A stretch of 64,000 nt of DNA from Scenedesmus sp. PABB004 (taxonomy: Eukaryota), in the NCBI GenBank assembly GCA_014905635.1, contig JABVCE010000009.1, positions 868,001-932,000 of the forward strand, written 5' to 3'. This document shows positions 1 through 64,000 of the stretch, piece after piece (the stretch's first letter is position 1; each line of letters begins with the position of its first letter). The notes beneath the pieces are model-generated. The model saw only the letters and a program-made list of their open reading frames with translations, did no database searches and was not told the DNA's origin. The translations under genes and the position numbers were made by a program.

Positions 1-34
1 AGCAGGCAGCGCGTCGCAGCGCTGCGGCGCTCGC

Positions 35-407
35 TCAGCGCCGCTGCCATTCCCGGCCGCGCTGCGACTCCCGGTCTGGCTGCCCGTCCCTGCCGCCGCG
101 CGGCCGGTCGCCGCCGCCCGCCCTGCCGCGGCTGGCCTCGTCGGCGGCGCGCGGCGGCGTGCGCTGCCGGGGCGGCGCGCTGCCGCAGCTGCTGCTGGTG
201 CCTGGCCTGCCGCTGCGGCCCGGCCGCTGCCGCTCGGGGCTCCTGCTGCTGGGGCTCCGGCTGCGCTTGGCGCCGGTGCCAGCACCCCTGTGCTGCTGCT
301 CCTGCTCGCCGTTGTGCGGGGCGCCCGCCGTCACGTCCCGCAGTGCGCCCGGGCCGCCACCCCCAGGCTGCCGGTGCTGCTGGTGCGCTGGCGGCGGCCC
401 CCGGGGG

Positions 408-478
<71 letters not shown>

Positions 479-1247
479 GTGCTGCTGCGACGGCGGCGGG
501 GGCCGCTGCGCCAGCTGCGGCGCCGCCCGCCCGCCGGCCGCCGCGCCACGCTGCTGCTGCTGCCCGCCGCCGCCGCTGCCGCGCGCCGCCTGCGCCTTGA
601 GCGTGACCAGCTCGAGCCGCGACGCCGAGAGCTGCGCCGCGTGGCGCTTGAGCTCCGCCTGCGCCGTCTTGAAGAGGCTGCTCATGTTGGTCAGGAGCAC
701 CAGGCGCTCCGCCGACAGCTGCTGCACCTGTGGCGGCCGCGGCAGGTCGGGGCGGCGCGGCCGCTGGCGGGCGACGCCGGGCCGGCCGCGCCGCCGCCGC
801 ACCTGCGCGTCCCGCGCGGCCAGCTCGGCGCGCAGCTCGTCGAGCGCCGCATCGCGCGCCGCCAGCTCCTCCCGCAGCTGCGGCAGCGCCGGGGCGACCG
901 GGCGTCGGCGCAAGCCAGGCCGGCCGGCGGCCGTGCCGCGCCGCCCCTGCGCCGCCGCCGCGCGGCGCGCACCTCAGCGAGCTGCTCGCGCTGCTGCCGC
1001 ACGACGATGCCCTCGCGCTCGGCGTCGCCGTCGTCCGCCCAGCCTGCGGAGCGGCGGTCCGGGTCGATCGCCACACGCCGGGCGGGCGGGCGCGGCCGCA
1101 GGGTGCCTCACCGCCCTCCAGGCCGGCGTAGAGGTCTGCGGCATCGTCAGACTCCGCTGCCGCCTCGCCGGCGGCCCCCGGCGGGAGGGGCGCGGTCGGG
1201 TCGGCCAGAATGCATTCTGGGGCCACTGGTGACGGCGCCAGCGCCAT
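35..1247 (-). CDS. FLASH/CASP8AP2 N-terminal-like coiled-coil protein with polyQ tail (4 exons: 1247-1112, 1043-973, 877-803, 727-35)
   Basis: Spliced translation MALAPSPV...ESDDAADLYAGLEG/GWADD...REQLAE/LREELAARD...RDAQ/VQQLSAERLVLLTNMSSLFKTAQAELKRH. All introns are GT-AG and in phase. The DLYAGL and NxSxLxKTAxxExxR motifs resemble the FLASH N-terminus (recalled, not searched). Confidence 0.65.
408..475. repeat. (CTG/CAG)n trinucleotide tract encoding polyQ on the minus strand
   Basis: Uninterrupted tgc repeats in the last exon of the 35-1247 gene. Confidence 0.95.
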
Positions 1248-1577
1248 GACCCGGGGCGCCGGGGATGCGCCCGGCGGGCGGCGGCGCCGGCAGCGGCCGC
1301 GGCAGCAGCTGGCGCGGTGCAGGCAGGGCCCGGCGGCGTGTCGTCGCCCCGGTGGGTGCCGTGGCTCTTTGTGCGCGGCAGCGGCTGCGGGGAGCGGCAC
1401 ACGGCATTGTGTCACGCTCGTGCCCGCCCAGTCGAACGCCGCCGGCGGCGGTGCGGCTCGCGCCGGCCAGAGTCCCCTGCGCAACGCGCATCCCTCTCGT
1501 CCCGGCACGCTGCCGGCTGGTGTCTGAGCCGGCCGTGAGGAAGCGCCGCCGCGGTCAACCCAATCGCCCGGCGGTCG

Positions 1578-3484
1578 ATGGGCTGCGCGCTGTCGCGCGG
1601 CCGCCGCCGCGCGCGCGCCTACGTGGCGCCGCGCGACGCCGGCGACGCGCCGCCGCCGCGCAAGGTGCGCCGGCAGCGTGCGCGCGGCGGCCGCGGCTCG
1701 CTCCCGTGCAGCCTGACCTCGCGCCGCTGCGCGCCCCGCAGGCCGCGCACCGCTGCTGCTGCATCACGGCGGACGCGCGGGAGCGGGCGGCAGCAGAAGC
1801 GGCGGCGCCGGCCGGCGGCGCCGCCGCGCTAGGGCCGCGCGCCGCGCCAGCTGCTGCTCCCCCCAGGCAGCGCCTGGACCAAGCCGACTTCACCTTCTCT
1901 GGCCTACGCGGCGCGACCGCCGTGAAGCTGCCGGGGTGCGCGCGCGCCCCTGCGCACGCCGCGCGGCAGCCCAGGCCCGCGGCACGCCGTCGCACGCCGC
2001 GGCCTCACGTGCCGCGCCCCGCGCGCCGCGCGCAGCTCGGTCAACGGTCAGCAGTTCATCATTGAGGACTGCCAGGTGGGCGCGGCCGCTCTTCCCGCTG
2101 CCCCAGCCGCTGCCCCCGCTGCCCCGGCCGCCCCCGCTGCTGGGATGCCCCTGCCCCGCGTCCCACGCGCCGCGCTCGCCGCCGGCGCCGCCCGCAGGGC
2201 TGCCGCCTGTACGTGCTTGACCGCTGCGCGATGGTCACCGTCGACGACTGCAGCGACTGCGACATCTTCCTGGGCCCAACGGAGAGCAGGTGCGGGGCGG
2301 CAGCGGATCTCTGGAGCGCCGCCGCGCCCATGCCAGCCGGCGGTCGCGCCCGCGCCAGCGCGCCACGCGCCGCCGACGCCCGGCCGCTGCCCCGCAGCGT
2401 GTTTGTGCGCGGCTGCGCCGACGTGCGGCTCGCGGCGACGGCGCGGCAGCTGCGCACACGCGACTGCGTGCGCTGCGACCTGCTGCTCGCGGCGCGCACG
2501 CGGCCAATCATTGAGGGCAGCACCGAGCTGCGGCTCGGCTGCCTGGCCTGCCCCTACGCGGGGCTGGCCGCCCAGCTCGCGGCGGCGCAGCTGAGCCCCT
2601 TTCACAACTTCTGGAGCGACGTGTTTGACTTCACGCCGCCGGCGGCAGCGGCGGCTGAGCCTGGCTGCGCGGGCGACAAGGCCCCACCGCCGCGGCGCAA
2701 CTGGGCGCTGCTACCGGGCACGGGCCTGGCGCAGCTGATGCGGCACAGCGTGCCGGACGCTGTGGCGCCGCTGCTGGCGCCGCCGGCGCCGGCGTCAGAC
2801 GGCGACTCGCAACGGCTGGCAGAGTCACGGCAAGCAGATGCAGCAGAGCCGGACCAGCCGGCTGTGCCGGGAGAGGCGGGTGCGCCGGAGGCAGGAGAGC
2901 CGCTCGCCCAACTCGAGCAGGCGGCGGCGCAGCCTCAGTCAGAGCAGGCGGTGCAGCCGGAGCAGGCGGCGCAGGAGCAGGCAGAGCAGCGGCAAGCAGC
3001 GGCGGCGGCGGCGGCGGCGGCACAGCAGGAGCAGCGGGCGGGCCCGTGGAGTGCCGACCGCCTGGCCGCACTTGCGACGGCCGGTGAAGCCGTGGCGGCC
3101 GAGGCGCTGCCCCAGGGCTGCTTCGTGTTTGTGCTGTTCCAGCCCGGCGCGCACGGTGCGGCACTGGCCTGGGTGGCCCAGCAGTGCGGTGGCTGTGCGG
3201 ACGGCGGCGGCGGTAGGGCGCCACCCCCGGTGGCCACGCTGCTGCGCACCAACGAGGCCCCGCTGCCGCCCGAGCTGGTGCCGCGGCTCGCGGCGGCGGC
3301 GGGATGGAACGAGGCGGAGGTGCGGCCGCTGGCCGGCGGCAGCGGCGGCGCGGTCGTCGGCCTGGAGCTGGCTGCAGCCGCCGACCCCAGCGCGGTGCGC
3401 GCGTCCGCCGCCGCCCTGGGCGCGCTGACCACGGGCAGCGTCGCCGCCGCCAAGCTGTTCCGGCACCTGGGAACCGACGGCTGA
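1578..3484 (+). CDS. RP2: RP2/XRP2-like protein (TBCC/C-CAP domain; ARL3 GAP family), multi-exon
   Basis: N-terminus MGCALSR (myristoyl/palmitoyl motif). Exons read DFTFSGLRGATAVKLPG / SVNGQQFIIEDC / VTVDDCSDCDIFLGP / SVFVRGC..RQLRTRDC..TRPIIEGS..FHNFWSDVFDFTP. Confidence 0.88.
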
Positions 3485-3665
3485 TCCGTTCTTGGTGGGG
3501 GCGGCTTGGGCGGCGTCACTGCTAGTGCCGCTGCAAGCGTGACCGGCGCAGGGCACAGGGCTCAACGTCGCCGCGCGCAGCGCGGCGAGCCTGATCCTGA
3601 GGCTCCCATAAGCACGCCGGGTGCGATCGACTCGCAGCGGAGCGGCAGTTGCTCGCGCGCTAGGG

Positions 3666-6595
3666 ATGAGGGCGATCGTGCTGCTGCTGGCGCTGGCGCT
3701 CGTCGCCAGGCTGGCTGACGGTGCGTGTTATGAGCGCGGAGCAGCGAGCGCGGCGGCCAGGCGCGCGGTGCAGCAGCGGCGCGCGGGGGAGCAGCAGCAT
3801 GGGCGGAGCGCTCGCGAGCTCTCGCGCTCAGCGCCCGAGCCAGTGGGCCCGCCGGGCGAGCTCTAGCGAGGTCGTGAGTCTCCGGCGCTCAGCTGGAGCG
3901 CGATCACGCAGCCATTCTTTGCTCGCCAGGGGCAGTTGACGCGACCTCGCCTCTGCTCAAGCAGCGGCGCCGCCGGTGCCGCCGCCGCGGCGCGAGCGGC
4001 GGGCCCCGCCAGCGCCTGCCGCGGCCGGCCACAGCTGAGGCTGAAGCGATGGGCCACTCCAGGGCTGCTGACGGCCCGCCCGCTCCCGCCGCCGCCGCAG
4101 CCGGCAGCGACGCCGCAGCCGGGACCGACGCCGCGGAGCGGCTCGCGACGCCCTGCGTGCGCCTGCTGGGCAACAGCGAGATGCTCGGCGACAAGTGCAG
4201 CGGCGGCACCTACGTCGACCAGACCGACAACCGCGCGGGCGACATCACACGCCTGCAGTGAGCGCGGCGCGGCGCGCCGGACGGGGATATGTGGGACGCG
4301 CGCCGCCCGCCCCACACGCCCACCGCCGCGTCCTGCCGGGCCTCAACCCGGACGCGCGCGCGCCTCGCATCCGCCGCAGCCTTTACTACGACGGCAGCTG
4401 CGTGACGGGGTTTAAGCCGCAGTACGGCTTCCTCCCGGCCGACGCTCGCCTCATCGGCAGCGCCGGCGGCGAGGCGCGCGAGCTGCGCTTCCCGCCCCGC
4501 GACCACATCAAGACCGTGGAGGCGCGCGTGGGGCCGAGGTGCGGCGCGCGCGTGCGCGCGCGCACGGGTTTTGAGGCGCCGCCTGCCAGGCGACGCGTGG
4601 CCACGCGCCTAGCACGCCCATGCGCGCCCGCCCGCCCGCCCGCTCGGCCGCCCGCCCGCAGCTGCATCGAGTACGTGAAGGTCACCACGGTGGCGGGCAA
4701 GGAGCTGGCGCTCGGCAAGGCCGGCCCCGGGGCGACGCTTCTGTCGCCGCCCGTTCCTGGAGGCTACGTGTGGGCATTCCGGGGCTGGCAGGCCGGGCGC
4801 ATGTGCCAGCTGCAGGTCATATGGGCCGTCGGTGAGCGCGCCGGCGCCGCGGGCGCACGGGGTGGCGCCGCGGCGCGCCGGGCTCCGCGCCGCCTCACCC
4901 GCGCCGCGCCGCGCCGCGCCGCAGAGGACTGCGCCGCCACCGCCACTGCGGTCGCGGCCGCCGTGCCCAAGCCGGTCGAAAAGGTGGTGGAGAAGGTCGT
5001 CGAGGTGCGGGCCAGCCTGCAGCTGTGGGCCACAGCCGGCAGAGCGCCGCCTTGCGCGCGCGCGCAGCGCCGCCCACCCTCGGCTCGCCCCTCGCAGGTG
5101 AAGAAGGTCGTCGAGGTGCCGACGCCGGTCCCAGTGCCGACCCCGGTGCCTGTCCCGACACCGGTCCCGGTCCCGGTGCGGCGCGGGCCTGCCGCGCTGC
5201 GAGCGGCGCGGCGGTGGCGGCTGCGTGACGCGCCGCGCGCTGCCGCCCCGCAGGTGCCGACGCCGGTCGAGAAGATTGTGGAAAAGGTGGTGGAGGTGAA
5301 GAAGGAAGTTCCCACGCCGGTCCCGGTCCCGGTGCGGCGCGGCGGCGCGCCGCGCGCCGCGCGGCGGGACGGCCGCGCGCGCGCTCCGCCGCGCTCCGCC
5401 GCCACCGCCGCGCCGCGCTTGCTCACGCGCAGACGCCGGTCGAGAAGGTTGTGGAGAAGATCGTGGAGGTGAAGAAGGAGATTCCGGTCGAAAAGGTGGT
5501 CGAGAAGATCATCGAGGTCAAGAAGGAGGTCCCCGTCGAGAAGGTCGTTGAGAAGATCATTGAGGTCAAGAAGGAGATCCCAGTCGAAAAGGTGGTCGAG
5601 AAGATCGTCGAGGTGCGGCCGGGGCGGGCCGAGCGGCGAACGCGGCGCGCCCGCGTCGGCGACGCGCGCGGCGCGCGTGACGCTCGCCGCGTGAGCGCGC
5701 CGCCAGGGTTTAGGCTAACCCTAGCCGCTAAACCCTGACCCGCGCAGGTGAAGAAGGAGGTGCCGGTCCCGACGCCGGTGCCGGTCCCGACGCCGGTGCC
5801 TGTCCCGACGCCGGTGCCTGTCCCGACGCCGGTGCCAGTGCCGGTTGAGAAGATCGTGGAGAAGGTGGTGGAGGTGAAGAAGGTCGTCGAGGTCCCCACG
5901 CCCGTCCCAGTGCCGGTCCCTGTTCCCACGCCCGTCCCCGTGCCGGTGCCCACGCCCGTGCCGGTGCGCGCCGCTGCGCGGCCGCCGCAGCGCGCGCGGC
6001 GCGCGCGGCGTGCGCGATGCGCGCGGCGCGCGCGGCGTGCGCGACGCGCGCGGCGCGCGGGCGTGCTGACGCGCGCCCCGCGCGCGCCCCGCCGCAGGCG
6101 CCCGCGCCGGTGGCCAGGCCGACGGCGCCGGCGGGCCTGTGCGGCGCGGGCGCGGTGCTGACGACGTTCACCGCCTCGCCGTCGGCGAGCTGCGCGCTCG
6201 CGCGCGCGGGCGAGGTCGAGGGCGTGCTGGTGACGTCGAGCCCCGCCGGCGCGGTGTCGGGCGGGCGCTGCTGGACGGTGTCGTGCGGCTCCACGCAGTT
6301 CGCCACGCGCGACAGCGTGCCGGCCGCGCCGCCGGCGCCGCCGACAGACGCGTACGGCCACCCCTTGCCACTGCTGGGCAAGGGCCGCCGCCTGGCGGGC
6401 GCGGAGGGCGCCAAGGACGCCAACGCGGCGAGCGGCGCCGACTGGCTCTTCCCTGGGCTGGGCAAGGGCAAGGGCGGCGGCGCGCCCGCGGCCGCGGCGG
6501 CGCGCTGCTTTGCCGTGTGCGCGGTGAGCTCAGGCGGCGCGTCCACGTCGGCGGCGGCGGCCGGCAACGACGGCGATGACGACCGCCGGCGGTGA
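3666..6595 (+). CDS. Secreted protein A: signal peptide + jacalin-like lectin domain + VEKVVE/VPTPVP repeats + C-terminal Cys domain
   Basis: MRAIVLLLALALVARLAD signal peptide. Beta-prism-like segments (CVTGFKPQYG, HIKTVEARVG, CIEYVKVTT..G, YVWAFRG). Many mini-exons carry EKIVEVKKE and VPTPVP. Stop after DDDRRR. Confidence 0.75.
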
Positions 6596-6626
6596 CGACG
6601 CGCTACCAGGCGCGACGCTCCTGTGA

Positions 6627-6804
6627 GCGAGCTGGTGACCGGACGCCGGGTCGCGCGCTCGCGCTCGAGCGTTGAGGCAACCGCTGCCTCGTCGGCTGTC
6701 GCAGCCAGGGCCCGCGCCGCTCGTGCTGTGAACGCTCGGCCGCCCAGCCGCAATCCCCGCAGCAGTTGTTTGTCCGCTTGCGGCCAGTTTCCGCAGACAT
6801 CTCT
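6627..6804 (+). repeat. Inverted-repeat copy 1 (partner at 10156-10339)
   Basis: gcgctcgagcgttgaggcaacc...ggccagtttccgcagacatctct is close to the reverse complement of the 10156-10339 segment. Confidence 0.9.
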
Positions 6805-7112
6805 CGAGGGGCCGGCACCGCAGACGGCGGTTGTCGCCCCCTGACGGCGCCGCTCGCTGAACCCACCCGGCGCCCCTTCAGCCACCCGCGCGCGCGCGGT
6901 GAGCTCGCAAGCTGTCGCGGAACTCCCCCAAACCACATCCGCGCTGTTTGGGGCCGCCCGCGCGCCAAGTCGCTGCCGTTGCTGTCGAGCCGCGCCGCGA
7001 CGTCGGTCACTCTCGCGGGCCCAGCGTTGCCCACGGAGCATCACAGATCACTGCAGACGCCGATCAGACGCTCGCCGCCAGCGCCCGGGCCCGGAGGGGG
7101 CGGGGGCGCGCC

Positions 7113-10088
7113 ATGGGCGCGCGCTCGAGCGCGGGCCTGCTGGCGCTGGCGCTGCTGGCGCTGACGGTCCGCCAGACGCACGGTGAGCTGACCCGCAGTC
7201 GCAGGAACAGCGCGTGCGAGACTGCCGAGCAGCCGGGCCCGCGGCCAGCCCGCCGCCCAGCGCGGAGCTGCTCGCTGCGCCCACTCGCGCCGGGGGCAGG
7301 CGCCCACGTCCGGGGGGAGGCCGCTCCAGCCAGACCCTTGGGACGCGGCACCGCCCCCTTCGCGCGCGCGCGCGCACGCGCGCGCGCGCGCCCAGCCGCG
7401 CCGCCGCCGCCCGCGCAGCCTGGTGCGCGGTCGTCGTGGGGACGGCGGGGCCGTACGGCACGCCCTGCGGCGCGATGTTCAGCCAGATCGACCGCAACAC
7501 GACGTGGCACATGAAGAAGCTCAACGCCTACGTGTCCGACGGCTGCGTGAGCGGGCTCAAGGTCCAGTTTGGCTACTCGCCGCTGACCGCGCAGCTGCTC
7601 GGTGTCGAGAAAGGCGCCGAGAGCCACGTCGAGATGGGCGACAGCGAGTACATCACGGGCGTGGAGATCCGGGTCGGCGCCAAGTGCATCGAGCTGCTGC
7701 GCTTCAAGACGAGCAAGGGCCAGACGCTGACCGCAGGCGAGGGCAGCGGCAAGCCCGTGCCCAAGCCGCGGGAGAACGCCTACGTGTTTGGCTTCAAAGG
7801 CTACGCCGCGGGTGCGCGGCGGCGTGGCGGGACGGGGGCGCGGCGGCGCGGCGCGCCCGGGCAGGGCAGCGTGCCCGCTTATACGCAGCGCACCCACCCG
7901 CCCACCGCCACGCCCGCCGCCAGGCCTCTGCGCGTACGGCCTGGGCCAGATCAGCTTCATTTGGGCAATCGAGGACTGCAACGCCACAAAGTCAACCGTG
8001 CAGAGCATCCCCGTGCCTGTGTGCGTGCGGCGCGCGCGGCGACGCGACGCGCGCGCCCGCCGCGCGCGCGCCCGTCCGCTCACGCGCGCCGCGCGCCGCC
8101 GCCGCGCAGGCCGGTCCCCACGCCCGTGCCGGTGCCCGTGCCCGTCCCAACGCCCGTGCCCGTGCCGCGGCCGGTGCCCAAGCCGGTGCGCGGCGGCGCG
8201 GCGCGGCGCGCCGTGCGCGTGGCAGCGCGGCGAAGCCGGATGACCTGACTGACTGCCTCGCCGCACCGCGCCGCCATGGCCCCAGGTGCCCACGCCCGTC
8301 AACGTGACTGTTGAGGTCCCGACGCCGGTCCCGGTGCCGGTGCGCCTGCTGCCAGTGCTGACGCCCGGCCGCGCGCCGGCAGCAGCGCCGGCCGCCTGCT
8401 CACGCCCTCTCGCCGCGCCCGCAGACGCCGACGCCGGTCCCGACCCCCGTGGAGGTGCCAACCCCAGTGCCGGTGAGCCGCGCGATCATGGCTGCGCGCA
8501 GCACCCCCGGGGTGCACGGAGCCTCGGAGCGCGGCGCCGTGCCGCGCTGGCTCATGCGCGGGCCGCCGCTCGCGCAGGTGCCGACGCCCGTCAACGTGAG
8601 CGTGCCGGTCCCGACCCCTGTTCCCGTGCCCACGCCGATGTGAGCGCCGCGCGCGAGCGCTGCGCGGGCTGCAGGCCCGCCGGCCCCCTCGCGCGCCCCG
8701 CGCTCACGTGCCGCGCCGCGCCGCGCAGGCCGGTGCCGACGCCCGTGCCCGTGCCCACTCCGGTGCCCGTGCCGACGCCGGTGCCCGTGCCGGGCCTGCC
8801 GAGCCCGCCGCCCGTCCCGCCGCCGGTCGTACCGCCCCCGCCGGGGCCGGCGCCGCTGCCACCGCCGCCGGTGCCTGTCACGGCGCTGTGTGACGCTGAC
8901 GAGGATCTCATGGTCTTCACCAGCTCCTCCAGCCTCGCCTGCGTGCTGCCCGACGCGGCCCCCGACACCAAGCTCGGCAGCGTCGTCGTGCTGAGCCCGG
9001 CGACCAAGTTCGGGTCATACGAGGGCCTGCGCTGCTATGACATGGGCTGCACCGCGGTCGTGATGCCGCCCGCGCCCGCGCCCGCGCCGGTGCCCGCGCC
9101 GGCGCCGGCGTCGTTCGGCAAGGGCGGCGGCGCGTGGGCGGCCGGCGGCAGCGGCGGGCGCGGGTACGCGCTGCCCGCGGTGCCGGCGCTCGACGGGGCC
9201 GTCGCGGTGTACAGCCCCGCCTGGGCGAGCGACGACGACGACGACGACGACGACCGCGACGGCGCCAACGCCGCGTACGCCCAGACGTACAGCTTCGGCA
9301 GCCCCACGCTCTACACCGGCCGCCGCCTAGCGGCCGCCGACGCGGCGGCGGGGCTCTGGCCCTTCAAGGGCGGCCTGCTCAAGGGCGTGAGCGTGGAGAT
9401 CACCAAGGGCCCCGCCGCGCCGCCGCCGCGGCTCGTCTACGTGCCCGTCCCGGTGCCGGTCGAGGTGCAGGTGCCGGTGGCCGTGCCGGCGCCGGCGCCG
9501 CCGCCGCCGGCGCAGTCAAAGTGCAGCTTCGCCATCTGCATCCCCCAGGGCTCGCTGCCGGCGCCGGGCCAGGGCGCCGCGGCGGCGGCGCAGGGCCAGG
9601 CCGGCCAGCAGTGGGCCCAGCCGGGCCAGGGCGCCGCGGCGGCGGCGCAGGGCCAGGCCGGCCAGCAGTGGCCGGCGCCGGGCCAGGGCGCCGCGATGGC
9701 GGCGCAGGGCCAGGCCGGCCAGCAGTGGGCCCAGCCGGGCCAGGGCGCCGTGATGGCGCAGGCTGGCCAGGCCGGCCAGCAGTGGGCCCAGCCCGGCCAG
9801 GGCGCCGCGATGGCGCAGGCTGGCCAGCAGTGGCCGCAGCAGGGCCAGCCGGCGGCGATGCAGGGCGGCCAGCAGTGGCAGCAGCAGGGCCAGCCGGCGG
9901 CGATGCAGGGCGGCCAGCAGTGGCAGCAGCCTGCGGCGCAGGCCCAGCAGCAGATGCCCCAGGCGCAGCAGGCGACGGCCCAGCAGGCGCAACAGTGGCA
10001 GATGCAGCAGCAGCAGATGGCGCAGGCGCAGGGCGGCCTGGCATACGGCCAGGCCGCCGCCGGCCAGGCCGCGCTGGGGCGCCGCTGA
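7113..10088 (+). CDS. Secreted protein B (paralog of A): signal peptide + jacalin-like domain + PVPTPV repeats + Cys domain + Gln/Gly/Trp repeats
   Basis: MGARSSAGLLALALLAL signal peptide. CVSGLKVQFG..EYITGVEIRVGAKCIELLRFKTSKGQT..YVFGFKG is jacalin-like. GQAGQQW repeats. Ends ALGRR*. Confidence 0.8.
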
Positions 10089-10155
10089 GCGGCGGCGACG
10101 AGAGGCGACTTGCAAACGAGGGGCGGCGGGGCGCACTGCAGCGGCTTTTGATTGC

Positions 10156-10339
10156 AGAGATGTCTGCGGAAACTGGCGGCAAGCGGGCAAACAACTGATG
10201 CGGGGACTGCGGCTGGGCGGCCGAGACGGCCGCCGCCGTTCGCAGCGCGAGCGGCGCGGGCCCTGGCTGCGACAGCCGACGAGGCAGGGGTTGCCTCAAC
10301 GCTCGAGCGCGCGCGTGCGACCCGAGGATGCCAGCTCGC
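10156..10339 (-). repeat. Inverted-repeat copy 2 (partner at 6627-6804)
   Basis: agagatgtctgcggaaactgg...ggttgcctcaacgctcgagcgc...ccagctcgc. Confidence 0.9.
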
Positions 10340-10429
10340 CGCCTCGCGCCGTGCTCAACTCAACTCTCGCAGCGCACATGTGCGCTAGAGTTGTACAACT
10401 CTCGCACCTCTCGCGCGCCCCGTCTGCGC

Positions 10430-13400
10430 TCAAAAGCGCTCGACAACCGCCTCGGCCTCCATCGCCCCACCGCTCGCCCCGCCGCTGCCCGCGTCGATCC
10501 GGCCCACCCGCATCACGGCGCGCGTGGGGCCCCACACCAGCCGCAGCGGCCCACCGCCCGCGCCGCCCTCGCCGCCGCCAGCCTCGCCCATGGCTGCGCC
10601 GCCGCTGCCGCCGGGCTGCTCCGCATCCGCACGCCGCCGGAAGACGGCGACCTGGGTGGCCGCGCCGACGCCGCTCTCGGGCCGCAGCGCGTCGCCCGGC
10701 GGCGCCGCGCCGTCGTCGGCCTCGCGCCCGCCCGCACCGCCGGCGCCGCAGGGCATCGCGGCGAGCGCCTCCTCCTCGCGAATCGCGCGACCGAGGCCCA
10801 GCACCTGCACACTGCAGCCGTGCCGCGCGGCCAGCTCCTCCGCCCAAGCGGCAAACTCGGCTCGGGTCCACTCGAAGCGGTGCCCCGCGTGGCGCAGCGG
10901 CGCGCCGTCGCGCCCCGGCGGGCCCGGCCACGCCGGCGCGGGGCCGCCGCCCGGCGGCGCGCACAGTTGCAGTACTGCGTTGTACTCCCAGTTGGGCGTG
11001 GTGAACACCGCGGCGCGCGGGCGCAGCCCGCCCAGCACGGCGTCGCCGAGGCGCGGCACGTCTGCAGGGTCGAGGTGCTCCAAAACCTCCAGGCATGCGG
11101 CAAGGTCGCATCCGGGCGGCGCGAGGCCGCGCGCCGCCCAGGGCCCCGGCGCCGCGAGCGCGGCCGCGGCGGCGTCGCCCTGCAGCAGCTCCAGCGTGCA
11201 CGCCCAGGCGTGGCCGGGCTCGCGCACCACCGACCCGCCCTGCGGCTGCGCCGCGCGCTGCTGCACCTCCGCGCCGCTGGGCGCCGCCGCGCGCGTCGGC
11301 GCCCGCGGCGGCAGCGCGGCGGGCCGGCGCTGGGGCGGCGCGCCGCTGTTGATGGACAGCTGGCGCAGCAGCGAGGAGGCCTGCCGGGCAGCACGGCGCG
11401 ATGCGGTGTGGTGGTGGTGCTGGGGAGGCGGGGGGGGGGGGAGGCAGCGCAGCGAGCGGTGCGCACCTGGATGTCGCCGCCAAGCGCCTCCGCACTTCCA
11501 GGCGCCGCCGCAGCAGCAGCCACCGCCGCCGTGCCCGCCAGCCAGGGCGCCGTCAGCGTGCTGCCCTCGCCCTCCAGCGCGGCCGCCGCCAGCGCCCCTG
11601 CCGAGCCGGACGGCGTGCCGCTCCCCCCACGGGACGCCGGCGCCGCCGCAGGACGCGCGTCGGCTGCCGCTGCCAGCTGCTCGTCCGCCCCCGCCGGCGC
11701 AGCGCCGACGGTCAGCCATTCGCTGCCCGCGGCCTGCAGCTTGCGCGCGGCGGCCGCGAGCGCGCTGGGCGACGCGTCGAGCCCGACGAGGCGGCGCAGG
11801 CGCGTGAAGCTCGCGCCGCCGCGCAGCAGGTGCCGCAGCAGCGCGCCCTCGCCGCAGCCGACGTCGACGATCGTCTCCGCCCCGAGCTCGCGCGCGAGCT
11901 CCGCGACCAGCTGCCGCCGCGCCACGCCGAGCGGCGGGTCGAAGAGCGCCTGGTGGCCCTGGCCGCCCGGCGTGCCGGCGACGGCGGCGCGCGGCGCGCG
12001 GAGCTCGAGCAGGTGCACCGCCAGCACGGCCGGCTGGGGCGCAAAGGTGCCGAGCGGGTCGGTGCCTGCCAGCGGCAGCGCCACGCTGCGGCGGCGGGGA
12101 GGGGCGCGCAGGTGAGAGAGTGGCCCTGCACGCGCCCCCGGCGCAGCGGCACGCCCGGCAGCGGGCACGCCGGCGGCGGCAGCGCTCAGCAGGCGGCGCG
12201 CGCGCTCACCGCGCCTGCGCCGCGCCGCCGGGGGTCAGGCCTGCGAGCAGCGCCTCCAGCTGCGGCACCGCCGCGCCGGCGCCGAGCAGCAGGCGGTGGC
12301 CGCGTAGGCTCTCGAGGCTGTGCGCGCCGGGCGCCCAGGGCCGGGCGCTGCCGCCGTCCGCGCTGGCGGGCGGGACGTACAGCTGTGCGTCGACCTGCGG
12401 ACAGCAGAGCAGCGCGGTGGGCAGAGTGGGTCTACACAAGGTGCAGAACGGAAAAAAGCACGGACCCGGGGGCGCAGCTCCTGGCCCCGGCCCCGTCAGC
12501 AGCCACACCATCAGCCCCAGGGGGCGCGCCGCCCCTCGCCCTCACCTTGGCGACGAGTCCGGCCGCGGGCGCCTGCCCGTCTGCCGCGTCGCCCGGCCAC
12601 AGCGCCTCGGGTTCGCCCAGCAGCGCGCCGTCGCCGGCGCCGGCCGCGGCGGCGTCACCCTCGCCAGCCTCCGCGCCGGCGCCCGCGAGCGCCGCGGCGT
12701 CGAGGCGCTGCAGGAGGTGGATCGCCGCGAGGGCGGCGCAGTTCTGCGCCTCGGCGGGGCTGCTGGCGGGGCCTGCGAGGAGCGGCGCCGCTGTCAGCGC
12801 GCCGCGCGGCACGGCCAGCGCCTGCCCGCCGGCGTCGCGTGCGCCCACGCACCCGAGTCGGCCGTCACGACCAGCTGCGGCTGCCAGCCGGGCGAGTCCA
12901 CCTGCTCAACCCATGCCCGCGCGGCGCCGGGCCCGGCGGCGGTCTCGCAGGCGGCACGCAGGCCCGCGGCGGCCGCGCCGAGGCCCCGCCTCGCCGCGAT
13001 GGCGGCGGCGGCGGCCATGGGCTGCACGCGCAGCCGCGCCGAGCAGTTGAACGCGCTCGCTGCCGGCTCCGCCGCGTCCGCCACGGCGAGCTGCCACTCG
13101 AGCCCGGCCGGGGCGGCGCCGGCGGCGGTGCCGGCCGAGCCCCCCGCCGCCGTGCCCACCGCCGCCGCGTCTGCCGCCGCGCCGCTTGCGGTCGCTGCCG
13201 CGGCGTCCAGGCTCGGCACAAACGGCGCCAGCGCGCCCACCCAGGCGGCGTGACGCGCCACATAGCGCTGCAGGAGCTGGACGGGTGCGTCGCCGCTCCA
13301 CGCGCCGGGCCTGCGGCGCCGCGGGCAGGCAGCAAGCACGCCTCGGTGTGTGCGCTGCACAGCCTGGTGCAGCCGGCACAGCCCGACGCCGCGCGCCAGC

Positions 13401-15982
13401 TCCCTCGCCTGTAAGCTCGCGGCAGGCGCGAGAGGCACGTCCCCAGCGCGCGAGACGTGTAGGCGCGTGCGGGGAAGGCGGCCGCCAGCCCCACCGACAG
13501 GCACGCGGCGCTGTAGGTGCGCCAGCGCACGACATGCAGCGTGGACTGCGCGGCACGGCGCGGCGCAGCGGGGGTGCGAGCGGTCAGCGCGCAGCCGCGC
13601 AGCCGTGCAGCCGCCGCGTGAGGCGCGCGCCGTGCCTCACCAGGCCGCGCGCGACGCCGCAGCCCGCGAGCAGTGCCGGGCCGTAGATCGCGCGGCCGGC
13701 GAGCCAGCTCGCGCGCAGGTTGAGCCCCGCCGCCTCCTGTGCCGCCGCGGTCTCATAGAAGCGGGAGTAGATGAAGGGCGGCGGCACGTCCACGTGGGCG
13801 CCGCCAGCGCTGCCGCCAGCGACGTCGGGCGGCAGCACGCTGCGCGGCGCCGACGTGGCCGCGCCGCCGGGCGCGCCGCGCGCTGCGGGCGGGCGCCGCG
13901 CCGCGGCCGGCGTCAGCGACCGGCCGTGCGTCGAGGCGGGCCGCGCCCCCTCCATCCCTCCCTGCCCGGCCGCTCACCCTCGGCCTCCGCGCCGGCCTCC
14001 CAGTCCATGGCCGCCGCACCGCCGCCGCCCTGCACCACAGTGACCACCGAGTTGACCGGCCCTGCTGCACCCTCCTCCTGCTGCTGCTGCTGCTGCTGCT
14101 GCTCGCCCTGCTGCCGCTGCCCCTCGGCGCCGTCGCGGTGGAGGCGCTTGAGCGCTGGCTGCTGCGGGCCAAACGACGCGGCGCGCGCCATGCCGGCGTC
14201 GCCGCCGCCGCCCGCTGAGCCCTGCCCTGGCGCCGCGCTGCCGCCGCCGCCGCCCTCCCGCTCGCCAGCGTCCTCGTGCTCGTGCGGGTGCTTGTGCGAC
14301 GCCGCGCTGCCCTGCCCCGCCGTGGGCGGCTGCGGGTGCGCCGCCGCCAGCGCGGCCCACTGCGCCTCGGCCGCGCGCCATTCCTCGCGCGGCAGCGCGC
14401 GGCTGCCCCGCGGCCCCAGCCGGCCCCACGCGACGAGCTCGCAGGCGCTGCCCAGCCCCAGCAGGCCGGCGAGTTGCTGCAGCAGGCCCGGCGCGGCGCC
14501 GGGCGGCGGCGGCGCACCCGCGCCGGCCACGCCAGCCGCCAAGCCGGGCGGCGCGAGCGGCGCGTGGAGGCGCAGCTCGCTCGGCGGCTGCTGGCAGTCA
14601 GCAGGGACCAGCACTGCCAGCGGTGCCGCGTCCCACACCTCGTGCCCCAGCGCGGCGGGCACGAGGTGGTGCAGGCTGTCGCGGCGCGCGCCGCCAGCGT
14701 GCAGCGTCTCGCGCCGCGCCAGGCCGAGCCCCCCGTGCACGAGCGACACACCTTGCGGCCGGCGGCGGCGGCGGCGGCGGTGGCGCGTGAGCTCCTCGCC
14801 GCCGCGCCCCCTCCAGCGGCGGCCCCGCGGCTGCACGAGCGCACGCGCGCGTGCACGCGCACGCGCGCGTGCGCGCGCGCGCGCGCGCTCCCACCAGCCA
14901 GCAGCTTGCCCGCCGCGCTCTGCGCCTGCAGCAGCGCCCGAATCGCTCTCATCGCCCCCAGCATGTCGCCGTCTGCCAGCGCGGCGCCCGCCCTGCTGGC
15001 GGGGGCCTCGGCCTCGGCCTCGCCGTCGGCGTCGGCCGCGACCGCCGCCGCCCACGAGTCGTCACCCTCCTCCTCCCCCTCCTCCCCCTGCCCCTCAGCG
15101 CGCCCCGCCGCGCGTGGCTCGCCGCTCTGCGCCCCCTGCTGCCGCCGCTGCTGCGCGAGCCAGCGGGCGAGGTGCCGGCTGTGCGCCAGCGCCGTGAGTG
15201 GCAGCACGACCGCGCCCGGCTCTGCCTCCACTGCGCCGGCGACGGGGTGCTGCTGCGCGTACGTCCACCAGGCACGCAGCTCGGGGTCGGTCAGGAGCCC
15301 CTGCGCGGACGCGCCGGGGCGCCGTGCCGCTTGGACGTGCCAGGGCGGGCAGGCTCGCGCGCTCGCGTGCAGCGAGCAGCGCCGCGGAGCAAGGCCCGGG
15401 CCCTGCCGCCAGGGCCCGGCGGCCGCCGCGAGCCCCGCCGAGCCGTCCCCGCACCTGGTTGGTGGTGCACGCGTCGACCACGCGCTCCGGCGGCGCCTGC
15501 GCGAGGCGCGCCTCCACCGCGCGCCAGAGCGGCTGCGCGCGCAGGTGCTCGAGCGCCGCCGCCGCGGCGTCGCGCTTGGCCTCCGCCTTGGACCGGCCCT
15601 CGCCCGTGAAGCTCAGCGCGGGCTGCGCCTCCGCGCCGTCGCGCAGCACGGGCGGCAGGCTCAGGCTCGCGACGAAGCGCGGCTCGGGCGCCTCGGCGGC
15701 GTCGGTGCAGGCGCTGACGACGTCGTAGGCGATGGCGGTCGGCGGGACGCCGACGCGCTGGTAGAAGGTCTGAAGCTCGCTGCGACGGCGGCGGCGGCGC
15801 GGCGCGGCGGGCGGGCGGGGCGGGGCGGCGGCGGCGGCGGCGCAGGGCGGCGCGTGCGGGTCGTGAACCGGAAACAGCGCACGCCCCCGCGCCCTCGGAG
15901 CGCCTGGCGCGCTGTCCGGGAAGCTTGGGGAGCGGCCCAGCCCCCGGCACCTGATGGGGTTGGCGCTGCTCGCCCCCGCCAT
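10430..15982 (-). CDS. HEN1: Small RNA 2'-O-methyltransferase HEN1, plant-type (N-terminal dsRBDs + C-terminal methyltransferase), multi-exon
   Basis: ANPIS/ELQTFYQ...GEGRSKAEAKRDAA (dsRBD). RASWLAGRAIYGPALL. ALFDPPLG..R, IVDVGCGEG, CLEVLEH, TTPNWEYN, RHAGHRFEWTRAEF (HEN1 methyltransferase motifs). Start codon inferred. Confidence 0.9.
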
Positions 15983-16676
15983 GACCGCGCCGCCCCGCTG
16001 GGCGCCAGGTGACAGCTGAGCGTGTCGGGCGGCGGGTGCGCGGAGGCACACGGCCGGAGACGGCCGCCGCGCCGCCGCGGCGCCGCTGCCGACGGGTGCG
16101 CGCCGCTGCTGCGTCGCCGCCAGCTGCCGGCGCAGGCCGCACGGCGGTGCGCCGGGTGAGGCGGCGCTGGCGTGCATCTGTGGAGCGGCAGAAGCGGGGC
16201 GGTCGCGCCGCCGGAGCGGTCTGCGCTGCGCGGGCCGCGCGCGCGCGACCGGTGGCGGCGCGGCGGAGCACACGCAGGCGCTGGTGCGCAGCCTGGACGG
16301 CCCCTGCCCGCAACCGGCCGCCGCCACCGGCGGCGGGCACGCCCGCGCGTTGGCCGCTCGACCGCCGAGGCGCGCACCGCCGCGCTGCGCGCGCGACACA
16401 TTGGCGCCCGACCGGCTCGGCACGCCCAAACGGCCCCCCGATCTCAGCGAGCGCGCACACAGGCCTCCGCTCCTGCCGCCGCCGCAGCGCGAGCGCGCCG
16501 GCAGCAGCAGCGAGTGCCGCAGCTCTGCCTAGACAGGCCCGCGCAGCTCGACGCGTCGGCGGCCGATCCGGGCGTGCTGCGCCGCCTGCGCGGCGCGCCT
16601 GTGCGGGCCGCGGGGCGCAGCGGGCGCGGCCAATGGGGCAGCACCGCGCGGGCTAGGTGCAGCGCTGGCGGCGATC

Positions 16677-17637
16677 ATGCGCCTGGCCGTCCCCAGCGGG
16701 CGCGGCTGCGGCCCTGGCCGCCGCGAGCCGGCGCGCAGCGTCGCCCGCGCGCCGGGCCGCCGGCCGACCGAAAGCAGCAGCAGCGGCCCGCACTCGCGGC
16801 CTGGGCCGCATTCGATCCGGCGCCTGGGCGCCACGGGCGCGGCTGATCAGCAGGTGCGTGCAGAAGCCACACCGGCGACGCGGCGGCGCTCGCGCGCGAC
16901 GCGCCGCGGCGTCGGCGGCCGCCGCTGCTGCGTCGCGGCCGCCGCGGCCGCTGGGCCGGGCGGCAGCGCCGCGCTGCGGCGAGCCGCGCCGGCCCACTCC
17001 GCCCGCCGCGCGACCGCCTCCGCCGCCGCAGGGCGACTTCGGGGGCGACAGCAGCCAAGCACGCAGCGCCGGCGATGGCGCCGCCGCTGACCGCCGCAGC
17101 AGCGGCGGCAGCAGCGGCGGCGGCAGCAGCAGCAGCAGCAGCGGCAGCAGCAGCGCCCGTGACGCCTCGGCGGCGGCGGCGGCGGCGGCGCTGCCGCGCG
17201 AGGTCATGGCGGCGATGGCGCTCTCGCCGTTTGCCGCGCTCGCGCTGCCGCTCGCGACCGACCCCGGCTGGCGCGAGGGCGCGGCGGGCTTCGGCGACCG
17301 CCTGCGCTGCGCGCTGCAGGACCGCGCCTTCTCGGACGGCTTCCAGCAGCGCTGGGCGGCGGTGAGCGCTCCGCGCCGCGCCGCGCCGCGCCGCGCAGCG
17401 CCCGCAGCGCGCCCGCTGCCGTCCCGCTCACCGCGCCGCCGCCGCTCAACCACCACCACCAACAGCTGCAGGACGGCCTGACCTACATGGAGTGGGCGTG
17501 GCCCGCGACGGGGCTCGACCTCGCCGCGGTGTGGGACCCGGAGCTGTGGCTCACGTTCAAGCGCTCCGTGGTGTGGAACGAGCCCGAGGCGTTCTGGAAC
17601 AAGCTCTGGGACCGCATCAGCTACCGTGAGCGCCCGC

Positions 17638-17697
<60 letters not shown>

Positions 17698-20600
17698 CGC
17701 CCGCGGCGGCGGCGGCGCGCGCGGCGGGCGGCCGAGCCGTCGCCGCGCCGCCGCGCCGCCGCGCCGCGCGCCGCGCAGGGAGCAAGGTCCCATCGGCGGG
17801 CTTTGTCGGCGACATGCGGCTGAGCTACGCCAAGTTTCTGCAGCTCCTGCACGGCAACCGGGTCAAGCGGCTCATCGTGTATGGCGACATGAAGACCGCG
17901 ATCGTGGAGGTGCGCGGCGCGCAGCGCATTGCGCGGCGCGCATTGCACTGCATTGCGCGCATTGCATTGTGCGCACACCGTGCGCACGCGCGGCCGGCCG
18001 CGCGTCACCGCCGCCGCCGCCCCGCGCCCGCGCGCCGCCCGCGGGGCGCAGGTGCCGCACCCCTGGACGACCAGCATGGCCGGCGCGCCGGGGCAGTACG
18101 GGCAGTACGCCGGCGCCGACGGGCGCCCGCTGGGCGTGCTCATCCCCAACCCTGCTGCGCCGCACGACCCCAGGCGCGCCGCGCCGCGCCGCGCCGCGCT
18201 TGACGCCCCGCCGCGGCGGCGCGCCGGACACCCTGCAGCGCCCGCCGCGCGCCGACGCGCGCCGCTCCGCCGCGCCGCCGCCGCCGCCGCGGCGCAGCCA
18301 GTGGTTCAGCCCGGAGCTGCCCGAGTGGGACATGGAGAAGTATCGCTTCTACGTTGACCTCCCGGGAGACTTTTGGGAGAGCGGCACGCTGCTGGCGTAC
18401 CTGCGCGGGCGCGAGGTCCAGGTGCGGGCCGCGGCGCGCGGCGGCGCGCGGCGGCGCGCTGCCCGGCGGAGGCCAGCAGAGGGCGGCGGGGGAGGAGGAG
18501 CAGGAGGAGGAAAGCAGCAGCGGCCGAGGGAGGGGCCATGGGGCCCGCTCCCGGGGGGGGGGGGGGCGACGCCTGCTGGCGGCGGCGGCGGGTGCGCGCC
18601 CACGGCGCGCCCACGCCTGCCCCTCCCCTCCCTCCCTGCGCCGCCGTCTGCCAGGTGGTGTGGGACGACGCGGCGCGGCAGTACGTGCTGCCCTACTCGG
18701 CGCTGACCAAGCTCGGCGAGGTGCGCACCGAGGTGCAGGTGCTCGACCCCGCTGACAACTGGGCCTTCCTCGGCTGGCTGCTGGACGAGCGGCGCATGCA
18801 GGTGCGCGTGTGCGCGCGCGGACAAGGGGCGAGCGCGCGGGCGGGCGGGCGCGGCCCCGGCCCCGGCCCGCGCGCGGCGGCGCCACCTGCAGGCCCGTCG
18901 TCACTGCCAACGGCGACGGGACCCGCAAGCGGCGCCGCCGCGCGCCGGGCGCCGCCGCGCGCCGGGCGCCGCCGCGCGGGCCTCCCCGCCGCGCGCGCGC
19001 GCCCTCGCCCGCGCCGCTGCCGCGCGGCGCCCCGCCGCCCGCGACCCAGCGCCCGCAGCCCAGCGCCCGCCCGCCCCCGCCCGCCCGCCCCCGCGCCCGC
19101 GCCGTGAACCCCAGTTCCTGGAGAAGGCCGCCGCGGTGTGCCTGGCCATCCGGGGCGTGGCGATCCTGACCAACATCATCTCCGCCACCTCGCTCGTGCG
19201 CTTCCTGCGCAAGCGGCGCCGCGCTAAGGACAAGAAGCAAAACATGTGGCAGCGCCTCACGCGCGCGCCGTGAGCGCGGCGCCGCGCCGCGGCGGCGCGC
19301 GGCGCGCGCACGCGCGGCGCCCTCAGCAGCCCCGCCGCGCTGCCGCCACGAGGGGCACCCGCCGCACGCGCCACGCGCGCGCTCACGCCCACGCACACGC
19401 TCCGCTCACGCCTCCCCGCGCAGGGCCAAGGAGTTTATGACGCGGGACAAGAGCGGCAAGCTCAAGGACACGGGCGTCCGCTTCGAAGACATCGCCGGTG
19501 CGCACCGCCTGGCGCCGCCAGCCCGCCAGCCCGCCCCGCCCGCCCGCCAGCCCGGCCGGCCCCTGCTCGCCGGCCCGGGAGCGGCGCGCCCGCCGCCGCC
19601 GCGCCGCACCCGCCGCGCGCCGCCGCTGCGCGCAGGCACGCCCGGCCTGGTGTTTGAGATGCGGGAGGTCGTGAAGATGCTGCTGCGCGACCCCGCCTAC
19701 GTCCGCGTCGGCGCGCGCTGCCCGCGGGTGCGCGCGCTGCGGGCGCGGCCGCGGGCGCAGCCGCCGGGCGGGGCCGAACGGCGGACGTCAAAACACAACG
19801 AGCGAGTCGCACGACTCCGCACAACCCTGACGATCGCCCCGCCGCCGCCTCGTGTGTGTGCGTGTGTGCGCGCGCACATGCAGGGCATCATCTTCCAGGG
19901 CCCCCCCGGCACGGGCAAGACCTACCTCGCGCGCGCGATCGCGGGCGAGGCGGGCGTCACGTTCCTGTCGGCGGTCGGGTCGGAGTTCGTCGAGATGTTT
20001 GCCGGTGCGCCACCGCCGCGCGCGCGCCGTGCCCCACCCCTCCATCCCACGCCGCCCGCGCCCGCCCTCCCGCCCTCCCTGCCGCCGCGCCCGCCTCCCT
20101 CCGTCTTGCACGCCCACCCGCGCGCCCACGCACCCGCCGGCGCCCCGCGCGCCGTACCGCCGCGCAGGCGTCGCGGCGGCGCGCGTGAACAGCCTGTTCC
20201 ACGCCGCGCGCCAGAAGGCACCGTGCATCATCTTCATCGACGAGGTCGACGCGATCGGGCGCTCGCGCAGCACCCTCGGCGGCGACCCCGGGTCGATGGA
20301 GCGCGAGAGCGCGCTGCTCAGCCTGCTGGTGCAAATGGACGGCATACACGGCCACCTCGAGCAGGCGCGGCGCCCGCTGCTGAGCGGGCGCCGGGCGCGG
20401 GCCCGCGCCGCGCGCGCGAGCACGGGACCCTGGCGCCAGCCAGCGCGAAGCGGCGCGCCGCGGCACCGCGTGCGGCGGCGCCCGCCGACGCCGCTGCGCC
20501 GCCGCGCCGCCGCGCCACTGCGCCCGCCAGGTGCTGACCATCGGCGCGACCAACCTCGCCCAGGAGCTCGACCAGGCGCTGCTGCGCCCGGGGCGCTTTG

Positions 20601-23600
20601 AGGTGCGGCGGCGCCGCCCGCGCCCCCCGCCCGCGGCGCTCCCAACCAACGCCCAGCAGCGCTCGCGCGGCCTTCCGGGCGCCCCGCCCCTAAACCCTCT
20701 CTGCCGACTGCCCTCCAAAACCGCTCCGCCAGGTGGTGTACGAGATCCCCAGCCCCGGCCCGACCGCGCGGCTGGAGATGCTGAAGTACCACGGCCGCAA
20801 CAAGCCGGTCGAGGACGACAGCCTCTACTACAAGGTGCGTCACTTTTCTGTTACTGCGCTGTTACTGGGTCGTCATTGTGCAAAGCGCTGGCTGTTGCTG
20901 CAGTTTACACGTCAGCGCGCGCTGCGCGGGGGCGGCGCGGACGGGGCGCCGCCGCGACCGCCCGGCGCGCCGCCGCGCCGCGCAGGTGGCCGAGGTGACC
21001 GCGGGCTGGAGCGCCGCGGCGCTGGCCAACCTGATGAACGAGGCGGCCATCCTCACGGTGCGGCGCAGCGTGCCCAAGATCACGCTGCCGATGGTGCTGG
21101 AGCTCGTGGAGGCGCAGGAGTGGGGCCCGAGCGCGCCGCGGCTGCCGCCGAGCGCGGCCAAGGAGCGGCTCGCGGGCGTGACGGCGGCCAAGGCGGTCGC
21201 GCTCGCGCTCACGCCCGGCATCGACCCCATCAAGGTGCGCCTTGGTCGTTTGTCTTGTCTTATATATATAGCATGCCCCGGTCATTGAAACAGCATTTAG
21301 CTGTGCTTTGACTGCTTTGACTGATGCTGCCGCACCGTGCGTGCTCCGTCTCGTCTCCCTCGGCGTCCGCGCGCCCGCGCGGCGCGCCGCGCGGCGCGCC
21401 GCCCCCTTTCCTGACGCGCGCCGCGCCCGCCGCGCGCGCAGTTTGTGACGCTGTGGAGCCGGCGGCGGGGGCAGGGGCCGTACGTTCAGTTCATCGACTC
21501 GACCGAGAACCTCGACCCCGCGTGGCACCCGGAGCAGATTGAGATCATGGACCGCGCCACCAACTTCAAGGCGCGTCAGGAACCTCAGCCCCGCCGCGCC
21601 GCAGTGTGCACTGCGGCACGCACCGCGGCGCGCGCGCGCCCGGCCTGTGCCGCGGCCGCGCGGGCGCGCCGCCGACGGCCCGCGCCGCCCGCGCCGGCAC
21701 GCGCGTGCGCAGGTCAACGCGGCGGCCGTGGGCGACGAGCCGCTCGGCGAGTTCCTGCACGTCGCGGGGCTGCTCGTCCCGCTGTACGCGCCGCGCGCGT
21801 GGGAGGTCGCGCAGCACGGCCCCGGCGGCGCGAGCCTCGCGACCGCGGCGCCGATCGCCGACTGCTTCCAGATCGCATATTACTGCGTGCGAAACTCCAT
21901 GCTGCACCCGCGGTGCGCGGGAGGGCCGCGCCGCCGCCGACGGCCGCCGCGGCCCCCGCCCGCGCGCGCGCGCCGCGCCGCCCGCGCGCGCCCTTCCGCG
22001 CGGGCCCGGCGCTGCAGGCACGGCGGCGCTCGCCCACGGTGCGCGCCCCGCGGGCCCGCAGGTTCCGGCGGCTGCCGCCGCTGCACACGTACCTCATGCT
22101 GGGCAACGGCCCTGGCTGGGCCAACGCGCGCGACCCGCTCGCCATTGGCCTCGATGAGGAGCTCGGGTGCGCCGCCGCGCGGGCGCGCACGCGCGCTTGC
22201 GCGTGGGCGGGCGGCCGCCGCGCCGGCGCCGCGGCGCGCGCCGGCGCGGCGCCCGCGTGCGCGCAGCCTGAACCACCCCGCCCCGCCCCGCCCCGCCCCG
22301 CGCCCGTGGTCCATGTGCCCTGCCTCGCCCGGTGCCACCGCGACCGCGCCCACAGCTACCACGCGCTGACACTGACGCTGCTCAAGGCGGCGTGGCGGCG
22401 CGCGCAGGCGCTCGTCGCGGAGCGCGCGGCCGCGATCCAGGCGGCCGCCGACGCGCTGCTGGCGGCGGAGGACGAAAAGCTCGAGGGCGCCGCGCTGGTG
22501 GAGATCATAGAGGTGCGGCGGGGCGCGGGCTGCGCACAGCTGCGTGCGGCTGCAAACGTGTGCTGGCGTGCGTTGGCGTGCGGGCGCCGGCGTCGCCTGC
22601 GGCGCCGCGCGCCCCGAGCCCCCCGCCGCCGCGCCGCCGCCGCCGCCGCCCCAGTCCACGCCCAAGGCGCCGAGCGGCGTGGCCATCGAGTGCGACTTCC
22701 TGCCCATTGTGAAGGAGGTGCTCGGCCGCGTGCCGGCCGCCCTCGCACAGCAGGCCGCCGCGCTGGACGAGGCCGACCGCGCAGCGCTCGCGGCGGCCGA
22801 GGCCGCGGCGTCGGCCGCGGCCGCGGCGCCGCCGGCGGCTGCAGCGGCAGCGGCCGGCGGCTCGCCGCGCGGCGGCGGCGGCAGCGGTGGCGCGGCCGCG
22901 AGCTTCCGCGCCGGCGGCGGCGCGGGCGCGAGCGGCGAGGCGAGCTTCCGGTCGCGCGGCGCGGCCGCACCGCCGCCGCCGGCCGTGGGCGACGCGGCGC
23001 CGCCGCCGCTGCCGCCGCCGCCGGGCGGCGAGTTCCTGCCCGGCGTGCCGCGCCCGCTCGCGGCCGCGGTCGAGGCGGCGCTGAAGCTCGACGACGCGGC
23101 GCTGGCGGACGTGAGCCGCGCGATCATGGGCCGCCTGGACATCGCCGACCTGGTCGGCCGCAACACCGCGGAGGAGGTCGCCGAGCGGGTGGGTGCGGCG
23201 ACGGGCGCGGCCGCGGCGGCAGCAGCGGCAGTGGCACGGCGCGCGGGCCCCTGCGCGCCTGGCGCTCGCTGCGCCCCGCGCGCGCGCACTGCGGAGGAGG
23301 CGCCGACGCGCCGCGTGCGACGCGCGCGCCGGGCGGCCCGCCGCGCCGCGCCGCAGGTCGTCGAGGCGCTGCTCGACCCCGCGACCGTGTCGCGGCTGCG
23401 CGCGGTGCGGCGGTACGTGGAGGGCGGCCCCGACGCGCCCTTCCCGCCCGCGCCGCTCCCGAGCGACCTGCCCGTTCCCCTCTACGGCTACACGCGCGAG
23501 CAGGCGCGCGCGCGGCGCCGCCCCGCGCGCTGCGGCGGCGCGCGGCACGCCGGCTTGCGCGAGCGCGCGTCCCGCACACTGCCCGCCGCCGACCACCGCC

Positions 23601-23855
23601 GCTGCGCAGGCGCTCGAGGCGTGGAAGACGCGGTCGATCAGCAGCATCGGCCACCGCGCGCTGGACATGCTCTACACGCAGCGCCAGGTCGCGGCGTACC
23701 TGCAGGACGCTGACCTGCCGTGGTGGGTGGACACGCAGGCGGGGCGCGAGGCGGCGGCGGCGGCGGCGGCGGCCGAGGCCGGCGGCGGCGCGGGCGCGCG
23801 CGCCGGCGCAGCGGGCGGCGGCGGCGAGGGCGGCGAGGGGGGCGAGGGGCCGTGA
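16677..23855 (+). CDS. Chloroplast FtsH-like AAA+ ATPase lacking HExxH (FtsHi2/FtsHi4-like), many exons
   Basis: Transit-peptide-like N-terminus. [28 protein letters not shown] (Walker A), [11 protein letters not shown] (Walker B), [15 protein letters not shown]. The zinc-binding position reads [12 protein letters not shown]. Confidence 0.88.
17639..17696. repeat. (GCGCGG)n hexamer microsatellite in an FtsHi intron
   Basis: About 9 tandem gcgcgg units. Confidence 0.85.
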
Positions 23856-24432
23856 TGCTCCCCGGCCGCGCGGGCGGCGCCCGGACGCAGGCGGGCGGGC
23901 GCCTCGACCCTTGCAACCCGCGCTGCCGCTGCTGCCCTGGGGCGCGCGCCGCGCCCCCGCTGCCGCACTAGTTTCTCGCTCGCTGCTGGCGCCTAGCCGC
24001 GGCCCGATCGGAGCGCTGCGCGGCGCCGGGCGAGCGCAGAGCGCTGCCGCCTCGGAAAGGCTAGCCTCCGAGGCAGGGGCGGCCTCCCTAGCGGTCGGGC
24101 GGCTGTCTGCACCATGGCGCACGCCGGGCGCGCTTGAGGTGCGCAGCCGCGGCCGTGCGGCGGACGGCATGCCCCCGCGACATGGGCGCTGCGCGGGGGC
24201 GCCCAGAGCGCGCTGGCGGGCGCCGGCGGGCGGGTTCCGTCCCCCGGGCCACGCCCGCAGCCCTGCGCAGCGGCGGGCAGCGGCGGGCTGGCCCGGGCGG
24301 CGCCGCACGGCGGCGGCGGGCCATTTTTTTTGCCGCCGCTGCTGCGGCTGCCGCCGCCGCTCACTCCGCACCGCGCGCGCGCCGCCCCATCCCCGCCCGC
24401 CGCCGCCGCTCGCGCGCCCGCAGTCAGCGACC

Positions 24433-25823
24433 ATGAAGCCGCAGGCGCCGCCCGCGGGCGGCGCGGCGGGGGCGCCGCGCGACGGCGCGGCGCGCGCCGC
24501 CGAGCTCGCCAAGGCGCAGCAGGGCGTGGGCGCGATCGCGAGCATCATCCTCTCCTGCGTGCACGCGCTCAGCTTCCTGCCGCTCTTCGTCGTCGTTGTC
24601 CTGCAAGACGTGCACCTGCGCCTCGCGATCGTGCTCAGCGCCACGCTCTGCGCCTGCCTCGCCGTCGCCAACGCCGTCTTCAGGCACATGGGCGTGGTCA
24701 AGGTGCGCGACGCGCCGCGCCGCGCACGCGGGGGGCGCCGTTGCCGCCGCCGCTGCAGCTGCCCCCGCCGCGCACGCGCCGCGCGCCGCGCGCGCGCGGC
24801 CCGCCGCCGCCGACGCCCGCGCGCCGCGTCCCTCCCCGCCTGCCGTACCCTCCCACCCCCGCGCGCCTGGGCGTCCAGGTCTTCCCCAAGTCCCTCGACT
24901 GCTTCCTCCTCGCCCTCTATGCCGCCCTTATCCCCGTGGCCTACCTGCACCCCGCCTGGCTGCGCGGCTGGCTCAACCCGGTGCACCACGGCGCCGTGGC
25001 AGGCTTCATGTGGGTGAGTTGCCTCACTGCCCGCCGCGCGCGCCGCGGCCCGCGAGGCGCGCGCCGGCGCCGCCGCGGCCGGCCCACCCGCCGCGGCACG
25101 CCCGCCCGCCGCCGCTGACCCGCCCGCCGCGCCCGCGCCGCGCAGCTGTCGGTGCTGGTGCCGTGCGTGGACAGCTTTGGCATGCAGATGCTGCGCGACC
25201 GCCTCCCGGCGCAGCTCTGCCACGGCGCGGCGGGGCAGCGCACCGCGCTGCACGTCTCGCAGGCGTGGGCGGCCGCCGTCACCGCGACGCTGATCTTGTC
25301 GCTGGTGCGCGCGCCGCGCCGCCGCGCAGCGCGGCCGCCGCGCACCGCGCAGCGCGCGCTGGCGCGCGCGCGCACACCGAGCCGTTGCCTCGCATCACTC
25401 ACGCGCCGCCGCACGCCGCGCCGCGCGCCCGCGCAGGTCCCCGTGCTCGCCGGGCGCGCCGCGCTGCGCGACCCGGTGCACATCGTGTGTGACTACGTGG
25501 TCAGCCTGCTGCTGCTGCTCGGGGCGGCCGCGCTGCAGCGGCTGCTCGTGTCGCGCGGCGTCGCGGCCGCGCAGTCGCTCGGCTCGGCGCCCGCCGACCC
25601 TGAGCTCGGCGGCGGCGGCGGCGGCGGCAGCCTCGCGGTGCTGCCGCCGGTGCCGGTGCTGGCGCGCACGTTCAGCGGCAGCAGCGGCAGTGGCAGCGCG
25701 CAGCACAGCTGGTGCAGCGGCGGCGCGCGCGACGACGCGCCGGCGCGCGACAACGCCGGCGGCGCGCTGGGCCGGCTCGCGCGGCTGCTGAGGCACGCCG
25801 ACCCGAGCGCCCCCGCGCGCTGA
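24433..25823 (+). CDS. Multi-pass membrane protein of unknown function (4 exons)
   Basis: In-phase GT-AG exons encode 5-6 hydrophobic helices (LSFLPLFVVVVL, LAIVLSATLCACL, FPKSLD.., DSFGMQMLRDRLP..VSQAW). Confidence 0.75.
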
Positions 25824-26689
25824 GCGCGGCGCGCTGAACGCTGAGCGCGGCGGGCGGCCGGCCGCGGCCGCCACCGTTTGAGAACACGCTGCCTCCGCGG
25901 CGGGTCGACGACACGACAACTCAACCCAGGTCTGCTGTGGTGCCCACCCCAACCCTGCGTCGCGCCTTGTGCGTGACACGCGGCAAATCAACCCACCAGG
26001 GCGCGCCGGCGGCGCGCACTTGTTTGTGGATCGGCTCAAAACACAACGCCGGGCCGTCCCCGCCGGCGCCCCTGCGCGCGGCGGCGGGGCGGCCCCCCCG
26101 CTTTCTCGCAACCCACCGCGGCGGCACTGGCGTGGTGTGGCACAGCTCGGGCGCCGCAGCGCCCCGCCCACCCTGCAACAGCAACCCCACGGGAGGCACG
26201 GCATGGTCGGGGGAAGGGATGACTTCGACTGCACGCGGCGGCGAGGGCAGGCGGGCGACCGCGCGCGCGGCCGCGCCCGCCGCCCTCGGTGAGGCTGCTG
26301 CTGCATCAGCACTTGCGAGCCTGCGAGGCTCCCATTCAGCGCTCTCAGTTGGGAAACGGGACACACGCGGCGGCGGCCAGGGCCCGGCGACGGCGCCCTG
26401 CGCTGCGCGCGCGGCGCTCGGGACTGGCCTGCGGGGGGAGCACCTCGGGCCGCCTGCTGAGGCGGCGCTCGTTCACACAACACAACCGGAGGCAGCCTCG
26501 GCTGCCGCGTCGCGTCGTGCCTGCTGGCGTTGTGGGCGGCGCTGGATCTGTTTGGCCCGCGACTCTCGCGAGGGCGTGCGCCATAACTCAACGACGGCGA
26601 CAGAGACACCCACTGACAGCGGCGGCGCGCGGATGATGGTGGCGCACCCTCCAGCAAGCTGAGGAGCTGGTTCCCAGCTGGCGGCGTGC

Positions 26690-26691
<2 letters not shown>

Positions 26692-26757
<66 letters not shown>
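26692..26757. repeat. (GT)n microsatellite
   Basis: About 33 GT units. Confidence 0.97.
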
Positions 26758-26758
<1 letters not shown>

Positions 26759-27253
26759 GCGCGAATCTTTCAACCTGCGACGACCTGTAACTGCAGATCA
26801 GGCGAGATCGGATCGCAGGCGGGCGGTGTGTGGAGATCGCGAGCGGACCGGTCACACCGCCACGTTCCAGCGCGCAGTCTCCCTCGCGCGCACCACCGCG
26901 CGCGCCGCCGCACACTCCTGCGGCCCCGCGCAAACAATGAAAGAGCAGGGCGACACGCGCCCATTATGAAATCGCAGCGCGCTCGGCCGCCGCCAACCAA
27001 TAGGGGCGCGCCCTGCGCGCGCCCGTGTTTATTGTCTTTGCGCCCCGCGAGCGGTCCCGGCCCTCCTGAATCAAACGCCGCCAGCTACAGCATAATGGAA
27101 AATGAATCTGGCTGAATGGGAAATGAGAAACGCCGCGACTGCGCGGAAAACATTGGTGCCGCGGGAGTGGAGCGCGCGCCGGGACTGCCTCGGCGCTCGC
27201 ACGCTCATGCGCCGCGGCGGGCACGGCTCTCACGTGCATGCGTCGTGGCGGGG

Positions 27254-29353
27254 TCAGGGGCGGCTGGGGCGGCCCAGGATGTCCTTGAAGAAGCCGTTCC
27301 ACATCTGGGGCTGCGGCGCGGGGCCGGCGCCGGGCGCCACGTCGTAGCCAAAGCCGATGAAGGGCTTGCCGTTGGTCGGGGCCGGCGCGGCGTCCTTGAA
27401 GAAGCCAGACCACATGCCCGGGGCGAGCTGGGCCTGGGCGAGCTTGCGGCCGCCGATGTAAGGGTTCATGCCTGCGGGGCGCGGCGGCCGGGAGGAGGCG
27501 CGGGCAGGCGCGTGAGGCCTAGCCGGGCCCGCCCGCGGCCGGCGGCGCCGCCGAGTGGAGCTCAGCGCACGCGGCGCGCCGCGCGGCAGCCGCGCCGCAC
27601 CGGCGCCAAAGTTGTCGGGGCTGCCCATCTGCGCGGCGAGCATGGACGACTGCGCATTGCCGGCGCGGAAGCGGTTGGGATAGCCTGCGGCGGGCGGAGG
27701 TGGCAGTGCGCGCGGGTGAGCCAGGGTGAGAGGGCGGCCGGACGCTGGCAGGCTCATGTCGTGCTGCTGCCGCGACAGGCGCCGTGCGAGGGTCAGCGCA
27801 GCCAGCGCTGTGTGCAGACGCCTGGCGACGCGGTGTGCAGCTGGCTGCTCCCGTTGCAGCGCGGTCGCTCACCCTGGTACCAGTTGTTGGCCGCGGCGTT
27901 GAAGCTGGGCATGTCGGTGCCGACCCAGGACTGCTGGCTCAGCAGCTTGCGGCCGCCGATGTAAGGGTTCATGCCTGCGGGGCGCGGCGGCCGGGAGGAG
28001 GCGCGGGCAGGCGCGTGAGGCCTAGCCGGGCCCGCCCGCGGCCGGCGGCGCCGCCGAGTGGAGCTCAGCGCACACGGCGCGCCAGGCGGCAGCCGCGCCG
28101 CACCGGCGCCAAAGTTGTCGGGGCTGCCCATCTGCGCGGCGAGCATGGACGACTGCGCGTTGCCGGCGCGGAAGCGGTTGGGATAGCCTGCGAGCGGGGC
28201 GGCGGAGCGCGCGGGTGAGCCAGGATGGGAGGGCGGCCGGACGCTGGCCTTCCGGCGATCGTTGTCCCGGTGCCGGCCAGGGCCCAGGCTCAGCAGCCAG
28301 CGATGTGTACACGCCGCGGTGCGCATCCGCCTGACGGCGCAGCCGCCCGCCGCAGCGCTCACCCTGGTACCAGTTGTTGGCCGCGGCGTTGAAGCTGGGC
28401 ATGTCGGTGCCGACCCAGGACTGTTGGCTCAGCAGCTTGCGGCCGCCAATGTAAGGGTTCATGCCTGTGGGGCGCGACGGCCGGGAGGAGGCGTGGGCAG
28501 GCGCGTGAGGCCTAGCCGGGCCCGCCCGCGGCCGGCGGCGCCGCCGAGTGGAGCTCAGCGCACGCGGCGCGCCGCGCGGCAGCCGCGCCGCACCGGCGCC
28601 AAAGTTGTCGGGGCTGCCCATCTGCGCGGCGAGCATGGACGACTGCGCGTTGCCGGCGCGGAAGCGGTTGGGATAGCCTGCGAGCGGGGCGGCGGTGGCG
28701 GAGCGCGAGGGTGAGCCGGGCCGCCGGAGGGCCCTGGCACTTTGTCTCGCCGCCGGCCAGGGCCCAGCGCAGCGAGCAGCCAGCGCTGTGTGCAGCAGAA
28801 CCTGGCGACGCGGTGTGCAGCTGGCTGTGCCCGGTGCAGCGCGGTCGCTCACCCTGGTACCAGTTGTTGGCCGCGGCGTTGAAGCTGGGCATGTCGGTGC
28901 CGACCCAGGACTGCTGGCCCAGCAGCTTGCGGCCCAGCGCGCCCAGCAGCCGCCGCGCGGCACCGGCCTGCTGCTGCGTGGCAAGCGTGACCGAGTTGAG
29001 CAGCGGCACAGCCTGCGCGACAGGGGGACGGCGGCGCGGTGAGGCGGCGGGCGCACCCCCCGGCGCGCCCAACGGCAGACCCGGCGCCTGCACGCGCCTT
29101 GGCAGCAGCGGCGTCAGCCGGAGAGTCGCTCGGCAGGCCCAGGTCCTCGGCCAGGCGGCCCAGCAGGAGCGGAGCGGTGGCCTGGAGGGCGGCAGCACGG
29201 GGAGCGTCAGCGGCCGTATCGCGGCGGCGGTGAGCCTGCGGCGGCCGCACGCGCTCAGCAGCTCTGCGATAGCATTTGTGAGCTCTTTTCGCGCACCTGA
29301 GCGGCCAGCGGCGCAGCCACGAGCAGGAGCGCGAGGGCCCACGCGCGCGCCAT
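27254..29353 (-). CDS. Secreted tandem-repeat peptide precursor, about 324 aa (exons 29353-29297, 29181-29098, 29012-28853, 28677-28594, 28464-28363, 28187-28104, 27974-27873, 27684-27601, 27471-27254)
   Basis: Signal peptide MARAWALALLLVAAPLAAQ. All junctions are in phase (one GC donor). Three 58-aa peptides are delimited by G-RKL(L). Confidence 0.88.
27445..28935. repeat. Three tandem ~490-503-bp units (2 exons + 2 introns each) inside the peptide-precursor gene
   Basis: The marker accctggtac occurs at 27871, 28361 and 28851. Confidence 0.95.
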
Positions 29354-30072
29354 CTCTTCAAAAGCGCGCGAGAGGTCAAAGGCGCGGGTGGGCTGCGGGC
29401 CTGACGCGCGGTGGTGCGGTCGATGAGCCTGGGAGTTGTGGAGAGGCCTCGGCGCAGCGGGGAAGAAGAGCGACCGCGGGGCGCGCGGCCTGCCCCGCGC
29501 TTACCGCGGCCGCGTCCCACGGCAGCCCCCGGTCCTGTGACCAACACGAAGCTGCCCAACGCGCAGCCACAGAGCTCGACACAGACACGAAGCGGGCGCG
29601 CCGGCGGGCGGGGTGCCGGGAGCGGCGCGATCGCGGGCGTTGGTTGCCGGCGCTGCTGCTGTCCAGCCCCTGCTGCTACCCCCGCGACAAAAAAGACCGA
29701 CAGGCCTGCACCTCACTCCCCACGCACGTAGCTCACGCGCCCGCACGCTCCACGTGCGGCGGCGCCGTGCGCGGCCGCGCCGCGCGGCCGCGCGATCAAC
29801 ACGCCCCCCCAGGTGCGCACGTACGGATGTGCAGAGGCGCAGCTCTCCTCTGCAGGAGGCAGCACTCAGTGGCGCCTCGAGCAGGCGCTCAAGCAGTGCT
29901 CGGGGCCGCCCCGTGTGGAAAACAAATCTGATTCAGATACGCGCGACACATCCCTTGCCTCACGCTCAGTGTCGCGCAGCTGGGCATGGGCCCACCCTCG
30001 GCAGTGCTGCTTGCTCAGACCATTACGAACCTTGACCGTGTGCTGGCGGCCTGTCGCGCCTGCCGCGGCCTG

Positions 30073-31131
30073 TCACGCGGCCGACTGCGCCGGCGTCAAC
30101 GCGCCGTCCAGCCCCTCCTGCGCGGGCGTCGCCGCCATCAGCACCGCCTGCAGCACTGCGGGCGGCGGCGGCGCCAGCAGCGGCGGGGGCGGCAAGTCAG
30201 GGGCGGTCGGGGCGCCAGCAGCGGAGGGGGCGGCGGCGCCGCGTCGTGCGCCCCGCGCCGCGCGCGCGCTGTCGCGCCCCGCCGCGGGGCCCCGCGCCCC
30301 GCAGGACTCCTCACGCGGCGCGGAGCGCGGGATGTAGGGGAAACAGGAGACGATGAGCGCCTGGCGCTGCTGGGGCGTCAGCACGTTGAGCGTGAAGCTG
30401 GTGAGCATGGTGGAGCTCACGCGCATGCCCGAGAGCAGCCCGCGCAGCTTCGACACCGCCGCCTCGTCGCGGGTGCCGCCCGCGCCGCCCCCGGCCGCGG
30501 GCGCGGCCGGCGCGGCGCCGCTGCCCTCGGCCGTCTCCGCCGCGGGCGCGGGCGCGTCGCCGGCGGCGGCGCAGCCGAGCGCCAGCTCCTTGGCGCGCGT
30601 CGCGGCGGCCAGCTCGCTCGCCGCCGCGCGGTGCTCGCCGCGCCGCCCCGCCGCGTGTCGGCTGAACTGCTGGAAGGCCACCAGCAGCTGCTGTGCCTGC
30701 CCGGGCGAGAGCGCGAGCGCGGCCGCGACGCGCCGCCAGTGCGCGGCCGGCACAGGGCTCGGCGCGGGCTGCCCCGTGGCCACGTCGGTGAGCGTCGCGG
30801 CGCGCAGCGGCAGGTCGGCGGCCAGCACCTGGGCGAGCAAGGTCAGGCCGAAGAAGTCGTCCACCGCCGCGTCCGCGGCGGACGCGGCCGCCGCGTCCGC
30901 CGGCAGGCGGGCGAGCAGGGCGAGCCTCGACGCGAGCGCCGCGTACGCGGCGCACCAGTCGCCTGGGCCCATGCGCAGCAGGCGCTGGACCTGCTCCGCC
31001 GTTGCGTGCGCAAGCAGGCCCGCGACGTAGCCGCCGCCGCCGTCGAAGCTGAGCGGCTCGGCGCCGCCACTCGCGCACAGCAGCGCGCCGGGATGCGGCA
31101 GGCGCAGTGCCTGCTGCGCCTCCTGCTGCTG

Positions 31132-31168
<37 letters not shown>

Positions 31169-31568
31169 TGCTGCTGCTGCTGCGGCTGCTGCGCCTGCTG
31201 CTGATCCTGCTGCTGCTCCATCGCGGGCTCGCCATCGTCGTCGGCGGCGCCGGGCAGTGCCTGCATCAGCAGCAGCACAAACGCCTGCTGCAGGCACAGG
31301 TCCGTCAGGACCTGCTCGCGGCTCTGGAGCCCCGCGTTGGCGTCGGCCAGCGCTTCCGCGCGCGCCGCCAGGGGGCTGGCCCCGCCGACTGGAGCAGCGC
31401 CATGCGGCGGGCGCGGTAGTAGTTGGTCGTTGTCGACTTGCGCAGCCCCCCGCGCCGCCTGCAAGCAGCGCGGGCGGCGGCGGCGCGTGGGCAGCGGCGC
31501 GTCAGGCTGGGTGCGCCGTGCAGCCGCCCCCCCCCCGCCCACACGCACGAGCGCAGCTTGACCTCCAT
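30073..31568 (-). CDS. Putative bZIP-like transcription factor with polyQ; apparent frameshift near 31375-31390
   Basis: MEVKLRS/RRGGLRKSTTTNYYRARRMALLQS (basic region) is followed in another frame by LAARAEALADANAGLQSREQVL (zipper-like), a Q tract and a helical domain (WRRVAAALALSPGQ..VLTPQQRQ). Confidence 0.55.
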
Positions 31569-31916
31569 GGCCGTTGCCCCGCGCCGAGGCGGGAGCTGAG
31601 CTGCGCCAGTGCGGCAGCGCGGCAGGACAGCAGGGCGGCGGCGCGCAGGGCCGCAAGCGCCTATTGCGCCCACGCCCGGACGCGGCTCGGGCCGGACGGG
31701 TGCAATGCGGTCCGGCGCCAACTGAGCGCGAAGCGGGGGCGCAACGGGCGTGCCGGGCAGACCGCAAGGGCGCTCCAGCAGTTTCGCGGCTCTGCAGCGC
31801 AGCAGAGCCCCCATCGCTGCATCGCAGGTGTCCCCCGAGTCGATCGTGTCGGTGGGAGGCGCACGACGTTGCCGCTCCAGCCACCCGTGCGTGCGTCAGC
31901 GCAGGCGGCTTCGCTG

Positions 31917-33744
31917 ATGTTGGCCGCGGCGCAGCAGGCCTGCTGCCCGCGCCGCCGGGCTGTCCCGGCAGCCGCGCGGCATCCCAGGTGCGGCAGGCGG
32001 TTGCTGGAGGGGCCCAGGGCTTGCATGCATGGTCGCCGACGGCGGCGCGCGCGCTGCACCAGCGGCAGCGGCTCACGGCCGCCGCCGCCGCGCGCCGCCC
32101 GCCGGCGCAGCTGCTCCTACGCCCCCCGGCAGCCGCGCTCCTCGCGCCTGCTGGCGGCGGCGCGCCGGCGGCGCGGCGCGGTCGCGGTGCGGGCAGCGGC
32201 GCCGACGCTGTACGAGGCGCTCGGCGTCGCGGCGGACGCGAGCGAGCGCGACATCAAGAAGGCGTACCGCCAGAAGGCGCTGAAGCTCCACCCCGACGTC
32301 AACAAGGCGGTGCGCCCCGCGCGCGCAGCGCGCGCGCGCGCGCGCGCCCGCAGCTCGAGGCGCGGCGGCGCGGCACGCGCCTGCGGGCCGGGCCCGTCAC
32401 ACGCTCAGCGCCGCGCCGCCGCCGCCGCTGCAGCCCAACGCGGAGGCGCAGTTCCTGGAGGTCAAGAACGCCTTCACGGTGCTCAGCGACCCGCAGCAGC
32501 GCGCCGCGTACGACCGCAAGCTCAAGGGGGTGAGACGAGATCGCGGCGCCAGGCGGGCGGCGGCGCTGCCCCGCCCTCGTGCAGCATTGCGGCGGCGACG
32601 CGCCCGCCACCGCACGCCCGGCGCCCCACTGCGCCCCACCGCGCGCCGCCCCACCGTGCGTGCGCAGGGCTTTGACTTTGGTGGATACGGCGGCTGGGGC
32701 GGCGCCGCGAGCAGCAGCAGCAGCAGCGGCGGCGGCGGCGGCGGCGCGCGGCCGCGGCCGAAGCAGCCCGAGGAAGAGTTTTACGGCCTGGTGAGTGCGG
32801 CAGGGCGCCCCCGGGGTGGCGGCGGGGCGGCGCGGCGGGCGCGTGGTGCAGGGGCGGGGGCGCGCGGCGGCGCGCCCTTTAGAGAGTAGGGGGAGCAGGA
32901 GCGAGGCGAGGTGGGCGCGGGCCGGGGGCGCGCTGATCGGTCCCTCTCTCCCGTGCGCGCGTGTGCAGGCCGACCTGCTGTCAGACCTGGGCGGCAGCGT
33001 GGGCGCGTGGGTGCGGCAGCAGCAGGGCGAGCTCGGCAGGCTGCAGCAGGGGCTGGGCAGCGTGGCGGCGCAGGCCGGCGACGCGCTCAAAGCTGGCAAG
33101 CTCGTGAGTGTGTGCGTTCGCCGTGCACGGGGCCCGCCGACGCAGCGGAGGCCGCCGCCGCGCCGGATGCGGCGGGGCGGCCCGCCGCTCCGCCACCCCT
33201 TCGCCCCGCCGGTGCCGCCCCCGCCTCCACCGCCCTCCCGCCGCACCCTGCGCCGCGCCCGCGCCCTGACCCCGCCCGTGCCCGCTCGCCGCCGCAGGAA
33301 GACTTTTTCAACGACCTTGAAAAGGAGGTTGGCGCGTGGAGCAAGGCCCGCGCGGCGGACGGCAAGCCCGCGAGCCTCTGGGAGGAGCTCGCCGCGATCG
33401 GGGAGGAGTTTGTGGACTTCCTGGAGCAGGGCCTCGGCGAGCCCCAGGGCGGCGCCGGCGACGCGGGCGGCGGCGGCGCGGGCAAGGCCGGCAGCGCGGC
33501 GCGTGGCGCGAGCAGCTTCAACGCCGGCGGCCGGCGCTCGCCGGTGGACGCGTACGAGGAGCTGAAGCGCGCGTACGACCTCGGCGGCGCCGCGGCGGGT
33601 GGCGCGCGCGGCGCCGCGGCGGGCGGCGCGGGCAGCGCGCCGCCGCCTCCGCGGCCGCCGCCGCCGCCGCCGCCCAAGAAGAGTGCGGAGGACGAGATCG
33701 AGGACGAGCTCGCGGCGCTCAAGCGCAAGATGAACCGGGCCTGA
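31917..33744 (+). CDS. Chloroplast J-domain protein, CDJ2/DJC73-like
   Basis: Transit peptide. TLYEALGV..IKKAYRQKALKLHPDVNK (HPD motif), EEEFYGL, SLWEELAAIGEEFVDFLE, IEDELAALKRKM. Confidence 0.85.
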
Positions 33745-34082
33745 CGCCCCGGCAGCGTCTCGCGCGGGGACCGCGCGAGCACGCTGGCCGCTGAGACGCG
33801 GTGCGGGCTCAGCAGTCCTCGTAAGCCCTCACTCGGCAATGCGCCACACCCGCTCGCGCACTGGCCAGCTCGCCCGCTCCAAGCAACACAGCAAGCAGCG
33901 GCAGAGCGCACGGCCGCTCGGCGCGGCGCGGCTGGCGGCGCACGCGCGGCCACGCCCGCTCCTGCGCCCGTGGTCGGGGCGATCGTGCACGATGAGGAGG
34001 GCTGGAGCGTGTCGCGCGACGGCCTGAGGGCTGCCCGTGCAGCGGCGGTTGCAGCAGCGGAGAGCGCCGCCGCCGTGCCGCG

Positions 34083-37000
34083 ATGTCCCGGACGCTGGAG
34101 CCCGGCATATCGCTGCTGACGGCGGCCGAGATCCGCGTGGTGGGCCCGCGCAGCTGGGCCGGCCGGCGCCGGCGGGCGGCGGCGCGGAGCTAGCAGCGCG
34201 CTGGCGGGCGGGCGGCCTGCGTCGCTGCTGACCGCGCGCCGCGCAGGCGGTGCTGCCGATTGGGCCCATGCCGCGGGACACGTTTGACGCCTACCTGGAC
34301 GCCTTCAACGCGCTGCGCCACGTGCGGGCGGGCGGCGCGGCGGCGGGCCGCTGGCTCGCTCGCGGCAGCAGCCGCGGCCGCCGCCAGCGCACACGCCGCC
34401 CGGCGCTCGCCGCAGGTGCCGCTCAACGCGACGCGCTCCTTCCACCAGGGCGGCCCCAAGAGCCCCTTCCCGCACCTGCCCTACCGGACCGGCGCGCTGC
34501 ACTTTCGCTTTGTGCAGGTCCGCGCGCGACGCGGCGGGCGGCGCGCCGCGGCGCCGCGGCAGCACGCCCACGCCGCCGCGCCGCCGCCGCGCGCGCAGGC
34601 GGACGAGGCGCGGCGGCGCACGCGCGTCGGTGACCTGCACCAGGCGCGCGCGGTCGTGGCGGTGCTGGGCCTGCTGCACTGCCCGCTCGTCGAGGACCTG
34701 CTGGCGGGGCACGCCGAGTACGCGCGCGCGGCCAGGTGCGGCGCGGCGCGCAGCGCATCGCAGCGCAGCGCGCGTTTGTTTGGGAGGGGGCTTTGTGAGG
34801 CGTGTGTTTCAAAGTTACAAAGGTTCTTTCTTGCACGGGCGAGGGCTGGCGCGGCCGCGGCCGCGCCGCGACGGCCGAACGGGCGCCCACCGCCCGGTCA
34901 CCGTCCGACCGCCCGCGAGCGCCCCCAAATCGTTCTGCAATCGTTCTGCAATCGTTTTGCAAAGGTTTTGGGCCAGAAAACGCAAAAATCGAGATATCGG
35001 AGAGAGGTTTCGATCCTCTGACCTATGGGTTATGAGCCCATCACGCTTCCACTGCGCTACTCCGATCGAGGAGAGCCGAAGCCGTGGCTGGGGCGAACCA
35101 GCCGTTGAGATGTCGAATAGTGCGCGTCTGCGCATATTATAGCGGAGTGCTTAAATACCCGATTTTCGCGTTTTCCATTTTTTCGGCCATTTTCGGACTC
35201 CCCGCCCCCGAATTGGTCTACCCACGCCGGCGGGCGCCCCGATTCGCCCGGGGGCGGGCGGGGACGCGGGCAACTTGCGACCAAACACACAACATCAACG
35301 CACTCACAAACCGCGCCGCCCGTGCCCCCCCCCCCTGCTGCGCGCAGGCAGTGGCCCGAGGCGCTCGTGTGCCGCTGCTGCGCGTTCGCGCCGGGCGCCG
35401 CGCACCTCGCCGCGCCCGGCGTGGCCGCGCTGCGCGACCTCGTGGTCATCCCGGGCGGCCACCTGCCGGCGCACCTCGAGGTCGCGCTGCACGAGTTTGC
35501 CGCCGCCGTGCTCGCGGGTGCGCGCCGCTTGCTGCGTGCACCGCGCGCGCAGGCCGCGCCGCGCCGCGCCGCGCCGCGCCGCGCCGCGCCGCGCGCCGAC
35601 GCGGTGCCGCCTGCCCTGCTGCTCTGCGGACGCCCGCTCCGGTGCGCAGCGCTGGAGGACACGGTGCTCAATGCCAGCGTGACGGCGGTCAAGCTCAACA
35701 CCTACGTCGACTCGGGTGCGCTGACGGCGCCCGAGCGCGCGCGGCCGGCCGTGGAGGCAGAGGGCCGTGCGGCGGCGGCCGCGCGCGCTGCGAGGCAGCG
35801 GCGGACGCCGCCGCGCCGCGCCGCCGCCCGCCGCCGCGCCCCGTCGCAGGTGACTTCCTGGGGTCGCTCGCTCAGATTGAGGACGGGCTGCGCAAGCTCG
35901 CCATCAACGAGGAGGTGCGGCGCGCGCGGCGGCAGCACGCACAGCGCGCGCGGCGGCGTCACGCACAGCGCGCAATGGTGGCGCGCGCAGCACGCAGCCC
36001 GGCGGCCGCCGGCGGCGCCGCGCCCGGCCGCGCACGCCGCCGCCGCGCCGCCCCCGGCGCGCGCGCAGGAGGCCAAGGAGAAGCGGCGCTGGGGGCGGCT
36101 GCAGAAGGCCAAGGCCGACTGGGCGCTGCTCGCGGGGTCGCCGCGCGACGCGTTTGAGCACTACCGCTCCGCCATGGAGCTCAGCCGCGCCGCGGGCGAC
36201 GCGATCTGGTGCGCGCAGCGGCGAGGCGGCACGCTGCGCGCGCGCCACGTGGCGGGAGGGGGCGGGCGCGGCGCGGCGGGCGGCGCGCGCGCGGCGACGC
36301 TGCGCCGCGGAGCCGCCGCCGCAGGTACGGCGCGGCGGTGGAGGGCCTGGCGCACGCGCGCGTGCTCGAGGCGCTCATTGCTGGCCGCCCCGGCGGCGGG
36401 CTGGGGCCCGCGGCCGCGCCGCCGCTGCAGCCGCTCGCGGCGCTGCCGGCGGCGGGCGCCGGCGAGGCCGGCCCCGCGCCGGGCGAGCGCGGCGCGGCGG
36501 ACGCGGCGGCGCCTGCGGCGGCAGCGGCCGCGCCGCCGGGGGCGGAGGCCCCCGCAGCGGCCGCGCCGCCTGCAGCGGACGCGCCCGGCGCCCCTGCCGC
36601 AGCTGCTGCCGACGCGGGCACGCAGCCAGAAGCGGCGCAGCCCGCGCAGCCAGAGGCGGCGGCGGTGCTGCCGGCCAGCCAGCCGCTGTTCACGCTCCAC
36701 AGCGCTGAGAGCGGCGAGTTTCGCGCGCTGACAGCCGCTGGCGACGCGTCCGGCGCGTCGCCGGACGCGGCCGCCCCCGCAGCGGGCGCTGCAGGTGCAG
36801 CGGCGGAAGGGCCCGTCGGCGGCGGCAGCTCAGATGCGCCGCCGCCTGTGGGCTCGACCGCGCCGGCAGCATCGCCAGCAGCGCCCGCAGCGGCGCCGGC
36901 AGCGGCAGCACCCGCGCCGGCAGCAGACGACGCCCCGCAGCCTGCCGCGCCCAGCAGCCGGGCCGCCGCCGCGCCGGGCACGCCCGGCCGGGCCTCGGCG

Positions 37001-39180
37001 CTGCGCGCGAGCGCCGCCGCGCCCGGCTGGGCGGCGTGCGCCGCGGCCGGCTTCGGGCGGCAGCAGCCGTTCAGCCTGTCGGGCCCCGCGGCGTGGGACG
37101 TGCTGGCAGCAGCGGGCGCGGAGCTGGAGGGCGAGGTGCGGGAGCTGCTGGCGGAGGCGCGGGCCTCGTACAAGCGCAAGGGCGGCGCGCTGGCGCTGCA
37201 GGTGGGCGCCCCTCGGACCAGCGCGCGCGCGCGTGCGCCCCGGCGGCGGCGCTGGGCGCCGCGGCGCTGCGCGCCGCGGCGCGCCGAGCCGCCGGCCCCC
37301 GCGCGCGCGCCGCGCGCAGATCGAGCAGCAGCTGAAGCTCTGCCGCTTCCTGGCGGGCCTGCACGGCGCCGCCGGCGCGCGGCGCGAGGCGGCCGAGGCC
37401 GTGGCACTCATCCTGGAGAGCCTGCCGGCGCTGCCGCTGCCCGATGACCGGATCATTGCTCTTGCTGAGGCAGGGCAGGTGTGGGCGGGCGGGCGCCTGC
37501 TGGGCGCGTGGCTCGGCGCGCAGCGCGCGCGTGCCCTCGCCCGCTTTGGTCGCCTGCGAGCCGCCCCCCTCTGCCGCCGCCGCCGCCCCTGCTGCCGCCG
37601 CCGCAGCTGCTGGGCCTCGTCGGCTGCGGCCGCAGGCGCCTCCTGCTGCTGTGGGCGGCGCTGGACGCGCTCCGCGCGGCCGCGGGCGACAAGGGCCCCC
37701 ACGCGAGCGAGGCGGGCGCGATGCTGCGCCTGGCGGCGCGGGGGCTGGAGCCGCCGGAGCAGGCGCGGCAGCAGGACCCGGATGACCTGCCTCGCATCCA
37801 CTGGGCGGTGAAGCGCTTCGTCGCCTGGCAGCAGCAGCACCTGCCAGAGCCCGCGCTCGCGCGGCTCGCGGCGGCGGCCGAGGCCGCGGCCGCCGCGGCG
37901 GCGCCGCCGGGGCAGGGCGACGGCAGCCCGCGCCGGCAGCCGGCGCGGGGCGGCGGCAGCCCGCGACTCCCGCAGGCTGGGCGCCGCGGCTCCAGCGGCG
38001 CGGCGCCCGCGCCCGGCGGCGGCGAGGGCGAGCCGGCGCTGCAGCAGCAGTTCCAGCAGCTGCTGGGGCCACAGCTCACGCTGCTGGGCGGCGAGCACGC
38101 GGCCCTACTGCTGCAGCTGTGCTGCGGCGACGGCTGGGACCTGCCGGGCGGCGCCACCGCCGCCGCCGCCGCTGGCGCGCTTGGCCGCGACTGGCTGAGC
38201 CCCTGGGGCAGCATGCAGGTGGCCGTGCTGGAGGCTGTCGTCACCCTGGCGCGCGCCGCGAGCGCGCCGGTGGAGGCGTGGGAGGCGGCCGCCGCGCTGC
38301 TGCGGTGCGGCCGGCGCGCGAGTGCCCCCGCGCTCGCCCGGGGCGCGCGCAGCCTCGGCGTGTTTCGATCGCCGCGCCCGCACGGACGCGCGCCCGCACG
38401 CTCGTCGCAGGGAGTCGTACGCGCTGCTGCCGCAGGCGCTGCAGGTGTCGCTCATGCACATGTGCGCCACGTCGGCGGCGGCGATGGGCAGCCGCGCGCG
38501 CCAGCGGCCGGGGCCCGGGCCGGGGCCGCAGGTGCAGCTGAAGCGCGTGCTGCCAGGTGCGCCGCGCGCATAGCGCGGGCAGCGCCTCGCCCGCGTCGCG
38601 CGCGCGGCGCGCGCGTGCGCCGACGCGCCGCCCGACCCGCGCGCTCCGCCGCGCAGGCCCCGCCTGCTTGCAGCCGCTCGCGCTCGCGCCGGCCGAGCTG
38701 GGCGGCGGCGCGGCCGGGGCGGCGGGCCTGCGCCGCGCGGACGGCGCCGCCGGGTCTGCCAGCTCGGCCGGCGCCGGCGGGCCGTTCATTTTCAACCCCT
38801 ACGCGGCCAAGCGCCAGGCCGGCACCGCCGCGGCCGCCGCCGAGGCGGCGCTGCCGGAATGGGTGCGCGCCGCAGCCCCCGCCCCGCGCGCGCTGACGCG
38901 GGGACGGGGCCTGCTGCCGCGCGGCGGCGGCGGCGCCGAGACGCGCCCGCCGTCGCGCCGCGCACGGCCACAGGTGTGCGGCGACGAGGGCTGGGTGGAG
39001 GTGCTCCTGGTCAACCCCTGCGCCACGCCGCTCAAGCTGGAGCAGCTGCAGCTGGTGGTGCAGCCCCTGCCGGCGCCCGGCGCCGGCGCCAGCGGCAGCC
39101 CCGCCGAGCGCGCGCAGGCGCTGCTGCTGCAGGTCACGGGTGCGGGCGCGCTCGCCACGGGCGATGCGGCGCAGGACGCA

Positions 39181-39216
<36 letters not shown>

Positions 39217-42200
39217 AAGGCCGCCGTCGTGGGCACGGCCGGCGCGGGCGCGGGGCAGCGGCGCCGCGTGGGCGTGACGCTGGCTGCAGGCAGCAAGCCG
39301 GTGCGTGTGCTGCTGAGCTTCGTGCCCACCAGTCCAGGCCTGGTCGCCATCACGGGCGTGCAGGTGCGGCGCCGCGGTCCGGCGCCGCGGCCCGACGCCA
39401 CACGCGCGCGCCGCGACCGGCCCGGCGAGCCCCGCCGCGCCGTCCCGCCGCAGGCCTCGTGCTGGGGCGTGACGTGGTGCCAGCCCTTTGTGCAGCTGCC
39501 GCGCCTGGCGGCCGCCGCGGGGCCCGAGAGCGCCGCTCCGCAGGGCGCCTTCACGGTCGTGGTGCAGCCGCCCCTACCTCTGATCAAGGTGCCGCCGCGG
39601 CTGGGCCGGGGCCGGGCCTGCCTCGGGGCCGGGACTGCCTCCCGCCCTGCCGCCGCCAACCGCGGCGCTCACCGCGCCGCGCCGCCCGCGGCCGCAGGCG
39701 TCGCTGCACGGGCCCGAGGTCCAGCTGGTGCAGCCCTCGCAGGAGGAGCTGGCGGGCTTTGCCGGCGACGGCGCCGAGCCGCCGGCGCCCGCATGGGCCG
39801 CGGCGGCCGGCGGCGCGAGCGGCGGCGCCGCCGCCGTCGGCGGCGGCGGCGGCGCCGCGGGGGCGGAGCTGGACCGCAAGGTCACGAATGTGTTTGTGTT
39901 TGAGGGCCAGACGCTCGCGTGGAGCCTGCAGCTCACCAACATCTCCTCCCAGCCCGTCACGGGCTGCAAGGTCGCGGTGCTGAACGCACGCGGCGCGCTG
40001 GTCAAGCCCCTCGCGCCCGGCGCGGCGGCGGGCGCCGGCCAGGCCGCCGGCGGCGGCGGCGGCGCGCAGCTGCCGCCGAGCTTCTGCGGCGCGCACATGG
40101 AGGTCGGCGAGGGCGGGCTGGCGGCGGGGCTGCCGCTCGCGCCGGGCGCGAGCGTCACGCTGCCGGTGGCCGTGACCGTGGGCAGGCCGCCGGGCGACGC
40201 CTTTGACGCCGTGATGCTGCAGGCGCGGCGCTCGCGGCGCAGGCTGCTTGCCCCGCGCGCCGTCGCTGCTGCAACGTGGTGCGCCAGCGCGCGGCACGCG
40301 CCTCGCCCTCACTGCCGCCGCCGCCGCCGCCGCCGCTGCGCAGGTGCGCGTGACGTACGCTGGCGCCGCGCACGGCGCCGTCGCCGCGGGCGGCGAGCTG
40401 GTGGGGCGGCGCCTGGTGCTGCCGGTGCGGCTGTCGATACAGCCGACGCTGCAGGTCAAGCAGCTCCGCTTCCTGCAGTCGACGCTGCCGCTGCGCAACG
40501 GCGCGCTCGCGCTGCGGCCGCGCCCGCTCGGCGGCCGGGAGGGCGGCTTCGGCGGCCCCGGCAGCGGCGGGCTCGACAGCCCCGGCGCTGGCCTGCTGCG
40601 GCGGCACCCCTCGCACCACGTTCGCAACAGCAGCGACGGCGCGGTGCCCGTGCTCGGCGTGGGCGCGATGGTGCTGCCACGCAGCCCCGCGCACAGCCCC
40701 GCACGGCGGCCGGGCGGCCTGCTGCAGCAGGGCGCCGCTGGCGGCGACGCCCTTGGCGCCGGCGCCGGCGCCGCCGCCGAGCCGCACGGCGGCGCGCGGC
40801 GCGGCGAGGGGCAGCCGAGCGAGCCGCCGAGCGGCGGTGGCACCGGCGCGCTGGCGGTGGGCAGCGAGCCGGTGCTGGAGCTGGCCGTGCGCAACGCGAG
40901 TGAGCGCTACTTCAGGTGCGGCCCTGCGGGAGCGACCCCGGGGGCGGCTCGGCTGCGGCCGGCCGGCCGGGGCGGCGCCACAGGCGCGATGGGACCGCCG
41001 CCGCCCACGCCCCCCCCCCCCCCAACCCCGCAGGACCTGGCTGGGCTGCTTGCCTGACCGGCTGAGCGCGGAGGCCTCGCTCTCGGCAGTCGCGGTGCTG
41101 GAGCCGGGCGACACGGCGCGCCTCCAGGCGGTGCTGCCGGGGCACCCCGCCTCGGCGCCGCCGCTGCCTGGCAGCCCAACCAAGGCGCGCCCGGCCGGCG
41201 CCGACGGCGGCGGCGCCACGGCGGCCGCGCCGGGGCCGCTCGCACTGGGCGTCGCTGCAAGCACCGGCGGCGGCGGCGGCGGTGCGCTGTCCGAGCCCAG
41301 CCGCCTGGGCGTGGCGGAGGCGCTGGTGGGGCAGCTGGTGGTGTGCTGGGAGATGATCACGGGCGCCGGCGCCGCCGGCGGGCTGCCGCGCGGCAAGGTG
41401 CAGCTGGCGCCGGTCGACGTGGCGGCCAACCTCACGCCGGGTGCGCGCCGCGCCGCGCCGCCCGCCGCGCGCCGCCCGCACACCGCCTTCGTCGCGCACC
41501 CCGCGCCGCGCGTTGCGCGTCCGTGGGGCGCCGAGCGCGCCGCCCGCCTCCGCCCCGCAGGCGCGCTCGCGGCGCTGTGCCCCGCGCCGCTGTCGCTGCG
41601 GCTGTCGGCGCTGCCTGCCGCTGCCGCGCCCGGCACGTCCGGCCCGGCCGAGCTGGTCGACCTGCTGGCGCTGCCCGTGTCCGCGCTCGGCTCAGCGTTC
41701 GGCGGCGGCGCCGCACCCCGGGCCGGGGCGCCCGCACCAGCCGGCGGCGCGCCGGGGCCGCTCGCGGGGCTGCTGCCGGGCGTGGCGGGCCCGCTCTGGG
41801 GGCTGCACATGGCGGCGGGGCAGTGGCTCAGCCTGGACCTGGAGGCGAGCTACCGCTGCCCTGCGCCGCCGGACGGCGCGCGCGACGGCCCGGCGCCCGA
41901 GCCGCTCGCGCTGAGCGTGTCGCTGCATGCGACTGACCTGCTCGCGGCGCTCGCCGGCGGCGGGCAGCCCGGCACGCCCTCCGCCGCCGCGGCGCTGGGC
42001 CTCGGCGGGCCGTCGGGCCTGAGCCTGCTGTCCCGCGGCGGCGGGCTCGGCGGCGCGAGCCCCGCGCCCGGCGGCGGCGCCGGCGGCGGGCCGGCGCAGC
42101 AGGCGCCCGGCGCTGCGCTGATCGACCCGGGCGTGCGACTCGCGGGCTGCCACACCGGGCTGCAGCTGCGCGTCGCCCCCGGCGCGACGGAGCGGCGGCG

Positions 42201-42384
42201 CCTGCAGGCGCTGCTGGTGCAGCCGGGGCTCTACTCCATCGGCGTCGCAGACGTGGCGCCCGCGGGCGGCGGCGGCGGCGGCGGCGCGAGCGGCGGCGGC
42301 GGCGTGCGCGGCAGCGCGCCGGGCGAGGCGCGGGGGCGGGCCTTCTTCAATCAGGACCGCCTGTACGTCCTGGTGTCGGCGTGA
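34083..42384 (+). CDS. TRS120: TRAPP II subunit TRS120/TRAPPC9, many exons
   Basis: MSRTLEPGISL..IR..VLPIG, KSPFPH..GALHFRF, KRRWGRLQKAKADWALLAGSPRDA..HY, GPFIFNP, W/VCGD..VEV.L.NP. Confidence 0.88.
34995..35066 (-). tRNA. Initiator tRNA-Met (CAT), 72 nt, antisense within a TRS120 intron
   Basis: ATCGGAGTAGCGCAGTGGAAGCGTGATGGGCTCATAACCCATAGGTCAGAGGATCGAAACCTCTCTCCGATA. A1-U72 pair, ATCGAAA T-loop (initiator signature), CAT anticodon, downstream T-runs. Confidence 0.95.
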
Positions 42385-42590
42385 TGACTCGTGTGAGCGA
42401 GCGCGTTCGCGAGCGCGCGCGTGCTGCGTCTGCGCCCCGGCGCGCGGGGTTGTGTGCGCGGCGGCTTTGCGCGAGGGCTTGAGCGGCTCGTCCCTCGCTC
42501 CACGCTCTTTGAGCGCTGCAACTTCACAGGCGCGGGCGGGCAGAGCGGCGAGCGCAGGAGGCTGCAGGCGCGGCGCCGTCGAGAGCGGCG

Positions 42591-44637
42591 ATGGCAGCGC
42601 TGCGCGCCGCCGCCAGCAGCAGCAGCAGTCACATTGAGCGGAGGACGTGTCCGGGCAGGCCGGCAGCGGTGCAGCGGCTCCGCAGCGTCAACGGGCGCGC
42701 TGCGACGCGCCGCAGCGGGATGGCGTGTGCTGCTGCTGCGGCGCCGCAGGCAGCAGCAGCCGCCGCGACCGGCCGCGCGGCGCCCCAGGACCTCACGGGC
42801 TTTGTCCTCGCCACCGCGCCGGCTGGTGAGGCAGGGGGGCGGGACGCGCCGCGCGGCGCGGCGGTCAGCAGCGCGCGCTGGTGCCGCTCGCCCGCCGCCG
42901 GCGCGGCGGTCAGCAGCGAGCTGCCGCTCGCCCGCCGCCGGCGCAGACGAGGCGCGCAGCCTGGCGCTGGTGTTCAGCGCGGTGGGCGTGGCGGTGAAGC
43001 AGATCGCGGGCCGCGTGGCGCGCGCGGGGCTCGAGGGCCTCTTCGGCGTCTCCGAGGTTCAGGGCGGCGGCAGCGGCGACACGCAGAAGAAGCTCGACGT
43101 CATCGCGGTGCGGCGGCGGCCGCGGCGGGCAGCGGGGGAGCGGGGACGGGGCGGGACGCGCCGCCCGTCGCGGCGCCCCACTCGCCCGGACGCGCCCACG
43201 CGCCCGCCGCCCGCCCGCCCGCCCGCCCGCGCTGCACGCTGCACGCTGCACGCCGCAGAACGACATCATGAAGGCGGTGCTCTCCGCCTGCCCCGAGGTG
43301 GCGGTGCTGGCGAGCGAGGAGGACGACGACGCGATGCCCGTGCCTGGCGGCGGGCGCTATGCGGTCGTGTTTGACCCCCTCGACGGCAGCCGGAACATCG
43401 ACGCCGCCATCCCCACGGGTGCGCGCGCGGCTCGCGGCGTCCGTGCCCGCACGCCGCGCGCCGCACGCAGCAGCACGCGCCACGCCGCGCCCGCCCGCCG
43501 CCGTCCTGACGCGCCGCGCTCGCCCCGCCCGCGCGCGCGCGCGCGCTCCGCCCCGCCGCGGCGGGTCAGGCACCATCTTTGGCGTGTATCGCGTCCCGCC
43601 CGGCGCGGACCCCGGCGCCGCGGCGCTGCAGCCCGGGTCCGAGCTCGTGGGCGCGGGGTACGCCTTGTACTCCTCGGCATGCATGCTGGTCATGTCTACC
43701 GGCCAGGCGCGTGCCTTGCCGCGCGTGTCGCGCGTGCCGCGCTTGCCGCGCGTGCTGCGCCGCGCCGCCGCCACCTCCCTCGCAACGAGCCCCTCGCCGC
43801 CGCGCCGCGCCCGCTCGCGCGCTCCCCGCCCCCGCGCGGCGTCCCGCGCAGGGCACGCACGGCTTCACGCTCGACCCGCTGTGCGGCGAGTTCCTGCTGA
43901 CCCACGAGCGCCTGGCCGTGCCTGAGCGGGGGCAGATCTACAGCGTCAATGACGCCCGCTGGCACGACTGGCCCGCCGGCCTGCGCGGCTACATCGACGC
44001 CGTGCGGTGCGGCGGGCGGCGGCGGCGGCGGCGGCGGGCGGCGGCGGCGGGCGGCGGCGGGCGGCGGGCGGCGGGGTGACGACACTCACTCACACACCCA
44101 CGCGGCGGGCGGGGGAAAACAGGGCTGACGGCCGCGCCGCGCCGCGTCGCGCTTGTCGCGCGCGCAGGCAGGGCAAGGGCGAGAGCGGGAAGCAGTACAG
44201 TGCGAGGTACATCTGCTCCCTGGTCGGCGACTTCCACCGCACGCTGCTCTACGGCGGTGCGCCGCGCCGCGCCGCCCCGCGCGCGCGCGCACTGTTCCGG
44301 CCATGCTGCGGCTGCGCGCGGCGCGCGGCGCACACGGCACGCACGGCACGCACGGCACGCACATCGTGCACGCGCGCCCGCCGCCCGGTCCGCCGCGCCA
44401 GGGGTGTGCATGAACCCGCGGTGCCACCTGCGACTGGTGTACGAGGCCAACCCGCTCGCGCTGCTGTGCGAGCAGGCGGGCGGGCTCGCGACCGACGGGC
44501 GCGTGCCGCTGCGGGGCATCACGCCGCGCGCGCTGCACCAGCGCCTGCCCCTCTTCATGGGCAGCCCGGCGGACATGCGGGAGCTCATGGCCTGGGGCGA
44601 CGTGCAGCAGCTCGACGGCAAGAAATACGACGTCTGA
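42591..44637 (+). CDS. Fructose-1,6-bisphosphatase class 1, chloroplast FBPase-II type
   Basis: Transit peptide. [71 protein letters not shown]. Confidence 0.92.
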
Positions 44638-44643
44638 GGCGCG

Positions 44644-44661
44644 GTGTAATCCTGATTACAC
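44644..44661. promoter_or_regulatory. Back-to-back TGTAA poly(A) signals (one per strand) forming a palindrome
   Basis: gtgtaatc-ct-gattacac between the convergent FBPase and ABHD genes. UGUAA is the chlorophyte poly(A) signal. Confidence 0.6.
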
Positions 44662-44890
44662 TGCAGGGCCGCCGCAGCAGGCCTGGGGGGCAGCGGCCGA
44701 ATCAACCGGCGCGCAGTCGCTGACAAAACATGAGGGTGGCAAGGAGGGTGTCAGTCAAAAATCGCGGGCGAGCCGGCCGCCGCGCGCGCGCGCGAAAAAA
44801 GCAAGCGGCGCGGCACTTGATTGAGTTCCGCGGAGGTCGGGGCCGCCGAGGGTGATGGTACACACACAGGGACACGGGGCGCCCACGCGC

Positions 44891-47536
44891 TCACAGCCTG
44901 CTGCGCAGAGGGCGCAGCGCCGCCGCCCGGCCGGCGTCGCCGCCGCCGGGCTCGTCAAACGCCGACTCCCACGCGCCGCCGCCGCGCAGGCCGGGCGCGC
45001 TCGCAGCGCCGCCGCCCACGCCGCCGGCGCGGCCGCGGCCGCCAAAGCCGAACGACCACGAGTGCCGCACGCCGCCGCCGGCGCCGCGCGCCGCGCCGGG
45101 CGCCGCGGGCGGCGCCGCGCCGGGCGCGGCCGCCTGCGGGGCCGCGCCCGGCGGGTCGGGGCTGCAGCTGCACAGCACGTCGGCGAGCTGCGACGGGTCA
45201 AACGGCTGCGGCGTCCAGCCCGTCCAGAGCGCGCGCTCCACCCAGGACGGCAGCCCGGGGTCCAGCTCGTCGCGGTCGCCGCCGCCGCCGCCGCCGCCGC
45301 CGGCGCGGGCGAGCCGCGCCGCGCCGCGGCCAGCGGGGCCGTGCCGGCCGCGCGCCGCGAGCGGGCGCGGCGCCGGCGCCGGCGCCGGCGCGCCGCCCGC
45401 CGCGGGCGCCTGCTGCTCCCTGAACACGCCGCTGCTGTCGCAGCCGTGGCGCCACTCTGTGAGCGCCGCGGCAAGAAAATCGTCCACGACCGCGTCGCAG
45501 TAGCTCGCCCCGAGGGGCCACCAGCCTTGCAGGAACGCGAGGTGCCCGCCGCGCCGCGTCGCGGCGAGGCAGGTGAAGGGGTTGGCCTCGGCCGCGCCGC
45601 GCGGCAGCACGCTGTGCGGGCGCGCAGGCGGTGGCGGGGCGGGCGGGCGTCGGCGCGCGCGCCGGCGCGTGCGCGGGCGGCGCCAGCCGCTTCAGCGGCC
45701 GCGCCGCCCCAGCCCCACCCTCCCCTCCTGGCCCCCGCCGAGTGCCCCCGCCAAGCAGCAGCGCGCCCGCCGCCGCCTCACTCACCCCAGGAAGGGGTCG
45801 TCGCGCGAGAGCAGGATGAGCGTGGGCGTGCGGATGTGGGGGATGTAGTTGGTGCTGCACGCGTGGCGGTAGTACAGCGCCGGCGCGGCGTAGCCGAGCA
45901 GGCGCAGCGTGACGGCGTCGTCAAACGCGCCGACCGTCCAGCTGCCGAGCATCGCGTCGCCGTCGATGCCCGTACCCGCCGCCGCGAGCGGGCCGGCGTG
46001 CGCCTTGACGTACTCACGCAGCCTTGGGCGGGCGGTTGCGAGCGGGGCGGCGGGCGCGGCGCGGCGGGCGCGGCAAGGTGAGCAGCGCGCACGCCGCGGG
46101 CTCGGCGGCGGCGCCGTCGGCGGCGCGCGGGCGCGCAGCGCCCCTCTCCCTGCCCTCCCCCGCCCTCCCGGCCCTCGCCGGCTTGCCCGCTGCCGCCCCG
46201 CCCGCCGCCGCCGCCCCCCTTCACTACTCACTTGTACGCGACGGCGAGGTTGTACATAAACTTCAGGCTGTTGGGCCGCCCCATGCGCGCGTTGGTGCTG
46301 TGCAGGCACACCGGCGGCGACACGAGCGCCGCGCCGACGAGCCCGCTGCCGCGCGCCGCGTCGGGCAGGCGCCCGCGCCCGCGCCCGGGCTGCGCCTGCT
46401 GCGCCGCCGCCGCCGCCGCGCCGTCGTCATTTGTGGTGTCATTTTTGTTGTCACTGTCGTCATGGTGGTTGCTGTAGAGCCCGTTGTCGGCCTCGGCGAG
46501 GTACTTTGCCAGCAGCACGCTGCCCAGGCTGTAGCCGACGGCGAGCAGCGGCGCCGCGGGGAAGCGGCTGCGGCGGCGCGCGGGGGCGGCCGCGGCGGCG
46601 GGCGGGCGGCGGCACGGCGGGCGTGAGGGCGTGCGAGCGCGCGCGCGAGCGGGCGCACGCACGGCGCAGCGCACAGCGCGGCGAGCAGCGCGTGTGCGCA
46701 GCTCTGTTCATGCGCGCCTGCGTATGCTCGCGACCGCGACGTGCACGTCGCCGGTGTTGATCGCGTTGTACCCGCGCGCGCTCGTGAGCGCGAGGCCGTT
46801 GCAGCCGCGCAGGTTGAGCACGACCGGGCGCCACCCGCGCGCCGCCGCGGCGACGCACGCCCACTTGACGTAGCCCTCGTGGCTGCCGCCTGCGCGGCGC
46901 GTGGCGCGGCGGTGGCGGCAGGGCGGCGGCGGGGCGGCGGCCGTCGGGCGCGGCGCGCAGGCGCGCGGCGCGCGCGGCTGCGGTCGCGCAGGGGCTCTGG
47001 AGGCGCGCGTGGTTCGCCGCAGGCGGGCGGGTGGCTAGGCTGGCGGGCGGGAGGGGGCACGCAGGCGGGCGGCCATGCGGGCCCGGGGGGGGGGGGGGGG
47101 TAGGGCTTAACAAGGGTTTAAGCGCACCGTTGATGCCGTGGATAAACATCACCACCGGCGCGTCGTCCGCGGCGTAGCCGGGCCGGTCGGCGCCGCACCA
47201 CCAGTCGAGCCCGAGCGTGCCGTGGTCACTGGTCATGACGAGCTGCCGGCTGTAGCCGCCGCGCGCGGTCGCGGTGCGCAGCACTGCGCCCCGGCGGCGG
47301 CGGGGCGCGCGGCGTGGGCGCAGGCGCAGGCGCCGACGCGGGCGAGCGCGGTGCGCGGCGCGTGGGGCTTGTGGCGGCGGCGCCGCGGCGCGCTGCCGCT
47401 CACGGCCGAGCGCGCTCTGCATGTGCGGGTTCGGCGCCCAGAGCGTCGGGTTGAACGGCGTCCGCAGCGCGTCGGCGCGCACCACCACCTTGGCGGCGAT
47501 GCCGCCCGGGCGGTAGAACAGCTGCGGCGGGCTCAT
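44891..47536 (-). CDS. Alpha/beta hydrolase, ABHD1-3/YheT/EMB8 family
   Basis: FNPTLWAPNPHMQS, DHGTLGLDW, HGINGGSHEGYV, N.RGC.GL, GYSLG nucleophile elbow, SRDDPF, GGHLAF. Confidence 0.9.
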
Positions 47537-48214
47537 CGCGCCGCCTGCAGGGCGGAGGCGCGCGCCGCTGCTGCTGGGCGGTGCGCCGCTGCCGGCGCGG
47601 GCGGCGCCGCTGCCGGCGCGGAGGGTGCGCCCAAGCCCGGCCGCTGGGCGTGACGGGACGCGCGGGGCGCGCCGCGGGCGGGGGCTGGCGTGGCGGGCGC
47701 TGGCGTCGCTGCGGGCAGCGGCCCGCGGCGCTGGCGGCGCGCGCACCTGCTGCCCGGGGCTCTTGGGCTGTTGCCACGCTCTTTGTCCGATCACACGCCG
47801 CCCCCGGCGGGGCGGAGCGTTCGCATGCGCGGCGCGGCGGCGGGCGAAGCAGCGCTGTTGTGGCGGGTGGCCGCGCTCGCGCGGGGCGTCGGCTCCGGCC
47901 GCGGGGGCCGCGCAACCGCTCGCGGGTGTGTGCCGGGGGGGGGGGGGGGGCGCCCGGCGGCGAACGCGAGATGCGGCGGCGGCGGCGGCAACGAACGCTG
48001 TCGCGCGCTTGAGCCCCGAAGCGCTCGCGCCGCCAATCACAACGCGCTGCGCCCCGCCCAGCCCGCACACCCACGCCGCACACCAGCGCCCCCCCCCCCC
48101 CCCAGCACCCGTCCCCCGCCGCACGCACCGCACGCCGCGGCAGCGGCAGCAGCGGCGCCAGGTGCTGGCGCACCACACGCCGCGCGCCGCCGCCGCAGCG
48201 GCGCCGGCGCCGCC

Positions 48215-49575
48215 ATGTCGGCGGGCGCGCCGCCGCCGCGGCGGCTGGTCGGCAGGGTCGCGCTCGTGACCGCGGCGACGGCGGGCATCGGCCTGGGCAT
48301 CGCCGAGCGCCTCGCCGCAGAGGGCGCGCGCGTGTTCATCTGCAGCAGGCGCGCCGCGCCGCGCCCGCTGCGTCTGCCGCGCAAGCCGCGCCGCGCCCGC
48401 CAAAAGCTGCTGCGCACACGCCCCCGGCTGTGCGCGGCACGAGAGCAGGAAGCAGGCCAACGTGGACGAGGCGGTCGCCGCGCTGCGCGCCAAGGGCCTG
48501 GACGTCTCGGGCGCCGCGGCGCACGTCGGCGACGCCGCGCAGCGCCGCGCGTTTGTCGCGGCCGCGCTGCAGGCGCGCGCGCGCGCGCGGGCGCAGGCGC
48601 CGGCGCGCGCGGGCCGGCCTGCCGGCGCTCGGCGCCCCGCAGGCGCCGGCGCGCGCGGGCCGGCCTGCCGGCGCTCGGCGCCCCGCCCCCGAGCTGGCCG
48701 CCGACCGGCCCGGTCCGGCCCCGCGCCGCGGGCGCAGGCGTACGGCCGCATCGACATCCTCGTCAGCAACGCTGCGGTCAACCCTACGTCCGGCGGCCTG
48801 CTCGACACGCCGCCCGCCGCGATGGACAAGGCACGGCCGCGCCAGGCCCCGCCGCCGCCGCCCGGGCGCGCGCAGCCGCAGCCGCCGCTCACGCCGCCGC
48901 CGCGCGGCGCCGCTCACGCCGCCGCCGCGCGGCGCCCGCAGATCCTCGACGTCAACGTGAAGGCTGCGCTCTGCCTCGTGCAGGACGCAGCGCCGCACCT
49001 GGGCCGCGGCGGGCGCGTGGTGCTGGTGTCGAGCGTCACGGCGTTCCAGTGCGCGCGCCGCGCAGCGCCGCCGCGCCGCGCGTGGGCCCGCGCCGCGCCG
49101 CGCCGCCGCGTGCACCACCAACCAGCTCGTGCCACGCGCGCGCGCGCGCCGCAGGCCGCCCGCGCCGATCGCGTTTTACGCGGTCTCCAAAACCGCGCTG
49201 CTGGGGCTGACCAAGGGCCTCGCCGCGGAGCTCGGCCCCGCCGGCGTCACCGTCAACTGCGTCGCGCCAGGCGCGCGCCGCCCGCCCCGCCCCGCCGCGC
49301 GCTGCGCATCCGCGGCGGGGCTCGGCCGCCCACCGCGCCTGCGCCGCCGTGCCGCGCCGCGCCGCGTGCGTACAGGCATCGTGCCGACCAAGTTTTCGGC
49401 CGCCCTTGTGGCGGACCCGGCGCTCGAGGCGGCGCAGGTGGAGGCGACGGCGCTCAAGCGGCTCGGGACGCCGGCCGACATCGCGGGCGCGGTCGCGTTC
49501 CTGGCCTCGGACGACGCGGCGTACGTCACCGGCGAGACGCTCGTCGTCGCCGGCGGCATGCCAAGCCGGCTGTAG
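48215..49575 (+). CDS. Peroxisomal short-chain dehydrogenase/reductase (DHRS4 / SDRa-IBR1-like)
   Basis: VALVTAATAGIG, IDILVSNAAVNP, YAVSK, VNCVAPG. C-terminal PTS1 -SRL. Confidence 0.92.
48594..48685. repeat. 46-bp tandem duplication in an SDR intron
   Basis: caggcgccggcgcgcgcgggccggcctgccggcgctcggcgccccg occurs twice. Confidence 0.85.
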
Positions 49576-49800
49576 GGCGGCAGGCGCTAGGTGCGGCGTG
49601 AGCGGCAGCCGCTAAACCGCCGCGAGTTGCGCGCCTGCTGAGCTCCCGCCAGACCTCGCTGCACGCTGCCCCACAGCCCTTGACCCCTCCTGGCCGCCCC
49701 TCCTGGCCGCAGCAGCAGGCGCAGCCTCGCCTCGCGCGCGAGCCGAAGCTGCGGCACGGACAGCCAATCTGCGGTTACCGCCCGCCGCCTGCAGGCCACC

Positions 49801-50619
49801 ATGGGCAGCGACCTGGTGGTGATCCAGCTCAACGTCGGCGGCACGCGCTTCACCACCACCGTCGCGACGCTGACGAGCGAGCTCGCCGCCGGCGGCGAGC
49901 TTGCTCGCCTGGTGGAGAAACGAGGCGAGCGAGCCTCGCAGAGGCTGTGGCAGCGATGGGACGACGCAGCCAGCGCCGCGGAGATGGGGGCAAGTCTGCT
50001 TTCCAGTGACGATGACCCGACGTGCTCGCTCTTCATCGACCGCGACGGCGCGCTGTTCGGCCACGTGCTCTCCTGGCTGCGCACCGGCGACGACTGGGTG
50101 CCGCCGGGTGACACGGTCCTGCTGCGCCAGCTCCAGGTCGAGGCGCGCTTCTACGGCCTGCAGCGTCTCGCCGACAAGGTGACGACGGAGCTGAAGCACC
50201 AGGCGGACGAGTCTCGCAGCGAGCAGGCACGCGCCGTCGACCAGCACCGTCTCGTGAAGGCGCTGGCGGCCGACGTTGACGCCCTGCTGGATGCTGCACT
50301 CAAGAGCCATACCACGCTGCACTACGTAGAAGACGCTGTCAGAGCTGGAGCCGTGTGTGCACGATCTCGACTCCAACCTCGAGGCCCTCAGCAGGTACGT
50401 GGTGCCGTCAAAGCCCTACCACCCCGGCAAGCGCGGCGGGCCCAACTACCACCGGCCCAGGAAGCTGTTGGAGGACGTGCACGGGCTCACGCTTTCGACG
50501 GCGCTGTAGTCAGGCGCGCGTATGCGCGCACGCATGCGGGCTGGCCTCGACAGCGGCGGCGGCGCAGGCGCGGCTCAGGGCGTTGCCCGCTGAACCGCGA
50601 GTTGGCGCACGCCATGTAA
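49801..50619 (+). CDS. KCTD/T1-type BTB domain protein, apparently intronless; C-terminus probably frameshifted (alternative stop at 50509)
   Basis: IQLNVGGTRFTT..TL, LFIDRDGALFGHVLSWLR, LQVEARFYGL. Confidence 0.8.
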   Translation: MGSDLVVIQLNVGGTRFTTTVATLTSELAAGGELARLVEKRGERASQRLWQRWDDAASAAEMGASLLSSDDDPTCSLFIDRDGALFGHVLSWLRTGDDWVPPGDTVLLRQLQVEARFYGLQRLADKVTTELKHQADESRSEQARAVDQHRLVKALAADVDALLDAALKSHTTLHYVEDAVRAGAVCARSRLQPRGPQQVRGAVKALPPRQARRAQLPPAQEAVGGRARAHAFDGAVVRRAYARTHAGWPRQRRRRRRGSGRCPLNRELAHAM

Positions 50620-50834
50620 CCATCGCCGCCACCCCCTGCACACATTGCCAACCTCCCAGCTGCGGCTGCGGGCCCACAGCCGAACCCGCGCGCAGCACCG
50701 GCGGCGCCCGCTGCTGCAGCTCGGGCGACCGCCGCCCCGCCCGCTCTGCGTGCGCGCCGCCTGCCGCAGCCCGTTCACGCCCGCCACGTGCTCGGTGTGC
50801 TCAGGATTTCATGCCCTGATCCGCGGAGAGCCAG

Positions 50835-53751
50835 ATGGCGTGCGAGCAGGTCGGGGGAGCGCGCCGCCGTTCGAGCGCGCCGCCGCGGCCGGCGGGGCGC
50901 GCTGGGCCGATCGCGCTGCTCTCGCGTGGCTCCCGGCCCGAGCTGCGTCGCGCAGCGCCGCTCGCCAACTCCGCGCGTGGCCGCTGCCGCCCGGCCGCGC
51001 CGCCGCTGCCACAGGCCTCAGGGGCCTCCTCCGCCTTCCAGGCCGCCGCATGCGCCTCGCTGGCGCAGCTCTGGCGCCAGGGCGCGCTGTGCGACGTCGT
51101 GGTGCGCTGCGCCGACGGCGGCCGCGTCCCGGCGCACCGCGTCGTGCTCGCGGCGAGCTGCCGCTATGTGCGCGCGCTGCTCTGCGGCGCGGGCGCGTCG
51201 ATGCGCGAGGGCGCGGCGCCCAGCGTGGTGGACCTGCCCTACAGCCAGCCCCAGGTGGAGGCGCTGCTCGCGGCCATCTACGACCACCGACTCGAGGTGG
51301 GCCGTGCTGTCGCAACGCGGCGCCGCGCCGCGCCGTGCCGCGCCGCGCGCCGCCGCGGCCCCCGCCGCGCGCGGCTGGTCGAGCGAGCCGCGCCCGGCGC
51401 CGCCGCCGGCGCCGCAGGTCTCTGCCGGCAACGTCGCCTGGCTGCTTGACATGGCCGCGTACCTCGAGGTCGCGCCGCTGCAGGAGGCCTGCTGCGCGTT
51501 CCTGCGCGCCGCGCTGACCCCAGAGACCGCGGTCGACGTGGTGCTGCTCGCCCACCACTACAACTGCGCGGAGCTGCAGGCCGAGGGGGTGCGTGTGCGC
51601 CGCAGCGCCGCGGCCGCCGGCGGCGCGTCGCCGACCGCCCGGCCGACCGCCGCTGCCGTAGGTTCAGTACCTGGCGCAGCACCTGCCGTCGCTGCTGGTC
51701 GCGCCCGACGCGCGCGCCGCGCTCTGCCGCCTGCCCGCGGGGCTGCTGCAGCAGCTGCTGTCCTGCGACGCGCTGGAGGTGGCGCAGGAGGCAGAGCTGC
51801 TGTGCCTCGTGTCCGACTGGGTCGCGGGCAGCCCCGCGGAGCGCCTCGCGCACCTGCACGCGCTGCTCTCGAGCCTGCAGCTGTCGCTGCTGCCCCAGGA
51901 GGCGCCGCTGTCGCCGCAGCAGCTCACCGCGTGCACGCACCCGGGCGCGGCGAGCCTCGCGCAGACGCTGCACCAGGCGGCGCTGCAGTGCCAGCGCACG
52001 GCGGCCGCCGCAGCGCACGGCGGCGGCGGCCCGGCGGGCCCGCTGCGCGCCGCCAGCGGGCAGCCGTCTTCGCCGGCAGAGGACGCCGCCTTCCTGCAGC
52101 AGCTGCGCCAGCAGCAGCACCAGGAGGGCGCCGCCGCCGCACGGGGCGACGCGCCCGCCCACGGCAGCGCGGCCGTCGCGGGCGGCGCGGGCGCGGATGC
52201 GCAGCAGCGCCCCTGCTGGGCCGACCCCAACAACCACACCAGCACCAGCGCCGGCAGCACGCCCACGGCCGCGGCGGCCGCGACCGCCGCCGGGGCGGCC
52301 TGGCCGGGGCAGTGCGGCGGCGGCGGCGACGGCGACGACTGCGCGCGCGGCGTTGGCGCCGTGCTGGTCGAGGCGTGGCCGGGGCGGCAGCGCGGCTACC
52401 AGCCCACGCAGCTCCTCGTCGCAGGTGCACCGCGGCGGCGGTGCCGCGCGCGGGCCCCGCGCCATGCCCCTCGCGCGTGCACGCGCGCGCGCCCGCGCGA
52501 CCCTCACCGCCTGCGAACGCCCACCCACGCAGGCGGCCACAACCCCAGCTGGCGCGCGCTCAAGTCGGTCGAGCTGTACGACCCCCGCGCAGACGCCTGG
52601 GCGCCGGGGCCGACGCTGCCGGCGGCGCTGCCATTCGCAGGTGCCCGGCGCGGCGCAGGGCAGCGCGGCTGGGGGCCTCGCGCGCGCCGCTCGCGCGGGC
52701 GCCCCAGCGCGCCGCCCTGCCCCTGAGCCGCCGCCGCCGTCGCCGCCGCCGGCACCGCCGCCGCCGCTGCCGGCCGCAGGCGCGGGGCTGCTCGGGCGGA
52801 GCGGCCTGCACGTCGTCGGTGGGGGCATGTACGCGAGCGTGCTGGCGCGCCTCGACGCGGGCGCGGGCGCGTGGCTCGCCTGCGACGGCCCGCGCACGCC
52901 GCGTGTGCACGCCGCGGTCGCGGGCTGCGCTGGGCTGCTCTACGTCGCCGGCGGGCGCAGCCAGGCCAATCAGGTCGTGCCCACGGTCGAGGTGGGTGGG
53001 CTTGGTGTGCGCCGCGCCGCGCTGGCGAGAGCAGCTGGGCGTCGACAACAGCTGGGCGGCGAGCTGGCGGGGAAACTGCCGGACGAGCGTGCCGCCGCCG
53101 CCGCGCCGCGCCGCGCAGGCGTACGACCCCGCCGCGCCTGGGTGGTGCAGCCTGCCCGACATGGCTCGCCCGCGCTACGCGCACGCGCTCGCCGCGCTCG
53201 GCGGCCGCGTCTACGCGCTCGGCGGCCAGGCCAGCAAGGCCATCCACAGGCGCGTGGATGGCCGCGGGCGCGCGCGCGCGCGCTTTTCTGCCGCCGCCGC
53301 CGCGGGCGCCGCCGCCGCCGCGGGCCGACGCCCCGCACCGCCGGCCGCCCCGCGCGCCCACAGGTCGGTGGAGGTCTTCGACCCCGCGCGCGGCGCGTGG
53401 GCCGAGCTCGCCGCGCCGCTGCGGTGCGAGCGCAAGTACTGCGCCGCGGTGGCGCTCGGGGGGCGGCTCGTGGTGCTGGGCGGCATGTCCGAGGCGCGCG
53501 CGCGGCTCGCGAGCGCCGAGGCGTTCGACCCGCGCGAGGGGCGCTTCGCGGCGCTGCCGCCGATGGCGCACGCGCGCTCGAGCTGCGGCGCGGCCGCGAT
53601 CGGCGGCGCCACGCTCTACGCCGTCGGCGGCAGCGCCGGCGACCAGGAGCTGCACGACGCGGTCGAGGCGTGGGACGCGGCCGCGGGGCGCTGGCGGCCG
53701 TGCGCGCCGCTCGCGAGCGGCCGCAGCGGCCTGCTCGCCGCTGCGGTGTGA
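50835..53751 (+). CDS. BTB-BACK-Kelch (KLHL-like) protein
   Basis: LCDVVV..VPAHRVVLAASCRY, LL..DALEV..E, and Kelch repeats (GG..SVELYDP..W, VYALGG, LYAVGG). Confidence 0.9.
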
Positions 53752-54171
53752 GCGCGTGAGTGAGGCAGAGAGGTCATCTGTTGTGTTGGGCGTGCTTGTA
53801 CAACAGCGTGCGTCGTGTATGAGCGGAGCGGCCGTCCCGCCGCGCCGCGGGCGGGCGCCGCTGCGAGTCGTGGTCGCGGCGGCGGCGGCGCACGCCGCGG
53901 GCGATCGCGTGTGCGTGTGAGGCCAACGAGAGGTTGACGCGCAAGGACGAGGATCGACGCCTGCGAGCAGCGCGCTGGACACGAGGGCCCAGCTGCTCCT
54001 GTGCCCGCGCGCCTCAGTGAGCTTCCGGCGGTCCCGCCGGCGCACACTACGCCGCTTTCAGGCCCGCCCGCGCCCCCGCCGCAACGCGCAACTGCGGGGC
54101 CAGGCTGCGCGCGCACCGCGCTGCGCGCTCCGTTGGCGCGCCCGCGACCGCCTCGGCACGACGACGGCGTT

Positions 54172-55030
54172 ATGAAGCGGGGGTGGGCGCCGCACGACGC
54201 GGGCCCCGACCAGAGCGCTGCCTCGCTGGGGCGAGCTGCCACCGGCAGCGCGGGCTTCGCCAGCAGCAGCGACTTCGCCAGCAGCAGCGTCGGCGGGGGA
54301 GGGTTCGCCTCCCCCACCAGCGCCGGCAAGCGCAGCAAGGCCGGCCACGCCCAGGTGCGGGCGCGGCGCGCATCGGCGCTGCCCACCCCCGTCGCGCTCC
54401 CGGGGCGCGCCCGCCGCCTGGGAGGCTCGGGCGCGCAGTCGGGACGGGCGCCGGGATCGGCGCCGTCGACAGCCTGCGCCTCGCGCGTGCGCACGCCGAC
54501 GCCGCGTCCGCTGCTGCCGCCGCCGCCAGGCCGACTGCTCGATGGACGGCGGCGAGGGCAACTTTTTCGTCTGGGACCACGCCACCGCAGGCCAGCAGGG
54601 CACCACCCCGCTCGCGGCGCCGGGTGCGCACGCGGGGGCAAGCCGCGCGCGACGCCCCGCCGGCCCAGCGCGCCCGCAGCGGCCGGGCGCTGCACGCCTC
54701 GCCCGCTCACGCGCTCACGCGTTCACCCGCGCCCGCGCAGGCCAGCTGCAGCCTGCGGCGAGCTTCAGCGCGTCGCACGCGCACCACTGGGGCACCGCGG
54801 CGGCCGCGGCCGCGGCGGGCGCCGGCGCCGACGCGCTGCGGCAGGCCGGCCTGCACCGCGGCAGCGGCGCCGCGGCCGCCGCCGCGGACAGCCGGCAGCA
54901 GGGGCTCGTGCGCACGACGAGCGCGCCGGAGCTGCTGAAGCTGGCGCAGGCAGACTCAGCGGCGTGGCACGCGATGCACGCCGGCGCTGACGGCGCGGTC
55001 GTCTCCAGCCTGAACAACTGGCTGACCTGA
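54172..55030 (+). CDS. Small low-complexity protein of unknown function (3 exons)
   Basis: MKRGWAP..AGKRSKAGHAQ / ADCSMDGGEGNFFVWDH.. / ..LVRTTSAPELLKL..SLNNWLT*, with GT-AG junctions. Confidence 0.55.
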
Positions 55031-55981
55031 CGCGCCTGCCGCTGATGTCGCTGCTGCAGCCGCTGCTGCTGTTGTCGCTGCTGCTGCTGCTGCCGGAGGG
55101 GGCGCCCGGCCACGGCCCGCCCCCGCCAGCCGGATGACGGCCGCATGACCGGACCGCGGCTGGTGTGTGCTTGCGCCGACTGTGTGGGCGGATTGTGGGC
55201 GGACTCGACTCATTTCGCTCGCGGAGCACTGCCGGCGGGGGCGACGCACAGAATCAAGAAACCCAACCCGATGCTTGCCGGCGCCGCCCGGGCACCCACA
55301 CCTCTCTGCACCCCGTGCCTCTGCGCGCGCGCGCCGCCGAGGCACACACCTCCACCCCCTGCATTTTCCTGTCCCCTGGTGGCGCGCCTGGTGTGTGAGC
55401 GACTTGCGCAGCGAGGTGCCGCGTGTGCGGCGGTCGGCCGGGGTATGTGTGTGGGGGGGCTTGCTGCTGCCTTTGCCTGGGCCATTCCTTCCTTGCGGCG
55501 GCACGACGACGCCGGCGCATGGCGACAGTCCGTCGGCTGAGTTGCCACTCACCGGTAAGCTCCGACCCGCGCGCCCGCTCCTCACTCGCTGTCACTCCGC
55601 GCGAGCCGCAGTGCTGGGCGCGACCAAAAACTCGGGGCCCACAGCGGCGGCCCGCGCGCGCCTCCAAGACCGCCCCACACAGCTCGCTGGGCGCCTCATC
55701 TCGCACAGCACACCTAGCGCGCGCACAAAATCTCCCCGCCAGGCAGTGCCGCTGGATGCCCAGTCATGTTTTTCCCGAGGCGAGTGCAGGTGCTCGACGG
55801 CGCGCGTGCGTGTGACAAAAGGCCGCAACGGCGCCCCCGCGCGCCGCGCAGGCCTCGGGGCCCGGATGACGTGATGGGGGGTCGAGCCGGGCGCCGCCGC
55901 CGCCGGCGCGGCCGTGGCCGCCCCGACCGGGCCCGCCGTGGCGCCGCGGGGCCCCCCGAGCGACTGGTCACTCGTCGCTCG

Positions 55982-57302
55982 TCAATTGTCATACGGCATG
56001 ATGGTGATGGTCCCGTCCCCCGCCCGCTCCAGCACGGGCTTGGCCGCGGGCCGCAGGTCGCGCCCCGTCGCGCGCGACGCGAGGGAGAAGACCACCTGCG
56101 GCGGCGTGGCGGCGCGGCGGCGCGGCGCGGTGTCGGGACTCGAGGTCAGGAGGCGGACGGCGGGCGGGCAGGCGGGTGCGGCCGCGGGGCGCCCGCGCGG
56201 CGCACCTTGGTGAGCTGGTGGCTCAGCCAGCCGAGCGGGCCGACCACGGCGCTGAGCAGCACGCTGTGCGCGGTCGGCACGCGCGCGACGAGGCCTGCGG
56301 GACGGCGGGCGCGCGGCTCGGCCGGCGCCCCCGGCGCGGCGGCGGCGCCCGCGCCCCCGGCGCCGTGCGTGCGCGGCGGCGCTGTGCGCGGGTCGCGCAC
56401 CGTCGAGGTAGGCTGCGCGCGCGGCGATGAGGTTGATCGCCGCCACGTGCAGCAGGAAGCTCGCTGCGGTGAAGGGCCGCCCGAACAGCGCCTGCACGCT
56501 CTCCAGCGTCGGGAAGAACTGCGGCCGGAAGCCGGCTGCGCGCGGCGCGCGGGGGCGCGCGTCGGCGGCGGCGGCGGGGCGCGCGTGGGCGGCCGCGTAG
56601 GCGGCCGCGCGGGCGGCGCCGCCGGCTGCCGCCGCCGCGAGCTGCGACAGCCGCTGCTGGCACCGCCGCCGCTGGCTGCTGGCCGCTGGCGCCGCCGGCT
56701 GCTCCCTCCGCGCGGTCAGCGGCGCCCACCCTTGAGACCCTCCTCGAGGCTGCCTGGCATCATTAGGTGCAGCGTGTCGGTCGCCCAGCTCGCCGTCAGC
56801 ACGAGCCCGTACAGCACCGCGAGGCCCAGCAGCGGCGCGTTGGAGCGCGCGCTGCGCTGCGTGAGCGGCGCGCCGGGCGCGACCACCATCTGCGGCGCGG
56901 CGCGGCGCGGCGCGTCGGCGGCGCTGGCGGGGCTGGGGCGGCGCGGCGCGCGACACGGTCAGGGGCGCGGCGCGGGCGCACCAGCAGGATCAGGCCCGCG
57001 CAGCACGCAGCGGCGGCCGCCATGGCGTAGGGGAGCCAGGGCTCCAGCGCGGCCTGGAGCGCGGGGAACGCTGCGTGCGCTGCCGCCGCTGCCGCGGGCG
57101 CCGCCGCCGCCGCGCGCGCGGCCGCCGCGACGCGCCGCCGCGGCGCCAGCGCGGGCGCGGGCGGTCCGAGAAGCCTCCCCGGCAGCTGCCGAGCCGCGCC
57201 GGGCCGCGGGAGCGCGGGCAGCAGCGCGCGACCGTGCTGCTGCTGCGCGCTCGCGGCGCGGGGGCCCGCCGCGTGCGCTCTCATTGACACCGCCGCGGCC
57301 AT
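55982..57302 (-). CDS. ABA4-like (DUF4281) plastid membrane protein
   Basis: Transit peptide. MVVAPGAPLTQR..LAVLY, PTLESVQALF..ASFLLHVAAINL.AAR..YLDG, PTAHSVLL..VGPLG.LSH..TK. Confidence 0.8.
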
Positions 57303-57598
57303 GGCTGAGGCTGGGATCCCAGCTAGGGCATGCGTTGGCCTCGCACGCGCTCCCGGTGTGCAGGCGCGGGACGGGCTGGCAGATGCCGGGCGCCGCGTCG
57401 GGCGGACGAGCTCGTGAGCTGGAGGGGGAGCCGGAAGCAGCTCCCGGGCGCGGGCATCGCGGCACGATCACGGCGGCGGCGGCGGCGGCGGTTCCGCAAA
57501 GCCCGGCGCGGCGCTGCGAACGCGGCTGCGCGCGGCGGCGGGCGCTCCCAGTTCCCGCACGCCTCCCACGACAGCCTGAGGTCGACGACAACGACGCC

Positions 57599-59527
57599 AT
57601 GCTCCGCGCCGCGGCCGGCGGCGGCCTGGCGCGCCGCGGCCGTCTCGTCGCGGCTGCAGCCGGCGCCAGCCGCGGCGGCGGCGGCGGCAGCGGTGCTGCT
57701 GGCAAGCGCCAGCAGCACGGGGGCAGGAGCAGCAGCAGGCAGCGGCCGCAGACGGCTCAGCCGCGGCAGCCGCGGCAGGAGCAGCAGCAGCAGCAGCAGG
57801 GCGCCAGGCCGGGCAGCGGCAGCAGGCCCGCCGACCGCCCCCCCAGCGCCCCGCTGCCGGCGGCGGCCGAGGTGCTCGTCGTCGGCGGCGGCGCGGCTGG
57901 GCTGACCGCCGCGTTCTTCGCGGCCGCGGCGGGCGCGCGGGTGGTGGTGCTGGAGCGCACGGGGGAAGCCGGTAAGAAGATCCTGATGTCGGGCGGGACG
58001 CGCTGCAACGTGCTGCCGGGCGACGTCGACGCGTCGCGCGACTTCACCACGTCGAGCAGCGCCGGCGCGCTGCGCGCAATCCTCTCTACCTGGGACCTGC
58101 AGCAGTGCCACGACTGGTGCGCGGCCCGCCAGCACCGCCAGTCCCGCACCTCGGCGCGTCGCCGCCGCGACGGCGCCGCCCGCCGGCCGCAGGCTCGCGC
58201 GGGACGTCGGGCTGCGCATGGCGCTGGAGCGGGAGAGCAACAAGTGGTTCCCCGCGTCCAACTCGGGGCGCGAGGTGCGGGACCGGCTCGTGTCGGCGTG
58301 CGAGGCGCGCGGCGTGTCGTTTGTTTACGGCGCGAGCGTGGAGGCGCTGGCGCCGCCGGGGCAGCAGGCAGCGCAGGAGGGGCCGGAGCAGCAGGAGCAG
58401 GGCCAGCAGCCGGGCGACCGCGGCGGCGCGTGGCGCGTGGAGCTGGCGAGCGGGGCGTCGGTCGCGGCGCGGCGAGTGATACTGAGCACGGGCGGGCGGT
58501 CGTTCCCGGCCGTCGGCACGGACGGAACGGGGCTCACGCTGCTGGAAGGCCTGGGCCACCGCATGGCGACCGGCTACGCCGCGCTCACGCCGCTCAAGGG
58601 CCCGCACCCGGGCGGCGAGCAGCTCGCGGGTGCGCGCGTGTGTGCGCGCGCGCCCGCCGCCGACTGGCGCCAGCGCGTGCACGGCGCGGGCACGGCGCGG
58701 GCCCGCGCGTCGCCGCCGGCCGCCCACGCGCGCGCCGCGCCCACGCGCACGCCAGGCCTCACGCTGGCCGGCGTGCGCCTGAGCGTGGCCAAGCCGGGCG
58801 GCAAGGCCGGCAAGCCCGCCGCGGTGGCGCAGCGCGGCGGCTTTCTGTTCACGCACCGAGGCTTCAGCGGGCCCGCCGTGCTCGACGTCAGCCACTGGCT
58901 CGTGCAAGCGCTCGACGCGCACGCGCCGCCCGAGGCGGCGCCGAGTGAGCGGCGCGACCGCTGCGCGCCGTCGCGGGGGCGCGCGCCGCCACGCGCGGGC
59001 GCCGACGGCGTCGCCGCGCCGCGCGCCGCGCAGGGCTGCTGGCCGACTGGACCGGCGAGGGCGCGGCGATGTGGCAGGCGCGCCTGGCTGCCGCGGGCGG
59101 CGGCGCGACGGTCGAGAGCGTGCTGCGGCGCGGCGGGCTGCAGGAGCGCCTCGCGGCCGCGCTCGCGTCCGAGGCGGGCGTGGCGGGGCGGCCGCTGGCG
59201 CAGCTGCGGCGCGGCGAGCGCGACGCGCTGCTGGGCGCGCTCACCGCGTACCAGCTCGGGGTGACCGGCCACGAGGGGTTCAAGAAGGCCGAGGTCACCG
59301 GCGGCGGCGTGATGCTGGACCAGGTCGACTGCCGGACGGGGGAGAGCCGCGTGTCGCCGGGGCTGCACCTCTGCGGCGAGGTCCTCGACTGCTTCGGGCG
59401 CATCGGCGGCTTCAACTTCTTCTGGGCCTGGCTCACCGGGCGCCTCGCCGGCCTTGGCGCCGCTGCCGGTGCCGGCCCCGGTGCCGCCGCCGGCGGTCGC
59501 GGCGGCGGCGGCAGCGCGCGGCGGTGA
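57599..59527 (+). CDS. HI0933/BaiN/YhiN-family flavoprotein, organelle-targeted
   Basis: VVGGGAAG, GKKILMSGGTRCN, TGG.SFP..GTDG.G, LFTHRGFSGPAVL, AEVTGGGV, GEVLD..GRIGGFN. Confidence 0.92.
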
Positions 59528-59640
59528 AACGCGCGAACGCTGCGCCCTGCCCGCCGCCGCTGCGCCCACGGCCGCGCAGCCAGCCAGCGCTCACCCAGTC
59601 CAGAGATCCCAGCTCAGCTAGGACAGCAGGAACCAGCACC

Positions 59641-61111
59641 ATGGCGCAGCTCGCACCCCGCTCCGCGCGCGCAGGCGCAGTGGCCGCTGCGCCGGCGGCG
59701 CGGCGGCCCGCCTGCGCGGCCTTTGGCGTTGTGCGGCCGGCCCCGGCGTCGCGTGGGGTGCGCGGGGCGGTCGCGGCTAGCGCGAGCGGGGGCGGCGACG
59801 CGACAGCAGCAGTCTCGCGCCGGGAATGGCTCGCCGCTGCCGCGGCCGTGGCGCCGCTGCTGCTGCAGCGCGCCGCCTCCGCGGACTCGGGTGCGTGCTG
59901 CGGGCATGTAGCGAGCGAGATCCCGGCCGGGCGGCGCGGCTGCGCGGGCGCGGCGGCGGCGGCAGCAGCGCGCCGCGCCGCCGATCGGTCGCCGCGCCCG
60001 CGCCGCCTCGCTCCCGCCCCGCCGCCCAGACTACGCCACGTTCTTCGGCATGGCCACGCCGCCGACGAGCTACGGCGGCTACGGCGGCAACGCGAACGAG
60101 AGCCCCAAGTGCGCGGCGCTTGCACACGCGTCGCCGCCGCCGCCGCCGCGCTGGCGTGCCCACGCGGCTCTGCCGTCACGCCGCCCACATCGCGCGCGCC
60201 CCCTGCCGCAGGTACACGTTTGAGTACCCGGCGGGCTGGAAGCAGGAGGTGCCGAGCAAGGTCGAGAAGGGGACGCAGGGCATCGACGGCCGCGTGGTCA
60301 ACCCGCGCAGCAAAGGCGCGCGCGCGCGCCCACGGGCAGGGCGGGGGCAGGGCACACACCTGCTCCTCGCCGCCGCGCACGCGACCACGACCGCGACGTG
60401 CCGCCGCCGCGCGCGCACGAACGCGCGCCGCCGCAGATCAGCGCGCGTTTGTGATCACGCTCACGCGCGCGGGCGAGGACAACAAGTCGTTCCGGCTCAC
60501 AGACATTGAGTCCACGTTTGCGAGCTTCGCCGGCGCAGACTACGACCTGCAGGCGCGGCAGCGCGCGCGGCGCGCGAGAACAGCAGAGCCAGAGGCCCCG
60601 GCCTGCCCGCCCACCGCGCGGCGCGCGCCACACACGCGCGCGCAGGACGCGGTGAGCGGCGCGACGAGCACGAGCAAGACGGAGGTGGAGAAGGACGGCA
60701 CGACCTTCTTCAACGTCGACATCGACTCCCCGGTGCGGCGGCACCCGCGGCACGCCCCGCGCGAGAGCCCGCACTGCGGGCGGCGAGCTGGCTCGCCTGC
60801 GCGCGCGCGCCCGCGCCCACGCGCGCACGCCAAATAACTCACGCGCCCACACCCTCCCGCGCCCCGCAGTCGTACCGCTACCTGTCGAGCATCGCGGTCA
60901 AGGACGGCAAGGTCTTTGCCCTCTTCGTCCGCAGCCCCGCGCGCGTGAGCGGCAGGCGCCGCCGCCGCGCCCGGCCCGCGTGCGCCCGACACGCGCCGCG
61001 CCGCGCCGCGCCGACCGCGCGGCGCCTGTGGCACATCTGTGTGCGCCGCAGATGTACGCCTCGGCCGAGGAGGACCTGCGGCACATCATCTCCACGTTCA
61101 AGCTGCTCTGA
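59641..61111 (+). CDS. PsbP-domain thylakoid lumen protein
   Basis: Transit peptide plus TAT motif SRREWL..ASA. YTFEYPAGW, YLSSIAVKDGKVFAL, LRHIISTFKL*. Confidence 0.85.
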
Positions 61112-61860
61112 GGCGCCGCAAGCTGCTGCGAGGCGCCGCAAGCTGCTGCGAGGCGCCGGTCGGCGCGCGGCGGGGCTGGCGTGGCGGGGCTGGCGCGAGC
61201 GCGCGCGAGGTCGCCGGCGGCGCCCGGCGGGGCGCCGGGGAGGGGGCGGTGACGCTGCCGCCGTGGGCGCGTGCAACCGAGGCCGAGTCCATTTACCTGC
61301 CCGCGTCATACGCAGGCTCCCTGCCAGCCGCAAGAGATACCGCTCCGTCTCCACCGACGGGCCAGGCGCACGCACGCGAGCCGCCGCGCCCTTATGCATG
61401 TAGTGCCAATGCTGCTGCCGCTGCGTGGAGGATTGGGTTGAGGGAACCGACAACGCTGCCTGCCCCCGTACGTCGTCCATGCACCGAAGCGCCGGGCTGC
61501 CGCCGCCCGCCGCTGGCCGCCGGCAGCGCCGGCAGCCTGGCAGTGCTCGCTCGCTCCCTCGCTCGTGCCGCCCCGCCGATGGTGCACGCGTGCAAGCCCG
61601 CGTCGGGCTAAATCTTCGCCGCCGGCAAGTAGGCAGGCTCGGCACAAGTAGGCTTGCGCGCCTGCACAACTGCACAACTGATCGAGTCAACGGGTCAACG
61701 AGTACTGCAGTCGTCGTCAGCGCGCCGAGCAGGGCCCATGCGGCGCCACTGCCGGCCAATCCACGCCCGTCGCGTCGTCACGGACTGCGCCGCCGTGCGC
61801 CGTGCAGCCCTGGCGATGCGCTGTCGCAGCGTCGCCGTGGTCAGTCGCGCGGCGGCCCCG

Positions 61861-64000
61861 TCAGCGCGCGGCGCGCACTGCCGCCCGCCGCGCCCGGGCC
61901 GCCGGCCCCGCGGGGCAGCCCTTGCCGAGCGCCGCGGCGCGGGCGCCGGCCGCCGGGCTGCCCGGCTCGCTGCCGGGCTCGCTGCCCGGCTCGCTGCCGG
62001 GCTCGCTCGACTCGCTCGCCCCCGCGCTGCTGCTGCGGGGGCTGCCGGCGGCGCTGCTGCCGGCGGCGCTGCTGCCGCCGGCGCTCGCGCCCGCGCCGCC
62101 GCCGCCGCCGCCGCCCGCCAGCGCGGCGGCGATGCGCGCGGCGGCCTCGGGCGCCGCCGCCGGGCGCAGCACGAAGCGGTGCGGCACGGCCGTGGCCACG
62201 TCGCCGGGCTGCTTGAACAGCAGCGCGCGCAGGCCGGCGAAAAAGGTGTAGCCGTAGGTGTCCCAGTCGGCGCCGGCGGCGCGGTCAAACACGCACGGCC
62301 ACGACGCCGCCTCGCCCGGCGACAGCGCGTCGCGCAGCGCCGCCGCGCGCGCGGCGCAGCTCACGACCGAGCGGTTGTACCTGCGCGGCGGCGGCCCGGC
62401 GCGGCGGGGCGGCGGCGCGCGTCGGGCGGCAGCCCGCTTGGGAGGCGCGCACGCGCCCGCCCGCCCCCGCCCGCCCGCCCGCCGGCCCGCCCGCCCGCCC
62501 GCCCGCCCGCCCGCCCGCCCGCCCGCCCGCCCGCCCGCCCACCCGCCCGCCTGCCCGGGCACTCGGCACTGCGCCCCACCTGAAGCTGTTTTGAACGCTG
62601 AAGGCCTTGAATCCGTTGGCGAGCGCGCGCGCCTCGCGGGCCTTGCCCGCCCAGGTCAGCGCGGCGCCGACGAGCCAGATCTTGGCCTCGGTCACCCACC
62701 GCCCGAGCGCGAGGCCCCAGGCGCTCGGCGAGTGCTCGCGCGTGTAGGTCACGTACCTGCGAGCCCGCGGCGCGGCGCGGCACGGGTGAGCGCGCGGCCG
62801 TGGTGGTGGTGGTGGTGCAGCGGCGGTGGCGCGGCGGCGGCACGCGCGGCGCGTGCGCGGCGCGCGCGCGCACCGCGTGCCGGGCAGGCGCAGCGGCGGG
62901 GCGTTAGCCGACCAAAAGGCGGCCATGTGCTTGATGGCGTAGGTGATGGGCAGGCGGTGGCAGGCCGCGGTCGCGGCGTGGTACACGCACGCGGGGCCGG
63001 CGCCGCCGGGCGCGCGCGCGGCCGCGGCGCCCGCCGCCGCCGCGACGATGACGAGCGCGGCGACCGTGTCTGCGCGCGCGGCGGCGCGCGGCGGCGCGCG
63101 GCGGCGTGGACGCGCTGCGCGCGCGGGCCGTGCGTGCGCGACCGCGCCGCGCGCCGTGTGGCGGGGGCGGGCGCGTGGGGGCAGCCTCTCGTCTCACCGC
63201 AGGGCACCAGGTCCAGGGCATAGTCGCTGGCAAAGGCCATGGACGAGAGCGAGGGAAAGAAGCCGCACGAGTAGCCTGGCGGCGGCGGCGGCGCCCCGGG
63301 GCGGCGGCAAATACGGCGGCGGTGTGAGCGCCGCGGGCGCCTCGGGCGAAGGACGGCGCGCGCCGCGACGAGGCGCAGGGCCGGCGCCGGCACGCGCCGC
63401 ACCCATGATCCAGCCGGGCGCGCCGGCGTAGCCGCTGACCCAGCCGGGGTACGGCGCGCCCGCGAGCGCCGAGATGAGGCTCGGCCGCACGACCGCGCGC
63501 GCGACGCGGCGCGGGAGCGGCCAGCCCGCGACGAGGTGCTCGGTGAGGTGCTTGCCAAAGGCGTAGCTGCTGGTGAAGTCGAGCCGCGCCATCAGCGCCG
63601 CCGCCTGCGCCGCGGCCGCGGCGCGGGGGTTGTGGGCGTGCCGCACGGGGCGACCGCGCTCGCACCGCGGCCGCGTTTGCGCCGCACCTGCGCGTCGGCC
63701 TCGGCCGGCGGCATCGCCAGCAGCGCGTCCACGAGCTCGTCGTGGCGTAGCGGCGCGCCGCCGGCGAGCGCGAGCGGCAGGTCGTGCAGCGCCTCGGGCA
63801 CGAGCGTGTTGCGCGGCAGGTGGTTGTTGACCTGTGCCCGCGCGGCGGGTGGGCGCGGCGGGTGAGCCCGGCGCGGCGCGGCGGCCGCGCCGCCGCGTCC
63901 GCGCCGCCATCGCGCGCACCCAGTAGGTCGACGTGAACACGAGGCTGCGCAGGCGCGGCATGCGGGCCGCGAGCTGCAGCAGCGCGCGCGTGCCGGCGTA
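61861..64000 (-). CDS. Fatty acyl-CoA reductase (NAD_binding_4 + Sterile domain), 5'-truncated by the window edge
   Basis: LVFTSTYW, YAFGKHLTE (YxxxK), VVRPSLI..PYPGW, DLVP/D.VA, DWDTY..FAGLRALL. Confidence 0.85.

Follow-up and report, generated by a model that had tools for sequence, protein, structure and literature searches.

The window analyzed here is a 64,000-nucleotide stretch of the Scenedesmus sp. PABB004 genome. It contains a gene on the minus strand whose ATG begins at 29353 and whose TGA stop ends at 27254. Eight exons, all joined by canonical GT..AG junctions, encode a 296-aa product that matches residues 424-719 of the deposited 719-aa protein P0001 (Scenedesmus sp. PABB004) without a single difference. 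The features of the locus are the following.

30073..30075, minus strand: TGA stop of the upstream poly-Q gene, spliced out in the deposited 719-aa model
29297..29353, minus strand: exon 1, with the start codon and predicted signal peptide MARAWALALLLVAAPLAAQ; the same exon is in the deposited model P0001
29013..29296, minus strand: intron 1 (GTGCGC..GCGCAG), containing the putative extra exon (about 29074-29181) of an earlier, sequence-only reading
28853..29012, minus strand: exon 2, with the pro-region, RRLL, RKLL and the first third of unit 1 (GQQSW..WYQG)
28944-28955, minus strand: RRLL of the pro-region (exon 2)
28920-28931, minus strand: RKLL ahead of unit 1 (exon 2)
28594..28677, minus strand: exon 3, middle of unit 1 (YPNRF..NFGAG)
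28363..28464, minus strand: exon 4, end of unit 1 (MNPYIGG), RKLL and first third of unit 2
28430-28441, minus strand: RKLL between units 1 and 2 (exon 4)
28104..28187, minus strand: exon 5, middle of unit 2
27873..27974, minus strand: exon 6, end of unit 2, RKLL and first third of unit 3
27940-27951, minus strand: RKLL between units 2 and 3 (exon 6)
27601..27684, minus strand: exon 7, middle of unit 3
27254..27471, minus strand: exon 8, end of unit 3, RKLA, 60-aa tail and stop
27437-27448, minus strand: RKLA after unit 3 (exon 8)
27392-27415, minus strand: MWSGFFKD in the tail
27281-27304, minus strand: MWNGFFKD in the tail
27254-27256, minus strand: TGA stop codon
27441..28934, no strand: tandem repeat with a 490-bp unit, 3.0 copies, score 2191 (Tandem Repeats Finder)

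Codon-position periodicity of the coding sequence is strong (GC1 62%, GC2 54%, GC3 93%). The spliced product given in the sequence-only reading agrees letter for letter with the re-derived 296-aa protein. That reading counted nine exons, of which eight are supported. The additional pro-region exon (about 29181-29074) has no good in-frame GT donor, its periodicity is not coding-like (GC1 86%, GC2 69%, GC3 78%), and it is left out of P0001.

The encoded protein begins with what was judged by eye to be an N-terminal signal peptide, with n, h and c regions and a small -3/-1 pair at AQA↓V. This is followed by AVPLLNSVTLATQQQAGAA-RRLL-GALG-RKLL and then by three copies of (G/S)QQSWVGTDMPSFNAAANNWYQGYPNRFRAGNAQSSMLAAQMGSPDNFGAGMNPYIGG, each a 58-aa unit. 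Copies 1 and 2 lead into RKLL and copy 3 into RKLA, after which the 60-aa tail completes the protein. The unit is Cys-free, has a mass of about 6.2 kDa (6.19 kDa computed), and is rich in N/Q/G/A and aromatic residues, with no Lys and 6 Ser among its 58 residues. N-glycosylation sequons are absent from the protein. RRLL, RKLL and RKLA are RxLx/RxxL motifs at a product boundary, as in substrates of S1P/SBT6.1- or SBT3.5-type subtilases (motif definition from an excerpt of PMC13082318). With GG-RK after each unit, the C-terminal end of the product has a Gly and then basic residues, as in PAM substrates. The tail had no relatives in the homolog search, and its likeness to the unit, considered as a degenerate fourth copy, is not significant (BLASTP E 4.1).

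Comparison with relatives is informative for the design of this protein. The ortholog from Tetradesmus obliquus (P0011, 375 aa) stands alone. It opens with a signal-like peptide of its own (MPVVVLLALASFSQA); a pro-region unrelated to that of the window protein comes next, then ARKLL and four units with GG-RKLM between them. In the unit block, 146 of 186 aligned residues are identical between the two proteins (78%), compared to 12 of 46 in the signal peptide and pro-region, where the alignment also has 50 gap columns. Thus, the peptides are conserved while the pro-region diverges, as expected of a multi-copy secreted precursor. At least two copies of one peptide lie between conserved basic motifs in both proteins (three in the window gene and four in T. 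obliquus) with no recognized domain. Unit length ranges from 58 to 67 aa, the 67-aa unit of T. obliquus having a mass of 7.0 kDa, and the Q/S-rich stretch that directly follows the motif is 3 to 16 residues long among relatives. The same combination of unit and spacer recurs in gene fragments from other assemblies. Two distant homologs, P0006 and P0009, have a fasciclin domain (PF02469; Pfam scores of 63.9 and 24.3 bits, respectively) followed by one or two units; this domain has no Pfam match in P0001 or P0011.

The basic motif accompanies the unit throughout the family. Among the WVGT units in the 18 proteins collected, all 22 have a basic motif 3-16 residues ahead, so homologs without RK/RR-L spacers, which the sequence-only reading had named as evidence against itself, were not encountered. 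The motif is R-[RK]-L-[LMA] in 21 units and RRRL in one, and Gly precedes it in 20 of the 22. P0006 has QGRRLM-QAN-WVGTN and P0009 has GRRLA and GRRRL, within linkers that are otherwise unrelated. The motif also ends the last unit where nothing follows, as GGRRMQ-stop in P0011 and GGRKLQTQE-stop in P0008 and P0018. Inter-unit sites are all G-G-R-K, or G-A-G-R-K in P0004 and P0008, and the residue after the basic pair is L or M at every site examined. The arrangement proposed earlier, a signal peptide followed by several copies between R-[RK]-L-x spacers, recurs in T. obliquus and in the fragments, and the spacers are kept in the fasciclin-linked relatives. The conserved R-[RK]-L beside a conserved module could also be part of the module itself. 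Most of the relatives are close (Scenedesmaceae), and the motif argument draws on two or three distant sequences.

The unit family (WVGTDxPSFN...YQGYPNxF) is uncharacterized and has no Pfam model; neither P0001 nor its relatives matched a Pfam family in the unit. Judging by the sequences collected, it appears to be small and centered on Scenedesmaceae. What is new here is a predicted precursor design that is conserved across relatives. A homolog search started from the P0006 unit returned P0006 itself only. Scanning metagenome contigs with the unit profile gave 257 pattern matches that came down to one locus, a chance DPNNFGAGY within an unrelated protein longer than 1766 aa.

Structure and literature searches added little to this picture. 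In the PDB sequence search, the best single-sequence match had an E of 0.66 and the best profile match an E of 0.018 (an antibody chain), neither of them significant. AlphaFold2 gave a mean pLDDT of 47.1 and a pTM of 0.23, with 199/296 residues below a pLDDT of 50 and the units modeled as coil with one short helix each; because the input alignment held just 12 sequences, this low confidence does not prove disorder. A low-confidence Protein Atlas model (pLDDT 0.44) resembles beta-helix proteins (TM 0.39-0.49), and the Protein Atlas feature search with P0001 423-719 and P0011 gave no usable match. The unit peptide strings were absent from the literature searched, where no mention of A0A383V7V9 (T. 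obliquus) was found either. The S. obliquus wall proteome, which used the PABB004 proteome, does not include the protein in its text or in the one supplement examined, and the peptide strings are not in that supplementary file (PMC11839794).

We give about an even chance to the reading that the window gene encodes a secreted polyprotein, with subtilisin-like cuts at G-R-[RK]-[LM]-x releasing three to four Cys-free peptides of about 6-7 kDa. The locus would be a stand-alone gene for a prepro-protein; its expression, secretion, cleavage, processing enzyme and function are all predicted from sequence. The signal peptide would take the protein into the ER, with a predicted signal-peptidase cut after AQA20. 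A subtilisin-like endoprotease in the secretory pathway would then recognize each G-R-[R/K]-[L/M]-x site. This enzyme may be of the S1P/SBT6.1- or SBT3.5-like RxLx type, and a kexin/furin-like dibasic type seems less likely. The cuts would yield three identical 58-aa peptides of about 6.2 kDa without Cys, together with a short helical propeptide and the 60-aa tail. Once released, the peptides may act outside the cell as a diffusible signal or as a wall or matrix component.

The main alternative is that the protein stays uncleaved as an extracellular tandem-repeat protein of the wall, coenobial cement or matrix, in which modules of about 60 aa bind or self-assemble and GGRKL(L/M)SQQ serves as a linker. 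The unit comes after the fasciclin adhesion domains of P0006 and P0009, it is rich in aromatics and N/Q/G without Cys, and its whole 56-aa core is highly conserved by position, which suits a specific interaction surface. The beta-helix-like Protein Atlas model and the restriction of the family to coenobium-forming Scenedesmaceae and a few other algae are also consistent with such a protein. Against this, Pfam and PDB searches gave no match to a known structural repeat family, a match that the sequence-only reading had also named as evidence against itself, and AlphaFold2 finds no fold for the units. The protein has no Hyp/Pro-rich or N-glycosylation motifs of the kind typical of algal wall glycoproteins. 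The basic-hydrophobic motif is its most constant element and is kept between unrelated flanks, whereas conservation in repeat proteins is normally lowest in the linkers. We regard an uncleaved repeat protein as possible but somewhat unlikely.

C-terminal amidation of the unit peptides would require a different route. The sequence-only reading had paired S1P-type cleavage with amidation, and the two do not fit together: a cut after RKLL leaves ...IGGRKLL, which has no C-terminal Gly and so is not a PAM substrate. Amidation would need a dibasic convertase to cut after RK, a carboxypeptidase to trim K and R, and PAM to turn ...PYIGG into ...PYIG-NH2, a sequence of cutting and basic-residue trimming described for proGATI (PMC9351486, in part). 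G-G-R-K or G-A-G-R-K between all units is suited to this route, as is the GG-RR-MQ that ends the last unit of P0011, and the excerpted account of proGATI indicates that a Gly-basic-basic pathway works in a green alga (PMC9351486). Among chlorophytes, PAM has been reported for Chlamydomonas, Gonium and Volvox, and PHM for Coccomyxa and Chlorella, with no mention of Scenedesmus in the portion of the source available (PMC6529398). The source alga is a Scenedesmus (Sphaeropleales) and not a Chlamydomonas. However, L or M follows the basic pair at every site examined; a plain dibasic site needs no such residue, and RxLx recognition fits it. PAM, CPE-like and kexin-like enzymes are only putative in this lineage, and neither a receptor nor a bioassay is known for the peptide, which is also long. 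Gly is present in P0006 and P0009 even though no peptide precedes the motif there, so it may belong to the recognition motif and not be an amide donor. Amidated products are improbable on this balance.

A signaling function of the unit peptides is speculative. One version, in which the units are a lineage-specific Scenedesmaceae signal (e.g., a mating, density or coenobium cue) cut by a convertase from three to four copies and possibly amidated, has a low probability. At 58-67 residues without cysteines, the peptides are long, which speaks against a classical signaling peptide.

The deposited 719-aa model, in which a non-secreted poly-Q protein carries the repeats in its C-terminal part with MARAW... 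inside it, is the sole deposited annotation, and its linking introns have usable GT..AG sites. The fusion needs the upstream open reading frame's own TGA (30073-30075) to be removed by way of a GTGACA donor, while the T. obliquus ortholog stands alone with a signal-like peptide. The N-terminal part occurs in none of the nine other homolog-search matches, and residues 1-423 give poly-Q noise only in Pfam. P0001 is probably a merge of the repeat gene with the upstream gene, and it is very unlikely that the deposited model is correct. A scan of 36 neighboring open reading frames (19-37 kb) for a RiPP-type cluster found AAA, DnaJ and poly-Q noise only.

Repetition at the DNA level has consequences for how the near-identity of the units is read. 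The 490-bp genomic repeat carries the unit exons together with their two introns. Between copies, the 129-nt intron within each unit has 3-6 differences in 129 positions and the exons have 2-3 in 186. Since this intron is conserved equally to the exons, concerted evolution can explain the near-identity of both, and near-identical exons within the gene do not cleanly indicate selection. The 129-nt intron keeps the reading frame and has no stop, but its retention as coding sequence was rejected: readable differences between copies all change the amino acid, and the intron is missing from 13 of 13 fragments of relatives that span the site. A structured RNA in this intron is not supported (z = -1.41; 15 of 200 shuffles fold equally well). 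Genomic-type fragments of other assemblies that reach YQG diverge directly after it with E or K in 12 of 12 cases, as explained by read-through of a phase-1 GT(G/A)AG intron like that in the window. That the locus is a non-functional, recently amplified repeat that merely happens to be open, as the nearly identical copies with one intron included might suggest, is scarcely credible given orthologs in other genera that share both the units and the intron position, the GC3 periodicity of the coding sequence, and the synonymous nature of three of the four substitutions between exon copies.

Polyproteins that yield several peptides are known from animal and fungal peptide signals and diatom silaffins, and plant subtilase substrates use the strategy with a single copy. 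No described chlorophyte case of a multi-copy extracellular peptide polyprotein cut at RxLx-type sites was found. Cleavage of the window protein as predicted would mean that green algae obtain an extracellular peptide in several copies from one polyprotein through such sites, and its three identical products of about 6.2 kDa would make the protein an easily assayed substrate for algal secretory subtilases. If the signal reading is true, the gene would be the first in a green alga to encode a neuropeptide-style multi-copy precursor that has a biological role, and Chlorophyceae would be shown to make peptide signals from polyproteins. If the units are instead wall or cement modules, they would represent a part of Scenedesmaceae walls that has not been described before. 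Industry has an interest in these algae, whose harvesting and resistance to grazers are influenced by how colonies form and by the properties of the wall.

Cleavage by S1P-type subtilases falls directly behind the fourth motif residue, as at RRIL↓A in RALF23 (SBT6.1) and at TGRRLM↓G in PROSCOOP12 (SBT3.5) (excerpt of PMC13082318). Like these substrates and CLEL6, which have a signal peptide, the window protein has a predicted one, and R-[RK]-[LIM]-x lies directly upstream of the product; GRRLM in P0006 equals the PROSCOOP12 site over five residues. Each plant substrate, in contrast, holds a single product without tandem copies, and the products are unrelated to the window unit in sequence; the cognate enzyme in this alga is putative. 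Pectin methylesterase is another protein processed at RRLL/RKLL.

Processing of the diatom silaffin precursor Sil1p, which belongs with other RXL-processed biosilica proteins, yields repeat peptides without their C-terminal RRIL/RRNL, according to the part of PMC4557024 available. Sil1p shares with the window protein a signal peptide, tandem units that each end in RRxL, and the supply of several matrix peptides from one polyprotein, with the signal peptide and cleavage predicted in the alga. The sequences are unrelated. Units of silaffin are short and heavily modified, with much Lys and Ser, whereas the units of the algal family are neutral, 58-67 aa long and rich in N/Q/G and aromatics, and the window alga is not silicified. 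The window units are not Lys/Ser-rich, and the silaffin is an analog in architecture only.

Chlamydomonas preproGATI (Cre03.g204500) resembles the predicted window precursor in being a green-algal secreted precursor with subtilisin-like processing and a Gly-basic possible amidation signal, as far as the excerpts describe it (PMC9351486; PMC6919629). It differs in that proGATI is a glycoprotein of 91 kDa, has folded domains, and gives one amidated product from its C-terminus, with no tandem copies (same excerpts). ProGATI was not among the homolog-search matches, and no sequence similarity was found.

Kexin-processed precursors with multiple peptide copies include yeast alpha-factor, fungal KEPs and animal neuropeptide polyproteins. 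Their peptides are usually shorter than about 40 aa and lie between KR/RR sites without an obligatory hydrophobic residue. In contrast, units of the window protein and its relatives measure 58-67 aa and lie between R-[RK]-[LM]-x sites. The window protein, with its signal peptide predicted by eye, nevertheless fits the definition of a precursor in the excerpt of PMC6313938 (a signal peptide, no recognized domain, and several peptide copies between basic sites), as do the kexin-processed precursors.

The algal fasciclin proteins P0006 and P0009 are true distant homologs of the unit with an RRL motif in front. In them, one or two units follow an adhesion domain, in contrast to the pure multi-copy precursor proposed for the window gene.

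The putative precursor gene lies on the minus strand (ATG at 29353, TGA at 27254-27256) in very GC-rich DNA (72-83% per 2-kb window). Eight exons with canonical GT..AG borders give a predicted precursor protein of 296 aa, and GC by codon position in the CDS (GC1 62%, GC2 54%, GC3 93%) is a clear coding signature for this genome. The protein begins with MARAWALALLLVAAPLAAQ, continues with AVPLLNSVTLATQQQAGAA-RRLL-GALG-RKLL, and then carries three copies of the 58-aa unit (G/S)QQSWVGTDMPSFNAAANNWYQGYPNRFRAGNAQSSMLAAQMGSPDNFGAGMNPYIGG, followed by RKLL, RKLL, and RKLA in turn. It has no Cys and no N-glycosylation sequons. The C-terminus is a 60-aa tail with MWSGFFKD and MWNGFFKD; this octapeptide, MW(S/N)GFFKD, thus occurs twice in a species-specific segment, 37 residues apart (27281-27415, minus strand). 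The tail has no relatives in an exhaustive HMMER search and no significant likeness to a unit. The protein of the sequence-only reading (leader, pro-region, three units, sites, and tail) is exactly this eight-exon product. That reading had counted nine exons; the ninth, an extra piece of pro-region at about 29181-29074, is not supported, as it lacks a good in-frame GT donor, shows flat GC across codon positions (86/69/78%), and is missing from the deposited 719-aa model (P0001) too.

An AT-richer stretch at 26940-27160 looks like the 3' UTR and contains AATAAA at 27028-27033 (minus strand), about 220 nt past the TGA. A perfect (GT)33 microsatellite is found at 26692-26757, about 500 bp downstream of the stop. 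Neighboring plus-strand ORFs encode a DnaJ domain (32208-32309, E 3.4e-11) and parts of an AAA ATPase domain (19887-20352, E about 1e-10), with no indication of a functional link between either and the precursor gene.

Each unit is spread over three exons, and the units are underlain by a genomic repeat of 490 bp (3.0 copies, score 2191, Tandem Repeats Finder) whose phase differs from that of the peptide unit, since the cleavage-type motif sits within an exon. Exons differ between copies at 2-3 of 186 nt, and the four distinct changes comprise three synonymous ones and one Gly/Ser. Copies of the intron that follows ...WYQG have diverged strongly, with 33/147, 41/171, and 41/157 mismatches and a further 21-56 gap columns. 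Conservation of the 129-nt intron preceding MNPYIGG, however, equals that of the exons (3-6 differences in 129 nt, no gaps), and the copies of this intron are 95-98% identical:

27472-27600, minus strand, 129-nt intron
27975-28103, minus strand, 129-nt intron
28465-28593, minus strand, 129-nt intron

This intron is in frame and without a stop; the unit's other intron has many indels and reaches only about 75% identity. RNA folding of the 129-nt intron gave no sign of structure (z = -1.41). Its conservation would be most simply explained by gene conversion of a block of exon, intron, and exon, and exon identity inside the gene may owe as much to such conversion as to purifying selection. Because the 129-nt intron is as conserved as the exons, evidence of constraint must come from other species.

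The exhaustive HMMER search (1.84 billion representative proteins, E <= 0.001) returned 10 proteins, P0001 included, and a profile search returned 15 among 8000 scored candidates. The key relative is P0011 (A0A383V7V9), a stand-alone "uncharacterized protein" of 375 aa from Tetradesmus obliquus. It starts with a hydrophobic leader, MPVVVLLALASFSQA, and a pro-region of ~85 aa that does not align with that of PABB004, followed by ARKLL. Four units follow, each with an NPYIGG-RKLM end and then a Q/S-rich stretch (SQQAVQGQQSSGT) before WVGTD; the C-terminus is GGRRMQ. The unit block is identical to that of PABB004 at 146 of 186 positions (78%), compared to 12 of 46, with 50 gap columns, for the signal and pro-region. 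A further 13 short proteins, from JGI, have the look of ORFs called on genomic contigs from related algae. All 13 lack the 129-nt intron and read NFGAGYNPY(I/M)G uninterrupted. The 12 fragments reaching YQG (11 from JGI and P0010, another relative) all diverge at once with E or K, which is exactly what read-through of a phase-1 GT(G/A)AG intron would give; the window itself reads YQGER at that intron, matching the pattern. Three fragments share a contig of 86,950 bp and three share one of 80,449 bp, and therefore at least two other assemblies contain multi-unit genes. In relatives P0008 and P0018, the last unit ends GRKLQTQE-stop. The only metagenome locus for the unit profile (L001, 642-752) was rejected as a chance DPNNFGAGY match in an unrelated ORF of >1766 aa.

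Two distant relatives, from two other algae, carry Pfam fasciclin domains (63.9 and 24.3 bits), with the unit at the C-terminal end behind a linker of Ala/Pro/Ser/Gly and then a GRRL(M/A) motif. P0006 (EukProt, 401 aa) reads ...AKQGRRLM-QAN-WVGTNMPSYNAAAQSYYQGYPNMF..., and P0009 reads GRRLA-GHQS-WVGTDEPS... and GRRRL-SQD-WVGTDEPSFN.... The first unit of P0009 is the WVGTD..FYQ third only, which may be the ancestral module. Across the 18 proteins compared, with 22 WVGT units, a basic-hydrophobic motif stands 3-16 residues before WVGT in every unit (R-[RK]-L-[LMA] in 21, RRRL in one), and in 20 units the basic pair has a Gly directly before it. Leu or Met follows the pair at every site read, including the extra RRLL, RKLA, and terminal RRMQ and RKLQ. 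Spacing from motif to W is variable, at 3, 4, 5, 13, or 16 residues, with motif and core constant, and the flanks in the fasciclin proteins are otherwise unrelated; the motif therefore appears to be under constraint of its own, with few independent lineages behind it (PABB004, the T. obliquus group, P0006, and P0009). The proposed design of several copies of one peptide between basic spacers holds in T. obliquus as well, and the spacer motif is present even in the distant fasciclin relatives.

No known structural repeat family matches the unit: no Pfam family covers it, and PDB sequence and profile searches were without significant match (best E 0.018, an antibody chain). The Atlas contained no feature look-alikes. 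AlphaFold2 with a 12-sequence alignment gave mean pLDDT 47.1 and pTM 0.23, with 199 of 296 residues below 50; each unit was modeled as coil containing a single short helix, and pLDDT rose to about 75-79 only in the helix of the pro-region (21-51). The Atlas's model (pLDDT 0.44) scored TM 0.39-0.49 at most against beta-helix proteins. An uncleaved extracellular repeat protein would suit the fasciclin association, the aromatic/N/Q/G composition, and the position-by-position conservation across 56 residues, but it has no predicted fold, lacks wall-glycoprotein motifs, and would need an unusually constant linker; we consider it less likely than a cleaved precursor.

The last exon retrieved one protein in a word-index search, P0001 ("hypothetical protein HT031_003414 [Scenedesmus sp. 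PABB004]"), whose residues 424-719 match the eight-exon product at every position. P0001 fuses the precursor gene with an upstream poly-Q gene (region 29354-30075, minus strand), spanning an AT-richer, UTR-like stretch and inserting an extra, small exon at about 29514-29560. The fusion is probably a gene-merge prediction artefact, because the TGA of the poly-Q gene (30073-30075) must be removed via a GTGACA donor and the T. obliquus orthologue stands alone; that the 719-aa model is correct is very unlikely. A non-functional repeat is scarcely credible.

A secreted polyprotein cut at R-[RK]-[LM]-x sites is the reading we favor, with about an even chance of being right, on three grounds. First, its predicted features agree with criteria published for the bioinformatic recognition of peptide precursors (PMC6313938): a leader, a pro-region that is not conserved, a multi-copy, domain-less conserved peptide, the constant basic-hydrophobic motif flanking each copy, and variable copy number. 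Second, the motif is of the same RxLx type as substrates of plant S1P/SBT6.1, which cuts RALF23 at RRIL|A, and SBT3.5, which cuts PROSCOOP12 at TGRRLM|G (PMC13082318); P0006 carries GRRLM itself. Third, diatoms offer an architectural precedent in the silaffin precursor Sil1p, a polyprotein from which cutting at RRxL yields several peptides of the extracellular matrix (PMC4557024). S1P cleavage and amidation had been proposed as one pathway, which does not hold together: an RxLx enzyme would cut after the fourth residue and leave an ...IGGRKLL C-terminus, whereas the PAM route would require a C-terminal Gly, with a cut after RK and then removal of K and R. Such trimming is described for Chlamydomonas proGATI, where a CPE-like enzyme removes three Arg (PMC9351486). 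PAM is reported in Chlamydomonas, Gonium, and Volvox, and PHM in Coccomyxa and Chlorella; the passages concerned contain nothing on either for Scenedesmus (PMC6529398). The RxLx reading is favored because Leu or Met is obligatory after the basic pair, and an amidated signal is improbable.

The gene family is real, conserved, so far uncharacterized, and precursor-like in design; its processing and function are well-motivated inferences rather than findings. The unit family and its presence in chlorophytes appear to be undescribed: it has no Pfam model, source names are only "hypothetical" and "uncharacterized," A0A383V7V9 and five unit peptide strings occurred in no paper in a literature search, and a Scenedesmus wall proteome paper did not list the protein in its text or the one supplement searched. 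As a kind of system, secreted multi-copy precursors bearing subtilase-type sites are known. Multi-copy precursors processed by kexin include yeast alpha-factor and the fungal KEPs, and plant pectin methylesterases are processed at RRLL/RKLL.
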